Positions 1-64,000 of a DNA stretch of 64,000 bases are shown here, one piece after another. Every line of letters starts with the position of its first letter. The first letter of the stretch is position 1. The notes under the pieces are model-generated. The model was not told the DNA's origin and did no database searches. It saw nothing but the letters and a program-made list of their open reading frames with translations. Source of the DNA: a bacterium (GTDB lineage: Bacteria > Patescibacteriota > UBA1384 > CAILIB01); the NCBI GenBank assembly GCA_037131105.1, contig JBAXRQ010000001.1, positions 765,465 through 829,464 of the forward strand, written 5' to 3'. The translations under genes were made by a program, and so were the position numbers.

Positions 1-312
1 AGCATAGCCGAGCAGCATCCCGACCACCTCATCCCCGGCCACCGCCACCGCACAGTAGGCGTAGGGAAGATCAAGGCTTCCCAGGACGTCGCTGGCGATG
101 GTCTCCAGGGGCCAGAACAGCTCCAGATGACTGCCGCACTGCGGGCAGGTCTCCGCCTCGCCGATACTGCTGCCAAACGAATTCTCGCAACCTGAGCACT
201 TCTTGTGCTCGTTCCACGGCTCACCTGCATAGCCTGACTGGTAGCACTTCCACGCACTCTGACAGAGCGTCACATTCCCCGTATCCAAACTCTCAATACG
301 TACACTTATCAC
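1..312 (-). CDS. hypothetical protein with two CxxC zinc-ribbon motifs; C-terminus runs off the window edge
   Basis: Minus-strand frame runs from a GTG at 312 (RBS AAGGAGA 4 nt upstream) to position 1 without a stop; translation contains CSGC...CPQC. Confidence 0.4.
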   Translation of the reverse strand, partial: MISVRIESLDTGNVTLCQSAWKCYQSGYAGEPWNEHKKCSGCENSFGSSIGEAETCPQCGSHLELFWPLETIASDVLGSLDLPYAYCAVAVAGDEVVGMLLGYA

Positions 313-435
313 GATGTCTCCTTTCGTCCTCGCGAAGAGAACGGCTGACCCTTGGCAGGCCAACCGGCTTGCCGCGAGGATACAAAAAGCCCCGCACTCG
401 GGCGGGACTAGTGCCGTTCGCGGCAAACCAAAATC

Positions 436-741
436 CTACCCGAGCCGAGGCGGGGTATGAGGATGCTCAAGACGGAACAGGGCTATACGATAGCCGCCGC
501 CGTCCCCCTTCAGCCACTTGGCGATGCGGGCCACCGTGGTCGAGCTTAAGCCCGTCTCCTTGACGATCTGGGTATACGGTACCTTGTCATTCAGCATGCG
601 GGCAGCCTGCCAACGGTTGGAAAACTCCAGAATCTCCTTCTCAGTAAGAAGGTCGCGAAAGAACCGCTTCAGCTCCGCCTCGTTCTTGAGGCTGAGAATG
701 GTGCGGAAGAGGTCGTCGGACTCAGGAGTGCTCCAATCCAT
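436..741 (-). CDS. TrpR-like YerC/YecD family DNA-binding protein
   Basis: 101-aa ORF; sequence resembles the YerC/YecD Trp-repressor-like family (EILEFSNRWQAARML... TGLSSTTVARI). Confidence 0.65.
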   Translation of the reverse strand: MDWSTPESDDLFRTILSLKNEAELKRFFRDLLTEKEILEFSNRWQAARMLNDKVPYTQIVKETGLSSTTVARIAKWLKGDGGGYRIALFRLEHPHTPPRLG

Positions 742-798
742 AGGAATAGTTAATACTTTACTGTACTAAAGTACTATGGTTCCTTGTATCTGTCAACC

Positions 799-2064
799 CT
801 AAGCCGTTTCAGCCGCCAACTCCAGGGAGGACATCCCGATATGCCGTGGTGTGGTCTTGAGCAAGATAAGCACTATTCCGATACTAACCAGGGCCAGCAC
901 CGCAAAGGCGGCACCGTTCCCCAGGTTCTCCGCCAGCAGACCGGCCGCTATGGGACCGATGACAAAGCCGATGTTGGTAGCGAAGTCATTGATGCCCACT
1001 ATCTCCTTCTCGGCCGTAGGCGCCTCGGCAATATAGTCGGTAAAGGCCCCGTTCACCGACGGCGTGGCGATGGAGATGAAGAAGGCGGCGCAGAAGACCA
1101 GTCCGATAATCAGCACCGGATTGGTGACGAATGCCAGCGGCAGCAGCAGGGCCGACCCTATCCCCAGCGAGTAGAACGCCGTCCGCTTCTTGCCCCGCTT
1201 ATGGGTAATGGCGCCGATGCACCAGCCCACGCCCAGGATTGGCACCTCGTAGGCCATCAGCAGCAGTCCAGACAGACCCCCTACCCCGTGCAGACTCTGG
1301 GCGTAGAGCGGGCCGATGGTCCAGAAGAAGGAGTCGAAAACGCAGAGCAGCACTGTCACAATCAGCACTGGCCGTAAGAGATTAGAAGCGGCAGCCCACA
1401 GATAGAACTCTTTTTGTAGATTGACCGTCCTGCAGCACAACTCCTGCTCCGGCGTCTTGGGATGCTGTTTGCGCACCATATACAGAAGTAGCAAGAAGAA
1501 CAGGAAACCGAAGCCTAGGAATATCCAGGAGAACTCAAACGCCTGCAGGTTTACCGTCTCTACCACTACCATGCCGGCAAGCAGAGGCGCTACCAGGTAA
1601 CCCAACGCCCGAAATACTTGCAGCACTCCCGAACCAGAAGCATGCTCACTGCTCTTGAGGTTCAGGCCTGCAAAATTGAACCTGCCGAAATTAAACAGAT
1701 CGTAATAAATCCCCCACAGTCCCATAGCCAACAAAAAGATCCAGGCCGACTGGGCCTTGAAGAGGATGAGCGGGTAAATGGTGCAGATGACAAACAGGAT
1801 CATGAAGATGAGCCGGTAGTCGCTCTTCCTGAAGATCCGGCAGATGAAGAAGTCGAAGAGGGCACCGGCCACCGAGGAGCTGCCAATGATCAGGCCCATG
1901 GTCGCCTCGCTGAAGCCGTTCTGCACCAGCAAAAGCGGCGTCACATAGGTAAGGATGCCGTCGAAGACGCAGAAGAAGAATATGACCAGCGAGAAGGCGT
2001 ACAGCGGCTTGTGCTTCAGGCCGTACTGGCGGACATGGTCCTCGAGATGGCGAAGAGTAGGCAT
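799..2064 (-). CDS. MFS transporter
   Basis: 421-aa ORF, about 12 hydrophobic helices, typical MFS loop motifs. Confidence 0.8.
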   Translation of the reverse strand: MPTLRHLEDHVRQYGLKHKPLYAFSLVIFFFCVFDGILTYVTPLLLVQNGFSEATMGLIIGSSSVAGALFDFFICRIFRKSDYRLIFMILFVICTIYPLILFKAQSAWIFLLAMGLWGIYYDLFNFGRFNFAGLNLKSSEHASGSGVLQVFRALGYLVAPLLAGMVVVETVNLQAFEFSWIFLGFGFLFFLLLLYMVRKQHPKTPEQELCCRTVNLQKEFYLWAAASNLLRPVLIVTVLLCVFDSFFWTIGPLYAQSLHGVGGLSGLLLMAYEVPILGVGWCIGAITHKRGKKRTAFYSLGIGSALLLPLAFVTNPVLIIGLVFCAAFFISIATPSVNGAFTDYIAEAPTAEKEIVGINDFATNIGFVIGPIAAGLLAENLGNGAAFAVLALVSIGIVLILLKTTPRHIGMSSLELAAETA

Positions 2065-2258
2065 AGTGCTATTTTAGCACGAGAAAGGGAGGCGCACCTT
2101 GTAAATCCCATTGCCCCTCGCGCAAAAATGAAGCACCGTACCATTTTTTCGGATAGTAAACAATAACAACAAGCTCCGGAAGCATATAATATAAAAAGCC
2201 CTCTCAACTCCCTTGCCTTACACAGCTCTTCAGCAGAATATAAGTATAATAATATCTA

Positions 2259-2756
2259 ATGGTTTTTATGAATCCCAAACTCTTTAAGGCGGCGCTGTTG
2301 ACCCTGGTGGCCTGTGCCTGCGTATCCATTGCCATCTCCTATTCCACCTACCAGTACCGCATCAACCAGCCGGCCGAGCCTAATGGCACCCTTTCACTCT
2401 GGGAGCTTTCCGATACCTACCTCACTCCATACTCGGTATTTAATCCAGCAGTGAACTCCACTCCTGCACCTGGGTTGTATTCCGGTGTCGAGATGGACGG
2501 CACGGCCCTTGCTAAGAATATTGCCGTCCTCTTCATCCCCGCCTTCCTGATAGTGCTTCTAGTAATGAATCTATGGGCTACAAAAGCCCGGCGGCCGATG
2601 CTGACCGGTGCCGTTGTTTCCGGAATCATATGCTTCGCTCTAGGTAGCCTCCTCATGTACCTCTATCTCCTGACCCCGCTAAAGGTGCAGCAGCAGTACG
2701 GACTGGACGGGTACAACGCTGTAGTACGTCTTCACAATCAGATCAGCCCCAAATAG
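2259..2756 (+). CDS. hypothetical membrane/secreted protein
   Basis: 165-aa ORF with N-terminal signal/TM segment and further TM helices. Confidence 0.45.
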   Translation: MVFMNPKLFKAALLTLVACACVSIAISYSTYQYRINQPAEPNGTLSLWELSDTYLTPYSVFNPAVNSTPAPGLYSGVEMDGTALAKNIAVLFIPAFLIVLLVMNLWATKARRPMLTGAVVSGIICFALGSLLMYLYLLTPLKVQQQYGLDGYNAVVRLHNQISPK

Positions 2757-2775
2757 GCCCGGCGCTCCTAGTACG

Positions 2776-3534
2776 TTACGGTGTTACGCTAATTACCCCG
2801 GGCTTGGCGCTTCCGCTACTTGGATAGTATGCCGTGTTGTCCCGAGAGTCGCGAGCCGAGATAACATATTGTAGAGAAGTAGTGCCTGCCAGTGCCGATC
2901 CCGGAATAAGCGCTGAATACATCCCGTAACTTACCACCACAACGGTAGCCTGCGTCCAGGTGCCGCCAGCCCTGGTCTGGTACAAGAATGAGGGAAGAGG
3001 TAGCGGCACAGTCGCCACATTGTCGGTGACACGGAAGAGGAGGCTGGCCTGCCCGGCGGCCTTCATACTACTGGCAAACTGGGGGGCAACGGTGGGCGCA
3101 GTAGTGTCAGACAGCTCGGCAGCTGAGGCAACGCTCCCGCTCTTCACTCCGGTCAGCAGGAGTGAGATGCCCGACTTCAGCGTGATACCAACCCTCTCCT
3201 GACCATCGAATGAATACCTCCAGCCATTGGTACCGATAAAACCCAGATACGCCGGCGTATCGCTACGTATCCCGGGTACTACGAAGACGCCGTCCGAACT
3301 TACGGCATAGGTGCTTACGACCGGGCCAATGGCAATCGTCACCTTGCCCTCAATGCCATTGCCGTCATTGTCAACAATACTGCCATAGGCGCTCTCTCCC
3401 GTCACAGGGACAAGCACCGCCTTTGAGCGATTAAAGTACAGTACCGCACCATAGAGTGCCAGCAAGCCCAGAACCAGCAGGGCGAAAGCGATTCGTATGC
3501 GAGGATTATTCGCGGCGTATATCAAGGGTTGCAT
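2776..3534 (-). CDS. hypothetical secreted protein with signal anchor
   Basis: 252-aa ORF; N-terminal hydrophobic anchor, then a Thr/Ser/Gly-rich beta-rich region. Confidence 0.5.
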   Translation of the reverse strand: MQPLIYAANNPRIRIAFALLVLGLLALYGAVLYFNRSKAVLVPVTGESAYGSIVDNDGNGIEGKVTIAIGPVVSTYAVSSDGVFVVPGIRSDTPAYLGFIGTNGWRYSFDGQERVGITLKSGISLLLTGVKSGSVASAAELSDTTAPTVAPQFASSMKAAGQASLLFRVTDNVATVPLPLPSFLYQTRAGGTWTQATVVVVSYGMYSALIPGSALAGTTSLQYVISARDSRDNTAYYPSSGSAKPGVISVTP

Positions 3535-3559
3535 TCGTGGCGTGCTAATATGCGGCGGG

Positions 3560-5161
3560 TCAATTTTGGGTAACGGCCGAAAACGAGTCGGCGGCCGTGT
3601 AGGTACCCAGCTCGTTGGTACCGCCCCCCAGCGTCTTGTTGCTCAACCAGATAACCGGTGGCGCAGTCGGGGTGGTCACCTCGATGTCATAGCGCCCCGG
3701 CTCTGTCTCTCCGGCAAACTGGCCGGCGCCTCCCGCGATATAGCCGAGCTGCTTTCGGGCTCCGGTCCTGCGTCCCGTGCCTGGGTCAAGCTTCCAGAGG
3801 GTTATGATAAACGGATTGTCACTGCGAACCGGCAGCATGGCGCTGTGGCCGTCCACTGCCGTGCCGTGGACCGAGGCTACCGGGGAGGGAGTTGCCGCTG
3901 CTGTCCTGATCGACAGATACTGGGAATCAACCACCTTTCCATCAAGCTTGCTGGTAAGGACCAGGGCATACATCCCGTCGATAGCCTTGAAAAGAGGGTC
4001 TCCAGTAAAATAGTTCCCGATAACCATCGTCGAGTTCCTGATCCTGACTTTGTTGGCCTTAAAAGCTGAGCAGTCCTGGGTGATGACGTTTGGCTGCAGA
4101 ATCTCAATGGCACGTGCCACCATAGCCTGGTCGTAGGAAGAGGGCAGGTTCGTCACGATGGCATGGCTCACGGCACCCTGTATCCACTGGTTAAGGGCGG
4201 CGGGATCCCCGTTTGCGAGGCTAGAAGGAATCTGGGGAATGTTATTGAGGATATCGACTATCCAAGGCCCGTACTGCGAGTTCCGCAGAGTACTCGCAAT
4301 ACGCGTGACCTCGCCTATCGTCGCCCGAGCGAGTACGGAGTCCGCATTGATGTAATAAAAGTTACAGCTTACTGTGGCAGGATATCTGACGCTCCACTCG
4401 AATTGCTTCGCGTCACCCCTGGGAATTGTCTCCACTCGCTCATTAGCGGGCTTACCGACGTACTCGGTGGTGTTTGTTGAGCCTTGGTAGGTCTTGAGAC
4501 TAAGGATGGCAGCCGCACTATGTGGGTCGGTGGCAAAATTTATGTCGCTTCGACCCCCTGTGGCGGCCATAACCTGGAAAGACTTGGTAGGCGGAAGAAA
4601 TGTCCTCTGACTTTTTATGGCCTGCAGATTGTAGGTCGCACCAGTCGTCCCCAAGAAGAAGTACGAGCCGGAAGATCCGGACGTATCCAGGATCCGGCCT
4701 GAAATCAGGTCCTTTATCTGGACGCCGCCCAAGGGATTTCCATTCTCATCAGTAGTAAGTCCGGATATCCCGTATTTAGGTGCGGCAACTGAGAAGTCAC
4801 TACCTCCCTGGCTAGTGTCCGTTATGGTCACCGAACGGTTGGCAGGGGCGAAGTACTGCCCCGTCAGGCTAGGTGTTACCGTATAGCTCCCTGCTGTCAA
4901 ACCGGTAAGAACATATAGACCTGAGGCGTCCGTGACAGCGGTTGAGCCTGCCACCGAGACCGTGACGCCCGGCAGCCCGGCCCCGCTGTCATAGGTTACG
5001 ACGTGACCGGATATGGTGTAGTTAGCGCCTTTGAGAGCAAAGGGAGATGAGGTGGAAAAGGTAGACGCCCTCACACTGACAGAAGGAGCACATCCGAGCA
5101 GCACGATTCCTGAGACAAGCAGAAATACGAGTAGGGTGCGGATACGGGACGCTCGGTGCAT
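3560..5161 (-). CDS. hypothetical lipoprotein with carboxypeptidase-regulatory-like beta-sandwich repeats
   Basis: Probable start at MHRAS...; lipobox LLGC; repeated G-x-V-x-D-x-x-G-x-P-L-x-G-V motifs. Confidence 0.55.
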   Translation of the reverse strand: MHRASRIRTLLVFLLVSGIVLLGCAPSVSVRASTFSTSSPFALKGANYTISGHVVTYDSGAGLPGVTVSVAGSTAVTDASGLYVLTGLTAGSYTVTPSLTGQYFAPANRSVTITDTSQGGSDFSVAAPKYGISGLTTDENGNPLGGVQIKDLISGRILDTSGSSGSYFFLGTTGATYNLQAIKSQRTFLPPTKSFQVMAATGGRSDINFATDPHSAAAILSLKTYQGSTNTTEYVGKPANERVETIPRGDAKQFEWSVRYPATVSCNFYYINADSVLARATIGEVTRIASTLRNSQYGPWIVDILNNIPQIPSSLANGDPAALNQWIQGAVSHAIVTNLPSSYDQAMVARAIEILQPNVITQDCSAFKANKVRIRNSTMVIGNYFTGDPLFKAIDGMYALVLTSKLDGKVVDSQYLSIRTAAATPSPVASVHGTAVDGHSAMLPVRSDNPFIITLWKLDPGTGRRTGARKQLGYIAGGAGQFAGETEPGRYDIEVTTPTAPPVIWLSNKTLGGGTNELGTYTAADSFSAVTQN

Positions 5162-5338
5162 ATGGCAGGACTCCCAGAGGAGGAGGGATCGCTTTAGAAT
5201 AGACTGTTGACACACCAATTGTATGGGATAAGGTTGGGTATGACAAGGTTAGCGTATCAATGCGACGTCAGGCCTGATAGTGGCGTGGTGGAACTGCAGG
5301 GAGGCTATTTCAAGTGCCAACCAAGCTATTTGATCTGC

Positions 5339-6109
5339 TTAGGCTGGGCGCGGAATAACCGTGGCCATTCCCCACAGCGTTTCGAACTGCTGCCGGTAGC
5401 CGTCGGCAATATTCTTGTTCTCTATGTAAATAATAGAAATGTTCTCAGGATCCATGACCTGCAGGGCCACCTTGTCACCATAAATGACTGTCGCCACCGG
5501 AGTACCGTACGAACCGGGCAGCTCGCGGACCTCAAGCAGCTTCTGGGCGAAGTACTGGGTGGTGAAGTCCTGGCCGCCATAGGAGATCATGCGCAGGTTA
5601 ATATTGCGCTTGGCGTAGATGTTCACATACTTATGGTACATGGGCCGGACCTTATCCAGACTGTAAAAACCGTCGCCGATACCGCCTAGGATAAGGTACT
5701 CACCGTCCTTGCCCACGGTCTTCAAAATATCCTCAAATCCGAATTGAAAGGCGTCCTCGCCTTCACGAACCTGCACTATATGAGGGTAGTGCTGATACAT
5801 GCCCTTCAGCAGAGGCTGCAAGGACTCGGCGGTCTCCATCTTTGCCTTCACCCGGCTGATGAGGATCTCCGGATTGGTAGCGGCAAAATAGGCCCGCTTG
5901 TGCTTGATAAAGGTGCGGACCAGCTTGGCCTCTTCTAAACGCTTTAAGGCCCGGTAGGCCTGCTCACGGTGCAGCTTCACCTTCTCAAGGATCATGCCCA
6001 CCGAAGCCTCACCATAGCGAAGAATCTCGAGGTAGATCTCGGCCTCGTGCTGGGACAGGCCGACCTCCTCAAGTTGACGTAGAACGGACTCGTTACTTAC
6101 GGTGTCCAT
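5339..6109 (-). CDS. TrmB-family transcriptional regulator
   Basis: N-terminal winged HTH (LSQHEAEIYLEILRYGEASVGMILEKVKLHREQAYRALKRLEEAKLV) plus C-terminal TrmB-like domain; diverges from the YcaO locus. Confidence 0.65.
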   Translation of the reverse strand: MDTVSNESVLRQLEEVGLSQHEAEIYLEILRYGEASVGMILEKVKLHREQAYRALKRLEEAKLVRTFIKHKRAYFAATNPEILISRVKAKMETAESLQPLLKGMYQHYPHIVQVREGEDAFQFGFEDILKTVGKDGEYLILGGIGDGFYSLDKVRPMYHKYVNIYAKRNINLRMISYGGQDFTTQYFAQKLLEVRELPGSYGTPVATVIYGDKVALQVMDPENISIIYIENKNIADGYRQQFETLWGMATVIPRPA

Positions 6110-6177
6110 ACTTCCTTCTTTAGGACTTGGATAATCACAGGTCTGATTCAAGATAATTTTTTTATTGTAACATTGTG

Positions 6178-6206
6178 TTGACAATATGTCAATACCAGAC
6201 TATATT
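6178..6206 (+). promoter_or_regulatory. sigma70-like promoter TTGACA-17-TATATT; the -35 box lies inside the perfect palindrome TTGACAATATGTCAA
   Basis: Consensus -35 hexamer, 17-nt spacer and 5/6 -10 hexamer about 28 nt upstream of the small ORF ATG; the palindrome is a candidate operator for the divergent TrmB regulator. Confidence 0.5.
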
Positions 6207-6233
6207 CGGGCTACTTATCTGTAAGCAAAGCCC

Positions 6234-6341
6234 ATGTCCAATAGCCCGATTAAGCCACAAGTTCCTGGCACAGGGTATAACAGCCCGATCAAACCGCAGA
6301 TACCAACGGCCAACAGCCCCATCAAGCCTCAGGTACCCTAA
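6234..6341 (+). CDS. 35-aa repeat peptide MSNSPIKPQVPGTGYNSPIKPQIPTANSPIKPQVP (candidate RiPP precursor)
   Basis: Three 9-codon repeats differ almost only at synonymous third positions (AAT/AAC/AAC, CCG/CCG/CCC, ATT/ATC/ATC, ...), which indicates selection on the peptide; the promoter is upstream and a terminator and YcaO are downstream. Confidence 0.4.
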   Translation: MSNSPIKPQVPGTGYNSPIKPQIPTANSPIKPQVP

Positions 6342-6354
6342 CCAGGGAGCTATC

Positions 6355-6384
6355 GGCCCGTCCGAAAGGGCGGGCCTTTTCTGT
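6355..6384 (+). terminator. intrinsic terminator/attenuator (9-bp GC stem, GAAA loop, UUUUCUGU)
   Basis: ggcccgtcc-gaaa-gggcgggcc followed by a T-tract, between the repeat-peptide ORF and the YcaO start. Confidence 0.5.
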
Positions 6385-7911
6385 ATGCCTACACTCCTCC
6401 GCCCCGACTGGGATCTCATTCCAGGGAAAGATTCTGCGACCCTGCTGCCGCCAGACGGTGCCTCCCCTATTATTTTGAAGGGGGCCGGTTTGACGGAGCT
6501 TTTTTCAGATCTGATTAACGGTATCCCGACACCCAGTCATTCACGACTCATTGCCCGGCTGAAGAAGATGGGTGCGGTGGTCGAGCAGGATATTGTGACA
6601 AAGCCCGTGCCCCAAGAAGACTATCTCGACCTGCTGGAAAATACCGTGATAGGCCCGAATAAGATAGTACGGCAGATCCGCCAGTACCCCATGGCCGACC
6701 AGTTTAAGGACAGCTTTCATGTGTCGTATGCCAGTGGCTTCGCTCCCCGTCTTATCCCCGGACAGTCCTCGCAGAGCGGCGGCTGGGGTGCCGATACCGA
6801 TCCGTTGCTGGCCGATATCAAGTCAGTGGTGGAGGCGGTCGAGCGCTACGCCTTGGCTGAATACGACGAGTCTGCCTTGGTGCAGAAAAAATGGGCGGAG
6901 ATGGAAAGCAAAAGTCCTACAGCTACTCAGATGGGAAGTGACGAGCAGCTACTGGAAACAGCGCACCCTCTTCTCTGGCAGAAATTAGAAGGACTTACTG
7001 TCCCCGGCAGCATCTACGCTCCGCTGGATTTCCTGCACCACCCGGTTGATTACAGCGCTTTGGGACGCCTGCCGGTGGCTCCGCTCAATATCTCGGGTGT
7101 GGCGGCACACCAGAGCCTAGACGCCGCCATAATCAACGGGCTATTGGAGCTCTGCGAGCACGAGGCGCTGATGGTAGCCTGGTATGGCAAGCGGGTTACG
7201 CCTAACATCAGGGTAAAAAGCCTTGATGAGGACTCCCAGGAGCATATAGCCAAGCTGGAGCAGATGGGCTGGAAGATCATCCTGAAGGACATCAGTCTGG
7301 ACCTGGTGCCCGTGGTTATAGTGGTAGGCCTGGGGCCGGTTGGCAAACGGGCAGTTACCATCGGGTCATGCGCAGCCTTTTCCAGCCGGTATGCCGCCAA
7401 GAAGGCGCTGACTGAGGTGGTCAGGACCATTTTGACTGAGGAAGCCAGTCCACCGGTGGTGCCAGTCCTTACCCGGGAGGAAGTGAACGACGTGGCGACC
7501 CACGGGCTGTATTATTCCCGGCATGAGAACCTGGCTGAAGCGGAAATACTGTGGTCAGGCAACGAATGGGTGGACGCCACCGACCTGCTGACGGATGGAA
7601 GCGGCAGGGATCTGGAGGACGCGAAGCGGGAATGGGAAGCGTCGGGGGACCCTATCGGTAAGGAGAAGGAATACGTCACGGACATGCTGCGCACGAAGGG
7701 TATCGCCGCATATTATGCCGAGACTACACCAAAGGAAGTTCAGAAGGCTGGGATACCGCTTTTTGTGGTCGGGACCTTGGCGCCGGAAATGGCCAGGATG
7801 ACGGTGGGGTATGGGAGGAAACCAGCGCAGACGAAACGGTTTATGGCCCTACTAAGCAAATTCGAAAGTGAATCTCCACAAACCCCAGGAGGACTTCACC
7901 CCTTCAGCTAA
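6385..7911 (+). CDS. YcaO-domain protein (ATP-dependent amide-backbone activating enzyme)
   Basis: Motifs EAVERYALAEY and GVAAHQSLDAAIINGLLELCEHEALMVAWY match YcaO signatures; the ORF track starts at 6175 but 6385 is the more likely ATG. Confidence 0.75.
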   Translation: MPTLLRPDWDLIPGKDSATLLPPDGASPIILKGAGLTELFSDLINGIPTPSHSRLIARLKKMGAVVEQDIVTKPVPQEDYLDLLENTVIGPNKIVRQIRQYPMADQFKDSFHVSYASGFAPRLIPGQSSQSGGWGADTDPLLADIKSVVEAVERYALAEYDESALVQKKWAEMESKSPTATQMGSDEQLLETAHPLLWQKLEGLTVPGSIYAPLDFLHHPVDYSALGRLPVAPLNISGVAAHQSLDAAIINGLLELCEHEALMVAWYGKRVTPNIRVKSLDEDSQEHIAKLEQMGWKIILKDISLDLVPVVIVVGLGPVGKRAVTIGSCAAFSSRYAAKKALTEVVRTILTEEASPPVVPVLTREEVNDVATHGLYYSRHENLAEAEILWSGNEWVDATDLLTDGSGRDLEDAKREWEASGDPIGKEKEYVTDMLRTKGIAAYYAETTPKEVQKAGIPLFVVGTLAPEMARMTVGYGRKPAQTKRFMALLSKFESESPQTPGGLHPFS

Positions 7912-8537
7912 CTCACTAGGACAGCCACAGCCTCCTCGATAAGCCGAGGAAAGTCATCAGAAGTATCAAGGGTGGGGAGACCGCACCTTAGGCACCCCTC
8001 TCTTATCATAGCGCTATAGGTCTCTATCATCTGGGCGATCTTGGGATAGGTTTCGTCTGAGGTATCCCGTTGAGCCCAGTCGCCGGGGACCTGGCTGGCC
8101 TTCAGTCCCGAAACAATATCCTCACCCGACTTGCAAAGAAATAGAGCCTTGAACCTCTCTTCACCCTCGGCCGCAAGCAACGCACGCACCAAGTCAGGCC
8201 GGAGCTGCGCACCTTCGATGATAAAGTCCTGCTCGTCATGCAGGGCGTACACAATGAAGTTCTTTATGCCCGGCCAATATGACTCAGCCTCGACTAGGTA
8301 ACCGTCCACGATCTCTTGCGGCGTGTATTCGGCGTACAGTCTGTCATTGCTCTTCTCGGTCTTTACGCGGGCATACCAGTGCGGCAGACGCTCCTTCATG
8401 TCCTCCCTCGGGATATAGGGAGTTATCACTGACATCAGGTAGTCAGCGGGCACATAGGGTATGGCGAGCCGCCTGGAAAGCTCCCTTGCGAGGGTAGTCT
8501 TGCCGCACCGCGGCGGGCCGCCGATTAGGTAGATCAT
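7908..8537 (-). CDS. P-loop NTPase/kinase-like protein
   Basis: Walker A GGPPRCGKTT at the N-terminus; last gene of the TGase-HExxH operon. Confidence 0.55.
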   Translation of the reverse strand: MIYLIGGPPRCGKTTLARELSRRLAIPYVPADYLMSVITPYIPREDMKERLPHWYARVKTEKSNDRLYAEYTPQEIVDGYLVEAESYWPGIKNFIVYALHDEQDFIIEGAQLRPDLVRALLAAEGEERFKALFLCKSGEDIVSGLKASQVPGDWAQRDTSDETYPKIAQMIETYSAMIREGCLRCGLPTLDTSDDFPRLIEEAVAVLVS

Positions 8538-8603
8538 ATTTCTATAGTAGGAAGTATGGACTCATACTAGCAGATAGCAGGCAACATCCGGCTGCGGAAG
8601 GCT

Positions 8604-9557
8604 CTAATCCTGAACACCCACAGTTATCCTTGGTGAGTTCCTATAGTAAATAGTCTCTGGAAGTCTAGGCAGCTTCACGTCCTCCCCCAGGGCCAGTTCG
8701 GTATCGGCCATTCTATTGGCGACCCGTCTTTCCAGCAGCTTTTCATCGAGAAACCTGCCTCTTTCAGTATCAAGGTTGGGATTTCCCCCCAACCTTGCAG
8801 CCATGCTGTCGCAGATATCCTCCGCCGGACTGGTCCTTGCGTAATCCGTAACGCAGCGATCAGGCTCCTGCACCTGCAGGTTGGCAGGGTCCGGGCCATC
8901 CCACTCAAATGTGTCCGTCCACTCATTGATAACATCCTGTGAGGCCAGATGGTGGGCACCCTCGTGAATAAGGGTTCCTTTGAAGTTGGAAACCAGTGCC
9001 GCCCGGTGGCCGCCCTCAAAAGCAGGGGGATAGAGCTCGATTCCGTTTCGGCCGCCTTCCACGCCTAGGGAGCCGTTGCCGTTCATTGGCTCCCCTGTCT
9101 TCAGCCTTCCTTCCGATTCTTGGTCATTGATAAGGATGTAGCCCAGGGTCTGGGTGGCCTTTCCCTCGCCGATAGCGGCATACGTATCCACGACCTCCTT
9201 CAGCTCACCTAGCTCTTGTTCACTCAAGGGGCGCAGCCAGTTATACAGCTCAATCTCCCCGCCTGACGCAAGCCGCAGTCTCACCATTTCTAATGGTGCG
9301 CCTTTCTCCTTCCATTTTGGCTTATGCCACCAGAAATAGTTTGGCAGCTCGCTAGTAATGAGCCGTTTAATCTCCTCATCGGACTCGTTTCCTTCTAGAT
9401 TAAGAGGGATCGCATCAGCGTATTCGGGAGTGCCCTTTTCTGCCTTGGCGATAGCGAAATCATGGGTAGACTCATCCTTGGTGTTCTCCTGGAGCGGTGG
9501 GACAAAGTCCGGCTGCTGCTCAGGAAGTCGTCCCAAGTTAATTGGAAATTCATTCAT
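8604..9557 (-). CDS. hypothetical protein with HExxH (HEGAH) zinc-peptidase-like motif
   Basis: LIHEGAHHL motif; likely start MNEFPINLG, overlapping the upstream stop. Confidence 0.5.
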   Translation of the reverse strand: MNEFPINLGRLPEQQPDFVPPLQENTKDESTHDFAIAKAEKGTPEYADAIPLNLEGNESDEEIKRLITSELPNYFWWHKPKWKEKGAPLEMVRLRLASGGEIELYNWLRPLSEQELGELKEVVDTYAAIGEGKATQTLGYILINDQESEGRLKTGEPMNGNGSLGVEGGRNGIELYPPAFEGGHRAALVSNFKGTLIHEGAHHLASQDVINEWTDTFEWDGPDPANLQVQEPDRCVTDYARTSPAEDICDSMAARLGGNPNLDTERGRFLDEKLLERRVANRMADTELALGEDVKLPRLPETIYYRNSPRITVGVQD

Positions 9558-28498: not shown

Positions 28499-28741
28499 CC
28501 CGACAACGCTGAGCAGAGGAACCCTGCAGGCCACAGTAATTAACCACCTAATGCTTCAAGAGGTACTTGGGCGAAGGACACTGAAAGTGTTTTTCACCCA
28601 TGACCGATACCGAGCGCATAGAGCTCAAGATAGAGCAGAAGCTAAGGCCACTTATTGCGGACACTGCGGAGCGTATGAAGGTAGCAAGGGAAATCAATGC
28701 CCTAGCCAAAATCCTCATCAGCGCCTACCGGACACAAGCCC

Positions 28742-30319
28742 ATGATAAGCGCCAACCCGCCACAATCCGAACTAAAGCGAGCAATCGTCTACATCCGAGT
28801 CTCCACCAAGGAACAAGTTGACGAGGGAAACAGCCTGGCTACCCAGGAGCGGCTTTGTCGTGACTACGCCAAGAAACAGGGTATAACGGTCAAAGAGGAA
28901 GGTATCTTCAGAGAGGAGGGCGAAAGCGCCAAGACCGCCAACCGGACGGTGCTCAAGAAGATGATTACCTATGCCAGTCTCCATAAGAACGAGATCGACT
29001 GTCTGCTTATCTACCGGATTGACCGGCTAGCTCGGGAAACCAGGGACTACAGCCATCTGAAAGGCTTTTTCGGCTCACTTGGCATCAGGGTTATTTCAAT
29101 TTCCGAGAACTTTGAAGACGACCCTGTAGGCCGCTTTATCGAGAATACTCTGGCCGGCGTCGCCCAGCTTGATAATGAAATCAGGGCTGAGCGCAGCAAG
29201 AACGGCATGGTTGACGCTGTTCGGGAAGGTCGCTGGGTCTGGAAAGCCCCTCTGGGCTATATAAACGCTCGGGTACATGGCAAGAAGAACATTAAGCCTA
29301 ATCCAGCTGGCAATACGGTAACGCTCCTACGTGAAGCCTGGGAACTGGTGGATAGCGGCTTTTCTATCGAGGCCACCCGCCGCATAATGGAAAAGAAGGG
29401 CTTGGTAAGCGAACGAGGAAAAGCAGTCAGCAAGAGCCAGTTTCAAAAGCTTTTTCACCATCCCATTTACAAAGGGGTAATCGACAAGTTTGGCCTCACC
29501 ATTCTCAGTGACGCTATTGAACCCATCGTACCGCCAGAACTGTTTGATCGGGTGCACCTGAAGCTGACCGGCGCTTATCACTTCCCCGAGAAATACCTAA
29601 AGGCCAACCCTGAGTTTCCACTACGGGGTGTCATGTTCTGCAAATACGGCCACAGAATGACTGCTAGCGCCCCTAGAGGCAATGGCGGGCGGTATCCTAA
29701 GTACCACTGCCATTTGTGTCGAGGAGTAGGCACGAGCCACAATAAAACCACCGTAGAGACCCGCTTTAAGACATACATCAACTACATGAGCTACCCAGGA
29801 GAGCTCAAGGAGGGCTTAGTAGTGGCCATTATGGGAAACTGGGAGCAAGAACAGCAAGTAAACCGCAAGCAGATCGCCAAGCTCAAGAAGCGATTACTAG
29901 AGCTAGACGCTGAGGATAACGAAATAGGCCGCAAGAACATTGCCGGCGTCTTTAGCGATGAGCACGCCAAGAAGATGTTGGCGGCGAACAGCCTGGAGCG
30001 TACCAAGATAAACCTAGAGCTCAGTGGCTACGACTATTTAGATCAGGATTTAGAAGAAATGATTGAAGATGGCGCAAGCTCTTTGGAGGACATAAGCGCT
30101 TTGTGGGAAGGACTTGAGGACATCCACATCAAGCAACGGTTCCAAAAATGGCTATTTCCCCTTGGGGTGGTGTATGACGGAGAGAAATTTGGAACCAGCC
30201 AATTACCCCTTTGCATATCTATTAAAAAAGACCTTTCCAACGAAAAGTCTCTTTTGGTGGACCCCACCGGATTCGAACCGGTCGCCTCCTCGGTGCAAAC
30301 GAGGCGCTCTACCAAATGA
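28742..30319 (+). CDS. large serine recombinase; 3' end overlaps tRNA-Ala on the opposite strand
   Basis: VYIRVSTKEQ, ...RIDRLAR, recombinase and zinc-ribbon regions; the last ~20 codons are read through the tRNA. Confidence 0.8.
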   Translation: MISANPPQSELKRAIVYIRVSTKEQVDEGNSLATQERLCRDYAKKQGITVKEEGIFREEGESAKTANRTVLKKMITYASLHKNEIDCLLIYRIDRLARETRDYSHLKGFFGSLGIRVISISENFEDDPVGRFIENTLAGVAQLDNEIRAERSKNGMVDAVREGRWVWKAPLGYINARVHGKKNIKPNPAGNTVTLLREAWELVDSGFSIEATRRIMEKKGLVSERGKAVSKSQFQKLFHHPIYKGVIDKFGLTILSDAIEPIVPPELFDRVHLKLTGAYHFPEKYLKANPEFPLRGVMFCKYGHRMTASAPRGNGGRYPKYHCHLCRGVGTSHNKTTVETRFKTYINYMSYPGELKEGLVVAIMGNWEQEQQVNRKQIAKLKKRLLELDAEDNEIGRKNIAGVFSDEHAKKMLAANSLERTKINLELSGYDYLDQDLEEMIEDGASSLEDISALWEGLEDIHIKQRFQKWLFPLGVVYDGEKFGTSQLPLCISIKKDLSNEKSLLVDPTGFEPVASSVQTRRSTK

Positions 30320-30330
30320 GCTAGGGGCCC
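30255..30330 (-). tRNA. tRNA-Ala(TGC), CCA encoded
   Basis: Cloverleaf with G3:U70, anticodon loop TTTGCAC, T-arm GGTTCGAATCC. Confidence 0.85.
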
Positions 30331-30497
30331 ATGAGCGAGTCAAGCGCAGACCTGCTTGCAGGGATGCATTTGACGAGCGAATGGGCACGAGCCGAAGGCG
30401 GAGGCCCTTACGGCAAAAAGCAAAACACATGCACAAAGCCAAGAAAACCTACTCCCGACTCTTCGAGAGCATACCAGATTCCCCACCTGCCGGCAAC

Positions 30498-30707
30498 CTA
30501 GGACTGTCCCGGTATGCCGTTGGCGATCACCCAGTAGCCGGCCAGGATGGCGGCGATACCGATGAGCCTCCAGGCAGTATAGGTTCCGCCGGGGCCCAGG
30601 CGACGCTCTGCCCAGCCTAGATGACCGAAGATCTTTACGATCCTGAAGCAGTAGATCTCAATGATGACGCCGGCAAGGATGGCTCCGATTCCAATAAGAT
30701 AGTGCAT
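30498..30707 (-). CDS. small two-TM membrane protein
   Basis: Start at MHYLIG within the longer ORF; the upstream part overlaps the PrsW gene. Confidence 0.3.
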   Translation of the reverse strand: MHYLIGIGAILAGVIIEIYCFRIVKIFGHLGWAERRLGPGGTYTAWRLIGIAAILAGYWVIANGIPGQS

Positions 30708-30786
30708 GCTACCAGTATAACAGCAGGTGGTGGTCGGTTGGCAAATCCCGTACAATAAGAGCACCTTAGCAGCATCGGCATTCCTC

Positions 30787-31551
30787 ATGCCTGACATAGG
30801 CAGCGACAGCACCGTCCGCCTGGCGGTGATCATCTTCGAGCTCGTCCTGAGCCTCTCCCTCATCGTCTGGATGCGGCGCACCCACCGCAGCGTCACCGAG
30901 GACTGGAGGTTCTATGCCAAGCTGCTGTTCTACGGCGGCCTGACCGCCCTGGCAGCCGGCCTGATTGAGATCCGCTACTCTTTTAACCTTCAGCAGCTCC
31001 AGCTGACCGCCCCGGACGTCATGGCACGCTACGGCACCCTCTACGGCCTGCTGAACAACCTTTCCGGCAGCCTCATCGAGGAGCTGGCCAAGTACACGGT
31101 GGCCGTCTTCACCATCCTGAACGCCAAGCACGTGCACAAGCTGAGCGACGCCATTATCTACATGATCATCATCGGGCTGGGCTTCTCGCTGGTCGAGGAC
31201 GTCTTCTTCCTGCTCAATCCCGACACCATCGCCCCCTACCGACTGATCAGCTTCTTCGTCCATTCCGGTACTAGCGCCATCATCGGCTACAGCCTGGGCC
31301 GCTTCATGTCAGGCGTCATCAAGTACTGGGAGGTGTTCCTGGCCATCCTCTGGGCCATTACCCTGCACTTCGCCTACAACTTCTCGGTCAGCGAGACCTT
31401 CCAGTACTCCGGCCTGCTGGTAGCCTTCATCACCATCTACATCTCATTGCAGATCTTCATCCTCTTCCGCCGGGCCATCGAAGAAGAATACCGCCTGGGC
31501 CACCGGTTCCGCGGCGTACCGACCCAGCGGCTGCTCAATCTTCACCAGTAA
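30787..31551 (+). CDS. PrsW-family intramembrane metalloprotease
   Basis: EExxK (IEELAKY), FxxxH (FFVHSG) and HxxxN (HFAYN) motifs in a polytopic membrane protein. Confidence 0.6.
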   Translation: MPDIGSDSTVRLAVIIFELVLSLSLIVWMRRTHRSVTEDWRFYAKLLFYGGLTALAAGLIEIRYSFNLQQLQLTAPDVMARYGTLYGLLNNLSGSLIEELAKYTVAVFTILNAKHVHKLSDAIIYMIIIGLGFSLVEDVFFLLNPDTIAPYRLISFFVHSGTSAIIGYSLGRFMSGVIKYWEVFLAILWAITLHFAYNFSVSETFQYSGLLVAFITIYISLQIFILFRRAIEEEYRLGHRFRGVPTQRLLNLHQ

Positions 31552-31559
31552 CGCCTTCT

Positions 31560-32183
31560 ATGAAACCCTCAAGACTCGAAGCCCTGGCCGACGGCATCTT
31601 CGCCATTGTCATGACTCTGCTGGTATTGGAGATCCACGTCCCCCACCTTGAGGAAGGCCTCAGCCTGGCTACGGCTGCCTCCCATGCCATCACCGACATT
31701 GGACCCAAGCTGGTAAGCTTCATCGTCAGCTTCATGATCCTGGCTATCTACTGGAGCTCGCACCACATGCTCTTCGCCAAGCTGAAGGAGATAAACTTCA
31801 GGTTCATGTGGCTCAATGTCTACTTTCTGATGACTATCAGCCTCATCCCCTTCTCCACCGCCTTCATCGGGTCGTATCCACTGGTGCAGGCCAGCCAGAT
31901 ATTCTATGCTCTTAACCTGATAATCGGCGGCCTCATCCTCTTCCATATGATCAAGTACGCTGTCTTCCACGGCCGGCTGACCGGAGATGAGAGCGCCTCG
32001 CGCGAGTTCAAGATCAATGTGACCGGAAAGATTCTCTTCCCAGCCGCCACCTATCTCCTGGCCATCGCCGTCTCATTCTTTGAGCCGCGCCTCAGCCTAG
32101 CCTTACTGGTGGTGGGACCCCTCATCTACTTCATTCCTATTGATACGAGACTCTGGCAGGCGCTTACCGGGAGGGCACAGTGA
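31560..32183 (+). CDS. TMEM175/DUF1211 family membrane protein (putative K+ channel)
   Basis: Signature RLEALADGIFAIVMTLLVLEI at the N-terminus. Confidence 0.7.
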   Translation: MKPSRLEALADGIFAIVMTLLVLEIHVPHLEEGLSLATAASHAITDIGPKLVSFIVSFMILAIYWSSHHMLFAKLKEINFRFMWLNVYFLMTISLIPFSTAFIGSYPLVQASQIFYALNLIIGGLILFHMIKYAVFHGRLTGDESASREFKINVTGKILFPAATYLLAIAVSFFEPRLSLALLVVGPLIYFIPIDTRLWQALTGRAQ

Positions 32184-32509
32184 GCATAAAGCGTTGGCTG
32201 GCTACTGCGGTCCTTTCACTGATCGGCGGAGCCTGGCTTTCCAATGCCCTGAGTCAGGCCGAATGGACCTACCAGAAGGGAATATACCTCTCCAGCGGCT
32301 GGCCAGGCGGTTACAGCAGGAATCCAGGCCTCGGGTTTCCCTTCACCACTGGCAACAACCCTCCGGCCAGGTGCTTCTGCGCTATCGACCATAACTCCAT
32401 CGCCGATCTTCTCAACGCCATCTTCTACATCGCCCTGGTGTTCATCGTCATAACAGTCATTCAGATAGCTTGGACATCGTTACGCAAAACTATCACTGTC
32501 AGGCAATAA
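32180..32509 (+). CDS. small hypothetical membrane protein
   Basis: 109 aa, two hydrophobic segments; 4-nt overlap with the upstream gene. Confidence 0.4.
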   Translation: MSIKRWLATAVLSLIGGAWLSNALSQAEWTYQKGIYLSSGWPGGYSRNPGLGFPFTTGNNPPARCFCAIDHNSIADLLNAIFYIALVFIVITVIQIAWTSLRKTITVRQ

Positions 32510-32520
32510 CCCCACCCATT

Positions 32521-33261
32521 ATGGAACATGGCCACACCGTAGTAGAGAAAAAGTCCGCCGGCCACCTAGCCGCAATGGCTGCCCTTATCCTTATCCCCGC
32601 CCTGGTGGCCGGAGGAGGCACCTACGCTTACCAGCGTAACCAGCAGACCAAGTCAGAGAATGACCTCCAGGCCCAGATCACTACTTTGAAGGGCAAGCTT
32701 GCCGCTACGCCCACGCCAAGCCCTACCGCCAGCGCCACGGCCGTGATCTCGACTCCTGATACTACCACGGCAACATGGACCACTTACACCAACGCCACGT
32801 ACGGCTTTACCTTCAAATATCCCAGCACCTACAAGGGCGTAAAACAGTTCCTTAACCAGACCACTCAGAAGCTGGAGTCTTCGGACGACCTTCTGCAGCT
32901 GACCACCAACCAAGATGCTACATCGGTTGGGTCTGAAGGATGCAATGCCCAGTACGAGATGATAATTGAGGAGAACCAGGGGAAATTCGATACTCTGGGG
33001 GCCGCTTCGTATTATGAACATTTCACAGATCCAACCATTAAGACAGTGAAAATAGGTGGAAAGCCCGCCTTCCGCATCACCGGCACCAACAATGACCAGG
33101 TGGCGTATGGGGTCGTGGGCTCGAAGAATGAGATGGCCGTCATCAATATGGACAGCCATATACTCCACTTCAGTACCTGTGAAGGAGGCAGCACTACCCC
33201 TTATACGCCAAATGTCGCGGAATACGAGAAGATCCTGTCAACCTTCACGTTCTCGAAATAG
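32521..33261 (+). CDS. hypothetical membrane-anchored secreted protein
   Basis: N-terminal TM, Thr/Pro/Ser-rich linker, then a globular domain; terminator follows. Confidence 0.5.
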   Translation: MEHGHTVVEKKSAGHLAAMAALILIPALVAGGGTYAYQRNQQTKSENDLQAQITTLKGKLAATPTPSPTASATAVISTPDTTTATWTTYTNATYGFTFKYPSTYKGVKQFLNQTTQKLESSDDLLQLTTNQDATSVGSEGCNAQYEMIIEENQGKFDTLGAASYYEHFTDPTIKTVKIGGKPAFRITGTNNDQVAYGVVGSKNEMAVINMDSHILHFSTCEGGSTTPYTPNVAEYEKILSTFTFSK

Positions 33262-33275
33262 ATAGCTACGGAATA

Positions 33276-33316
33276 CAGAAAGGCTCCGGCGTTATGCCGG
33301 AGCCTTTCTGTATATT
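33276..33316 (+). terminator. intrinsic terminator (15-bp perfect stem)
   Basis: cagaaaggctccggc-gttat-gccggagcctttctg followed by tatatt. Confidence 0.5.
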
Positions 33317-33319
33317 GAG

Positions 33320-33671
33320 CGGTCAGTATCTTTTGGTGGGCGAACGAACCATATCCGCCCGTCAAGCCGTTGCACGTCATTATGCGCTTCGCGCCGCTTC
33401 CTGCCCGAGCGCAGGAGCGCGATCGTCGAGTTCTTATATGCCCTCCGATCCGACGCGGTTACTTCCGCTGAACGTTTATCAAGCTCTGGTGGGCGATGAT
33501 GGACTTGCCAGGTCAGACGGCAACGTTCGCTGAAGGGCTCACGAGCGAACCATCGACCTCGTCATTATGGCGGGTCAGTATCTTTTGGTGGGCGATGATG
33601 GACTTGCCAGGTCAGATGGCAACGTTCGCTGAAGGGCTCACGAGCGAACCATCGACCTCGTCATTATGGCC
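33320..33671 (-). repeat. three tandem tRNA-Ile 3'-fragment copies with a ~40-nt T-loop insertion (two 99-bp units at 33473..33671 plus one degenerate copy)
   Basis: Each unit, read in tRNA sense, is GCCATAATGACGAGGTCGATGGTTCG[insert]AGTCCATCATCGCCCACCA; the units differ by 1 nt. Confidence 0.6.
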
Positions 33672-33729
33672 GAGTTTCTATATACATTCCGATCCGGCCC
33701 GTTTGCCTCCTTGATTCATAGTTCTCTCA

Positions 33730-33806
33730 TGGTGGGCGATGATGGACTCGAACCATCGACCTCGTCATTATCAGTGACGCGCTCTAACCACCTGAGCTAA
33801 TCGCCC
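33730..33806 (-). tRNA. tRNA-Ile(GAT), CCA encoded
   Basis: GGGCGATTAGCTCAGGTGGTTAGAGCGCGTCACTGATAATGACGAGGTCGATGGTTCGAGTCCATCATCGCCCACCA. Confidence 0.85.
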
Positions 33807-33840
33807 TCCATGAGAGAACTAAGTTTTGAAAGATGCAAAC

Positions 33841-33877
33841 GATCAGTGACGCGCTCTAACCACCTGAGCTAATCAGA
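33841..33877 (-). repeat. duplicated 5' fragment of tRNA-Ile (acceptor/D-arm/anticodon-stem portion)
   Basis: Exact copy of tRNA-Ile nt ~5-36, lying upstream of the intact gene. Confidence 0.5.
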
Positions 33878-34039
33878 CGAGGAGCAATACTGGCGATCAT
33901 GCGTGCATGAACATCAGGATTGCGACGAGTCTGATATCAGAGATATCGCCCTCCAAAAGATACCGATATATCAAACTCGTTGCCGGCCCTTCGTAAGCAT
34001 CCTTCTCGTCCTAATTTGACCTTCCCACTCTACCAAAAA

Positions 34040-34084
34040 ATAAGGTTATAGGAAAGCCCCGGACGCTACGGCCCCGGGGCTTTC
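34040..34084 (-). terminator. bidirectional intrinsic terminator (10-bp GC stem flanked by A- and T-runs)
   Basis: gaaagccccgg...ccggggctttc; downstream of the 34098..34400 gene. Confidence 0.5.
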
Positions 34085-34097
34085 TGTGACATCGCAC

Positions 34098-34400
34098 TCA
34101 CATTGTCATGATGCGTACATCTTCGGCAGGAACGTTGAAGGCCTTAGCAAAGGATTCTCTGCACTTTTCCAGGTCCTCCATTACCTGGCGAGAGGCGCGC
34201 ACCCTTACTACAAGCCCCTGTTCATTCACCCTAATAGAGCATTTCGAGACTTTGTGCGACGTTAGGATCGCAGCCGTCATCCCTTTTGCTGTACGGGGAA
34301 GATTCAGCGTATAGCCTCCGAACGTTACGAACAACCCGCTATGCTCACCTAGTGGGCTACGCCGTTCCTTTTCTTTAGCTTTTAACGGATGTCGCGCCAT
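34098..34400 (-). CDS. hypothetical protein
   Basis: 100-aa ORF followed by a terminator. Confidence 0.4.
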   Translation of the reverse strand: MARHPLKAKEKERRSPLGEHSGLFVTFGGYTLNLPRTAKGMTAAILTSHKVSKCSIRVNEQGLVVRVRASRQVMEDLEKCRESFAKAFNVPAEDVRIMTM

Positions 34401-34421
34401 AATTACCCCTTTCAGAAAACC

Positions 34422-35153
34422 TCACCATGCCTCACTGCTATGCATGAACGGCCTGAGCGACCACAGATGGCTGCCCATAGGAGCCGCAACCTCAAAACCG
34501 GCAAAAGCCGGGAAGCTAAAATGCTGGCTGACGCTCTGAACAATCCGGTCATTCCACAGGCATCCGGGCTCACTTACAGGAAGCACGACGTGAAGATTGG
34601 TCTGGCGATTCATGCTAGTCAACACTTGTGTAAGCGCTTCGGGACTGCCTGGATCAAGTGAATAGTAATACGCCGCCGAGCCCCCCAGTATCATGGATGC
34701 CGAGAGCAGGCGTTCCCAACCCATTCCCGAACAATCGAGAATACATGGTCCTGTCGTACCAGGGATGTAGTCTCGAAAGCACTCTTCCGCGCCACTCTCA
34801 CCATCCAGGGGCACTCCATCGTGGACACCCATAAGCCAGCCTCCGCAGAAAAAGATGCTGCGCCTGTGTTCCCGTGCAAAGTGCTCGGGTATAAGGCCAC
34901 TATGCAGCCGTTCTCCCCGGGCATTCAAGGGAAGGATGAAACGGACGTCCTGAACCTTCTGCCAGTCAGTGAGATGCGTGTCCAAGGTTTGGATAAGCCC
35001 TTCGTCTGGGCCAAGGTTGACTTCCCTCACCCCCCTATCCGTGGCCGCTGGGTGCAGCATTGCCCCTATCAGCCCACTGCTCACAGCACTTCCTACCGCA
35101 TTCACCACGATCAGATCATACTCATTCCTTACTATCATGTCGTTATCCCCCAT
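34422..35153 (-). CDS. hypothetical protein (possible Rossmann-like enzyme)
   Basis: 243-aa ORF; YDLIVVNAVGSAVSSGLIGA near the N-terminus. Confidence 0.45.
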   Translation of the reverse strand: MGDNDMIVRNEYDLIVVNAVGSAVSSGLIGAMLHPAATDRGVREVNLGPDEGLIQTLDTHLTDWQKVQDVRFILPLNARGERLHSGLIPEHFAREHRRSIFFCGGWLMGVHDGVPLDGESGAEECFRDYIPGTTGPCILDCSGMGWERLLSASMILGGSAAYYYSLDPGSPEALTQVLTSMNRQTNLHVVLPVSEPGCLWNDRIVQSVSQHFSFPAFAGFEVAAPMGSHLWSLRPFMHSSEAW

Positions 35154-35259
35154 TTCCTCTTTGTACCTGCTGCACAGTTAACCATATTTGCCATAGATTG
35201 ACAATGATAAGTGCCCAAAAGAAAAGCACCGCTATACATCTGCGGTGCTTTCAGGATAA

Positions 35260-35332
35260 TGTCCCCAGAAGGAATTGAACCTTCGATCTCCGGCGTGACT
35301 GGCCGGCGCTCTAGCCACTGAGCCATGGGGAC
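35260..35332 (-). tRNA. tRNA-Asp(GTC)
   Basis: Acceptor GTCCCCA/TGGGGAC, anticodon loop CAGTCAC, T-loop TTCAATT. Confidence 0.8.
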
Positions 35333-35433
35333 GGTGATAATGCTCTACCACTGAGCTACTCCCGCGTTCCAACTGCATAATCAGGTCCGACTATGCGGGA
35401 GACAGGACTCGAACCTGCGACCTTTACCACCAC
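35333..35433 (-). other. two halves of one tRNA in permuted order: 3' half (35394..35433), 27-nt spacer, 5' half (35333..35365)
   Basis: The 5' half GCGGGAGTAGCTCAGTGGTAGAGCATTATCACC and the 3' half GTGGTGGTAAAGGTCGCAGGTTCGAGTCCTGTCTCCCGCA have complementary acceptor (GCGGGAG/CTCCCGC) and anticodon-stem (TTATC/GGTAA) strands. Confidence 0.4.
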
Positions 35434-35505
35434 AGCGGATGACGAGACTCGAACTCGCGTCTTCACCGGCGAAAGTGAGGCTCTAACCAATTGAGCTACA
35501 TCCGC
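35434..35505 (-). tRNA. tRNA with atypical anticodon arm (4-bp stem with a mismatch, or an 8-nt loop TTTCGCCG); possibly Arg(TCG)
   Basis: Perfect acceptor (GCGGATG/CATCCGC), D-arm and T-arm (TTCGAGT); the anticodon region is CTCAC-TTTCGCCG-GTGAA. Confidence 0.5.
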
Positions 35506-35517
35506 AGTACGACTGAA

Positions 35518-35591
35518 TCGGGCTGGTGGGATTTGAACCCACGACCTCCTGATCCCGAACCAAGTGCGCTACCAAGCTGCGCTACAGCCCG
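35518..35591 (-). tRNA. tRNA-Pro(CGG)
   Basis: CGGGCTGTAGCGCAGCTTGGTAGCGCACTTGGTTCGGGATCAGG...; C1:G72; anticodon loop TTCGGGA. Confidence 0.8.
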
Positions 35592-35603
35592 AACAAACGA
35601 CCA

Positions 35604-35675
35604 AGGAGGGGGCAGGATTCGAACCTGCGATAACACACCATGAATGTGTGCCTTGGCCCACTAGGCGACCCCTCC
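35604..35675 (-). tRNA. tRNA-Met/Ile2(CAT), elongator type
   Basis: Acceptor GGAGGGG/CCCCTCC, anticodon loop TTCATGG; the anticodon stem ACACA/TGTGT is not initiator-like. Confidence 0.75.
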
Positions 35676-35870
35676 CTTTGCCTTATAAACTTCAAAAGGC
35701 TCTTGCCCCTTCATATTTGAAGAGATAAGAGCCCCTTGAAGGGACTTCGACAAGAGAGCATCAAACATTCTGGATGTTGCAGTGAACCGCCATCGCATAT
35801 GGAATGCGACCGACCTGGATAATGGAATACTGGGTTAGACTTACGTCTACCCAACCATTATCGTTCCTTT

Positions 35871-37650
<1,780 letters not shown>

Positions 37651-37873
37651 ATTGGTTGAGAACTCATTCGGACGTGGCGTCCTCAGAGTTTTTCAAGTGT
37701 GGCATTTCACCTCACTAGTTTTATAAAAACAAAAGAATTTTTGGTTCACTGCAACATTCAAAGTGTTTTGAAACACTCTACTTGTCTGCTGCCAAATTAT
37801 CAATGATCAAAGTCTGCTGCTTCGGAATTAAAAAACCGATACTCGCGTACCGATTTCTCTCAGCAGCACAGTT

Positions 37874-37902
37874 ACAATACCTGGTACTCAGAAGCATGTC
37901 AA
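37874..37902 (-). promoter_or_regulatory. candidate rRNA promoter TTGACA-17-TATTGT
   Basis: Consensus -35 hexamer and 4/6 -10 hexamer about 230 nt upstream of the 16S 5' end. Confidence 0.35.
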
Positions 37903-37951
37903 GAGTTTTTATCTCTGACGTTCCAGAGTACCCAAAAGTCAGAGGTAAACC

Positions 37952-38608
37952 CTAGGGCTGACGGACGTTTCCAGATCCGTAATAGTGGTCCCCATGAATA
38001 GGACTGCCCACTGCTGGGTAGATTCTGGCATTGCTACCGTAGCCATAGTCGAAGCCCTGGTGACCGCAGTAGCCGTTGACGTTGGCGATATCGACGGCGG
38101 AGCTACTAGTATTTTCCAGCCGCGCCCAGACAGCGAAGGAGCCCTCAAGCGCGCTACCGGTCTCTTGGCTGAAGGTGGCGTTGGACTTGCAGCGCAGAAG
38201 GACGTAGTCGGTTTGCCCCGCCACCCCAAGAGTGGTCCCGGTGGCTGAGGGGTCAAGGGCGATCCCAGCGGTAACACCGGCATCCATCAGAGTCTGGGCA
38301 ATGCTTTTGGCGCCATACCCTTGGCCGCCCTCGCTAGTACCAGCAAGATTCATCCTGCCGTAGAAGGCAAAGGAGGAAGTAGCGGTTGGCCTGGCTCCAG
38401 CTGCCGGAACATCTGAGTTAGTCAGCCGATAGCGCTCAATGGCCTGCTCATAGGTGCGCACGTCGCTCTTGCGACGGCTGTCCCGGGCGTTGATACGGGC
38501 ACGGCCTACCGATACGGTGACCAGGGTAGCCATAATACTGATGATAGCAATGACTACCATTAGTTCGATCAAGGTAAAGGCTCGAAGTCGCCGCAAGGGG
38601 CTGGTCAT
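37952..38608 (-). CDS. type IV pilin / pseudopilin (prepilin-type N-terminal methylation domain)
   Basis: RAFTLIELMVVIAIISIMATL N-terminal signature. Confidence 0.7.
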   Translation of the reverse strand: MTSPLRRLRAFTLIELMVVIAIISIMATLVTVSVGRARINARDSRRKSDVRTYEQAIERYRLTNSDVPAAGARPTATSSFAFYGRMNLAGTSEGGQGYGAKSIAQTLMDAGVTAGIALDPSATGTTLGVAGQTDYVLLRCKSNATFSQETGSALEGSFAVWARLENTSSSAVDIANVNGYCGHQGFDYGYGSNARIYPAVGSPIHGDHYYGSGNVRQP

Positions 38609-38640
38609 GCCGGAGAACTAGGAATAAGTCTATCCCCAGT

Positions 38641-39225
38641 TTAAGACCCCTTGATGACGCTGTCAATCAAACCATACTCCTTGGCCTGGGTAGCGGTCAT
38701 GTAATAGTCACGGTCGGTGTCCTTGTCCAGCTTCTCGTACTTCTGGCCGGTATTCTTAGCCAGGATGCGGTTCAGGGACTCCTTCAGGCGCAGTATCTCC
38801 TCGGCCTGGATCTTGATGTCGGAGGCCTGTCCCTCGGCCCCACCGAGCACCTGGTGGATAAGGATGCGGGAGTTAGGTAGGGAGATTCGCTTGCCCTTGG
38901 CGCCGGCTGAGAGCAGCACAGCGGCCATACTGGCGGCAATACCTACGCAGATGGTGGAGACATCGGGCTTGATGTGGTTCATCGTGTCGAAGATGGCCAG
39001 GCCGGCGTAGACAGAGCCACCGGGGCTGTTGATATACAGCTGGATGTCCTTCTTGGGATCCTCAGCCTCCAGGAAGAGCAGCTGGGCGTTGATAAGGTTT
39101 GCCTGGTCATCGTCAATGGGACCGCCCAGGAAGATGATCCGGTCACGTAGCAGACGGGAGTAGATGTCGTAGGCCCGCTCGCCGAACTGTGACTTCTCCA
39201 ACACGGTAGGAATGAGGTATGCCAT
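38641..39225 (-). CDS. clpP: ATP-dependent Clp protease proteolytic subunit
   Basis: [24 protein letters not shown]...INSPGGSV...[13 protein letters not shown]...H...D catalytic triad context. Confidence 0.85.
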
Positions 39226-39403
39226 AGGGTAAATACTTAGGTGTATGCAATCAATGTAAAGTATACTTTACGTCTCGTCAAGAACAGGGCCTTTCATATC
39301 ACTTGACAGTACCCCGCTATAAGACTACGTTGAAACAAAAATTGGGCAGGTACTCACTGCACATGTTGATGGTACCTGCACCGCGCTCGAAAAAGGAGGG
39401 GTT

Positions 39404-39916
39404 ATGATACGAATTGACGGAGTTGGATACTTGAAGTGGAACGAAAAAGAGAATGGAAGCCCGTACTCGGTATGGCCATGGTCTGGCTTTGACAAAATCG
39501 GTAACCCCTCAATCCTGTCGGGGAAACCCTCAGTCGATATATCGAACGGATCCTCGTTGACATGGCTCGATCTAGTCTTCGAACTCGATCCACGTCATAC
39601 ATCGTCACTGACCGATTCGCCAACAGTGGAACAGGCTGTGTTCTCAGGAGGCCAGCTACACTATGAGGGGTCAACTGAACTTGATGCCACAACCAGTCAG
39701 CTCCCCATATGGCTCTGGCACGCGTTCTTCCTGCTGAGTCAACGGAACTACTTTGGAAGCGTCGGGTACAAGTTGGGCGGTACTTCCACTATCACCCTAA
39801 CAATCAGTACCCCCTTTCCAGTGCTTGATGCCGACATCTGTCTCGGCTTCATAGCAGACGAGATTAAGGAACTTGTAAGATACTCAAAGAGTATCTTACG
39901 GAAGGGACGCTCTTAG
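39404..39916 (+). CDS. hypothetical protein
   Basis: 170-aa ORF with a strong RBS AAAGGAGGGG, followed by a terminator. Confidence 0.5.
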   Translation: MIRIDGVGYLKWNEKENGSPYSVWPWSGFDKIGNPSILSGKPSVDISNGSSLTWLDLVFELDPRHTSSLTDSPTVEQAVFSGGQLHYEGSTELDATTSQLPIWLWHAFFLLSQRNYFGSVGYKLGGTSTITLTISTPFPVLDADICLGFIADEIKELVRYSKSILRKGRS

Positions 39917-39931
39917 TTTCTCACACACAAA

Positions 39932-39975
39932 TTAGCCCCGGTGCAATGCGCCGGGGCTAATTCTTTTTTGTTCTT
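39932..39975 (+). terminator. intrinsic terminator
   Basis: ttagccccgg-tgcaatgcg-ccggggctaa followed by ttcttttttgttctt. Confidence 0.6.
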
Positions 39976-39982
39976 AGAAAGC

Positions 39983-41191
39983 TTATTTCCCCTTGGTGGC
40001 GATCTCCACCAGCTTGTCTACTGCTAGGCGACCGGCATTCTCCTTGCCCTCGAGCTTCTCCTCTTCCATCAGCTTACCCAAGGCCAGCCCGATACGGACA
40101 TTCTTCTCCGCCTGAGGGCGCATCTCCTCCTTGATCTGGTCAGCCGTCTTGCCGACCTGCTGCAGGTAGGTGTCCCACTGGAAGTTCATCTTGGCCAGGC
40201 GCTCGCGGGAATCATTGAACATGCGCTCCAGCTCCTGCTCGATGAGGGACTGAGGGGTCTCGAACTTGGCCACCTTCAGCAGCTGGTCCAATACCTCCTC
40301 CTCCAGCTTCTGCTTGCTCTCCTGCTCCTTCTCCTCGTGCAGGTTCTTCTTGATGGCCTCTACCAGCTTCTCGTAGCTGTCATGGCCGAAGGTCTCGGCG
40401 AACTTCTCGTCCTTCTCAGGCAGCTCAACCCGCTTCAGCTCGTGTAGGGTCACTTCGAAGTCGGCCTTCTTACCGGCCAGCTCGCTGGAGCTATAGTCCT
40501 TGGGGAAGGTAGGATGAATGGTGCGCTTCTCGCCGATCTTCATGCCGATCAGGGCCTCTTCGAAGCCGGGAATGAGCTGGCCTTCGCCGATCACCAGAGG
40601 GTGATGCTCATTCTTCATGTCGGTGCGCTTGACGCCGCCTACGGAACCTTCGTAGCCCAGGTCGGCCCACATGCCGTCTTCTAGTACCGTCGCAGGCTCA
40701 CCCTCCTTAAGGGTGGCTTGCTGCTTGCGCAGGTACTCGATGGTCTTCTCGACCTCGTCGTCCTTTACGAAGGGCTTCTCGTGGTTCTTGATCTTGATCT
40801 TCTCGTAGCCGTCGATCTTCACCTTAGGAATGACATCCACCTCAACGGTGAAGGTCAGCACCTTGGTATCGTCAGCTGCGTCGTCGGCCGGAGCTACGTA
40901 CTCCTTTACCTCGACCTTTGGAGGCTCGACAGGAACCAGTTTAGCGTCCTGCATAGCCTCAAAGTAGACCTCGGAAATGGTATGGTCGATGGCCTCGGCC
41001 TCGATGCGCTGGCGGCCGACCTTCTCAATGACCTTGGCGGCGGGAGCCTTGCCGGCCCGGAAGCCCTGGATGGTCACGCCCTTGCTGACGTTCTCCAGCT
41101 CATGGCCGAAGGCATGGCGGAACTGGTGGGCGTTCGCGGTAATGGTAAGTTTGACCCGGCTGTTCGGGAGGTTCTTGGTCTCTGTAAGCAT
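39983..41191 (-). CDS. tig: trigger factor
   Basis: 402 aa; N-terminal ribosome-binding domain, PPIase domain, C-terminal chaperone domain. Confidence 0.85.
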   Translation of the reverse strand: MLTETKNLPNSRVKLTITANAHQFRHAFGHELENVSKGVTIQGFRAGKAPAAKVIEKVGRQRIEAEAIDHTISEVYFEAMQDAKLVPVEPPKVEVKEYVAPADDAADDTKVLTFTVEVDVIPKVKIDGYEKIKIKNHEKPFVKDDEVEKTIEYLRKQQATLKEGEPATVLEDGMWADLGYEGSVGGVKRTDMKNEHHPLVIGEGQLIPGFEEALIGMKIGEKRTIHPTFPKDYSSSELAGKKADFEVTLHELKRVELPEKDEKFAETFGHDSYEKLVEAIKKNLHEEKEQESKQKLEEEVLDQLLKVAKFETPQSLIEQELERMFNDSRERLAKMNFQWDTYLQQVGKTADQIKEEMRPQAEKNVRIGLALGKLMEEEKLEGKENAGRLAVDKLVEIATKGK

Positions 41192-41337
41192 GGGAGATCT
41201 GGGGGTTACAAGTCTTTTGACTCATTGCACTCTAGCAGGTTTGGAAGGGGTTGTGAAGGAGAACGTTGGCCGGAAAACCTTTCAAGGATCCACCCATGGG
41301 CAGATCCTTGATGAAATGACTAAATGATAGGCAGTGA

Positions 41338-41760
41338 CTACGCTGCAGCCGAGCCCCGTGCAAGTAGGTCGATGCCGTGCTTTTTGAGAAGCGCCCTCGA
41401 GCGTTCTCGAGTCGCTGAGCGCTGGTGCCTCACGTCCTTGGTAAGCAACTCGATCCAAGGCTTTGAAAGCGCCTTGAACTGCTGTGCGATCGTAAGCGCG
41501 TGTGGGAACAGCATCTCGTCGCCATCGGTCTCTCTTATAGCCGCATAAAGCTCGTCTGAGCAGGTTTCGGCCTGCATGGACAGGGCGGCTTCGGCTGCTT
41601 GCCTGACACTTACTTCATCGTACTGAAGCAACTCGATGAGAACTCCCCGAATCTCCAGCACTTCTACATTGGCGGCGGTCAGCCCGTTCATTAAGTTGAG
41701 AAGAGCGCCAATGTTCTCTTCTTCTATTGCCGCATCAAACCTTGCAATAATGTCTTCCAC
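41338..41760 (-). CDS. hypothetical protein (HEAT-like helical repeats)
   Basis: 140-aa ORF; GTG start with AGGAGGG 5 nt upstream. Confidence 0.5.
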   Translation of the reverse strand: MEDIIARFDAAIEEENIGALLNLMNGLTAANVEVLEIRGVLIELLQYDEVSVRQAAEAALSMQAETCSDELYAAIRETDGDEMLFPHALTIAQQFKALSKPWIELLTKDVRHQRSATRERSRALLKKHGIDLLARGSAAA

Positions 41761-41925
41761 GACACCCTCCTAAACCAATCATCGGAACACTGCCCCGAAT
41801 CTATCTCTAGGTATAGCAGAACATGCCAAAATGTCAATCCTCCCCCTGTACAGAATGAACATTTCTGACTATGGTAGTAGCGTCAGAACGCATTTTTGAC
41901 AAATTTTGGTTTAGTGGAGACCCCC

Positions 41926-42624
41926 GTGACTGGAAATCTCAACGTTGTGGCAATCCCCCAAGGGGCCGCCCGCTTTTTTATGGATTTGCAGTGTGACCCT
42001 GACGTTCCCTGTCCAAGCACGGGAGAAACGAACGGCTCTGAGCCTGACCAATCCCGAGGACAGACCTACTTCAAGATCCCTCCTGATGAGTCCCACCTGG
42101 AGGGGGAGGACTGCTATAAAGGATTGTTCCATAAGGGTAGGAGTCGGTGGCTTCGACACACCTGGAATAGCCCTACCCTGTGGACGGCAACCGCGATAGC
42201 AATGATTCCCCCCTCACTCTGCGAGGGTCACGGCGACATTATGCAAGGAGCATATAACCTTGAAGCCGCCGCCCAGCTTCTCGGCCGCTTTGGAGTAGGG
42301 GCCTTGCAGACAGGCGCCTTGCGGGTGACTGAGGGAAAGAATGGAGCAGATGTCACTGAAAAGACTCTTTCACGAGGTGGCGTTCTATTTAGAGGAGGTA
42401 AGGAGTACAAATTTTTTAGTCAGCTCCCTCACGGGCACCCCCTGAGACTGTACCTGCAGGTAAAGCCTATCAAGGGCTGCAGCCCATCGCTCTCTGGCGT
42501 CGTGATGATGCTGGACTTCCGTGGCAACCTTATCTGCGCCTGCCATGTCGAAGGCGTCGCAGTAGTCCCAGGCATCACGCCAGGAAAAATTCCCATGCTC
42601 ACCACCAAGCCGATTCCCGGTTAG
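41926..42624 (+). CDS. hypothetical Cys/Gly-rich protein
   Basis: ORF in an otherwise gene-free gap; possible GTG start with GGAGA RBS; no recognisable domain. Confidence 0.3.
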   Translation: MTGNLNVVAIPQGAARFFMDLQCDPDVPCPSTGETNGSEPDQSRGQTYFKIPPDESHLEGEDCYKGLFHKGRSRWLRHTWNSPTLWTATAIAMIPPSLCEGHGDIMQGAYNLEAAAQLLGRFGVGALQTGALRVTEGKNGADVTEKTLSRGGVLFRGGKEYKFFSQLPHGHPLRLYLQVKPIKGCSPSLSGVVMMLDFRGNLICACHVEGVAVVPGITPGKIPMLTTKPIPG

Positions 42625-42695
42625 AACGCCCGATACGGACGCTCTACAACTACCAAGACCCAGCGCGAAAGCGCTGGGCTCCTTGTTTTATTGCC

Positions 42696-43829
42696 TTATT
42701 TCTTCTCTTCCAATGCCTTTACCCCCGGCAGCTCCTTGCCAGCCAAGAACTCCAGCGCAGCTCCCCCGCCCGTAGATATAAATGAAAACTTGTCATGCAG
42801 GCCCAGCTCCGAGATCATCTCGTCAGTGTCGCCGCCGGCCACCACTGAAGTAACGTCCTTTAATCCGGCAACGCATTCGGCTATCTCGCGACTAGCCGCC
42901 TTGAACTTCTCGTCCTCCGTATAGCCGAGACTGCCGTTCCAGAAGATGGTCTTGGCCTTCTCCAGATGTTCCTTAAACAGCTTGATGCTCTCAGGGCCGA
43001 TATCCATATACTTAAACTTCTCGGCCTTGTCATCATCCTTTACATAGTCAGGAGCCAGCACCAGCTTGTCGCCCAGCTCTTCGATGAGCTTCTTGGCCAG
43101 GTCTACCTTGTCAGCCTCTGCCAGCGAGTCGCCGATGTCCTCGCCCTTGGCCAGCAAGAAGGTATTGGCCATGGCTCCGCCGATCAGTAGGGTGTCGGCC
43201 TGCTTGGCCAGGGCCTGGATCACCTCGATCTTGTCGCTCACCTTGGCGCCACCCATGATCACCACGAAGGGATGCTCGGGCTTCTCCAACAGGCCACCAA
43301 GGGTCGAGAGCTCGTTTTCCAATAGAAAGCCCGGGCAACCGGGAATCAGGGCAGGAACGCCTACGATAGAGGCGTGAGCGCGATGGTCGCAGGCGAAGGC
43401 GTCATTGACGTAGACGTCGGCCAGAGCGGCCAGCTTGGCGGCGAATTTCTTGTCATTGCCCTCCTCCTCAGCGTAAAAACGCAGATTTGGCAGCAAGAGA
43501 ATGTCGCCACCCTTCATCTCGAGGATGGCAGCCTCAACCTCCATACCCTCGATCTCATGGGCCAGACGAACGGTGTGATCAGGGTACATGTCGGCCAGAT
43601 GCTCGGCCACCGGACGAGTCTCCAGCTCCTCTACCCGCTTGCCGTCAGGGCGGCCCAGGTGGCAGCCGATGATGATCTTAGCTCCCTGGTCGATGAGATA
43701 GTCCAGAGTCGGCGTGGTGGCCTGGATCCTATAATCGTCCTGGATCTCCCCGTCCTTCAGGGGCACATTGTAGTCAGGACGGTAAAATACCTTTTTATCC
43801 TTGAGGTCGAAGTCTTTGAGTGTTTTCAT
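42696..43829 (-). CDS. pgk: phosphoglycerate kinase
   Basis: Full-length PGK; N-terminal substrate-binding and C-terminal nucleotide-binding motifs. Confidence 0.9.
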   Translation of the reverse strand: MKTLKDFDLKDKKVFYRPDYNVPLKDGEIQDDYRIQATTPTLDYLIDQGAKIIIGCHLGRPDGKRVEELETRPVAEHLADMYPDHTVRLAHEIEGMEVEAAILEMKGGDILLLPNLRFYAEEEGNDKKFAAKLAALADVYVNDAFACDHRAHASIVGVPALIPGCPGFLLENELSTLGGLLEKPEHPFVVIMGGAKVSDKIEVIQALAKQADTLLIGGAMANTFLLAKGEDIGDSLAEADKVDLAKKLIEELGDKLVLAPDYVKDDDKAEKFKYMDIGPESIKLFKEHLEKAKTIFWNGSLGYTEDEKFKAASREIAECVAGLKDVTSVVAGGDTDEMISELGLHDKFSFISTGGGAALEFLAGKELPGVKALEEKK

Positions 43830-43834
43830 AAGGG

Positions 43835-44617
43835 TTATTTAGCGGCGAGGTCGTCGGCAATCTGGCACATGGTAAGGAATGACTTCAGCTTCAGGCTGGC
43901 ACCGCCGATCAGCAGACCGTCGATGTCAGGCTGGCTGAGGAAGCCCTGGGCATTCTCAGGTGCGGCACTGCCTCCATAGAGGATGCGGGTCTCCGGGGTC
44001 AGCATGGTGCGCAGAGCGGAAATCACTTCCTGGGCGTACTCAGGCGTGGCCGGGGTGCCGCTGCCGATGGCCCAGACCGGCTCGTAGGCCAGGACGAGCT
44101 TCTGCAATTGCTCAGTAGTAAGTCCGCGCACCAGGTAGGCCAGGGACCTCACTAGGTGCTCCTTTGAGTCAGCCGTCCGCTCGTCCTCGCCGATGCAGAG
44201 GATAGGAATCAGGCCGTTCCTAAAGGCGGCTACCAGCTTGAGGTTGATGAGCTCAGGATTCTCATGGAAGAGATGGGTGCGCTCGGAATGCCCCAGGATG
44301 ACATACTCAGCTAGCTCCTTGACCATCACGGGAGAGGTCTCACCGGTAAAGGCCCCCTCTTCCTTGTAGTGCATATTCTGGGCACCCAGCTTCAGACGGG
44401 GCAGCTGCTTGGGGGCAATGCCTCCATGGGCCAGCTCAGAAAGCCAGACTGCCGGCGGGCACAGCACGATGTCGATATGCTCGATGTGCTCGGCCTGGGT
44501 CCGCACGCCGTTGGCCAGGGTGTGGGCGTCGGCAAGGGTGGTATTCATCTTCCAGTTACCGGCGATGAGAGGAGTGCGCATGGGGAGGTCTAGGTGGTTG
44601 GTACCATTAGTATACAA
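43835..44617 (-). CDS. tpiA: triosephosphate isomerase
   Basis: IAGNWKMN, ...GHSERR..., AYEPVWAIGTG-like motifs. Confidence 0.85.
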   Translation of the reverse strand: MYTNGTNHLDLPMRTPLIAGNWKMNTTLADAHTLANGVRTQAEHIEHIDIVLCPPAVWLSELAHGGIAPKQLPRLKLGAQNMHYKEEGAFTGETSPVMVKELAEYVILGHSERTHLFHENPELINLKLVAAFRNGLIPILCIGEDERTADSKEHLVRSLAYLVRGLTTEQLQKLVLAYEPVWAIGSGTPATPEYAQEVISALRTMLTPETRILYGGSAAPENAQGFLSQPDIDGLLIGGASLKLKSFLTMCQIADDLAAK

Positions 44618-44931
44618 CGGAGGCGCTCAGTGCACAAAAAAGAAGCGGCCGCCCCCACGAGGGGGACGGCGCGATGTACGACTGCGAATTCGACTCTTGG
44701 GATTGGCGGTCAGTCAACCATAACTTCGATTGGACCGACAATCACCGGGCGAGGGACACCCGAGGCATACATCGCCTCAAATGCCGCCGTTACGATGGAT
44801 TCAGCGAGCATGCCGCTGTTTTCCCACAACTGCCTGTAAGGTTCAGGCAGAAAATCAAACCACTTCTTTTCCATGTCCCCTCCTCTAAACGATAAGCTTT
44901 TATATCCTTTTTTCTCTCAAATGTCAACCCC

Positions 44932-46347
44932 CTAGCTCCCCTTTCCCACCAAACTCTTCCGATGTACGCTCCGGTAATATGAAATGGCAAACCTATGCGC
45001 CTCTTCCCGCAGCAGCTCAGCCACCACCAGCCAGGCCTCACGCTCAACGGTAGGAATCCTTCCCCAATCCTCCCCGTACAGGTCTACCCGGCGGCGGGTA
45101 GGACCCTTGGCCACAGACGCCAGCGCCACCACCTCCCCCATCTCCAAATCGGTGCGGGCAGCCGTCGCCGCACTTAGCTGCCCCTTGCCACCGTCCATCA
45201 GCATCAGGTCAGGCAGCGCCCAGTGATCGCCCTCGCCCTTACCCCGTTTCAGCCTTCGGGTGATCACTTCCTTCAGCATGTCAGTATCCGACGAGCCCTC
45301 CACGGTTTTAATGCGAAACTTCCGGTAGCGGGACTTGTCCAGGTAGAAGCGCTTGCGGGCCTCGGCGGCCGTCACCGGCTCCACCTTACCCTTACGGATT
45401 ATGCCCACGATCTGGGAGCCCACCGCGTATTCCCCTGAGATATTAGAGATGTCATAACACTCGATGCGCAGGTCCTCTTGCGGGTTGTATTGGTAGAGGT
45501 CGGAGCGCTGCTGGTTCCCTAGGAAGCGCCGAGTAGTCGCCACTTCCTGTAGATGCAGCAGGCTCTGCAGACGGTCTCGCAGCTTGGCTGCCTGTTCAAA
45601 CCTCTCCTCCTGCGAGGCCTTCTCCATCTCGGCCTGTACGTCCTGAAGTAGCCGTTGGCGGTCGCCCCGCAGAAACAACCTGATCTGGTCGATGTTCTTG
45701 CGATAGTCTTCTACTGTAGACTTGGCGGCACAAGGAGCGTCGCACAGCCCCAGCGTATGGAAGATGCAGCCGTGACCCAGCTTGGCGTAGGTGTTGTATT
45801 TGGTATCGGTACAGTCGCGAAACGGCCAGATCTTCCGAATGGTCTTCAGCGCCTGCTTCACCGCTGAAGCGGAGAGATACGGCCCGAAGAACTCCTGGCT
45901 GTCGATCTTCTGGCTCACCTTGCCTACTCCGGCCCTGGCCCGATTGCGCTTGGCAAGTAGTTCCTCCAGGTCCTTCTCCCGGCTGATATAGATGGGAGGA
46001 AACTCCTCTGACAGATCGATCCTGATCAGCGAGAATGACTTGTCGTCGCGCAGCTTTATGTTGTAGCGGGGCTTGTGCTGGCGAATGAGGCGGGCCTCCA
46101 GGAGTAAAGCCTCCATCTCAGAACCGGCCAACTCATGATCGAGGGTCACCGAGTCCCTTACCATCTGCTCGAAGCCCGGCCCCCGACTCATCCCAAGGTC
46201 CTTGGCGAAGTAGCTGCGCACCCGGTCCTTCAGCCGTATCGCCTTGCCCACATACAAAATCTCCCCCTCTGCGTTCTTGAAGAGGTACACTCCCGGCTGC
46301 AGCGGCAGCGCGTCGGCTTGTTCACGTAAGGTCGACATATCTTTCAC
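44932..46347 (-). CDS. uvrC: excinuclease ABC subunit C-like (GIY-YIG, UvrC central and RNase-H-like domains; short form lacking HhH)
   Basis: N-terminal GVYLFKN...ILYVGKA GIY-YIG, UvrBC-interaction region, C-terminal endonuclease-like domain. Confidence 0.65.
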   Translation of the reverse strand: MKDMSTLREQADALPLQPGVYLFKNAEGEILYVGKAIRLKDRVRSYFAKDLGMSRGPGFEQMVRDSVTLDHELAGSEMEALLLEARLIRQHKPRYNIKLRDDKSFSLIRIDLSEEFPPIYISREKDLEELLAKRNRARAGVGKVSQKIDSQEFFGPYLSASAVKQALKTIRKIWPFRDCTDTKYNTYAKLGHGCIFHTLGLCDAPCAAKSTVEDYRKNIDQIRLFLRGDRQRLLQDVQAEMEKASQEERFEQAAKLRDRLQSLLHLQEVATTRRFLGNQQRSDLYQYNPQEDLRIECYDISNISGEYAVGSQIVGIIRKGKVEPVTAAEARKRFYLDKSRYRKFRIKTVEGSSDTDMLKEVITRRLKRGKGEGDHWALPDLMLMDGGKGQLSAATAARTDLEMGEVVALASVAKGPTRRRVDLYGEDWGRIPTVEREAWLVVAELLREEAHRFAISYYRSVHRKSLVGKGS

Positions 46348-46443
46348 TTATACCACAGCCAGAGGGGATATGGCAGGGTTATATGCTCTAGTAATCTACG
46401 GTGGACCTGTATACCATGAGAATATCATCAATAACGTGTCCCC

Positions 46444-47229
46444 ATGAAAAGCGACTCCGAACGGCCAGCCCTCTCTATCGGTTCTGCCATCTCCGAGAGC
46501 TGGGCCCGACTCAAGCCAAATCTTGGGACCTTCATCCTGGCCATGCTGGTCGGGGCCGGCGTCAGCTATCTGCTCTCCTACTTTGGCGGCATCATCAATC
46601 CCGATCCAGGCCATGCCAACGGCACCTCCTTCATCTTTTCAATCCTTTCGCTGCTGGTAAACGTCGTCTTCGGTATAGGCCTGATCCGCATGGCCATCAA
46701 GACCGTAAATGGTGAGAGACCCTTAGTTTCTGACCTTACCTACGCTCTGAGTGACGGCGACCTGTTCTGGCGCTACCTGGTCACCCAGGTCCTCCTGTTC
46801 GTCATAGTAACCCTCGGTCTCGTCGCCCTGATCATCCCGGGTATCTATCTATTCCTCACCTATGCCTTCGCCCAGTACTTCGTAGTGGACAAGGGCTCCT
46901 CCACCAGCAAGGCCTTCCACCAGAGCGCTGAGATGATGAATGGCAACCAGCTGCAGTTCCTAGGTCTAGTTCTTGCACTCTCCATCATCAACGTCATCGG
47001 CGCCGCCCTGGTCGGCCTTGGTCTATTCATTACCCTGCCTCTGACCGCCATCACCATGGTCCACGCCTACCGCCAGCTGAGCGGCACTCCGCCCAAGGCA
47101 GTTGAGAAGAAAGAGGACGAGGACGAATCAGGTGAGCAGCCCAAAATGATCAATGACATGGAAGAGAAGCCAGTAACCAAGGCCACCCCTTCAGATAAGG
47201 CCAAGACTGCTTCCAAGAAGAAATCCTAA
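46444..47229 (+). CDS. hypothetical polytopic membrane protein with K/E-rich C-terminal tail
   Basis: 261 aa, about 5 TM helices. Confidence 0.55.
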   Translation: MKSDSERPALSIGSAISESWARLKPNLGTFILAMLVGAGVSYLLSYFGGIINPDPGHANGTSFIFSILSLLVNVVFGIGLIRMAIKTVNGERPLVSDLTYALSDGDLFWRYLVTQVLLFVIVTLGLVALIIPGIYLFLTYAFAQYFVVDKGSSTSKAFHQSAEMMNGNQLQFLGLVLALSIINVIGAALVGLGLFITLPLTAITMVHAYRQLSGTPPKAVEKKEDEDESGEQPKMINDMEEKPVTKATPSDKAKTASKKKS

Positions 47230-47248
47230 GATTTCTAGCTACAAAAAA

Positions 47249-47278
47249 GCGGGACCCTCACTCGTGGGACCCGCTTTT
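47249..47278. terminator. bidirectional terminator between convergent genes
   Basis: gcgggaccc...gggacccgc hairpin flanked by aaaaaa and tttt. Confidence 0.5.
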
Positions 47279-47283
47279 GCTTC

Positions 47284-48519
47284 CTAGGCGATAGGTTCCA
47301 ATGACTTCACCAGCTCGTCCAAGGGGACGATGGTACTCTCGTCCGTAGCCATGCGCTTCACCTCAATGCCTCCGGCCTCCAGTGAACGCTTGCTGACGAT
47401 CAGCCGCAGCGGCGCCCCGATCAGATCAGCGTCGGCAAACTTCTCACCTGCCGTCTTGTCCCGGTCGTCGTAGAGCACGCTATAGCCGGCCTGCTGAATC
47501 AGCTCGTAGGTGGCCTCACCGTGCTGATTGGGAGTCAGGTCAATGACATGGACCCGATAGGGAGCCACCTCGTCAGGCCAGACCATCTTGCCGTCGCTAG
47601 GCGCCAATACCTCCACCATGGTCCCGATCAGGCGGGAGATACCGATCCCGTAACAACCCATCCAGACGTCGATCTTCTCACCGCTCTCGGTCGAGACCTG
47701 GGCGCCCATGGGTGTCGAAAATTTGCGGTTCAATGGGAAGATATTACCCACCTCAATGGCGCTTTCTTTCCGGACGTCGCCGCCGCTGAACTCGCGCATG
47801 TCGTCAGACTCTTCGTCAGTGACTACCTCCTTATTACGGGCCAGAGTCCCGTCTGCATTCAAGTAGATAGTATCCTCACCCACTTCGCTGACAACCTGGA
47901 ACTCGTGAGAGAACTTGGAGAACAAGCCCCCACTCGCTTCGGTCAGGATGGCGTTCAGGCCGCACCGCTCATACACCCGCTTGTAGGCCTGAATGGAGAG
48001 GTCGTAGAAATGCTTGAGCTCTTCCTCGGTGGCATGGAAGCTGTAGAGATCCTTCATCAAGAACTCGCGCCCGCGCAGCAGACCGGACTTAGCTCGGGCC
48101 TCCTTGCGGAACTTGGTCTGCAGCTGGTAAGCCGCCACCGGCAGGTCCTTGTAGGATGAGACGTATTGGCGGAACAGATCTGTGATGATTTCTTCGTGCG
48201 TAGGACCTAAGCCGCCGCCAGCTTCAGGCAACCGATACATGTCCTCGGCGTACTCCTCCCAGCGGCCGCTCTCGTCCCAGAGTTCCTTAGGCTGCAAGGC
48301 CCCCATCAGTACCTCCTGAGCATGGGGCAATTTGTCCATCTCTTCACGGACGATAGTTGAAACTTTCTGCAACACCTTCAGACCCATAGGAAGGTAGGCG
48401 TAGACGCCGGCCATCGTCTTGTTCACATAGCCGCCCCGCTGCAGCAGGATGGCGTTCTTACTGGTCTCCTCCTTAGAAATATCGCGCTTCGTAGTACCGA
48501 ACTGTCGTGACTGTCTCAT
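47284..48519 (-). CDS. proS: proline--tRNA ligase (short form without editing domain)
   Basis: Class II aaRS motifs; N-terminus GVYAYLPMGLKVLQKV...REEM. Confidence 0.8.
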   Translation of the reverse strand: MRQSRQFGTTKRDISKEETSKNAILLQRGGYVNKTMAGVYAYLPMGLKVLQKVSTIVREEMDKLPHAQEVLMGALQPKELWDESGRWEEYAEDMYRLPEAGGGLGPTHEEIITDLFRQYVSSYKDLPVAAYQLQTKFRKEARAKSGLLRGREFLMKDLYSFHATEEELKHFYDLSIQAYKRVYERCGLNAILTEASGGLFSKFSHEFQVVSEVGEDTIYLNADGTLARNKEVVTDEESDDMREFSGGDVRKESAIEVGNIFPLNRKFSTPMGAQVSTESGEKIDVWMGCYGIGISRLIGTMVEVLAPSDGKMVWPDEVAPYRVHVIDLTPNQHGEATYELIQQAGYSVLYDDRDKTAGEKFADADLIGAPLRLIVSKRSLEAGGIEVKRMATDESTIVPLDELVKSLEPIA

Positions 48520-48536
48520 GATAATGCTTTAGTTTA

Positions 48537-48884
48537 CTAAAATAGCTTGTTACCGATAGGTACTACCCTTTCGGGCTGGACCAATACTACCTTTCCGTGT
48601 TCATCGGCACATCCCAGGGTCAGGCTCTCGGACAAAAACGGCCCGATCTGCTTGGATGGGAAATTCACCACACCCATCACCAGCTTTCCCGGCAGCTCCT
48701 CAAGTGTGTAATTCTCGGTGATCTGGACCGAGGAGCGCTTCTGGCCGATTTCCGGCCCGAAGTCGATGGTCAGCTTATAAGCAGGCTTCCTGGCCTCCAG
48801 AAAATGCTCAGCCGAAACCACCCGGCCGACCCGGATATCCACTTTCTCGAACTCGTCGTAGGTGATCATAAAAACAATTACCAA
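48537..48884 (-). CDS. tRNA-binding protein (CsaA/EMAP-like OB-fold)
   Basis: FEKVDIRVGRVVSAE... tRNA-binding domain signature. Confidence 0.65.
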   Translation of the reverse strand: MVIVFMITYDEFEKVDIRVGRVVSAEHFLEARKPAYKLTIDFGPEIGQKRSSVQITENYTLEELPGKLVMGVVNFPSKQIGPFLSESLTLGCADEHGKVVLVQPERVVPIGNKLF

Positions 48885-49091
48885 TCAAAAAAGCTCGTCG
48901 TCGTCGACTTCCTAAAAGGAAATCTGACAAGGACGAGACTACTCGTGGTACCACCTTGCTTCGCGATGCCCTGCATCGCCTCATTGGGCCTGATAACGGT
49001 GGCTACCGGAACCGCTCATCGCGGCCAGCTCCAGGGCGGGGGACCCTTTCATTGCTTTGGGGTTACAATACGGCCTTTGCATACGACTGTC

Positions 49092-49133
49092 AAGAAATAA
49101 AAAGGAGGCGTGCCAGCAAGCTGACGCGCCTCC
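49092..49133 (-). terminator. intrinsic terminator after the 49144..50145 gene
   Basis: ggaggcg...cgcctcc hairpin followed on the minus strand by TTTTTATTTC. Confidence 0.55.
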
Positions 49134-49143
49134 CCTAATAAGA

Positions 49144-50145
49144 TTACATATGCCCGAGACCAAACTCCTCCTTGCCGCGATCGATAAGTGACTGGAGATG
49201 GCTGCTCACGGCGGCAAGCCCAACCTGCATTTCGTCAAGATTGGCGATACAGGTCCTAAACTCATCCCTTAGCCCGTGTGCCACCTCCACCGGTAGCCGC
49301 GAACTAAGGTCTATCCGCCCTGAGTAGCTTTCATGTACCAGAATCTTCTCCAACTCATTGTCGTCATAATCAAGCAGAGTAGCCAAGAAGGTTATCATTC
49401 CCTCTGGAACCTCATCCAAAGAAGGTTTTCCCTCTACTTCCAAAAAGACTATGCCGTCCTCAACCGAGATCGCCACCTCCATGCTTCCCATCCACCCCAG
49501 CTGCACCTTTCCAGCAAGCAGCTGCTCGACACGGAAGGGATCCAGTGGCACGATCTGGTACCCTGGTATCGGCATGAGGTAGCGCAGCATAGGGTCAGGC
49601 AAGCGGTTAAGCTGCCTGAAGAGCGCGTCGATTTCCTCACCCATACCTCGGGGCAGCTCGTCACACCGTGATGAGCTCCAGTAGTAGCCAGCCTGCTCAA
49701 TCAGAACGTCGTTTCGGCTTTGAATTTCTTTCAGGACCCCGAGGGGGTCCCTCAGAAGGTGCCAGCTCAGGCATCCCGTCGCCAGCCCACCCTTTTGCTG
49801 AAAGGTGAGCGTGATGACCTGAACCTCCACATCCTCTGCAGGAAGCATCCGACGGTGTTGGAAGCTCAGTCCGTTGCCGAAGACAATGGTATCCTCGCAA
49901 TGCCCATGCATGTCATGGTACTGATATGACTCAAAAAGCAGATCGCCGCCCGATCCAAGCTCTATACAACCCGTCTGCAGATCGGTATTTAGCCTGACAT
50001 TGGCGGTTCCCGCTTCAATGACTCCCCGCGCCTGCATTTCGTTAGGATCGGAAGTAGGCCAGAGGCCTAGCAGCTGATCCAGCAAATACGGCAGATAACG
50101 CAGATGCCCGCTATCGAAACCAGGTACATATTCTTCAAGATACAC
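49144..50145 (-). CDS. hypothetical protein
   Basis: 333-aa ORF; GTG start with AAGGGGG RBS. Confidence 0.5.
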   Translation of the reverse strand: MYLEEYVPGFDSGHLRYLPYLLDQLLGLWPTSDPNEMQARGVIEAGTANVRLNTDLQTGCIELGSGGDLLFESYQYHDMHGHCEDTIVFGNGLSFQHRRMLPAEDVEVQVITLTFQQKGGLATGCLSWHLLRDPLGVLKEIQSRNDVLIEQAGYYWSSSRCDELPRGMGEEIDALFRQLNRLPDPMLRYLMPIPGYQIVPLDPFRVEQLLAGKVQLGWMGSMEVAISVEDGIVFLEVEGKPSLDEVPEGMITFLATLLDYDDNELEKILVHESYSGRIDLSSRLPVEVAHGLRDEFRTCIANLDEMQVGLAAVSSHLQSLIDRGKEEFGLGHM

Positions 50146-50199
50146 GGCACACCCCCTTTTCTATTTGTTATGACAGCCGCCGGCAGCGGCGTCAATGCC

Positions 50200-51297
50200 T
50201 TAGAACAAACCGACGTCCCTAAGAGTAAGTACGGTGATCAGTCCGATAAGCAGGATAAAGCCGATACTAGTAACCGCATTCTCAATCTGTTCTGAGACCA
50301 CCCGCTTGCGGAAGATAAGCTCGATCACCAGGAAGACCAGCTTGCCGCCGTCCAGGGCTGGGATTGGCATGATATTAAGTAGTGCCAGGTTGAGTGAAAG
50401 GGCGACGGTCAGAAATACTACCGATGGGAAGCCTTCGTGAGTCGCCGCCGAGGTGGCCTTGTAAATGCCGACCGGTCCCGAGACCTGCTTATCCAGCTGG
50501 GCGTGGCCAAAAAGCTGGACGCCGAATTGGCGCAGTGCTTCCCAGGTTGTACTCGTCACGTAGCTCATGACGCTGTAGGCGGCCCGGGGCGCCTGCCAGA
50601 CCGGGAGACGAATCTGGTTGAGATCCTCAACGGCCACACCCATGGCTGGCCCACTGGCAGCAATAGTCACCGGTACGGTAGTAAGCGTGCCATTGTCATC
50701 CACGGTTACATCCAGAGTGCGCTTGTCGGCGGTCTGCCGCTCCTTAGTAAAGCTCTGCAGCTTGGAGACAGAGTCAATGACAGTGACCTGGCCGGTCTGC
50801 TTGTCAGTAAATGACCTAATAATCTCCCCTGCCTTGACCTTGGCAGTCTCAGCCGGCGATCCAGGAAGTACTTCACTCACCAGCACATCACTCTTCTGTA
50901 CCACGGCGCCGGGCAGACTATCAATGTCAGGCCCCAGAGAAGGGAAGCCGATGCTGTAGGCGATGGTCAGCACCAGGAAAGCAAAGAGTACATTCATGCT
51001 GACACCAGCAATGATTACCAGGATACGGGCCCAGATAGGACGATTAGGGAAGGCCCTAGGATCTGGCTCCTCGCCTTTGGCTGACTCACCATGGATTTTC
51101 ACGTAGCCGCCCAGTGGCAAAGCATTGATGGCATACCGGGTGTCACCACGCTTGATACTCCAGATCCGAGGAGGAAATCCCAGGGCAAACTCATCCACCC
51201 GCATACCAGTCCATTTGGCAACCATGAAATGTCCCAGCTCATGCACAAAGACCAGAACGCCCAGGACCAGGAGAAAGACGATGATGGAGAGGATCAT
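50200..51297 (-). CDS. rseP: RIP metalloprotease RseP (site-2 protease)
   Basis: HELGHF zinc motif in TM1, PDZ domain, LDGG motif. Confidence 0.8.
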   Translation of the reverse strand: MILSIIVFLLVLGVLVFVHELGHFMVAKWTGMRVDEFALGFPPRIWSIKRGDTRYAINALPLGGYVKIHGESAKGEEPDPRAFPNRPIWARILVIIAGVSMNVLFAFLVLTIAYSIGFPSLGPDIDSLPGAVVQKSDVLVSEVLPGSPAETAKVKAGEIIRSFTDKQTGQVTVIDSVSKLQSFTKERQTADKRTLDVTVDDNGTLTTVPVTIAASGPAMGVAVEDLNQIRLPVWQAPRAAYSVMSYVTSTTWEALRQFGVQLFGHAQLDKQVSGPVGIYKATSAATHEGFPSVVFLTVALSLNLALLNIMPIPALDGGKLVFLVIELIFRKRVVSEQIENAVTSIGFILLIGLITVLTLRDVGLF

Positions 51298-51313
51298 GGG
51301 AGGGATTAAGGCG

Positions 51314-51511
51314 TTAGCTTAGGGCCTGGCGGACGGCGCCGACCAGCATGGCTAGATAGATCATGAGATTGGGAATAAGGATGAACAGGGCGATCTCCAC
51401 AGCCAGTATGATAGCCACCTTTATTAAGAGATGCCTGAAAAACCCGCCCAGCACGCCGAAGATCAGGAGAACGACAACGACGGCGACTACGGGGTTATTC
51501 AGGAAGTCCAT
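51314..51511 (-). CDS. small membrane protein
   Basis: 65 aa, two TM helices. Confidence 0.35.
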   Translation of the reverse strand: MDFLNNPVVAVVVVLLIFGVLGGFFRHLLIKVAIILAVEIALFILIPNLMIYLAMLVGAVRQALS

Positions 51512-52068
51512 CAGACGGTGCGGATCTCAGCTTCCTTGTCCTTGATGGCCTGCTCGATCTTCTTGTTGTGATCGGCGGTCAGCTTGTCGATCTCATCACG
51601 GCCCCAGTCACGGTTCTCCTCGGTGATCTCACTGTCTTTCTGGGCCTTTTGGATCTCGTCCCAGACTTTACCACGAATCTGACGGATGCTGATGCGGGAC
51701 TCCTCGCCCATCTTATGAGCCATCTTCACCAGCTCCTCGCGGCGCTCAGCCGTAAGGGGCGGGACAATGAGCCTGATGCTGCGGCCGTCATCGCTCGGAT
51801 TGAAGCCGAGGCCCGAATCCTTGATGGCGGTGACAATGTCCTTGACAGCGCTTGCGTCGAAAGGCTGGATGAGGATCTGGGTAGGCTCGGGTACGGTAAG
51901 GTTTGCTAGCGCCTTAAGGGGCGTCTGGGTGCCGTAGTAGACAACCTGGACGGAGTCCAGCATCTGGGCAGAGGCCCGGCCGGTGCGTAGGGTCTTGAGC
52001 TCACTGAGAAGATGTTCAACGGCAGCTTCCATCTTTGGCTTGGCGCTGGCTACCATCTGTTCAACCAT
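51511..52068 (-). CDS. frr: ribosome recycling factor
   Basis: Full-length RRF similarity. Confidence 0.85.
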   Translation of the reverse strand: MVEQMVASAKPKMEAAVEHLLSELKTLRTGRASAQMLDSVQVVYYGTQTPLKALANLTVPEPTQILIQPFDASAVKDIVTAIKDSGLGFNPSDDGRSIRLIVPPLTAERREELVKMAHKMGEESRISIRQIRGKVWDEIQKAQKDSEITEENRDWGRDEIDKLTADHNKKIEQAIKDKEAEIRTV

Positions 52069-52356
52069 AGGAGGGAATTACGTGTTGCTTGGAGTCTAGC
52101 AAGCATCTTTTTCATCAGCGAATCATTCTTGGTTCGAGCGAAAGATGTGAGAAGGGAGAAGACGTATTGGTTGATACGTCGACAACCTACGAACTTCTTG
52201 CAGCCGAATCAGGAATGATGCAGCTTGGAAAGAAGATGCTTGTTGGTCTCCCCCAGAGCATAGCACAAATTCGACCCTGAAACAGCCTAATCAAACGCAA
52301 ACCGGGGCGATGCTCGGCCTTAGCCAAACACCGCCCCGAGACCATGCACGCCACAA

Positions 52357-52680
52357 TTATTGTTCGTCGACAAAGAAGATGTTGGCCTTCCTCACGCAGG
52401 CCATCATATCTTCCACCTCGTCGGCAGGCCCATCCATGTAGATTGGCAACCATGCGAGTGATTCCACTCCTTCGGTGAGGACTTCGAGCTCAGCCGGAAT
52501 CTCTTCCAGCTCCGTCGAGATATACTCGCCATCTTTGTAGTTGGAATTCCGTACAAGAATACCCTCTTGCAGTGTCCATAAGAGACTGAAGGTGAAACAG
52601 TATTCGTAAACGATTCCATCATCACTAGTAGCTGGACCAAGCTCAGCGCCGAAGCAGCATCCCACATGGCCATACGGCAC
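52357..52680 (-). CDS. hypothetical protein
   Basis: 107-aa ORF in the gap where pyrH would be expected; no pyrH motifs. Confidence 0.3.
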   Translation of the reverse strand: MPYGHVGCCFGAELGPATSDDGIVYEYCFTFSLLWTLQEGILVRNSNYKDGEYISTELEEIPAELEVLTEGVESLAWLPIYMDGPADEVEDMMACVRKANIFFVDEQ

Positions 52681-52929
52681 TATCCACCACGTTTAGCCGA
52701 ACCATCGGTCGGGTCCGTAAAGCTAAATGTTCGCTCGGGGTTAGGCATCCTCAGATACCATTCTGGCAATTCGATTTCAGACACAGGCACCACTCCATTC
52801 CCAACTATCAGATTGACCCCTTCGTTCGGGCCTAACTTGCTTATAGCGGGTATCCCACTTATCTGTCAATGGGATTGGAACGTAAAAAGCGGATCGGGAA
52901 ATCTCCCGTCCGCTTTTCACAATTAATCG

Positions 52930-53109
52930 CTAGCGTCCATTGCGGCCGACTGTCTTTCTGATTTTTTCTGGAGAGCCTCCCGAATCGCTGGCGGCTTCCA
53001 GGCTCTTCAGGAAAATAAACAGAACGAATAAGGTCGTGACGATCGCCAACAGTGCCCTCCAGCGAAGCTGCCAGGGTATTCCCATAGCTGCCAGAACCGT
53101 TTTATACAT
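52930..53109 (-). CDS. small (59 aa) single-TM membrane protein
   Basis: Not in the ORF track (<60 aa); strong RBS AAGGAGGG 7 nt upstream of the ATG; hairpin terminator downstream. Confidence 0.4.
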   Translation of the reverse strand: MYKTVLAAMGIPWQLRWRALLAIVTTLFVLFIFLKSLEAASDSGGSPEKIRKTVGRNGR

Positions 53110-53196
53110 GATGCACCTCTTTCCCTCCTTGCCCCTAACGAAGAGGAGGCCCAGAAAGCAGCACTTCCCGGGTCTCCTCTTCCTCTTTGAACCCGA

Positions 53197-53673
53197 TTAC
53201 TCGCCCTGGGACTGACCCAGCTCGTAGCGGGTGAAGCGGCTGATGACGATCTTCTCACCCATCTTGCTGGTGGTGTCCTGAAGATACTCTCCGATGGTCA
53301 GCTTGCTGTCCTTGACGAAGGCCTGCTCGAGCAGCTCCTCGACGTTCTCAGGCGCCATGCTGGCGATCTGTAGGGCCAGGTCATGGGCGAACTCCTTAAA
53401 CGCCTCACCGCGGGCGACGAAGTCGGTCTCGCAGTTCACCTCGACAATGACGCCGATGCGACCGGAGTGCACGTAAGCCTCGATGACTCCTTCACTGGCG
53501 TCGCGGTCGGCTTTCTTGCCCATGATCTTGGCACCACGCTCTTTCAAGAAGGTCATGGCCTTGGCGCGGTCGCCGGCAGCTTCCTCAAGGGCGTTCTTAA
53601 TGTCGGAAAGACCCATTCCGGTCTGCTCACGCAGCTCGGCAATGTCTTGCATGGTGTAATTAGCCATTGTCAC
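53197..53673 (-). CDS. tsf: elongation factor Ts (short form)
   Basis: UBA-like N-terminus (IAELREQTGMGLSDIKNALEE) and a single dimerisation domain. Confidence 0.8.
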   Translation of the reverse strand: MTMANYTMQDIAELREQTGMGLSDIKNALEEAAGDRAKAMTFLKERGAKIMGKKADRDASEGVIEAYVHSGRIGVIVEVNCETDFVARGEAFKEFAHDLALQIASMAPENVEELLEQAFVKDSKLTIGEYLQDTTSKMGEKIVISRFTRYELGQSQGE

Positions 53674-53676
53674 GTA

Positions 53677-54015
53677 TTACTTATTGCTAGTTCGCTCTTT
53701 GATCTTGTCAGTATCACTCTTCAGCATCCCCTCCCAAGCAGACTCAAGGTCGATATCCAGGTCCTGGGCTATAAAGAGTACCTCAGCCATTATGTCAGCC
53801 AGCTCGTCAGCGATAGTCCTCTTGAGCTGTTCCTCAGTCTTCCCCTCGGCATAGCGCTCACCGTGCAGCTGGGAGATGGCCTTGGTCAGGCTGCCCAATT
53901 GGTAGGGAAGGTCTGAGGCGGCGATACGGTAGTCCCAGGTAACCGTCCCCTGCTTGTCATATTCGGCAAAGATCCGGGTCACATCGCTGGTCAGATCTGC
54001 CAGGGTGCGTCCCAT
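53677..54015 (-). CDS. MazG-like nucleotide pyrophosphohydrolase domain protein
   Basis: 112 aa; EExxE/D helical signature (LADELADIMAEV...DLESAWE). Confidence 0.5.
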   Translation of the reverse strand: MGRTLADLTSDVTRIFAEYDKQGTVTWDYRIAASDLPYQLGSLTKAISQLHGERYAEGKTEEQLKRTIADELADIMAEVLFIAQDLDIDLESAWEGMLKSDTDKIKERTSNK

Positions 54016-54019
54016 ACCT

Positions 54020-54850
54020 TTATTTCGTTGCCTTCTTGGCTGGCTTCTCCTCGACCTTCTCTTCAGTCTTCTCCTCAGCTACCTCAGCAGCTTTTTCAGC
54101 AGGCTTCTCAGCCTCCTTCTTTGCCTCAGCCTTGGCGTCAGCTTCCTGCTTGAGGGCGATCAGCTTCTGGCCGCTCAGGATGGTAGCCTCTACCATGTCC
54201 AGCAGCATCTTCAGGGACTTGGGGGCGTCGTCGTTAGCGGGAATGACGTGGTGGACCAGGTCAGGATTGGTGTTGGTGTCAACGATAGCAAAACGCTCGA
54301 TATCCTCGTGGATGGCTTCCTTGATGGCGTTGTGCTCGTGGCTTGGGTCAATGATAAAGAGAGCGTCAGGCTTCTTGGTCATGTTACGCAGGCCGCCGAA
54401 CTTGTAGTGCATACGCTTCAGGTCAGCCTCCATACGTACACGCTCTTTCTTGATGGTGGTGGCAGCCTCGGGACTCTCCAAGAAGGCCTCGGTCCGCTTC
54501 ATGCGGGCGATGGACTTCTGTACCTCGGCGAAGTTGGTCATGGTGCCGCCCAGCCAACGAACGTTGACGTAGGAGATACCGGTGGACTCACCAATTTCCT
54601 TTACGCGGTCAGAGACCTGCTTCTTGGTGCCTACCAGTACGATGGTCTTGCCATCGCGCACGCGCTCTTCCAGAATCCCGAGGACTTCCTTCAGCTTCTC
54701 CTGGGTCTTCTCCAGGTCAATGATGTGCAGCTTGTCGCGGGTCGCGAAGATATAGGGCTTCATCTTCGGGTGCCACTTACCAGAGGCGTGGCCGAAATGC
54801 ATGCCCGTCTCCATTAACGTCCGGAGGTCCGGAATCTCAGGAATCGCCAT
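54020..54850 (-). CDS. rpsB: 30S ribosomal protein S2 with K/E/A-rich C-terminal extension
   Basis: MHFGHASGKWHPKMKPYIF... S2 signature. Confidence 0.85.
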   Translation of the reverse strand: MAIPEIPDLRTLMETGMHFGHASGKWHPKMKPYIFATRDKLHIIDLEKTQEKLKEVLGILEERVRDGKTIVLVGTKKQVSDRVKEIGESTGISYVNVRWLGGTMTNFAEVQKSIARMKRTEAFLESPEAATTIKKERVRMEADLKRMHYKFGGLRNMTKKPDALFIIDPSHEHNAIKEAIHEDIERFAIVDTNTNPDLVHHVIPANDDAPKSLKMLLDMVEATILSGQKLIALKQEADAKAEAKKEAEKPAEKAAEVAEEKTEEKVEEKPAKKATK

Positions 54851-55106
54851 AACTAGCTCCTTGTGCCCAAGAGTGGGCGGTTAGCACGTGGTTCGTCGGT
54901 GGCCGAAGACCGGGCTGCTTAGTGTCAGCGCGGCAGGAGCGGCTCCATCCCCAGGTGCGTGAATATATAAAGAGACCGATTTGAATGGTCCATTTCTTTA
55001 TACCTGATTTATACCTGACTGGCAAGGGTGTTCTGGACGAGTCAGTCTCATTCTGATATACCGGTCCCATCGGCTCTGCCGAAACAGTTAAAAAGGAGAG
55101 TTCCCG

Positions 55107-55882
55107 TGAACACTAGTTCCCACCTGTATACGTTTCCCCTACTTACGCCCTATGAGCCTCGGCTTGTATGCGCCATATCAAACCGCCAGCTCGGCAACAT
55201 GTCGTTCGCCCACGCCGGACAGAGAGTAGGCGAACAGGTAGAGGTAATGAATAATCGCCTCGGCTTCGCCAGGGCCGCCGGCTTTCCGCTTGAGAACACA
55301 ATAGTCCTGCGCTGTGCCTATGGCACCGATTTAATGGAAGTGACAGAGGCAGACCGGGCAAAAGGAGTCTACTGCCTGGAAACGGCACTCTCTGGCGAGA
55401 TACTGACAACCGAGGAAACCAACCTGTTCCTAGTCATAATGGTAGCCGACTGTCTGGCTATTGCCGTTATTGACCCAGTCAAGCAGTGTCTGGCCATCGC
55501 CCATGCCGGCTATCGTGAGGTCGACAACGGCGTACCCAGCCTTGCCGTCAAGGCAATGGTGCAGAGATACAACTCCCACCCCGGCGACCTGCTAGTTGTA
55601 GCCTCCCCCTGCCTGAGTAGGGAGAGCAACCTCATGGCCACCATGGAGTTTGCCACCCATCCTGATTGGCACCGGTTCTCCCGGCAAACAGAAGCTGGCT
55701 GGAACGTCGACTTCCGGGGACTGGCCCAGTCACAGGTCGCCAAGGAAGGAGTACCTCCTAGCCAGATCCAGTTTTCCCGGATCGATACATTCGGGAGCCC
55801 AAACTGCTTTTCCCATCGGGAAAGCCAACTGGGTGGACGCCCCAATGGCCGCATGGCTATGGTGGTAGGATTCCATCCTTAG
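55107..55882 (+). CDS. pgeF: YfiH/PgeF-family (DUF152) purine nucleoside phosphorylase/laccase-domain protein
   Basis: IMVADCLAIAV and IAHAGYREV motifs; GTG start with AAAGGAGAG RBS. Confidence 0.65.
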
Positions 55883-56068
55883 CAGCCATCATTTACCGTA
55901 CCAGAAGACCCGCTGAGACATTTTCGGCGGGTTCTTTCTTTTATCAGCACTTAAGGTTCATAGTGGACATCTCCCCCATTATCTGTTATAAAGGATCTAC
56001 ATAACCCCATAACCGCATGTGTACCCGTCCTGCATTTGGCAGACGGAGCAGATGCAAGGAGAACCCCC

Positions 56069-56392
56069 ATGAAGACAGGTATCCACCCTGACTATAACCA
56101 GATCACCGTGAGCTGCGCCTGCGGCAACAGCTTCGTAACCGGATCCACCCTGAAAGAGGACATCCGCGTGGAAATCTGCGCCCTGTGCCACCCACTGTAT
56201 ACTGGTAAGTCCAACCTGATCGACGCCGCCGGACGCCTCGACAAGTTCGCCGCCCGCCAGAAGATGGCCGCCGAGCGCCAGGCAGTCGCCGACGTTCGCA
56301 GCAAGGCCAAGGCCGAGAAGGAAGCCACCCAGGCTGCCCTAGAGGCTGAGGTTGAGGCCGACAAGGCCAAGACAAAGACCAAAAAGTCTTAG
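56069..56392 (+). CDS. rpmE: 50S ribosomal protein L31 with A/K-rich C-terminal extension
   Basis: MKTGIHPDY...C..C...C..CHP zinc-ribbon L31 signature. Confidence 0.8.
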
Positions 56393-56401
56393 ACTACCCC
56401 C

Positions 56402-57481
56402 ATGGCAGCCGACTCGCTCGAGGCGGCCTTCGCCTCATTCCGCAAGGAATACGACCAGCTGACCGTACAGCTTCAGGACCCGTCTGTCTTCGATGACAAC
56501 CAGAAGGCGGCGGGCCTCAGCCGGCAGCACCGCAAGCTGGAGAACCTCCTGGCTCTTTTTGACGAGCAGCAGCAGGTAAAGGCCCAGATCGAGGGTAACG
56601 TCGAACTGCTGAACGGTTCCGACCCTGAACTTGCCGAAATGGCCAAGCTGGAAAACGCCGAACTAGAAGAACGGCTACCCGCCATAGAGCAGCAGCTGGA
56701 GGACTTGCTATTGCCCCAGGACCCTGACGAGAGCAAGAACGCCATCATCGAGATCCGATCCGGTACCGGCGGAGACGAGGCCGAACTGTTCGCTGACGAG
56801 CTCTTTCGCATGTACACTCGCTACGCTGAAGGAAGAGGCTGGAGCGTCGAGATCGCCAACCTCAGCCGTTCTGACCTGGGCGGGCTCAAGGAAGTGATCG
56901 CCACCGTTACCGGCGACGAGGTCTTCAAGTACCTGCAGTTCGAGAGCGGCGTCCACCGGGTCCAACGCGTGCCGGAGACCGAGAAGATGGGCCGTATCCA
57001 TACCTCGGCCGCCACTGTCGCCATCCTGCCCGAGGCTGAGGAGACCGACATCCAGATCGCAGACGCGGATATCCGCATCGACGTCTACCGCTCTTCCGGA
57101 CACGGCGGCCAGAGTGTAAACACCACTGACTCAGCCGTGCGCATCACCCACCTAGCCACCGGTCTCATTGTCACCTGTCAGGATGAGAAGTCCCAGCACA
57201 AGAACAAGGCCAAGGCCATGGGAGTGCTTCGCGCCCGCCTTTACGAGATGGAGCGTATGAAGAAGCAGAACGCCCGCTCCGAAGCCAGGAACGCCCAGAT
57301 CGGCACCGGTGACCGTTCCGAGAAGATCCGTACCTATAACTTCCCTCAGGACCGGGTCACCGACCACCGCATCAATCAGTCCTGGTCAAATCTTCCCGGC
57401 ATCATGAATGGCCAGATCGAGCCCATCATCCAGGCTCTTCTCGAAGCACGTAAAGCTGCCCTCAAAGCTAGTCAGATATGA
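56402..57481 (+). CDS. prfA: peptide chain release factor 1
   Basis: GGQ motif ([19 protein letters not shown]) and RF1-type P(E)T tripeptide region. Confidence 0.85.
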
Positions 57482-58368
57482 CCGTCAAGGAGGCATTGGA
57501 CGTCTCTCAGCGCAGCGTCTCCGGCCGTGAGGCAGAGATATTTCTTCAAGAGGCCATGGGAGTGGAGCGTAGCTGGCTGTATGCCCACGGTGAAGACGAG
57601 CTGACTACTACTCAGGAGACTACATACTCGGGCTTTTTGGATAAGCGCGAGCAGAACCTGCCAGTGGCCTATATCACCGGGCACAAGGAGTTTTACGGCC
57701 GCCTCTTTAACTGCGACAAGCGGGCCCTGATCCCCCGCCCCGAGACCGAGGGCCTTATCGACCGGGCCGTTGCCTGGCTACCTGAATATTTCGCCAAGCA
57801 CGCCAAAGAGAGCAATAAACCCTGCCCCGTACGCATCCTAGAGCTCGGCACCGGCTGCGGCAATATCGCCGTCACCCTTGCTCTTGAGCTCGCCAAGCGA
57901 GAAGTCCCCTGTCAGATAGTGGCCACCGATCTAGCACCTGAGGCTCTAGAACTGGCCCAGGAGAACTGGGAGAAGCTAAAGGACACTACCGACTGGGCCC
58001 GCATCCACTTCGTGGAAGCCGACCTGTTCGACCATTCCATGGTTCGAAGTCGTACCCCTTATAACCTAATCATCGCCAATCTCCCCTACGTCACCGACGA
58101 GTGGAAGTTCGACCCCATCGCCCAGCCAGAAGTGGTCTTCCAGGAGCCCGACATCGCCCTATTCGGCGGGCTAGACGGCCTGGACATTTATCGGCGCTTC
58201 TTCGGCGAGGTATCTCAGTATTTGGCTAATGACGGACATATCCTCATAGAATACGGCGAGGACCAGACTCCCGCCATCACTCCCCTGGCAAAGCAGGTCT
58301 TCCCAGAAAAAAAGTTACACTTCTATCCCGACTACGCCGGCCTGGACCGGACCATGGAGATTCAGTAA
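57478..58368 (+). CDS. prmC: release factor glutamine N5-methyltransferase (HemK/PrmC)
   Basis: SAM-binding [11 protein letters not shown] and NLPY (NPPY-like) motifs; directly downstream of prfA with 4-nt overlap. Confidence 0.7.
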
Positions 58369-58463
58369 GAGCCAGGCAAGGATTGACATCCAGGTTAAAA
58401 TAAGGTATAACCGATCAGTCATCAGACGCACCGTGACAATTCGGTATTTTTTGAGGAGACGAG

Positions 58464-60074
58464 ATGAAGCAACGGCAAATGGTAGTACCGACAACGCTGC
58501 CAACCTTTACGGCAGGTGGTAGTGGCAAGCAACAGCCAGACCATGCCTATTTTCAGGCACTGGCAGCATTTGCCACGGAACTGGGTATGGACCCCGCCAA
58601 GTTTAAGTTCAGGACCCAGAAAAGCAATGGCAGGTCCCCCGCTGGGTCTCCGGGCACCATTGTCAGGCCCGTCGGCGTGCGAGCGCATGCTATCGACTGG
58701 AGCTACCATCGCGCAGGCATGAAGGCCGACTTCAGAAGGTCATATATCGTCTGGAGTGAAGGTACGCCCTTGCCTACGATGGAAGAGCTTCAAGCGGCAG
58801 CCCTTCGGTTGAACGAGAGAGAGTTCCCCAAGGACTACCCGAAAGCTGATCAAGGGGCCGACGAGGACCATGAAGAAGCGAAGCCGGGTAGCTCCTTGAT
58901 GGTAACGCGAGGACACATCGTCGAGGCGATGAAGAAAGTCTCCTGTATCGGCCTCGACTGCTTCATAGCGTCGGATGCCGTGGTCGATGGAGTTAAGGAG
59001 CTGGCGCCAACCGGCAACACTGTTTCGAAAAAGGCCGTTAGCCGGATGCTCGAACAGGAAGCCAGCCAGCAATCTCCCTTGTGGGAGCGCTATCTGACCA
59101 CCTATTTTTGGAGGCTGTGCAGTACCGAGCACCTTCCAATCATCGGCGTCGCAGATGTTGAACCGGCCCGAATCCTGTTGGCCCAGCTTCACGACGAAGA
59201 GGAGACCGCCATCGCAGACCTTGAGGGCGGGGTAGATGAAGCTTTGCTGGCCCGTCTTTCCCACTGCGATCTGATACTGGAAGCAGGCGGAGAAGTCGTG
59301 GCACTAAGGAACGAGGCCATCTCCTTCCCTGACCCATTGGTACCGGTCAACGCTGTGAAGCACTGCTTCCAGCTCAGGGAGATCAAATCGGGGCCACAGG
59401 ATCCCGGGGAGCTCAGCCTGATCACCAAAGCCGTTATGGCCGCGGTGACACCTCACCTTTTGCAGGCTGGAAAGGCCGGAAGAGCTCTCCGCTATGACGA
59501 CCTTTTCACCTACCTTCCGACAGGGCGTGGAGCAGGGAAGATCAGCCGCGGCACCTGGCATAAGTCCCTCAAGACTCTTCACATTTCAGGTCTTCTGGTG
59601 AAAGCAGGTTTTGACGATTCGTACATCAAGTGGGCACTGCCAGAGAGCGTCTTGCAGGCATCAGCTGCAGCTCCTTCACCGGCTAGCGTTCCAACGACCC
59701 AGACGCCAGTAACAGCGGCACCGGCTCCCACTACACCGTCAGATCCGCTTGCTATGCTGAAGGCGATGAAGCCCTGGGTCGACCACTTGGATGCGCAAGA
59801 AGGCCAGGTGGCGAAGCTTGCCAAGCTCCAGGCTGCAGCTACAACGGCCAGGAGTTTGCATGGTGAGCTGGTCAGCCAGCTCGAAGCTCTCACTGCTAGG
59901 GTAGCAGCGAAGGCTGAAGAGGTCGCTTCGGCCTCCACGGCAGTTACGGAGCAGGAGCGGTCCATGACCGCCTCTGCCGAACCGGATCCTGGTAGTGAAC
60001 TGGGCAGGGCAAAGAGGCTGTACTCCATGTGGATCGAGATGCAGAACCTGCTGGCCGAAACGAATAGCCAGTAG
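58464..60074 (+). CDS. hypothetical protein with C-terminal Ala/Thr-rich region and coiled coil
   Basis: 536-aa ORF, no recognised domain. Confidence 0.5.
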   Translation: MKQRQMVVPTTLPTFTAGGSGKQQPDHAYFQALAAFATELGMDPAKFKFRTQKSNGRSPAGSPGTIVRPVGVRAHAIDWSYHRAGMKADFRRSYIVWSEGTPLPTMEELQAAALRLNEREFPKDYPKADQGADEDHEEAKPGSSLMVTRGHIVEAMKKVSCIGLDCFIASDAVVDGVKELAPTGNTVSKKAVSRMLEQEASQQSPLWERYLTTYFWRLCSTEHLPIIGVADVEPARILLAQLHDEEETAIADLEGGVDEALLARLSHCDLILEAGGEVVALRNEAISFPDPLVPVNAVKHCFQLREIKSGPQDPGELSLITKAVMAAVTPHLLQAGKAGRALRYDDLFTYLPTGRGAGKISRGTWHKSLKTLHISGLLVKAGFDDSYIKWALPESVLQASAAAPSPASVPTTQTPVTAAPAPTTPSDPLAMLKAMKPWVDHLDAQEGQVAKLAKLQAAATTARSLHGELVSQLEALTARVAAKAEEVASASTAVTEQERSMTASAEPDPGSELGRAKRLYSMWIEMQNLLAETNSQ

Positions 60075-60101
60075 AGATAGAATGAAAGGAGTTTGAAACC
60101 C

Positions 60102-60138
60102 CAAAAAGGGGCGCCCGCACATACGCGGCGCCCCTTTT
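60102..60138. terminator. bidirectional intrinsic terminator
   Basis: aaaaa-ggggcgcccgc...gcggcgcccc-ttttt. Confidence 0.6.
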
Positions 60139-60154
60139 TCTATTATCCGTGAAT

Positions 60155-61426
60155 TTAGGCAGTAGGCATCTTATCCAATGTCACCTTGATGTCGAGAGTG
60201 CTCTTGCCCCGCTGGACGTGCAGGGTTACCTGGTCGCCTGGCTGGTGCTTGCCAAGCAGTCCTGACAGGGAATTGTTCTGGTCTACTCGGTCACCATTCA
60301 CTTCGAGAATGATGTCATTGGCCTTGATACCTGCCTTGTCAGCCGGGCTTCCTGACACCACCGCCGCGCCGCCGGCGTCACCCGAGGTTACATAGGCTCC
60401 GTAGTTCACCGGCAGGCTGTACAGCTGCTGCAAGGCGTTGGTCACGGCCTGGTAGCGGACGCCAAGATACGGGCGAATGATCTGACCGGTCTTCAGGACG
60501 CTGTTGATAGCGGTCTTAACGCTGTCGATAGGGATGGCGAAGCCGACACCTATCGAGCCGCCGGTAGTACTGGCGATAGCGGTATTGATACCTACCACCT
60601 GGCCGGCAAGGTTCACCAGCGGGCCTCCAGAGTTTCCAGGGTTGATGGCTGCATCGGTCTGGATAAGGCCGGTAAGACTCTCCTGGGTTGAGCCGCCGCC
60701 TTCACTGCTGGCGCTGATATTGCGCCCCTTGGCTGAGACCACGCCGAGGGTTACCGAGTTACTGTATTCGCCCAAGGCATTACCGACGGCGATCACTGAC
60801 TGGCCTACCTGCAGGGTATCTGAGTCTCCCAGATCCACTACGGGCAGGTCCTTGGCAGTGATCTTCAGTATCGCTAGGTCGTCTCCGGGATCGGTAGCCT
60901 GTATGGTTGCGTCAAAGATACGCCCGTCACTGGTCACCACCTTATATGAAGAGGCGCCGGTAATAACATGCTTATTGGTGACGATGAGGCCATCCGAGGT
61001 AATGATAAAGCCGGTACCGCCCGCTACCTGTTGAGTAGAGACCTGGCCAAGGAAGTTTGAGACTTCCTGGCTGGTAGTGATGGAGACCACTGCTGGAGAC
61101 ACCTTCTTAGAAGCGTCGATCACTGCCGAGCTTTCCACCACGTTGATAGTCTCCTTGATAGGTACCGCCAGGCTGCCCCCGTCATTGATACCCAGCGTGT
61201 TCCTGACCCGGGAGACTACGGGATTGCGACTACTCGAAAGCAGCACAAAGCCACCAACTCCACCGACGGCTCCAACGACCAGCGTGAGCAGTACCAGTAA
61301 CACTAATAAGACCAGGCCAACTACCGGACGACGACGCACCGTCACCCGGCGGCGGGAAGGAGAGGTGGAGTAGGAGGCAGCTGCCTCAGCGTGCTCTTCG
61401 GTGACGGGGATCGGCTCATGGTCCAT
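60155..61426 (-). CDS. htrA: HtrA/DegP-family serine protease (trypsin-like plus PDZ)
   Basis: Catalytic GNSGGPL, His/Asp context, N-terminal TM anchor, C-terminal PDZ. Confidence 0.8.
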   Translation of the reverse strand: MDHEPIPVTEEHAEAAASYSTSPSRRRVTVRRRPVVGLVLLVLLVLLTLVVGAVGGVGGFVLLSSSRNPVVSRVRNTLGINDGGSLAVPIKETINVVESSAVIDASKKVSPAVVSITTSQEVSNFLGQVSTQQVAGGTGFIITSDGLIVTNKHVITGASSYKVVTSDGRIFDATIQATDPGDDLAILKITAKDLPVVDLGDSDTLQVGQSVIAVGNALGEYSNSVTLGVVSAKGRNISASSEGGGSTQESLTGLIQTDAAINPGNSGGPLVNLAGQVVGINTAIASTTGGSIGVGFAIPIDSVKTAINSVLKTGQIIRPYLGVRYQAVTNALQQLYSLPVNYGAYVTSGDAGGAAVVSGSPADKAGIKANDIILEVNGDRVDQNNSLSGLLGKHQPGDQVTLHVQRGKSTLDIKVTLDKMPTA

Positions 61427-61500
61427 AGGGAAAGGTTAGGGTGTTCTTAGCTAGTATAGCACGGCATTTCTAAGAGAAAGCTGAAGATTCGCGGAACCCG

Positions 61501-63327
61501 TTAATAGGCGGGTGCCGACGAGTCAAAGTAGTAATCGGCGATTTTCTTAGGAGTCGTTCCGGCGGCAGTTGTTACAATATACAGCCCGTCCTCCCCGTCT
61601 CGGTGCACCGCAAATACCAGGTAGCGCCCGCTAGCATCCCAGACCGGCACCCACTGGTTGGAGACTACTCCCAGGGAAGTGAGCTGGGTCTCATTCTGGT
61701 TACTGGAGTCTACCGTATAGAGATTAGTCTTGCCATCGCGCAGGTCAACGAAGGCCCGGGTCTTTCCATCTGGCGAGAGCACGTAATGGCGACGACTGCT
61801 GGGCTGCAGCGTGATCTCAGTCTCAGCACCGGTGGCAATGACATCCTGGTAGCGGTGGGCGACCCCGGAAACCGTCGAGTCGTAGGCTATCGACTTACCA
61901 TCAGCTGTAAAGACCAGGGTGCTCATGGCCTCGGCCCGCTTGGCCAGGGTCTTTCTCTCCCCGGTAGCAATATTCAAAGTTTTTAGTACGTTCAAGTATG
62001 CCTTAGTGACTGTTGTAGTGGTGGTGCCGTCAGGTGCCGTAGTAGTGACCGACTGGTCCTCAGCGGTATTGACGTAATAGGCTACTGTAGAGCCGTCTGG
62101 TGAGAACACGAGACCGAAGGAAGGCTCTCCCAGATCAGTAATCGCACCCTTGGCAAGATTGTAGACGTGGTAGGTAGCTTTGGCATAGGTTACGTCAGTG
62201 AAGCCAGAATAGAAGAAGTAGCGACTATCTGGCGACCAGATGGGAGAAAACGACGTACTAATATCGTCACTCACTTTCTTGACGCCGCTGCCGTCCTGAG
62301 CAGCCACGTACAGCTTGGCCAGACCGGTCCCGTCGGAACCCTTCACCCCGTCTCGAGTAGAGGAGAAGGCAATAGTCTGGGTGTCAGGCGAAAGACTAGG
62401 TGCAAAATCCTCGGTCGCACCTACCGGAGTAACGAAGGACTGCTGCTGACTTCCGTCATAATTGGAACGGTAGAGTACTTTTTTACCACTGCGATTTGAA
62501 GTGAATATCACCTGTCCACTAGGAACCAGGGGAAGTTGGGCGGTCACCAGATCGGCAGCCTCCACCGTTCCGGTAAACTGCTTGTCAATGTAACCGGCCT
62601 TGCTCAGGCTTAACTTCACATCACCGGGCGCCACTTTGGCAAAGGAATAGGCTCCGCTCGGGTCAGTCTGAACCGTCTGGTTAGCCAAGGTCACCTGGAC
62701 GTTGGTTATAGCCTTACCACTTACGTAGTCCTGGACAAAACCCTTGACGGCATAGAGCTTGGCCGGCAGTTTCTTCAGAGTAAGGTAGACCAAGTCATTA
62801 TCCCCGCGGTGCAAGGACAGGGTCTCGACATCCTGCCCGTAACCGTCCTTGGTCACCTTGACCTGATAACTTCCGGCTACGGCGTTGACGGTCACTTTGC
62901 CGTTCTTGTCAGTAGCATAGTCCTTCCCGTCAACGGTTACGACTGCCCCCTCCACACCGTAGGTGCCGCCTTCACGAACCTCAAGGGCGACGGTGGCGGC
63001 ATTGTACCGGTCTAGCACCGGCACGTACAGACGGAAATACCAAACCACTACCCCGGCAAGAACCAGAGCCAACACAACCCCGCCCAGCCACTTCCAGATA
63101 CGCCGGCGCTTTTTTTTCTTAAGAGCGGCAGGGGAGTCGGCTTTGATTTTTTTAGCAGTAGGACGCTCCTCTACCTCGTCCTCGTCATCAGCTACTTCAT
63201 CCTCACCATCATCTTCGTCAGAATTCGACACCTCCTCCTCGTCCCCGAATTCCTCGGGATCGGTAGGGGAGTCAAGCTCGTCCTCGAGCTCCTCATCTTC
63301 TGTTGGGGTATGCTTGCGACGGAACAT
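61501..63327 (-). CDS. membrane-anchored TolB-like beta-propeller (PD40 repeat) protein with acidic N-terminal tail
   Basis: 608 aa; D/E-rich N-terminus, TM, carboxypeptidase-regulatory-like domains, repeated YxxSPDG/WSPDG propeller blades. Confidence 0.6.
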   Translation of the reverse strand: MFRRKHTPTEDEELEDELDSPTDPEEFGDEEEVSNSDEDDGEDEVADDEDEVEERPTAKKIKADSPAALKKKKRRRIWKWLGGVVLALVLAGVVVWYFRLYVPVLDRYNAATVALEVREGGTYGVEGAVVTVDGKDYATDKNGKVTVNAVAGSYQVKVTKDGYGQDVETLSLHRGDNDLVYLTLKKLPAKLYAVKGFVQDYVSGKAITNVQVTLANQTVQTDPSGAYSFAKVAPGDVKLSLSKAGYIDKQFTGTVEAADLVTAQLPLVPSGQVIFTSNRSGKKVLYRSNYDGSQQQSFVTPVGATEDFAPSLSPDTQTIAFSSTRDGVKGSDGTGLAKLYVAAQDGSGVKKVSDDISTSFSPIWSPDSRYFFYSGFTDVTYAKATYHVYNLAKGAITDLGEPSFGLVFSPDGSTVAYYVNTAEDQSVTTTAPDGTTTTTVTKAYLNVLKTLNIATGERKTLAKRAEAMSTLVFTADGKSIAYDSTVSGVAHRYQDVIATGAETEITLQPSSRRHYVLSPDGKTRAFVDLRDGKTNLYTVDSSNQNETQLTSLGVVSNQWVPVWDASGRYLVFAVHRDGEDGLYIVTTAAGTTPKKIADYYFDSSAPAY

Positions 63328-63392
63328 AGCTACGTTCTTATGGGTAGCCTTAGTATACGATTACCCCGCCTTTGCAACAAGGCTCGGATGCC

Positions 63393-64000
63393 TTACGCTA
63401 GAGCGTCTTGGACAAGTTGTTGGACTTTTTGAGGCTGGGCCTTGCCAGCAGCCTTCTTCATCACCTGTCCTACTATGAAGCCGAGTATCTTTTCATTGCC
63501 AGCCTTGTAATCCGCTACGGCCTTGGCCTGCTCTTCAAATACCGCAGCGATAGCTTCTTTCACGACCGATTCGTCATGCTGCTGCACAAGGCCTAGCTCA
63601 GCAATGGCACGGTCCAGCGTCTCACTGCCAAGCCGGCTGATGAGCGCCTCCATGTGCTCCTTGAGTTTTGAGAAGCTGATATCCCCGTTCCCCACTAGCT
63701 CCATAAGCTCCGTGAACTGCTCAGGGCTGAGGCCTTCTGACTGGGGAATATTGATGAGCCAGTTGGCGGTCTGCTTCACCGGCAGTCCCCGCTCCTGGTA
63801 GTCGCGGAGCTTGGCCAGCTTGGCCGGATCGTTCAGGAAGAGTTCCACGTCCGCTGCCACTATCCCCTCTTTCAGATACTGGCGACGCAGTTCGTTGGGC
63901 AGCTCAGGTACGGTCATATTGTCAGGATTCAGATCATCCTGCTCGAAGACGGCCAGCGGAGGTATGTCAGGCTCCGGGAAATACCGGTAATCCTTAGCGG
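63393..64000 (-). CDS. gatB: Asp/Glu-tRNA amidotransferase subunit B, C-terminal part (N-terminus beyond the window)
   Basis: C-terminal GatB/YqeY domain (KAVADYKAGNEKILGFIVGQVMK); the frame continues upstream of the listed Met through DYRYFPEPDIPPL (GatB motif) to the window edge. Confidence 0.75.
   Translation of the reverse strand, partial: AKDYRYFPEPDIPPLAVFEQDDLNPDNMTVPELPNELRRQYLKEGIVAADVELFLNDPAKLAKLRDYQERGLPVKQTANWLINIPQSEGLSPEQFTELMELVGNGDISFSKLKEHMEALISRLGSETLDRAIAELGLVQQHDESVVKEAIAAVFEEQAKAVADYKAGNEKILGFIVGQVMKKAAGKAQPQKVQQLVQDALA

Follow-up and report, generated by a model that had tools for sequence, protein, structure and literature searches.

A candidate leaderless RiPP-type cassette joining a repeat peptide to an RRE-YcaO fusion in candidate-phyla-radiation bacteria

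The closest described relatives of the system reported here are the nitroreductase-linked linear-azole-peptide (LAP) clusters of candidate-phyla-radiation (CPR) bacteria, which combine a YcaO with a nitroreductase and a peptidase (Sharrar et al. 2020; PMC7298704). They hold the nearest full-length family to the enzyme of our locus (profile scores of 150–190 bits). These Patescibacterial YcaOs come from the same phylum and share with ours an architecture of approximately 510 aa, the same N-terminal domain, an HPF[SAP] C-terminus and an adjacent precursor gene. In the sole sister context examined (P0176, loci L020–L022), the YcaO gene was located between genes for a SagB-type nitroreductase, a 60-aa precursor whose Cys/Gly-rich core follows a normal leader, and a DUF2268 protein; judged by its gene content, this is a classic LAP cluster. 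In contrast, the family described here has no nitroreductase, DUF2268 protein or leader, and has a TrmB regulator, a repeat peptide and the enzyme motif LELCEHEA.

Bottromycin biosynthesis (BotA, BotC/BotCD) offers a likeness in its leaderless precursor with an N-terminal core, its recognition through a follower peptide and its YcaOs that lack an E1-like/Ocin-ThiF partner (PMC7136475). However, it involves many tailoring genes, a follower-cleaving hydrolase, a transporter and a single-copy precursor with Cys, whereas our family has repeated units and a YcaO with a fused RRE-like domain. Klebsazolicin contains a Ser1/Gln2 amidine (PMC7136475), and both Ser3-dependent N-terminal amidines and YcaO precursors with a motif occurring one to three times, including those of the streptamidine family, have been described (PMC8442711). 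The free N-terminus two residues before the required Ser3 in klebsazolicin and streptamidine resembles the Ser/Thr in third position of our peptides. These pathways depend on an E1-like partner (KlpC/AmiB), on a dehydrogenase and a hydrolase and on the removal of a leader, for which our family has no linked genes, and their peptides have no sequence similarity to ours. Cyanobactin enzymes (PatD/TruD/LynD, MusD) also consist of an RRE-containing N-terminal part and a YcaO domain, and their PatE-type precursors contain multiple cores, but the enzymes are larger (approximately 750–780 aa) with an E1-like domain, and the precursors carry recognition sequences besides a long leader and require the PatA/PatG proteases; none of these was seen in our family. 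Archaeal YcaOs that thioamidate a glycine of McrA (MJ1094, M. kandleri) have a large protein target and neither an adjacent peptide gene nor an RRE-like domain. The E. coli-type YcaO (RimO accessory factor or uL16 thioamidation) has the YcaO ATP-binding domain in common with our enzyme.

The window (the whole 64-kb stretch of DNA analysed) contained a cassette of approximately 2.6 kb in which a TrmB regulator gene diverged, at a shared operator/promoter region, from a small ORF followed by a hairpin and then by a YcaO gene (Table 1). A sequence-only reading had proposed a RiPP-like locus of precursor, attenuator-like hairpin and YcaO. The small ORF, promoter, hairpin and YcaO gene were all found where it had placed them, and every check that was run supported the proposal. 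We consider it roughly 70% probable that the locus is a self-contained, three-part RiPP-type cassette, minimal, leaderless and multi-unit, of an apparently undescribed family. This reading builds on the established anatomy of the cassette, its conservation across loci, the selection on the peptide, and the fold and ancestry of the enzyme; the peptide would then be the substrate of the YcaO. No paper containing 'SPIKPQ' was found, and literature on YcaO with CPR, Patescibacteria or TrmB consisted of generic surveys and of nitroreductase-linked LAP clusters, with no description of a repeat-peptide/YcaO family.

Table 1. Features of the cassette, with positions counted from the first nucleotide of the window.
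Feature	Position	Strand	Basis or detail
TrmB-family transcriptional regulator, 256 aa, divergent	5339..6109	-	Pfam PF01978 TrmB, 2.3e-11
Conserved operator/promoter block, presumed TrmB binding region	6133..6192	.	Alignment of 16 intergenic regions
Divergent TrmB-gene promoter, TTGACA-17-TACAAT with extended -10 TG	6164..6192	-	11/12 match
TTGTAACATTGTGTTGACA inside operator block	6165-6183	.	Unique 19-mer in window; 0.03 expected by chance
Perfect palindrome TTGAC-AATAT-GTCAA inside operator block	6178-6192	.	Sequence
Sigma-70-type promoter of peptide–YcaO transcript, TTGACA-17-TATATT	6178..6206	+	11/12 match
Candidate precursor-peptide ORF, 35 aa	6234..6341	+	Translates to MSNSPIKPQVPGTGYNSPIKPQIPTANSPIKPQVP and a stop; unannotated
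NSPIKPQ(V/I)P units, three of 27 nt	6240-6266, 6279-6305, 6312-6338	+	Translation
GC-rich hairpin and short T-run	6355..6384	+	9-bp stem, 8 GC pairs, GAAA loop
Predicted RRE-YcaO fusion protein, 508 aa	6385..7911	+	Pfam PF02624, E = 6e-35
N-terminal domain, approximately aa 1-70, predicted RRE fold	6385..6594	+	Fold comparison
YcaO domain, aa 139-469	6799-7791	+	Within the 6385..7911 gene

The same cassette was present in all 16 distinct loci encoding the YcaO clade of the window (the window and 15 others), and the identified members were Berkelbacteria/Patescibacteria. The clade was sharply bounded, with four representatives scoring >725 bits and the next one 277 bits. Since the arrangement was the same in 16/16 loci, the window locus is beyond chance. 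The small ORF was retained immediately 5′ of the YcaO gene at every one of these syntenic loci despite a YcaO identity of 42–59%, in agreement with the earlier pairing of peptide and enzyme. Besides the peptide, YcaO and TrmB genes, no conserved neighbour was found across the neighbourhoods compared, and when 14 flanking proteins from 10 loci were compared all against all by BLAST, no relationship and no conserved downstream partner emerged. A nitroreductase-family gene (SagB/McbC-type FMN-dependent dehydrogenase) was absent from all 16 neighbourhoods, as was a separate E1-like/Ocin-ThiF partner gene, and TfuA was seen in none of them. No conserved protease, exporter, immunity gene or dehydrogenase was located near the cassette, and no sulfur-delivery gene was linked to it. 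The 30 largest ORFs of the window, when scanned, included no TfuA, ThiF/E1-like protein, nitroreductase, protease or exporter. An MFS gene (799–2064) and a transglutaminase-like gene (9550–10122) were dropped as cassette partners because neither was conserved at other loci. Carriage by phages was unsupported, with no YcaO relative among viral contigs; the operator 19-mer had three exact matches, which represented one phage coding sequence and were consistent with chance.

Homologues of the peptide ORF were found in 16/16 loci as one or two tiny ORFs of 11–50 aa with one to four units in all (consensus N-[ST]-[PA]-[ILVM]-K-P-Q-x-(P)). Among 27 units tallied, N, K and Q were invariant, and position 2, always after Asn, was Ser in 23 and Thr in 4. 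There was exactly one Ser/Thr per unit, a far lower density than LAP cores typically show. The peptide of L011 was divergent, yet N-S...Q-[VI] was kept in all four of its units, and L014 encoded two separate one-unit peptides. The C-terminal tails were unrelated between loci (e.g. SA, VVAE, QAS, KKKKGK and TTKAPESTTKEN). In 14–15 of the 16 loci, the first unit began at ORF residue 2–3, i.e. without an N-terminal leader, and Ser/Thr came third in the predicted mature peptide (S-N-S, A-N-S, G-N-S or M-N-S/T). The shortest precursors had 11–12 residues (MANSPIKPQVP and MNSPIKPQLPSA); the L002 peptide had 11. The window ORF had no obvious Shine-Dalgarno sequence; many relatives have one.

The peptide sequence is under purifying selection. 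The three nine-codon repeats of the window differed as the sequence-only reading had described, at eight of nine codons, seven of them purely synonymous and one a V/I swap. Between-unit substitutions at codon positions 1:2:3 numbered 24:6:102 within loci and 127:36:371 between loci, and included Ser AGC<->TCN switches. In a six-frame test of 33 units, the sense frame alone was stop-free in all, and it gave the highest amino-acid identity between units (0.77 vs 0.27–0.56 in the other frames). Tandem Repeats Finder called no repeat at 6100–6500, as the copies have diverged too far in their DNA and are interrupted by spacers; the repeat exists at the protein level. The unit motif occurred nowhere else in the window. 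A search with the peptide alignment in 5.8 billion predicted proteins recovered only two relatives of the peptide, and the sole other match was weak (E = 0.07), an 85-aa ORF with SPIKPQL repeats.

The previously proposed start of the YcaO gene was confirmed. A start at GTG 6175 (578-aa ORF) was rejected, as this extension was not conserved and the relatives begin with M-x-K-Y-x-L-x-P-x-W-D. The YcaO fold of the window protein was of high confidence. E150/E153/R154 and E255/E258 were invariant and aligned with the Mg-ATP motifs of MJ1094 (ExxER/ExxE). The second Mg/ATP motif was LELCEHEA (E-H-E), with invariant Cys257 and His259, in place of the canonical E-x-x-E-R-D of the sister family, so the chemistry may be non-canonical and could be one not yet described for YcaOs. 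For the N-terminal domain, the best structural matches in a fold comparison were RiPP recognition elements (RREs), whereas sequence comparison yielded only noise, both when 16 N-terminal slices were scanned against Pfam (E ≤ 10) and when PDB was searched with a profile. According to the modelled structure, the fused domain has the fold of an RRE and is a putative peptide binder. The sequence-only reading had also considered a standalone YcaO of the E. coli type with an unrelated peptide. The E. coli type did not fit: the window enzyme was structurally far from E. coli YcaO, its nearest sister family belonged to classic LAP clusters, and a peptide gene was linked to it.

The peptide might instead be a genuine small protein or a signal that shares its regulation with the YcaO but does not serve as its substrate, the enzyme modifying a cellular protein such as a ribosomal one. 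This would also give a conserved peptide next to a YcaO gene; we regard it as improbable. YcaOs that act on proteins exist, and the best PDB sequence match of the window enzyme was the McrA-thioamidating MJ1094 (1.8e-11). Thioamidation of uL16 has been connected with E. coli YcaO (PMC13063428). The lack of a leader, protease and exporter would suit such a role, and in these small genomes the size of the cassette looks housekeeping-like. However, the strict adjacency of peptide and YcaO persisted at 16/16 loci while all other surroundings changed, and peptide variants followed the YcaO phylogeny, with the three N-T-P peptides falling in one YcaO clade. The fusion of an RRE-like domain to the enzyme, the sister family in LAP clusters and the absence of TfuA from the neighbourhoods also speak against this alternative. 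Furthermore, no larger protein family with the unit motif was found in the 5.8-billion-protein collection, and the motif was confined to the peptide ORF within the window.

With the peptide taken as the substrate, the same cassette might instead perform another chemistry, either backbone thioamide formation or a MusD-like, ATP-dependent cleavage of the multi-unit peptide. As a separate explanation, this appears somewhat less probable again. By sequence, the nearest solved structure was that of MJ1094, which forms a thioamide independently of TfuA; next came MusD, for which ATP-dependent peptide-bond hydrolysis is known (PMC10885120). Multi-unit precursors require cleavage and no protease was linked, and the invariant Cys257 and His259 could, speculatively, support sulfur transfer or altered catalysis. 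On the other side, unit position 2 was restricted to Ser/Thr beside an invariant Asn, as a hydroxyl nucleophile predicts. Among NCBIfam models, the cyclodehydratase model scored 114.7 bits, well above the thioamidation model at 60.6 bits (TIGR03266, methanogenesis-marker-1 equivalog), which is far below the cut-off of 365 for that model. The window enzyme had the conserved C-terminal HPFS in common with the azole-forming sister family, and a Pro-rich C-terminus marks azoline-forming YcaOs (PMC8442711). The absence of a linked sulfur-delivery gene also speaks against thioamidation.

The stem-loop of the hairpin (6355..6376) was followed by TTTTCTGT and ended 8 nt before the YcaO ATG, which leaves no room for a separate YcaO promoter. 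It folded at -24.3 kcal/mol (z = -3.3 vs shuffles). The 9-bp-stem GNRA hairpin reported earlier was thus upheld, and its T-tract was present but short, which corrects that description. Hairpins of -17 to -33 kcal/mol occupied the 34–55-nt gap between peptide and YcaO in 14/16 loci, 1–20 nt after the peptide ORF and ending approximately 1–11 nt before the YcaO start. Their stem sequences varied between loci and the T-run was often poor. The hairpin was absent from L007 and L016, both of which retained the peptide. In minimum free energy (MFE) and centroid folds of the whole window leader, the hairpin was kept and no competing antiterminator pairing appeared. Its placement suggests a partial terminator, or a translation-limiting or mRNA-stabilising element.

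The trpL, hisL and tnaC attenuators likewise have a short ORF followed by a terminator-like hairpin before the regulated gene. A corresponding regulatory leader peptide (uORF), whose translation, for example through ribosome stalling at Pro-stop or Pro-rich sites, would control the terminator and hence YcaO expression without the peptide being a product, would fit the hairpin abutting the YcaO start in 14/16 loci, the YcaO gene without its own promoter and the Pro-TAA ends of several peptides (window, L001, L002 and L004), Pro-stop being a poor termination context, but is very improbable, as the hairpin is missing in 2/16 loci that keep the peptide, the window transcript has no predicted antiterminator, Pro-stop is not conserved among the variable tails, the full 8–9-residue amino-acid motif rather than codon content is selected, unit copy number (1–4) and gene number (two in L014) vary, and the downstream enzyme has a peptide-recognition fold and peptide cyclodehydratases as its closest relatives.

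The divergent TrmB gene adjoined the peptide and YcaO genes in all loci (at the start of L002 it was partial and was read from sequence). The PF01978 match, the TrmB winged-helix DNA-binding domain, spanned residues 38–106 of the regulator ORF as listed, and the C-terminal ligand domain had a weak match to DUF7436. Cassette-linked TrmB orthologues were 58–85% identical to the window protein, whereas other TrmB paralogues on the same contigs shared 22–28%; by this comparison, the window TrmB is a dedicated, cassette-linked orthologue. Across the 16 intergenic regions, the positions conserved to at least 80% read AACA...G...CA..GT.AAT....TGTTGTAACA.TGTGTTGACA. The operator block was nearly invariant, although the encoded proteins were just 42–85% identical, and TrmB probably binds to it. 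The near-consensus promoter of the peptide–YcaO transcript was borne out: its -35 hexamer was invariant in the alignment, and TAnAnT followed 17 nt past the -35 in most relatives (e.g. L001, L002, L004, L009, L011, L012, L013 and L017). The TrmB promoter on the minus strand (6192..6164), which had escaped the sequence-only reading, overlapped this plus-strand promoter.

Under the preferred reading of a RiPP-type cassette, the strong promoter would drive a short transcript encoding a leaderless precursor with one to four N-[S/T]-[P/A]-I-K-P-Q-x-(P) units. The hairpin against the YcaO start codon would pass only part of transcription or translation into the enzyme gene, so that the peptide would greatly exceed the enzyme. 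The fused RRE-like domain would bind the unit itself, probably its I-K-P-Q-x-P part, in a follower-type recognition, and the ATP-dependent YcaO domain would activate the backbone amide that joins the invariant Asn to Ser/Thr. The TrmB orthologue would control the cassette by binding the operator that overlaps both promoters.

The range of chemistries proposed earlier (Ser cyclodehydration, amidine or thioamide formation) still applies, and the presence of Ser/Thr after an invariant Asn speaks for cyclodehydration or an amidine; the site and type of the modification are predicted from these residues. Within the preferred reading, the leading candidate is a (methyl)oxazoline at each unit, to which we give slightly less than even odds and which would be left unoxidised because no dehydrogenase is present. 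A thioamide or another product is a plausible but lesser prospect. At the N-terminal unit alone, where Ser/Thr is third in the mature peptide, a six-membered amidine like those of klebsazolicin and streptamidine could form, but this is rather unlikely. Several points weigh against the cassette model: each unit has just one heterocyclisable residue, the second Mg/ATP motif departs from the canonical form, the window ORF has no clear Shine-Dalgarno sequence and, with no leader, protease, exporter or immunity gene, the model does not account for release, export or self-protection.

More tentatively, and on balance doubtfully, the cassette may represent a new RiPP class of ultra-small Patescibacteria in which the enzyme reads an 8–9-residue unit rather than a leader and forms an Asn-derived oxazoline or N-terminal amidine, the product being a signal sensed by TrmB or a ribosome-exit-tunnel binder. 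The parts list of such a class would be one regulator, one RRE-YcaO fusion and one leaderless precursor. Its product would be proline-rich and cationic, and would act as an intracellular or intercellular signal or as an exit-tunnel binder against a host bacterium.

A leader or follower peptide of some length is generally considered necessary for most RiPP enzymes, while the precursor here may be as short as 11–12 residues. If the RiPP-type reading is true, an RRE-YcaO fusion that recognises the very unit on which it acts would offer a compact mode of recognition open to engineering, and the cassette is small enough for direct synthesis and testing. Nearly all of these peptides escape gene callers, and the family illustrates how much small-peptide biology current annotation overlooks. 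CPR bacteria, with their tiny genomes, are believed to depend on other cells as their place to live; if the reading is true, the persistence of this conserved, tightly regulated cassette in reduced genomes points to an important part in signalling, in interaction with the host or in self-regulation.

Among 5.8 billion proteins searched through a word index, the window YcaO had one identical protein (P0001, called as a shorter gene) and 17 relatives at 42–58% identity. When 1.84 billion cluster representatives were searched exhaustively with an HMM, four scored >725 bits, followed by the next match at 277 bits; the window YcaO is thus part of a small, sharply bounded clade. The named genomes in this clade were only Candidatus Berkelbacteria and 'Patescibacteria group'. 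Gene context was compared across 16 distinct loci, the window included and clade members P0009 and P0017 left out. All 16 carried one or two small ORFs immediately 5' of the YcaO gene, built from the unit N-[ST]-[PA]-[ILVM]-K-P-Q-x-(P), so that the co-occurrence of peptide and YcaO proposed in the sequence-only reading held in every locus. No other neighbour was conserved, as the flanking genes differed in every locus and were mutually dissimilar. What is conserved is a cassette of regulator, operator, peptide, hairpin and enzyme, the last bearing a domain resembling the RiPP recognition element (RRE) and a YcaO domain. The 35-aa repeat ORF, promoter, hairpin and YcaO gene of the sequence-only reading were all found where it had placed them; the TrmB gene with its own promoter and the palindrome shared by the two promoters are additional to that reading.

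Features of the cassette, its relatives (L001–L015, loci with the same cassette; L020–L022, sister-family loci) and the remainder of the window
Feature	Location	Strand	Detail
TrmB-family regulator gene	5339..6109	-	divergent from peptide/YcaO transcript
Promoter of TrmB gene	6192..6164	-	second near-consensus promoter
Sigma-70-type promoter	6178..6206	+	TTGACA-17-TATATT, 11/12 match
Perfect palindrome	6178-6192		TTGAC-AATAT-GTCAA, spans both promoters
Peptide ORF	6234..6341	+	MSNSPIKPQVPGTGYNSPIKPQIPTANSPIKPQVP
Hairpin	6355..6376	+	9-bp stem, 8 GC pairs, GAAA loop, then TTTTCTGT
YcaO-domain gene	6385-7911	+	PF02624, 6e-35, residues 139-469
Peptide	L001		MANSPIKPQIPMAGNSPIKPQIP
Peptide	L002		MANSPIKPQVP
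Peptide	L004		M(NL)NSAIKPQLPYAGNSAIKPQLP
Peptide	L008		MNSPIKPQLPSA
Peptide	L009		MGNSPLKPQVPQHGNSAIKPQIPGHNSAIKPQIPVVAE
Peptide, divergent	L011		MYTSNSAIEQQVSMNSTPETQVVRFSANSAFEGQVVNFVGNSAVEAQI
Peptide	L012		MNSPIKPQVPQASNSPMKPQAPIAWNSPIKPQVPQAS
Peptide	L013		MANTPIKPQLGGNTPLKPQVPSTDDQE
Two separate tandem one-unit peptide genes	L014, 4869-4975		MNTPIKPQIPSKKKKGK and MANTPIKPQVPAKKKK
Peptide	L015		MNSPMKPQLPAANSPMKPQLPGLNSPLKPQVPSAANSPMKPQLPQA
Sister-family cluster (P0176)	L020, 3966-7752 (also L021, L022)		nitroreductase, YcaO, 60-aa precursor, DUF2268 protein
668-aa ATPase	11324-13330	-	AAA_5 (dynein-related/McrB-like), weak STAND-NTPase matches
Large serine recombinases	20888-22468 and 28742-30319	both +	flank helicase and nuclease genes
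PD-(D/E)XK nuclease	23109-24008	-	
SF1 helicase	24023-27541	-	fused to restriction-endonuclease-like domain
tRNA genes	30255-35676		Met, Pro, odd tRNA and Asp after 16S; Ile and Ala
Odd tRNA	35434-35505	-	Rfam tRNA 57.3 bits
16S rRNA gene	35874-37650	-	1777 nt vs 1533-position model

Upstream of its ATG the YcaO frame had no stop as far back as a GTG at 6175; the resulting 578-aa ORF and the peptide ORF overlap in different frames. This start was rejected because the extension was unconserved in relatives and the conserved N-terminus begins at 6385; the frame is probably open by chance and could lead gene callers astray. The public gene call of P0001 starts 35 codons late.

Among 27 units tallied, positions 1 (N), 5 (K) and 7 (Q) were invariant, position 2 was S (23) or T (4), position 3 was P or A and position 4 was aliphatic. 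Further variants occurred in L007, L016, L017, L018 and L019. The first unit began at residue 2 or 3 of the ORF in 14–15 of the 16 loci. The three 27-nt units of the window differed at 8 of 9 codons, seven purely synonymously and one by a V/I exchange, in agreement with the mostly synonymous differences described previously. Differences between units fell on codon positions 1:2:3 in a ratio of 24:6:102 within loci and 127:36:371 between loci, and included Ser AGC<->TCN switches, which require two substitutions and keep Ser. With 33 units read in six frames, the sense frame was the only one free of stops in all units and had by far the highest identity (0.77, compared with 0.27–0.56 in the other frames). 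The within-locus codon bias and the sole open frame bear out the earlier proposal of selection on the peptide; on these codon patterns, the ORF is probably translated, and its amino-acid sequence is under purifying selection. A GGAGG-type ribosome-binding site preceded the peptide ATG in many relatives and was missing from the window copy. Peptide subtypes were co-inherited with YcaO clades in a rough, distance-based neighbour-joining tree that carries no support values.

The first peptide gene of L014 was preceded by a G/A-rich ribosome-binding-like sequence. Both L014 peptides ended with a lysine-rich tail, and the L019 tail was likewise basic (KKRTKKSRSK); these tails might aid uptake or nucleic-acid or ribosome binding. 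No protein family bearing the unit motif was found in the rest of the window or in the 5.8-billion-protein collection. The only other match to the peptide profile was P0227 (85 aa, ENA), with three SP(S)PIKPQLTE(S/L)G repeats from which the Asn is absent; it could be a remote relative of the unit or have nothing to do with it.

Across the 16 loci, the intergenic block ...GTCAAT....TGTTGTAACA(A/T)TGTGTTGACA was at least 80% conserved, TTGACA was invariant and a TAnAnT hexamer followed 17 nt further on in most loci. The operator 19-mer occurred once within the window. In the window and its closest relatives, L001 and L002, the upstream GTCAAT half-site was replaced by a GTCAAT just 3' of the -35 hexamer, which creates a TTGAC-N5-GTCAA palindrome. 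Cassette-linked TrmB proteins were 58–85% identical to the window TrmB, while the YcaO proteins were only 42–59% identical; for the remaining TrmB paralogues of those contigs the figure was only 22–28%, which marks the linked TrmB as a dedicated regulator, presumably controlling the cassette. The Patescibacterial contigs of L015 (1450-9086) and L016 (3199-4702) carried two to five TrmB-family paralogues within ~10 kb, several of them divergently paired with genes of unrelated kinds (HamA_HO-like, metallo-beta-lactamase-fold, aminotransferase). In these genomes, TrmB-type regulation seems to be a general way of controlling gene modules.

A hairpin of -17 to -33 kcal/mol filled the 34–55-nt gap between peptide stop and YcaO ATG in 14 of 16 loci (window: -24.3 kcal/mol, z = -3.3); stem sequences varied and the T-run was often weak. 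In L007 and L016 there was no hairpin and YcaO began 9–15 nt past the peptide stop. The stem ended ~1–11 nt 5' of the YcaO ATG, leaving no room for a separate promoter, so enzyme expression would have to come by read-through.

The best NCBIfam model for the window YcaO was the SagD-type cyclodehydratase (114.7 bits, below its cut-off); the thioamidation model scored 60.6 bits. Comparison values with known YcaO proteins were 28.9 (M. kandleri and M. jannaschii YcaO), 28.2 (LynD), 25.9 (McbD) and 19.0 (E. coli YcaO). The Mg/ATP motifs ExxER and ExxE were invariant in the clade, the second being LELCEHEA where E-x-x-E-R-D is usual. The ~70-residue N-terminal domain, modelled separately (aa 1–78, pLDDT 80), resembled an RRE at the predicted fold level only. 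The next full-length relatives (150–190 bits) had the same architecture and HPF[SAP] C-terminus with the canonical ERD motif, and were also Patescibacterial (Yanofskybacteria, WWE3). In the one case of sister-family context considered (P0176), the genes form a complete textbook linear-azole-peptide cluster with the precursor MKEKLQIKVTKRNLTKELAENSMRCGNCGQCGGGGGNCGGQCGGGKCGGGKVTPALHHKR, whose core is NCG/QCG-rich; such clusters have been reported in candidate-phyla-radiation (CPR) genomes (PMC7298704). The window YcaO therefore seems, from family scores, motifs and sister clusters, to have peptide cyclodehydratases as its ancestors. The E. coli-like housekeeping type, which the sequence-only reading had kept as an alternative, does not fit.

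Elsewhere in the window, the length of the 16S rRNA gene implies ~240 nt of insertions, and no 23S rRNA gene was found above threshold in the 64 kb. tRNA-Ile and tRNA-Ala lay 3.4 kb apart, with protein-coding ORFs between them, including a PrsW-type protease. An rRNA gene that is unlinked and bears insertions is in keeping with a CPR genome; the 16S insertions, together with the relatives, suggest that the window comes from a Patescibacterial organism. For the odd tRNA, ARAGORN assigned no identity and gave a two-base 'anticodon (cg)'; its anticodon loop may be unusual, or it may contain an intron. The second serine recombinase ORF runs into tRNA-Ala, and 20888-30330 looks like a mobile or defence element integrated at a tRNA gene. 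The 668-aa ATPase gene lies ~3.4 kb 3' of the cassette; it may have a role in defence and was not conserved in the other cassette loci.

We hypothesize that the peptide is the YcaO substrate. With no leader present and the peptide tails unrelated, the RRE-like domain would bind the unit itself. YcaO would activate the amide joining the invariant Asn and Ser/Thr; a hydroxyl nucleophile predicts the S/T-only position 2 observed, and with no dehydrogenase the reaction would stop at an oxazoline or methyloxazoline. The most plausible effect of the hairpin is a high ratio of peptide to enzyme, through partial termination, occlusion of the YcaO start region, or both. An alternative product would be an N-terminal amidine. 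Methionine aminopeptidase removes Met before S, A or G, and the predicted mature N-termini are S-N-S, A-N-S, G-N-S or, with Met kept, M-N-S/T, placing Ser/Thr third in 14–15 of 16 loci. The geometry resembles that of klebsazolicin, whose YcaO-dependent Ser1-Gln2 amidine requires a free N-terminus (PMC7136475), and the third-residue Ser/Thr matches the conserved Ser3 in amidine formation of streptamidine (PMC8442711). Thioamidation or MusD-like ATP-dependent cleavage is a possible chemistry within the same framework. That the peptide is merely co-regulated with a YcaO acting on some other protein is improbable: this leaves unexplained the strict adjacency, the co-inheritance of subtypes and the RRE-like domain, and no family offering the motif as a substrate was found in the window or the large protein collection. 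A pure leader-peptide attenuator is unlikely, because two loci retain the peptide without the hairpin, the Pro-stop varies among loci, the peptide gene is doubled in L014, folding predicted no antiterminator and selection falls on the amino-acid motif.

The cassette follows the logic of a RiPP operon and thus represents no new kind of system. In bottromycin, as a precedent, the core is N-terminal, recognition is of the follower type and the YcaOs act without a partner (PMC7136475). However, the leader, protease, dehydrogenase and partner (E1-like, Ocin-ThiF or TfuA) that define known YcaO RiPP families are absent. No publication containing the motif or describing the cassette was found in a search that was thin on subscription journals. 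Undescribed in the literature searched were an 8–9-residue unit at one to four copies, precursors of only 11–12 residues, a dedicated TrmB with a near-invariant operator and the altered active-site motif. Its small size and clear definition make the cassette open to direct testing.

What the first reader, a model, noticed from the sequence alone, without database searches (positions are those of the whole stretch)
33320..33880. Stacked tRNA-Ile fragments: three tandem 3'-half copies carrying a T-loop insertion, plus a 5'-half duplicate, flanking the intact tRNA-Ile
Downstream of the intact tRNA-Ile(GAT) 3' end are two 99-bp units that differ at one base, and a third eroded copy. Each unit reproduces the tRNA from the anticodon loop to CCA but replaces the T-loop with a ~40-nt insert (GGTTCG[CTCGTGAGCCCTTCAGCGAACGTTGCCGTCTGACCTGGCA]AGTCC). 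Upstream of the gene is a separate exact copy of tRNA positions ~5-36. This looks like a graveyard of att sites from serial integration and excision at tRNA-Ile. No integrase remains nearby.
Basis: seen in the sequence. Interest (0 to 1): 0.6.

Follow-up and report, generated by a model that had tools for sequence, protein, structure and literature searches.

The report
tRNA-Ile gene nested in older copies
The working isoleucine tRNA gene of this ultra-small (Patescibacteria-type) bacterium sits inside the broken remains of an older copy of the same gene, a Russian-doll arrangement that recurs in many related genomes and points to small DNA cassettes that repeatedly insert into this gene while bringing their own replacement copy.

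Summary
All features are on the minus strand. Two 99-nt units differ at one base, there is a third eroded 3' half, and an exact 33-nt 5' copy lies upstream. An independent assembly gives the same sequence.

It holds tRNA nt 1-7 plus a 14-nt leader that is complementary to the trailer after the 3' halves. Joined together, the pieces rebuild a complete outer tRNA-Ile, 77/77 identical to the intact gene. The outer gene is interrupted at three places:
- nt 7, by a 70-nt hairpin
- the anticodon, by a 171-176-nt cassette that carries the intact gene with its own 13-bp leader/trailer helix
- the T-loop, by a 40-nt insertion rather than a replacement

The same nesting, at the same anticodon position, occurs in at least 12 other Patescibacteria loci, including a syntenic relative. 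Other relatives have the uninterrupted state. In several loci the inner and outer alleles differ. Outer copies range from pristine to decayed, and an intact copy is always present.

I read the array as relics left by serial insertion of small cassettes that carry a replacement tRNA, followed by a tandem duplication. It is not a classical integrase att graveyard. The insertion enzyme is unknown. I found no description of this arrangement in the literature searched.

The parts
34018..34045 (-). Conserved upstream motif TTATTTTTTGGTAGAGTGGGAAGGTC (extended -10-like TGGTAGAGT), about 75 nt 5' of the outer gene. Probable promoter of the whole array.
   Evidence: The same TTTTTT(C)TGGTAGAGT motif precedes tRNA-Ile in the syntenic relatives L060 and L062. 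Promoter function is inferred; the simple sigma-70 scan did not call it.
33952..33966 (-). Leader2 (TCGGTATCTTTTGGA) of the outer, older tRNA-Ile gene.
   Evidence: It forms a 22-nt inverted repeat, 91% complementary, with trailer2 plus the acceptor 3' strand (I2/I3). The two are paired in the minimum-free-energy fold.
33945..33951 (-). Outer gene nt 1-7 (GGGCGAT, acceptor 5' strand).
33875..33944 (-). 70-nt hairpin insert i1, which splits the outer gene after nt 7. The junction is redundant by GAT.
   Evidence: It folds on its own at -17.2 kcal/mol. There is no other copy in the window.
33842..33874 (-). Outer gene nt 5-37 (GATTAGC...CACTGAT), an exact 33-nt copy of the intact gene that ends inside the anticodon.
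   Evidence: D5 (100%).
33671..33841 (-). Inserted cassette of 171 nt (176 nt if the redundant junction bases are counted). It consists of a 5' arm, leader1, the intact tRNA-Ile, trailer1, a 3' arm and a small terminal segment. The arms CGTTTGC...GCAAACG pair with each other.
   Evidence: fold -67.1 kcal/mol, arms and leader/trailer paired; same architecture and same insertion point as 11 cassettes from other loci.
33719..33821 (-). Intact tRNA-Ile(GAT) (33730-33806) with leader1 and trailer1, which extend the acceptor stem by 13 bp (AGTTCTCTCATGG / CCATGAGAGAACT).
   Evidence: ARAGORN and Rfam, 71.3 bits, I1 (22 nt, 95%); 12 of 12 flanking positions paired.
33586..33670 (-). 3' half copy B. 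GCC + tRNA nt 36-58, then the 40-nt T-loop insert (33605-33644), then nt 59-77.
   Evidence: (D1, D3).
33572..33585 (-). Copy of trailer2 (AAAGATACTGACCC) between copies B and C. It completes the 99-nt unit.
   Evidence: D6 (23 nt, 100%, with 33321-33343).
33487..33571 (-). 3' half copy C, with the T-loop insert at 33506-33545. It differs from copy B at one base, which lies inside the insert.
33422..33486 (-). Flank after copy C. Its distal 45 nt are 73% identical to the 3' arm and terminal segment of the present cassette, so it may be the 3' end of an earlier cassette.
   Evidence: D4.
33384..33421 (-). 38-nt GC-rich hairpin that abuts the eroded 3' half. It belongs to a small repeat family.
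   Evidence: A second copy (28 of 30 bases) lies at 10830-10859. It folds at -19.6 kcal/mol.
33318..33383 (-). Eroded 3' half A (ATAATGACG..GGTTCG-TT-CGCCCACCA) followed by trailer2. 24 nt replace AGGTCGAT, and 10 nt are deleted exactly at the T-loop G57/A58 site.
   Evidence: (D6, D7).
33273..33313 (.). Perfect 18-bp hairpin between the array and the convergent ORF 32470-33261. Possibly a bidirectional transcription stop.
   Evidence: I4. The terminator scan did not call it because there is no T run, so this role is inferred.

Best explanation
The region is one transcription unit at the ancestral tRNA-Ile position. It contains a single working tRNA-Ile gene embedded in the wreck of older copies of the same gene.

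Shown: an older (outer) tRNA-Ile gene, with its own leader/trailer helix, was split inside its anticodon (between A35 and U36, with 2 nt of ambiguity) by a 171-176-nt cassette. The cassette carries a complete tRNA-Ile gene, its own 13-bp leader/trailer helix, and mutually complementary outer arms. The outer gene also carries a 70-nt hairpin insert after nt 7 and a 40-nt insert in the T-loop.

Inferred:
- The outer 3' half, already carrying the T-loop insert, was later duplicated in tandem (99-nt unit).
- The eroded 3' half, preceded by a cassette-like flank, is left from an earlier round.
- Because the inner gene recreates the target site, insertion can repeat. Halves then pile up on both sides like Russian dolls, and deletions trim them.
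- Only insertions that bring a functional copy survive, because the gene is essential.
- The outer pieces are non-functional DNA that is co-transcribed with the inner tRNA. The inner tRNA is released by normal tRNA end-processing, probably helped by the leader/trailer helix.
- The process is site-directed and active across Patescibacteria.

The enzyme is unknown. Candidates are a homing-type nuclease with copy-repair from a nested allele, or a trans-acting transposase or recombinase acting on the hairpin ends.
For: 1. The pieces 33945-33951, 33842-33874, 33645-33667 and 33586-33604 concatenate to a tRNA 77/77 identical to the intact gene, and ARAGORN calls it tRNA-Ile(GAT).

2. Complementarity is layer-specific: leader1/trailer1 22 nt at 95%, leader2/trailer2 22 nt at 91%. 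The 521-nt transcript folds as nested helices, z = -5.5.

3. The outer gene, not the inner one, lies where relatives have their single gene, downstream of the conserved motif TTTTTT(C)TGGTAGAGT.

4. Uninterrupted states exist. L062 has the identical tRNA-Ile (77/77) with no relics, and L065 also has none. L060 has only short relic traces upstream.

5. L066, which shares the 16S / tRNA-Ile / PrsW / tRNA-Ala synteny, has the same triple interruption: D-arm insert, anticodon cassette with an intact tRNA, and an 81-nt T-loop insert.

6. Eleven further cassettes of 118-221 nt, from GTDB and JGI contigs, are inserted exactly at CACTGA^TAATGACG. All have complementary ends and none has an ORF.

7. 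17 of 48 tRNA-Ile genes in 47 species loci have fragments of themselves within 450 nt.

8. Inner and outer alleles differ, while the outer 5' and 3' acceptor strands stay mutually complementary, in L035/L054, L055, L056, L026 and L033. So the inner gene is not a local copy of the outer gene.

9. Outer copies range from pristine (window, L009, L035) to decayed (L049, L020), and they collect extra hairpin inserts (L015, L024, L026, L056, L066). Every locus still has an uninterrupted gene: 47 of 47 GTDB loci and 6 of 6 JGI loci.

10. The leader/trailer helix is tied to loci with fragments: 15 of 18 against 8 of 37, Fisher p = 2e-5. It is absent from cross-locus controls: 31% against 4.3% with a run of at least 6 pairs.

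11. Partial repeats of GTCACTGA(T) next to the site in L024, L026, L056, L060 and L066 fit repeated hits at one site.
Against: - No enzyme, no autonomous element and no donor copy of the window's cassette was found.
- The window's cassette lacks the conserved termini (CCCGCC...GGCGGGCAGG) of the best-sampled family, so several unrelated cassettes must share one target.
- Only one 5' half is present against three 3' halves, so the multi-layer history needs extra deletions and a tandem duplication. The copy of trailer2 between B and C is not explained by a simple duplication.
- The outer pieces carry no substitutions. That fits a recent event, but it equally fits gene conversion or selection.
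- Mobility is inferred from comparison only.
- No close relative (same genus) with an empty site at this exact locus could be retrieved. The metagenome scan for trailer2 gave 0 hits.
Confidence: 0.6

Rival explanations
1. Classical att-site graveyard. Integrative elements with tyrosine or serine integrases entered tRNA-Ile one after another, each bringing a 3' tRNA part in its attP. The elements were later lost, leaving stacked attR-type 3' halves.
For: - The 3' halves start in the anticodon loop, and a second hot spot is in the T-loop. By established knowledge (Williams 2002, as cited in PMC9897764) these are the usual crossover sublocations.
- Partial tRNA copies are the normal footprint of integrated elements (PMC9897764).
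- The same window holds what looks like a real case at tRNA-Ala: the intact gene at 30255-30330, a 17-nt 3' relic at 10782-10798, and between them two large serine recombinases, a helicase, a PD-(D/E)XK protein and reverse-transcriptase fragments.
- The 2-3-nt junction redundancy (AT, GAT) would suit a serine-recombinase crossover.
Against: - 5' pieces upstream complete the 3' pieces into one gene.
- Leader and trailer match within layers, which a hybrid attL gene would not show.
- The insert is 171-176 nt, holds a whole tRNA gene and has no recombinase. The same holds for 11 cassettes elsewhere.
- The conserved-terminus family has no duplicated dinucleotide at its junctions.
- Three viral-contig scans gave 0 hits.
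Confidence: 0.15
2. Local rearrangement only. Tandem duplication of the tRNA-Ile region, replication slippage at hairpins and deletions produced the fragments, with no mobile or foreign DNA involved.
For: - The B/C pair is certainly a tandem duplication (99-nt period, one mismatch).
- In the window, the inner and outer tRNA parts are identical.
- By my own knowledge, tandem repeats that contain tRNA 3' ends are known from the E. coli tyrT locus.
Against: - Leader1/trailer1 and leader2/trailer2 are unrelated in sequence.
- In five other loci the inner allele differs from the outer allele at paired acceptor positions.
- The same exact breakpoint recurs in distant lineages.
- The pieces abut without loss, which random deletion would rarely give.
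Confidence: 0.12
3. Functional interrupted gene. The inserts are introns, in the manner of archaeal multi-intron tRNAs. The outer exons are spliced into a second tRNA-Ile, and the inner tRNA is an intron-borne gene.
For: - The inserts are short hairpins at the D-arm, anticodon loop and T-loop, as in Thermoproteales tRNA introns (PMC4390854, PMC10714607).
- The outer exons are pristine in the window and in several other loci.
- The ends of the cassettes covary.
- The predicted fold brings the exon ends together.
Against: - Outer copies are decayed in L049 and L020.
- No locus has only an interrupted gene.
- The GC-hairpin family occurs in both orientations relative to the tRNA, which fits DNA insertion rather than a splicing signal.
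- The junction geometry differs between tRNA-Ile and tRNA-Ala cassettes and does not form a canonical bulge-helix-bulge (my reading).
- Three 3' halves against one 5' half cannot all be spliced.
- Rfam finds no intron or ribozyme in the region.
Confidence: 0.07
4. Assembly artefact: mis-joined reads from several tRNA-Ile loci.
For: The region is repeat-rich, and one Logan contig (L002) ends inside the repeat at 33516.
Against: An independent ENA assembly (L003) is 100% identical across 31425-34211. The same architecture is present in many unrelated assemblies.
Confidence: 0.01

Closest known systems
tRNA gene fragments (attL/attR) left by integrative elements: prophages, ICEs and genomic islands that target tRNA genes (Reiter 1989 and Williams 2002, as cited in PMC9897764)
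   Same: Insertion into a tRNA gene is compensated by tRNA sequence that the incoming DNA brings. Partial copies remain as direct repeats. The breakpoints lie in the anticodon loop and the T-loop. Fragments can stack after repeated events.
   Different: Here the incoming DNA carries a whole tRNA gene with both flanks. It is only 118-221 nt long, encodes nothing else, and sits as a simple insertion. The old gene is therefore left in two halves on both sides, instead of one hybrid gene plus one distal 3' repeat.
Homing introns and homing-endonuclease elements, including the introns in Patescibacteria rRNA genes (Tsurumaki 2022, as cited in PMC10714607)
   Same: A fixed insertion point in a very conserved RNA gene, a patchy distribution with empty-site alleles in relatives, and apparent spread between lineages.
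   Different: No ribozyme core, no endonuclease ORF and no evidence of splicing. Function is kept by a spare gene copy rather than by excision, and the target is regenerated inside the insert, so there is no immunity to re-invasion.
Archaeal disrupted tRNA genes: multiple-intron, split and permuted tRNAs, and mobile bulge-helix-bulge introns (PMC4390854; Fujishima 2010, as cited in PMC10714607)
   Same: Several short hairpin inserts at the D-arm, anticodon-loop and T-loop positions of one tRNA gene, with related inserts found in different tRNA genes.
   Different: The host is bacterial. An uninterrupted copy is always present. The outer copies decay. Inserts occur in both orientations. No canonical bulge-helix-bulge motif was recognised.
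Small palindromic insertion elements: Rickettsia palindromic elements, yeast mitochondrial GC clusters, and non-autonomous IS200/IS605 derivatives (from my own knowledge, not tested against models)
   Same: Short GC-rich hairpins with conserved ends and no coding capacity, able to sit inside RNA genes, with no clear target-site duplication.
   Different: The large members carry a complete tRNA gene and share one precise target in that same gene. Copy number per genome appears low. The window's cassette is unique within the 64 kb searched.
tRNA-linked tandem repeats, such as the 178-bp repeats after E. coli tyrT that contain the tRNA 3' end (from my own knowledge)
   Same: Head-to-tail units downstream of a tRNA gene, each holding a copy of the tRNA 3' part.
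   Different: This accounts only for the B/C pair. It does not explain the 5' pieces, the inserts or the nesting.

Membership tests
Integrase att-site scars at a tRNA gene | A partial copy of the tRNA 3' part lies as a direct repeat downstream of the complete gene. | tested here: met
   Three 3' halves lie at 33334-33670, in the same orientation as the gene.
Integrase att-site scars at a tRNA gene | Element DNA with a recombinase gene lies (or lay) between the complete and the partial copy, and attP with the tRNA part is found on an element. | tested here: not met
   Only 48 nt separate the trailer helix (33719) from copy B. There is no ORF in the array. Viral-contig scans for the fragment gave 0 hits. 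The nearby serine recombinases belong to an island at tRNA-Ala.
Integrase att-site scars at a tRNA gene | The complete gene is a hybrid (resident 5' part and leader, element-derived 3' part and trailer), and no 5' fragments are displaced upstream. | tested here: not met
   The leader and trailer of the intact gene form a perfect 13-bp helix. The displaced leader2 matches the displaced trailer2. 5' pieces lie at 33842-33874 and 33945-33951.
Homing-type insertion element | The same insertion point in a conserved gene across lineages, with uninterrupted alleles in relatives. | tested here: met
   Eleven cassettes sit at CACTGA^TAATGACG, and the window and L066 are at the same place within 2-3 nt. 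Uninterrupted genes are present in L062, L065 and about 30 GTDB loci.
Homing-type insertion element | It encodes, or depends on, a site-specific endonuclease, and the insert is removed from the RNA by splicing. | tested here: not met
   No cassette contains an ORF. Rfam finds no intron model in 33200-34150. Dependence on a nuclease supplied in trans cannot be tested with these tools.
Archaeal-type tRNA introns (bulge-helix-bulge) | A bulge-helix-bulge motif at both exon-intron junctions. | tested here: inconclusive
   By eye, tRNA-Ile cassettes of the CCCCGC type could form a 3-bp helix (CUG/CAG) flanked by a 1-nt and a 4-nt bulge. The tRNA-Ala cassette in L049 has a different geometry. No canonical 3-4-3 motif was seen, and no dedicated search tool was available.
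Archaeal-type tRNA introns (bulge-helix-bulge) | The interrupted gene is needed, being the only copy or under purifying selection. | tested here: not met
   An uninterrupted tRNA-Ile(GAT) is present in every locus examined. The outer copies are decayed in L049 and L020.
Archaeal-type tRNA introns (bulge-helix-bulge) | A splicing endonuclease and an RNA ligase are encoded in the genome. | not tested
   Only 64 kb of a genome of about 0.95 Mb were available.
Group I intron in a bacterial tRNA anticodon loop | A conserved ribozyme core of at least 200 nt. | tested here: not met
   The cassettes are 118-221 nt including a 75-77-nt tRNA. There was no Rfam hit at E <= 10.
MITE-like or IS-derived non-autonomous transposon | Terminal inverted repeats or terminal hairpins. 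| tested here: met
   The cassette ends are mutually complementary in all 12 cases. One family has conserved termini, CCCGCC...GGCGGGCAGG.
MITE-like or IS-derived non-autonomous transposon | A target-site duplication and many dispersed copies per genome. | tested here: inconclusive
   There is 2-3 nt of junction redundancy (AT, GAT) in the window and L066, and none in the conserved-terminus family. The window's cassette and the 40-nt insert have no other copy in 64 kb. Only the 38-nt hairpin has a second copy.
Tandem tRNA-linked repeat | Head-to-tail units that contain the tRNA 3' end. | tested here: met
   99-nt period, 1.9 copies, 98% matches. This applies only to 33487-33670.

The most novel reading that the evidence does not exclude
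The outer gene is not dead. In this reading, Patescibacteria tRNA genes carry true introns at several positions, removed by an undescribed bacterial cut-and-rejoin pathway. One primary transcript then yields two tRNA-Ile molecules, one from the spliced outer exons and one released from inside the anticodon-loop intron. The small hairpin inserts with conserved ends would be a mobile intron family.
Probability: 0.06. Interest if true: 0.95.

Novelty: new variant of a known kind. Interest (0 to 1): 0.68.

Why it matters
If small cassettes that carry a whole replacement tRNA gene really do home into the anticodon loop of the resident gene, this would be a new way for selfish DNA to occupy an essential single-copy gene without splicing and without a recombinase of its own. 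The cassette disrupts the gene and replaces it in the same step.

It would also explain three things:
- how tRNA alleles can be exchanged between distant Patescibacteria lineages
- why tRNA and rRNA loci of these reduced genomes are littered with fragments and hairpin inserts
- why automated tRNA annotation in these genomes can miscall relics as genes (one relic in L008 was called a tRNA by both ARAGORN and Rfam)

The fixed target, CACTGA^TAATGACG, gives a concrete substrate for looking for the responsible nuclease or transposase.

Tried and rejected
1. Scans of viral contigs gave 0 hits for the T-loop-interrupted junction, the plain tRNA-Ile 3' half and the conserved cassette junction.

2. 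A genome-collection scan with the trigger-factor protein found no relative. The second scan, with a tRNA 23-mer, gave the 47 loci.

3. A metagenome scan for an 'empty site' carrying trailer2 gave 0 hits. Syntenic relatives were reached instead through trigger-factor homologues.

4. An Rfam E-value search of 33200-34150 found only the tRNA itself. The other hits were weak and below their gathering scores, mostly chance matches to the hairpin at 33273-33313.

5. I looked for dispersed copies of the window's inserts in the window and in all fetched loci. Only the 38-nt hairpin has a second copy.

6. An automatic finder of element ends was too permissive, accepting G-T pairs and long distances. 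I used it only for the clear cases.

7. I considered a CRISPR-associated-transposon homing spacer for the 33-nt 5' copy. I dropped it because there are no cas or tns genes and the copy fits exactly as part of the outer gene.

8. I considered a crossover by the nearby serine recombinases because of the AT/GAT junction redundancy. I rejected it as a general explanation because the conserved-terminus cassettes lack any shared dinucleotide.

9. An 11-nt tRNA-Ile match at 20361 next to a palindrome is within chance expectation, about 2 per window.

10. The exact order of events that produced copies B, C and A, including the trailer2 copy between B and C, could not be reconstructed uniquely.
Full report
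OBSERVATION

All features are on the minus strand, and below they are read in tRNA sense. ARAGORN and Rfam place one intact tRNA-Ile(GAT) at 33730-33806. Downstream of it, TRF reports a 99-nt period over 33487-33670 (1.9 copies, 98% matches). The repeat finder reports two 85-nt copies that differ at one base (D1).

Each copy runs from the anticodon (ATAATGACG...) to CCA. Each carries 40 extra nucleotides between G57 and A58 of the T-loop. This is an insertion, not a replacement, and the insert has no other copy in the window. A third, eroded 3' half lies at 33334-33383. Upstream of the gene is an exact 33-nt copy of gene nt 5-37 at 33842-33874 (D5). An independent assembly is 100% identical across 31425-34211.

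At 33945-33966 lies TCGGTATCTTTTGGA-GGGCGAT. This is the first seven nucleotides of the tRNA, preceded by a leader that is the reverse complement of the trailer CCAAAAGATACTGA. That trailer follows 3' half B and the eroded half A (I2/I3, D6). The intact gene has a different, perfectly matched pair, AGTTCTCTCATGG before it and CCATGAGAGAACT after it (I1).

Joining 33945-33951, 33842-33874, 33645-33667 and 33586-33604 gives a 77-nt sequence identical to the intact gene, and ARAGORN calls it tRNA-Ile(GAT). So the fragments form one complete outer gene with its own leader/trailer helix, interrupted three times:
- after nt 7, by a 70-nt hairpin
- inside the anticodon, by a 171-nt segment (176 nt if the redundant junction bases are counted) that contains the intact gene
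- in the T-loop, by the 40-nt insert

The 171-nt segment folds as a long hairpin. Its outer arms (CGTTTGC...GCAAACG) and the leader/trailer helix are paired, and the tRNA cloverleaf sits at the tip. The whole 521-nt transcript folds into the nested arrangement with z = -5.5.

CONTEXT AND ORGANISM

The array lies downstream of a 16S rRNA gene (35874-37650) and a tRNA cluster. tRNA-Ala is 3.4 kb further on, and there is no 23S gene in the window. The exact trigger-factor protein of the window is on a 949-kb NCBI MAG contig, and homologues at 63% identity are named Patescibacteria group bacterium. A 23-nt stretch of the tRNA is found almost only in Patescibacteria genomes. The 16S gene is at most 77% identical to the 16S genes of the fetched loci and carries an insertion of about 305 nt.

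COMPARATIVE EVIDENCE

A scan of one genome per species for the tRNA 23-mer gave 47 loci. In many of them the intact tRNA-Ile is flanked upstream by 5' fragments and downstream by 3' fragments of tRNA-Ile. By a strict criterion (exact matches of at least 12 nt to the locus's own gene within 450 nt), 17 of 48 genes have such fragments.

Eleven cassettes from these loci and from six JGI metagenome contigs are inserted exactly between CACTGA and TAATGACG. They are 118-221 nt long, contain a complete tRNA-Ile and no ORF, and have mutually complementary ends. The window's cassette has the same place, size and architecture.

Closer relatives were reached through trigger-factor homologues.
- L062 has the identical tRNA-Ile (77/77) with a leader/trailer helix of about 10 bp and no relics.
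- L065 has a single gene and no relics. L060 has a single gene with only short relic traces upstream.
- L066 shares the 16S / tRNA-Ile / PrsW / tRNA-Ala order. It has an outer tRNA-Ile interrupted in the D-arm (53 nt), in the anticodon (a cassette with an intact tRNA-Ile and a 9-bp leader/trailer helix) and in the T-loop (81 nt). This is the window's pattern without the tandem duplication.

The motif TTTTTT(C)TGGTAGAGT precedes the single gene in L060 and L062. In the window it precedes the outer gene. So the outer gene occupies the ancestral position.

IS THE OUTER GENE ALIVE?

Several observations say it is not.
- Every locus examined keeps an uninterrupted tRNA-Ile(GAT) within about 250 nt of the interrupted one.
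- Outer copies range from pristine (window, L009, L035) to clearly decayed (L049, L020).
- Outer copies accumulate additional small hairpin inserts (L015, L024, L026, L056, L066), while inner genes do not.
- One GC-rich hairpin family occurs in both orientations relative to the tRNA.
- In the window there are three 3' halves for one 5' half.

IS THE INNER GENE A LOCAL COPY?

In L035/L054, L055, L056, L026 and L033 the inner and outer genes differ at acceptor-stem positions, while the outer 5' and 3' strands remain complementary to each other. The outer gene was therefore a complete gene of a different allele before the inner one arrived. In the window the tRNA parts are identical, but the leaders and trailers are unrelated.

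The leader/trailer helix is a property of the cassette. A run of at least 6 pairs is found in 31% of tRNA-Ile genes against 4.3% of cross-locus controls. It is concentrated in loci with fragments (15 of 18 against 8 of 37, p = 2e-5). L016 and L027 differ by a compensatory pair in this helix.

MECHANISM

Shown:
- nested insertion at one precise site
- recurrence across lineages
- existence of uninterrupted alleles
- differences between inner and outer alleles
- decay of outer copies

Inferred: a site-directed process inserts a small cassette into the anticodon of the resident gene. Only cassettes that bring a working tRNA-Ile survive. Because the inner gene restores the target, the process can repeat and pile up halves on both sides. 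Three things fit earlier rounds: the flank after copy C is 73% identical to the present cassette's 3' end (D4); the eroded half A carries trailer2; and partial GTCACTGA(T) repeats lie beside the site in L024, L026, L056, L060 and L066. The B/C pair is a later tandem duplication, since the T-loop insert is shared and only one base differs.

The enzyme is unknown. Two routes seem possible. One is a homing-type double-strand break repaired from a nested allele, using the conserved tRNA halves as homology. The other is a trans-acting transposase or recombinase that recognises the hairpin ends. The T-loop G57/A58 site is a second hot spot. It is hit in copies B and C. It is the left edge of the deletion in half A. 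It is also the insertion point in tRNA-Ala relics in the window (10782-10880) and in L060, and the breakpoint in L012.

WHY NOT THE CLASSICAL att MODEL?

Integration through an attP that carries a tRNA 3' part gives one hybrid complete gene and one distal partial copy, with the element in between (PMC9897764). Here there are displaced 5' pieces, the flanks match layer by layer, the insert is a whole gene with no recombinase, and no element carrying the fragment was found.

The window does contain what looks like a classical case at tRNA-Ala. About 19.5 kb, with two large serine recombinases, a helicase, a PD-(D/E)XK protein, an AAA_5 ATPase and reverse-transcriptase fragments, lies between the intact tRNA-Ala and a 17-nt 3' relic.

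LITERATURE

Five full-text searches found papers on archaeal disrupted tRNA genes, on introns in Patescibacteria rRNA genes, and on tRNA fragments as att scars. None described tRNA genes nested in tRNA genes or these hairpin inserts in Patescibacteria. The library is incomplete, so prior description cannot be excluded.

VERDICT

The best reading (confidence 0.6) is relics of serial, nested gene replacement by small cassettes that carry a tRNA-Ile gene, plus a tandem duplication. This is a new variant of tRNA-targeting mobile DNA. Interest is 0.68.

Noticed in passing
window 10782-30330: A tRNA-Ala 3' relic (ATCCGGTGGGGTCCACC, 10782-10798, minus strand) lies about 19.5 kb downstream, in tRNA sense, of the intact tRNA-Ala (30255-30330). 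A second possible relic, GTCCACCAAAGA, lies near 10940. Between them are two large serine recombinases (20888-22468, 28742-30319), a 1172-aa helicase, a PD-(D/E)XK protein, an AAA_5 ATPase and split reverse-transcriptase ORFs (16646-17628). It looks like a mobile or defence island integrated at tRNA-Ala.
   Followed up: partly
window 28742-30319 and L066 18864-20389: The 3' end of the large serine recombinase ORF overlaps tRNA-Ala on the opposite strand by about 65 nt. The same overlap is present in the relative L066, which suggests a recombinase family tied to this tRNA-Ala site.
   Followed up: partly
window 10799-10880 (minus strand) and L060 about 20580-20710: The tRNA-Ala relic is itself interrupted right after the T-loop GGTTCG by a 61-nt insert that starts with CTCG, like the tRNA-Ile 3' halves. 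In L060, whose tRNA-Ala is identical, a relic with a T-loop insert of about 115 nt sits 60-180 nt after the gene.
   Followed up: partly
window 10830-10859: A second copy (28 of 30 bases) of the GC-rich hairpin that abuts the eroded tRNA-Ile 3' half (33392-33421). This is a small palindromic repeat family in this genome.
   Followed up: partly
window 35340-35430 (minus strand): tRNA fragments in permuted order: a 3' piece GGTCGCAGGTTCGAGTCCTGTCTCCCGCA, then 28 nt, then a matching 5' piece GCGGGAGTAGCTCAGTGGTAGAGCA. They lie directly before tRNA-Asp, and no anticodon arm is present.
   Followed up: no
window 35434-35505 (minus strand): A tRNA-like gene (Rfam 57.3 bits) with an abnormal anticodon loop. 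ARAGORN reports a two-base anticodon, and by eye the loop has 8 nt.
   Followed up: no
window about 37039-37345, inside the 16S rRNA gene 35874-37650: The 16S gene is 1777 nt against a 1533-position model. Alignments to other 16S genes break between gene positions 306 and 612, which indicates an insertion of about 305 nt.
   Followed up: partly
L009, L024, L026, L033, L051, L052, L055, L056 (coordinates): A family of 30-35-nt GC-rich hairpin inserts with conserved ends (CCCGCC...GGCGGGCAGG or CCCCGC...GCGGGGCAGG) sits in the D-loop, anticodon stem and T-loop of tRNA relics, in both orientations. The same ends bound the tRNA-carrying cassettes.
   Followed up: partly
L049 about 1540-1720 (plus strand): tRNA-Ala(TGC) is nested in the same way. 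A 142-nt cassette with CCCCGC...GCGGGGCAGG ends is inserted after A37 of an outer tRNA-Ala, so nesting is not limited to tRNA-Ile.
   Followed up: no
L066 15420-15480 and 15750-15830: The D-arm and T-loop inserts of the outer tRNA-Ile share the pattern GCCAATACC, a hairpin, then GTTAGTGA. This is a second family of small inserts, different from the families in the window and in the GTDB loci.
   Followed up: no
L008 5872-5949: A tRNA-Ile relic that lacks its 5' acceptor strand is called a tRNA by both ARAGORN and Rfam (39 bits). This is an example of relics being annotated as genes.
   Followed up: no
L060 16962-17621: Directly after the 16S match (15315-16750) there is a group II intron domain hit and a LAGLIDADG ORF.
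   Followed up: no
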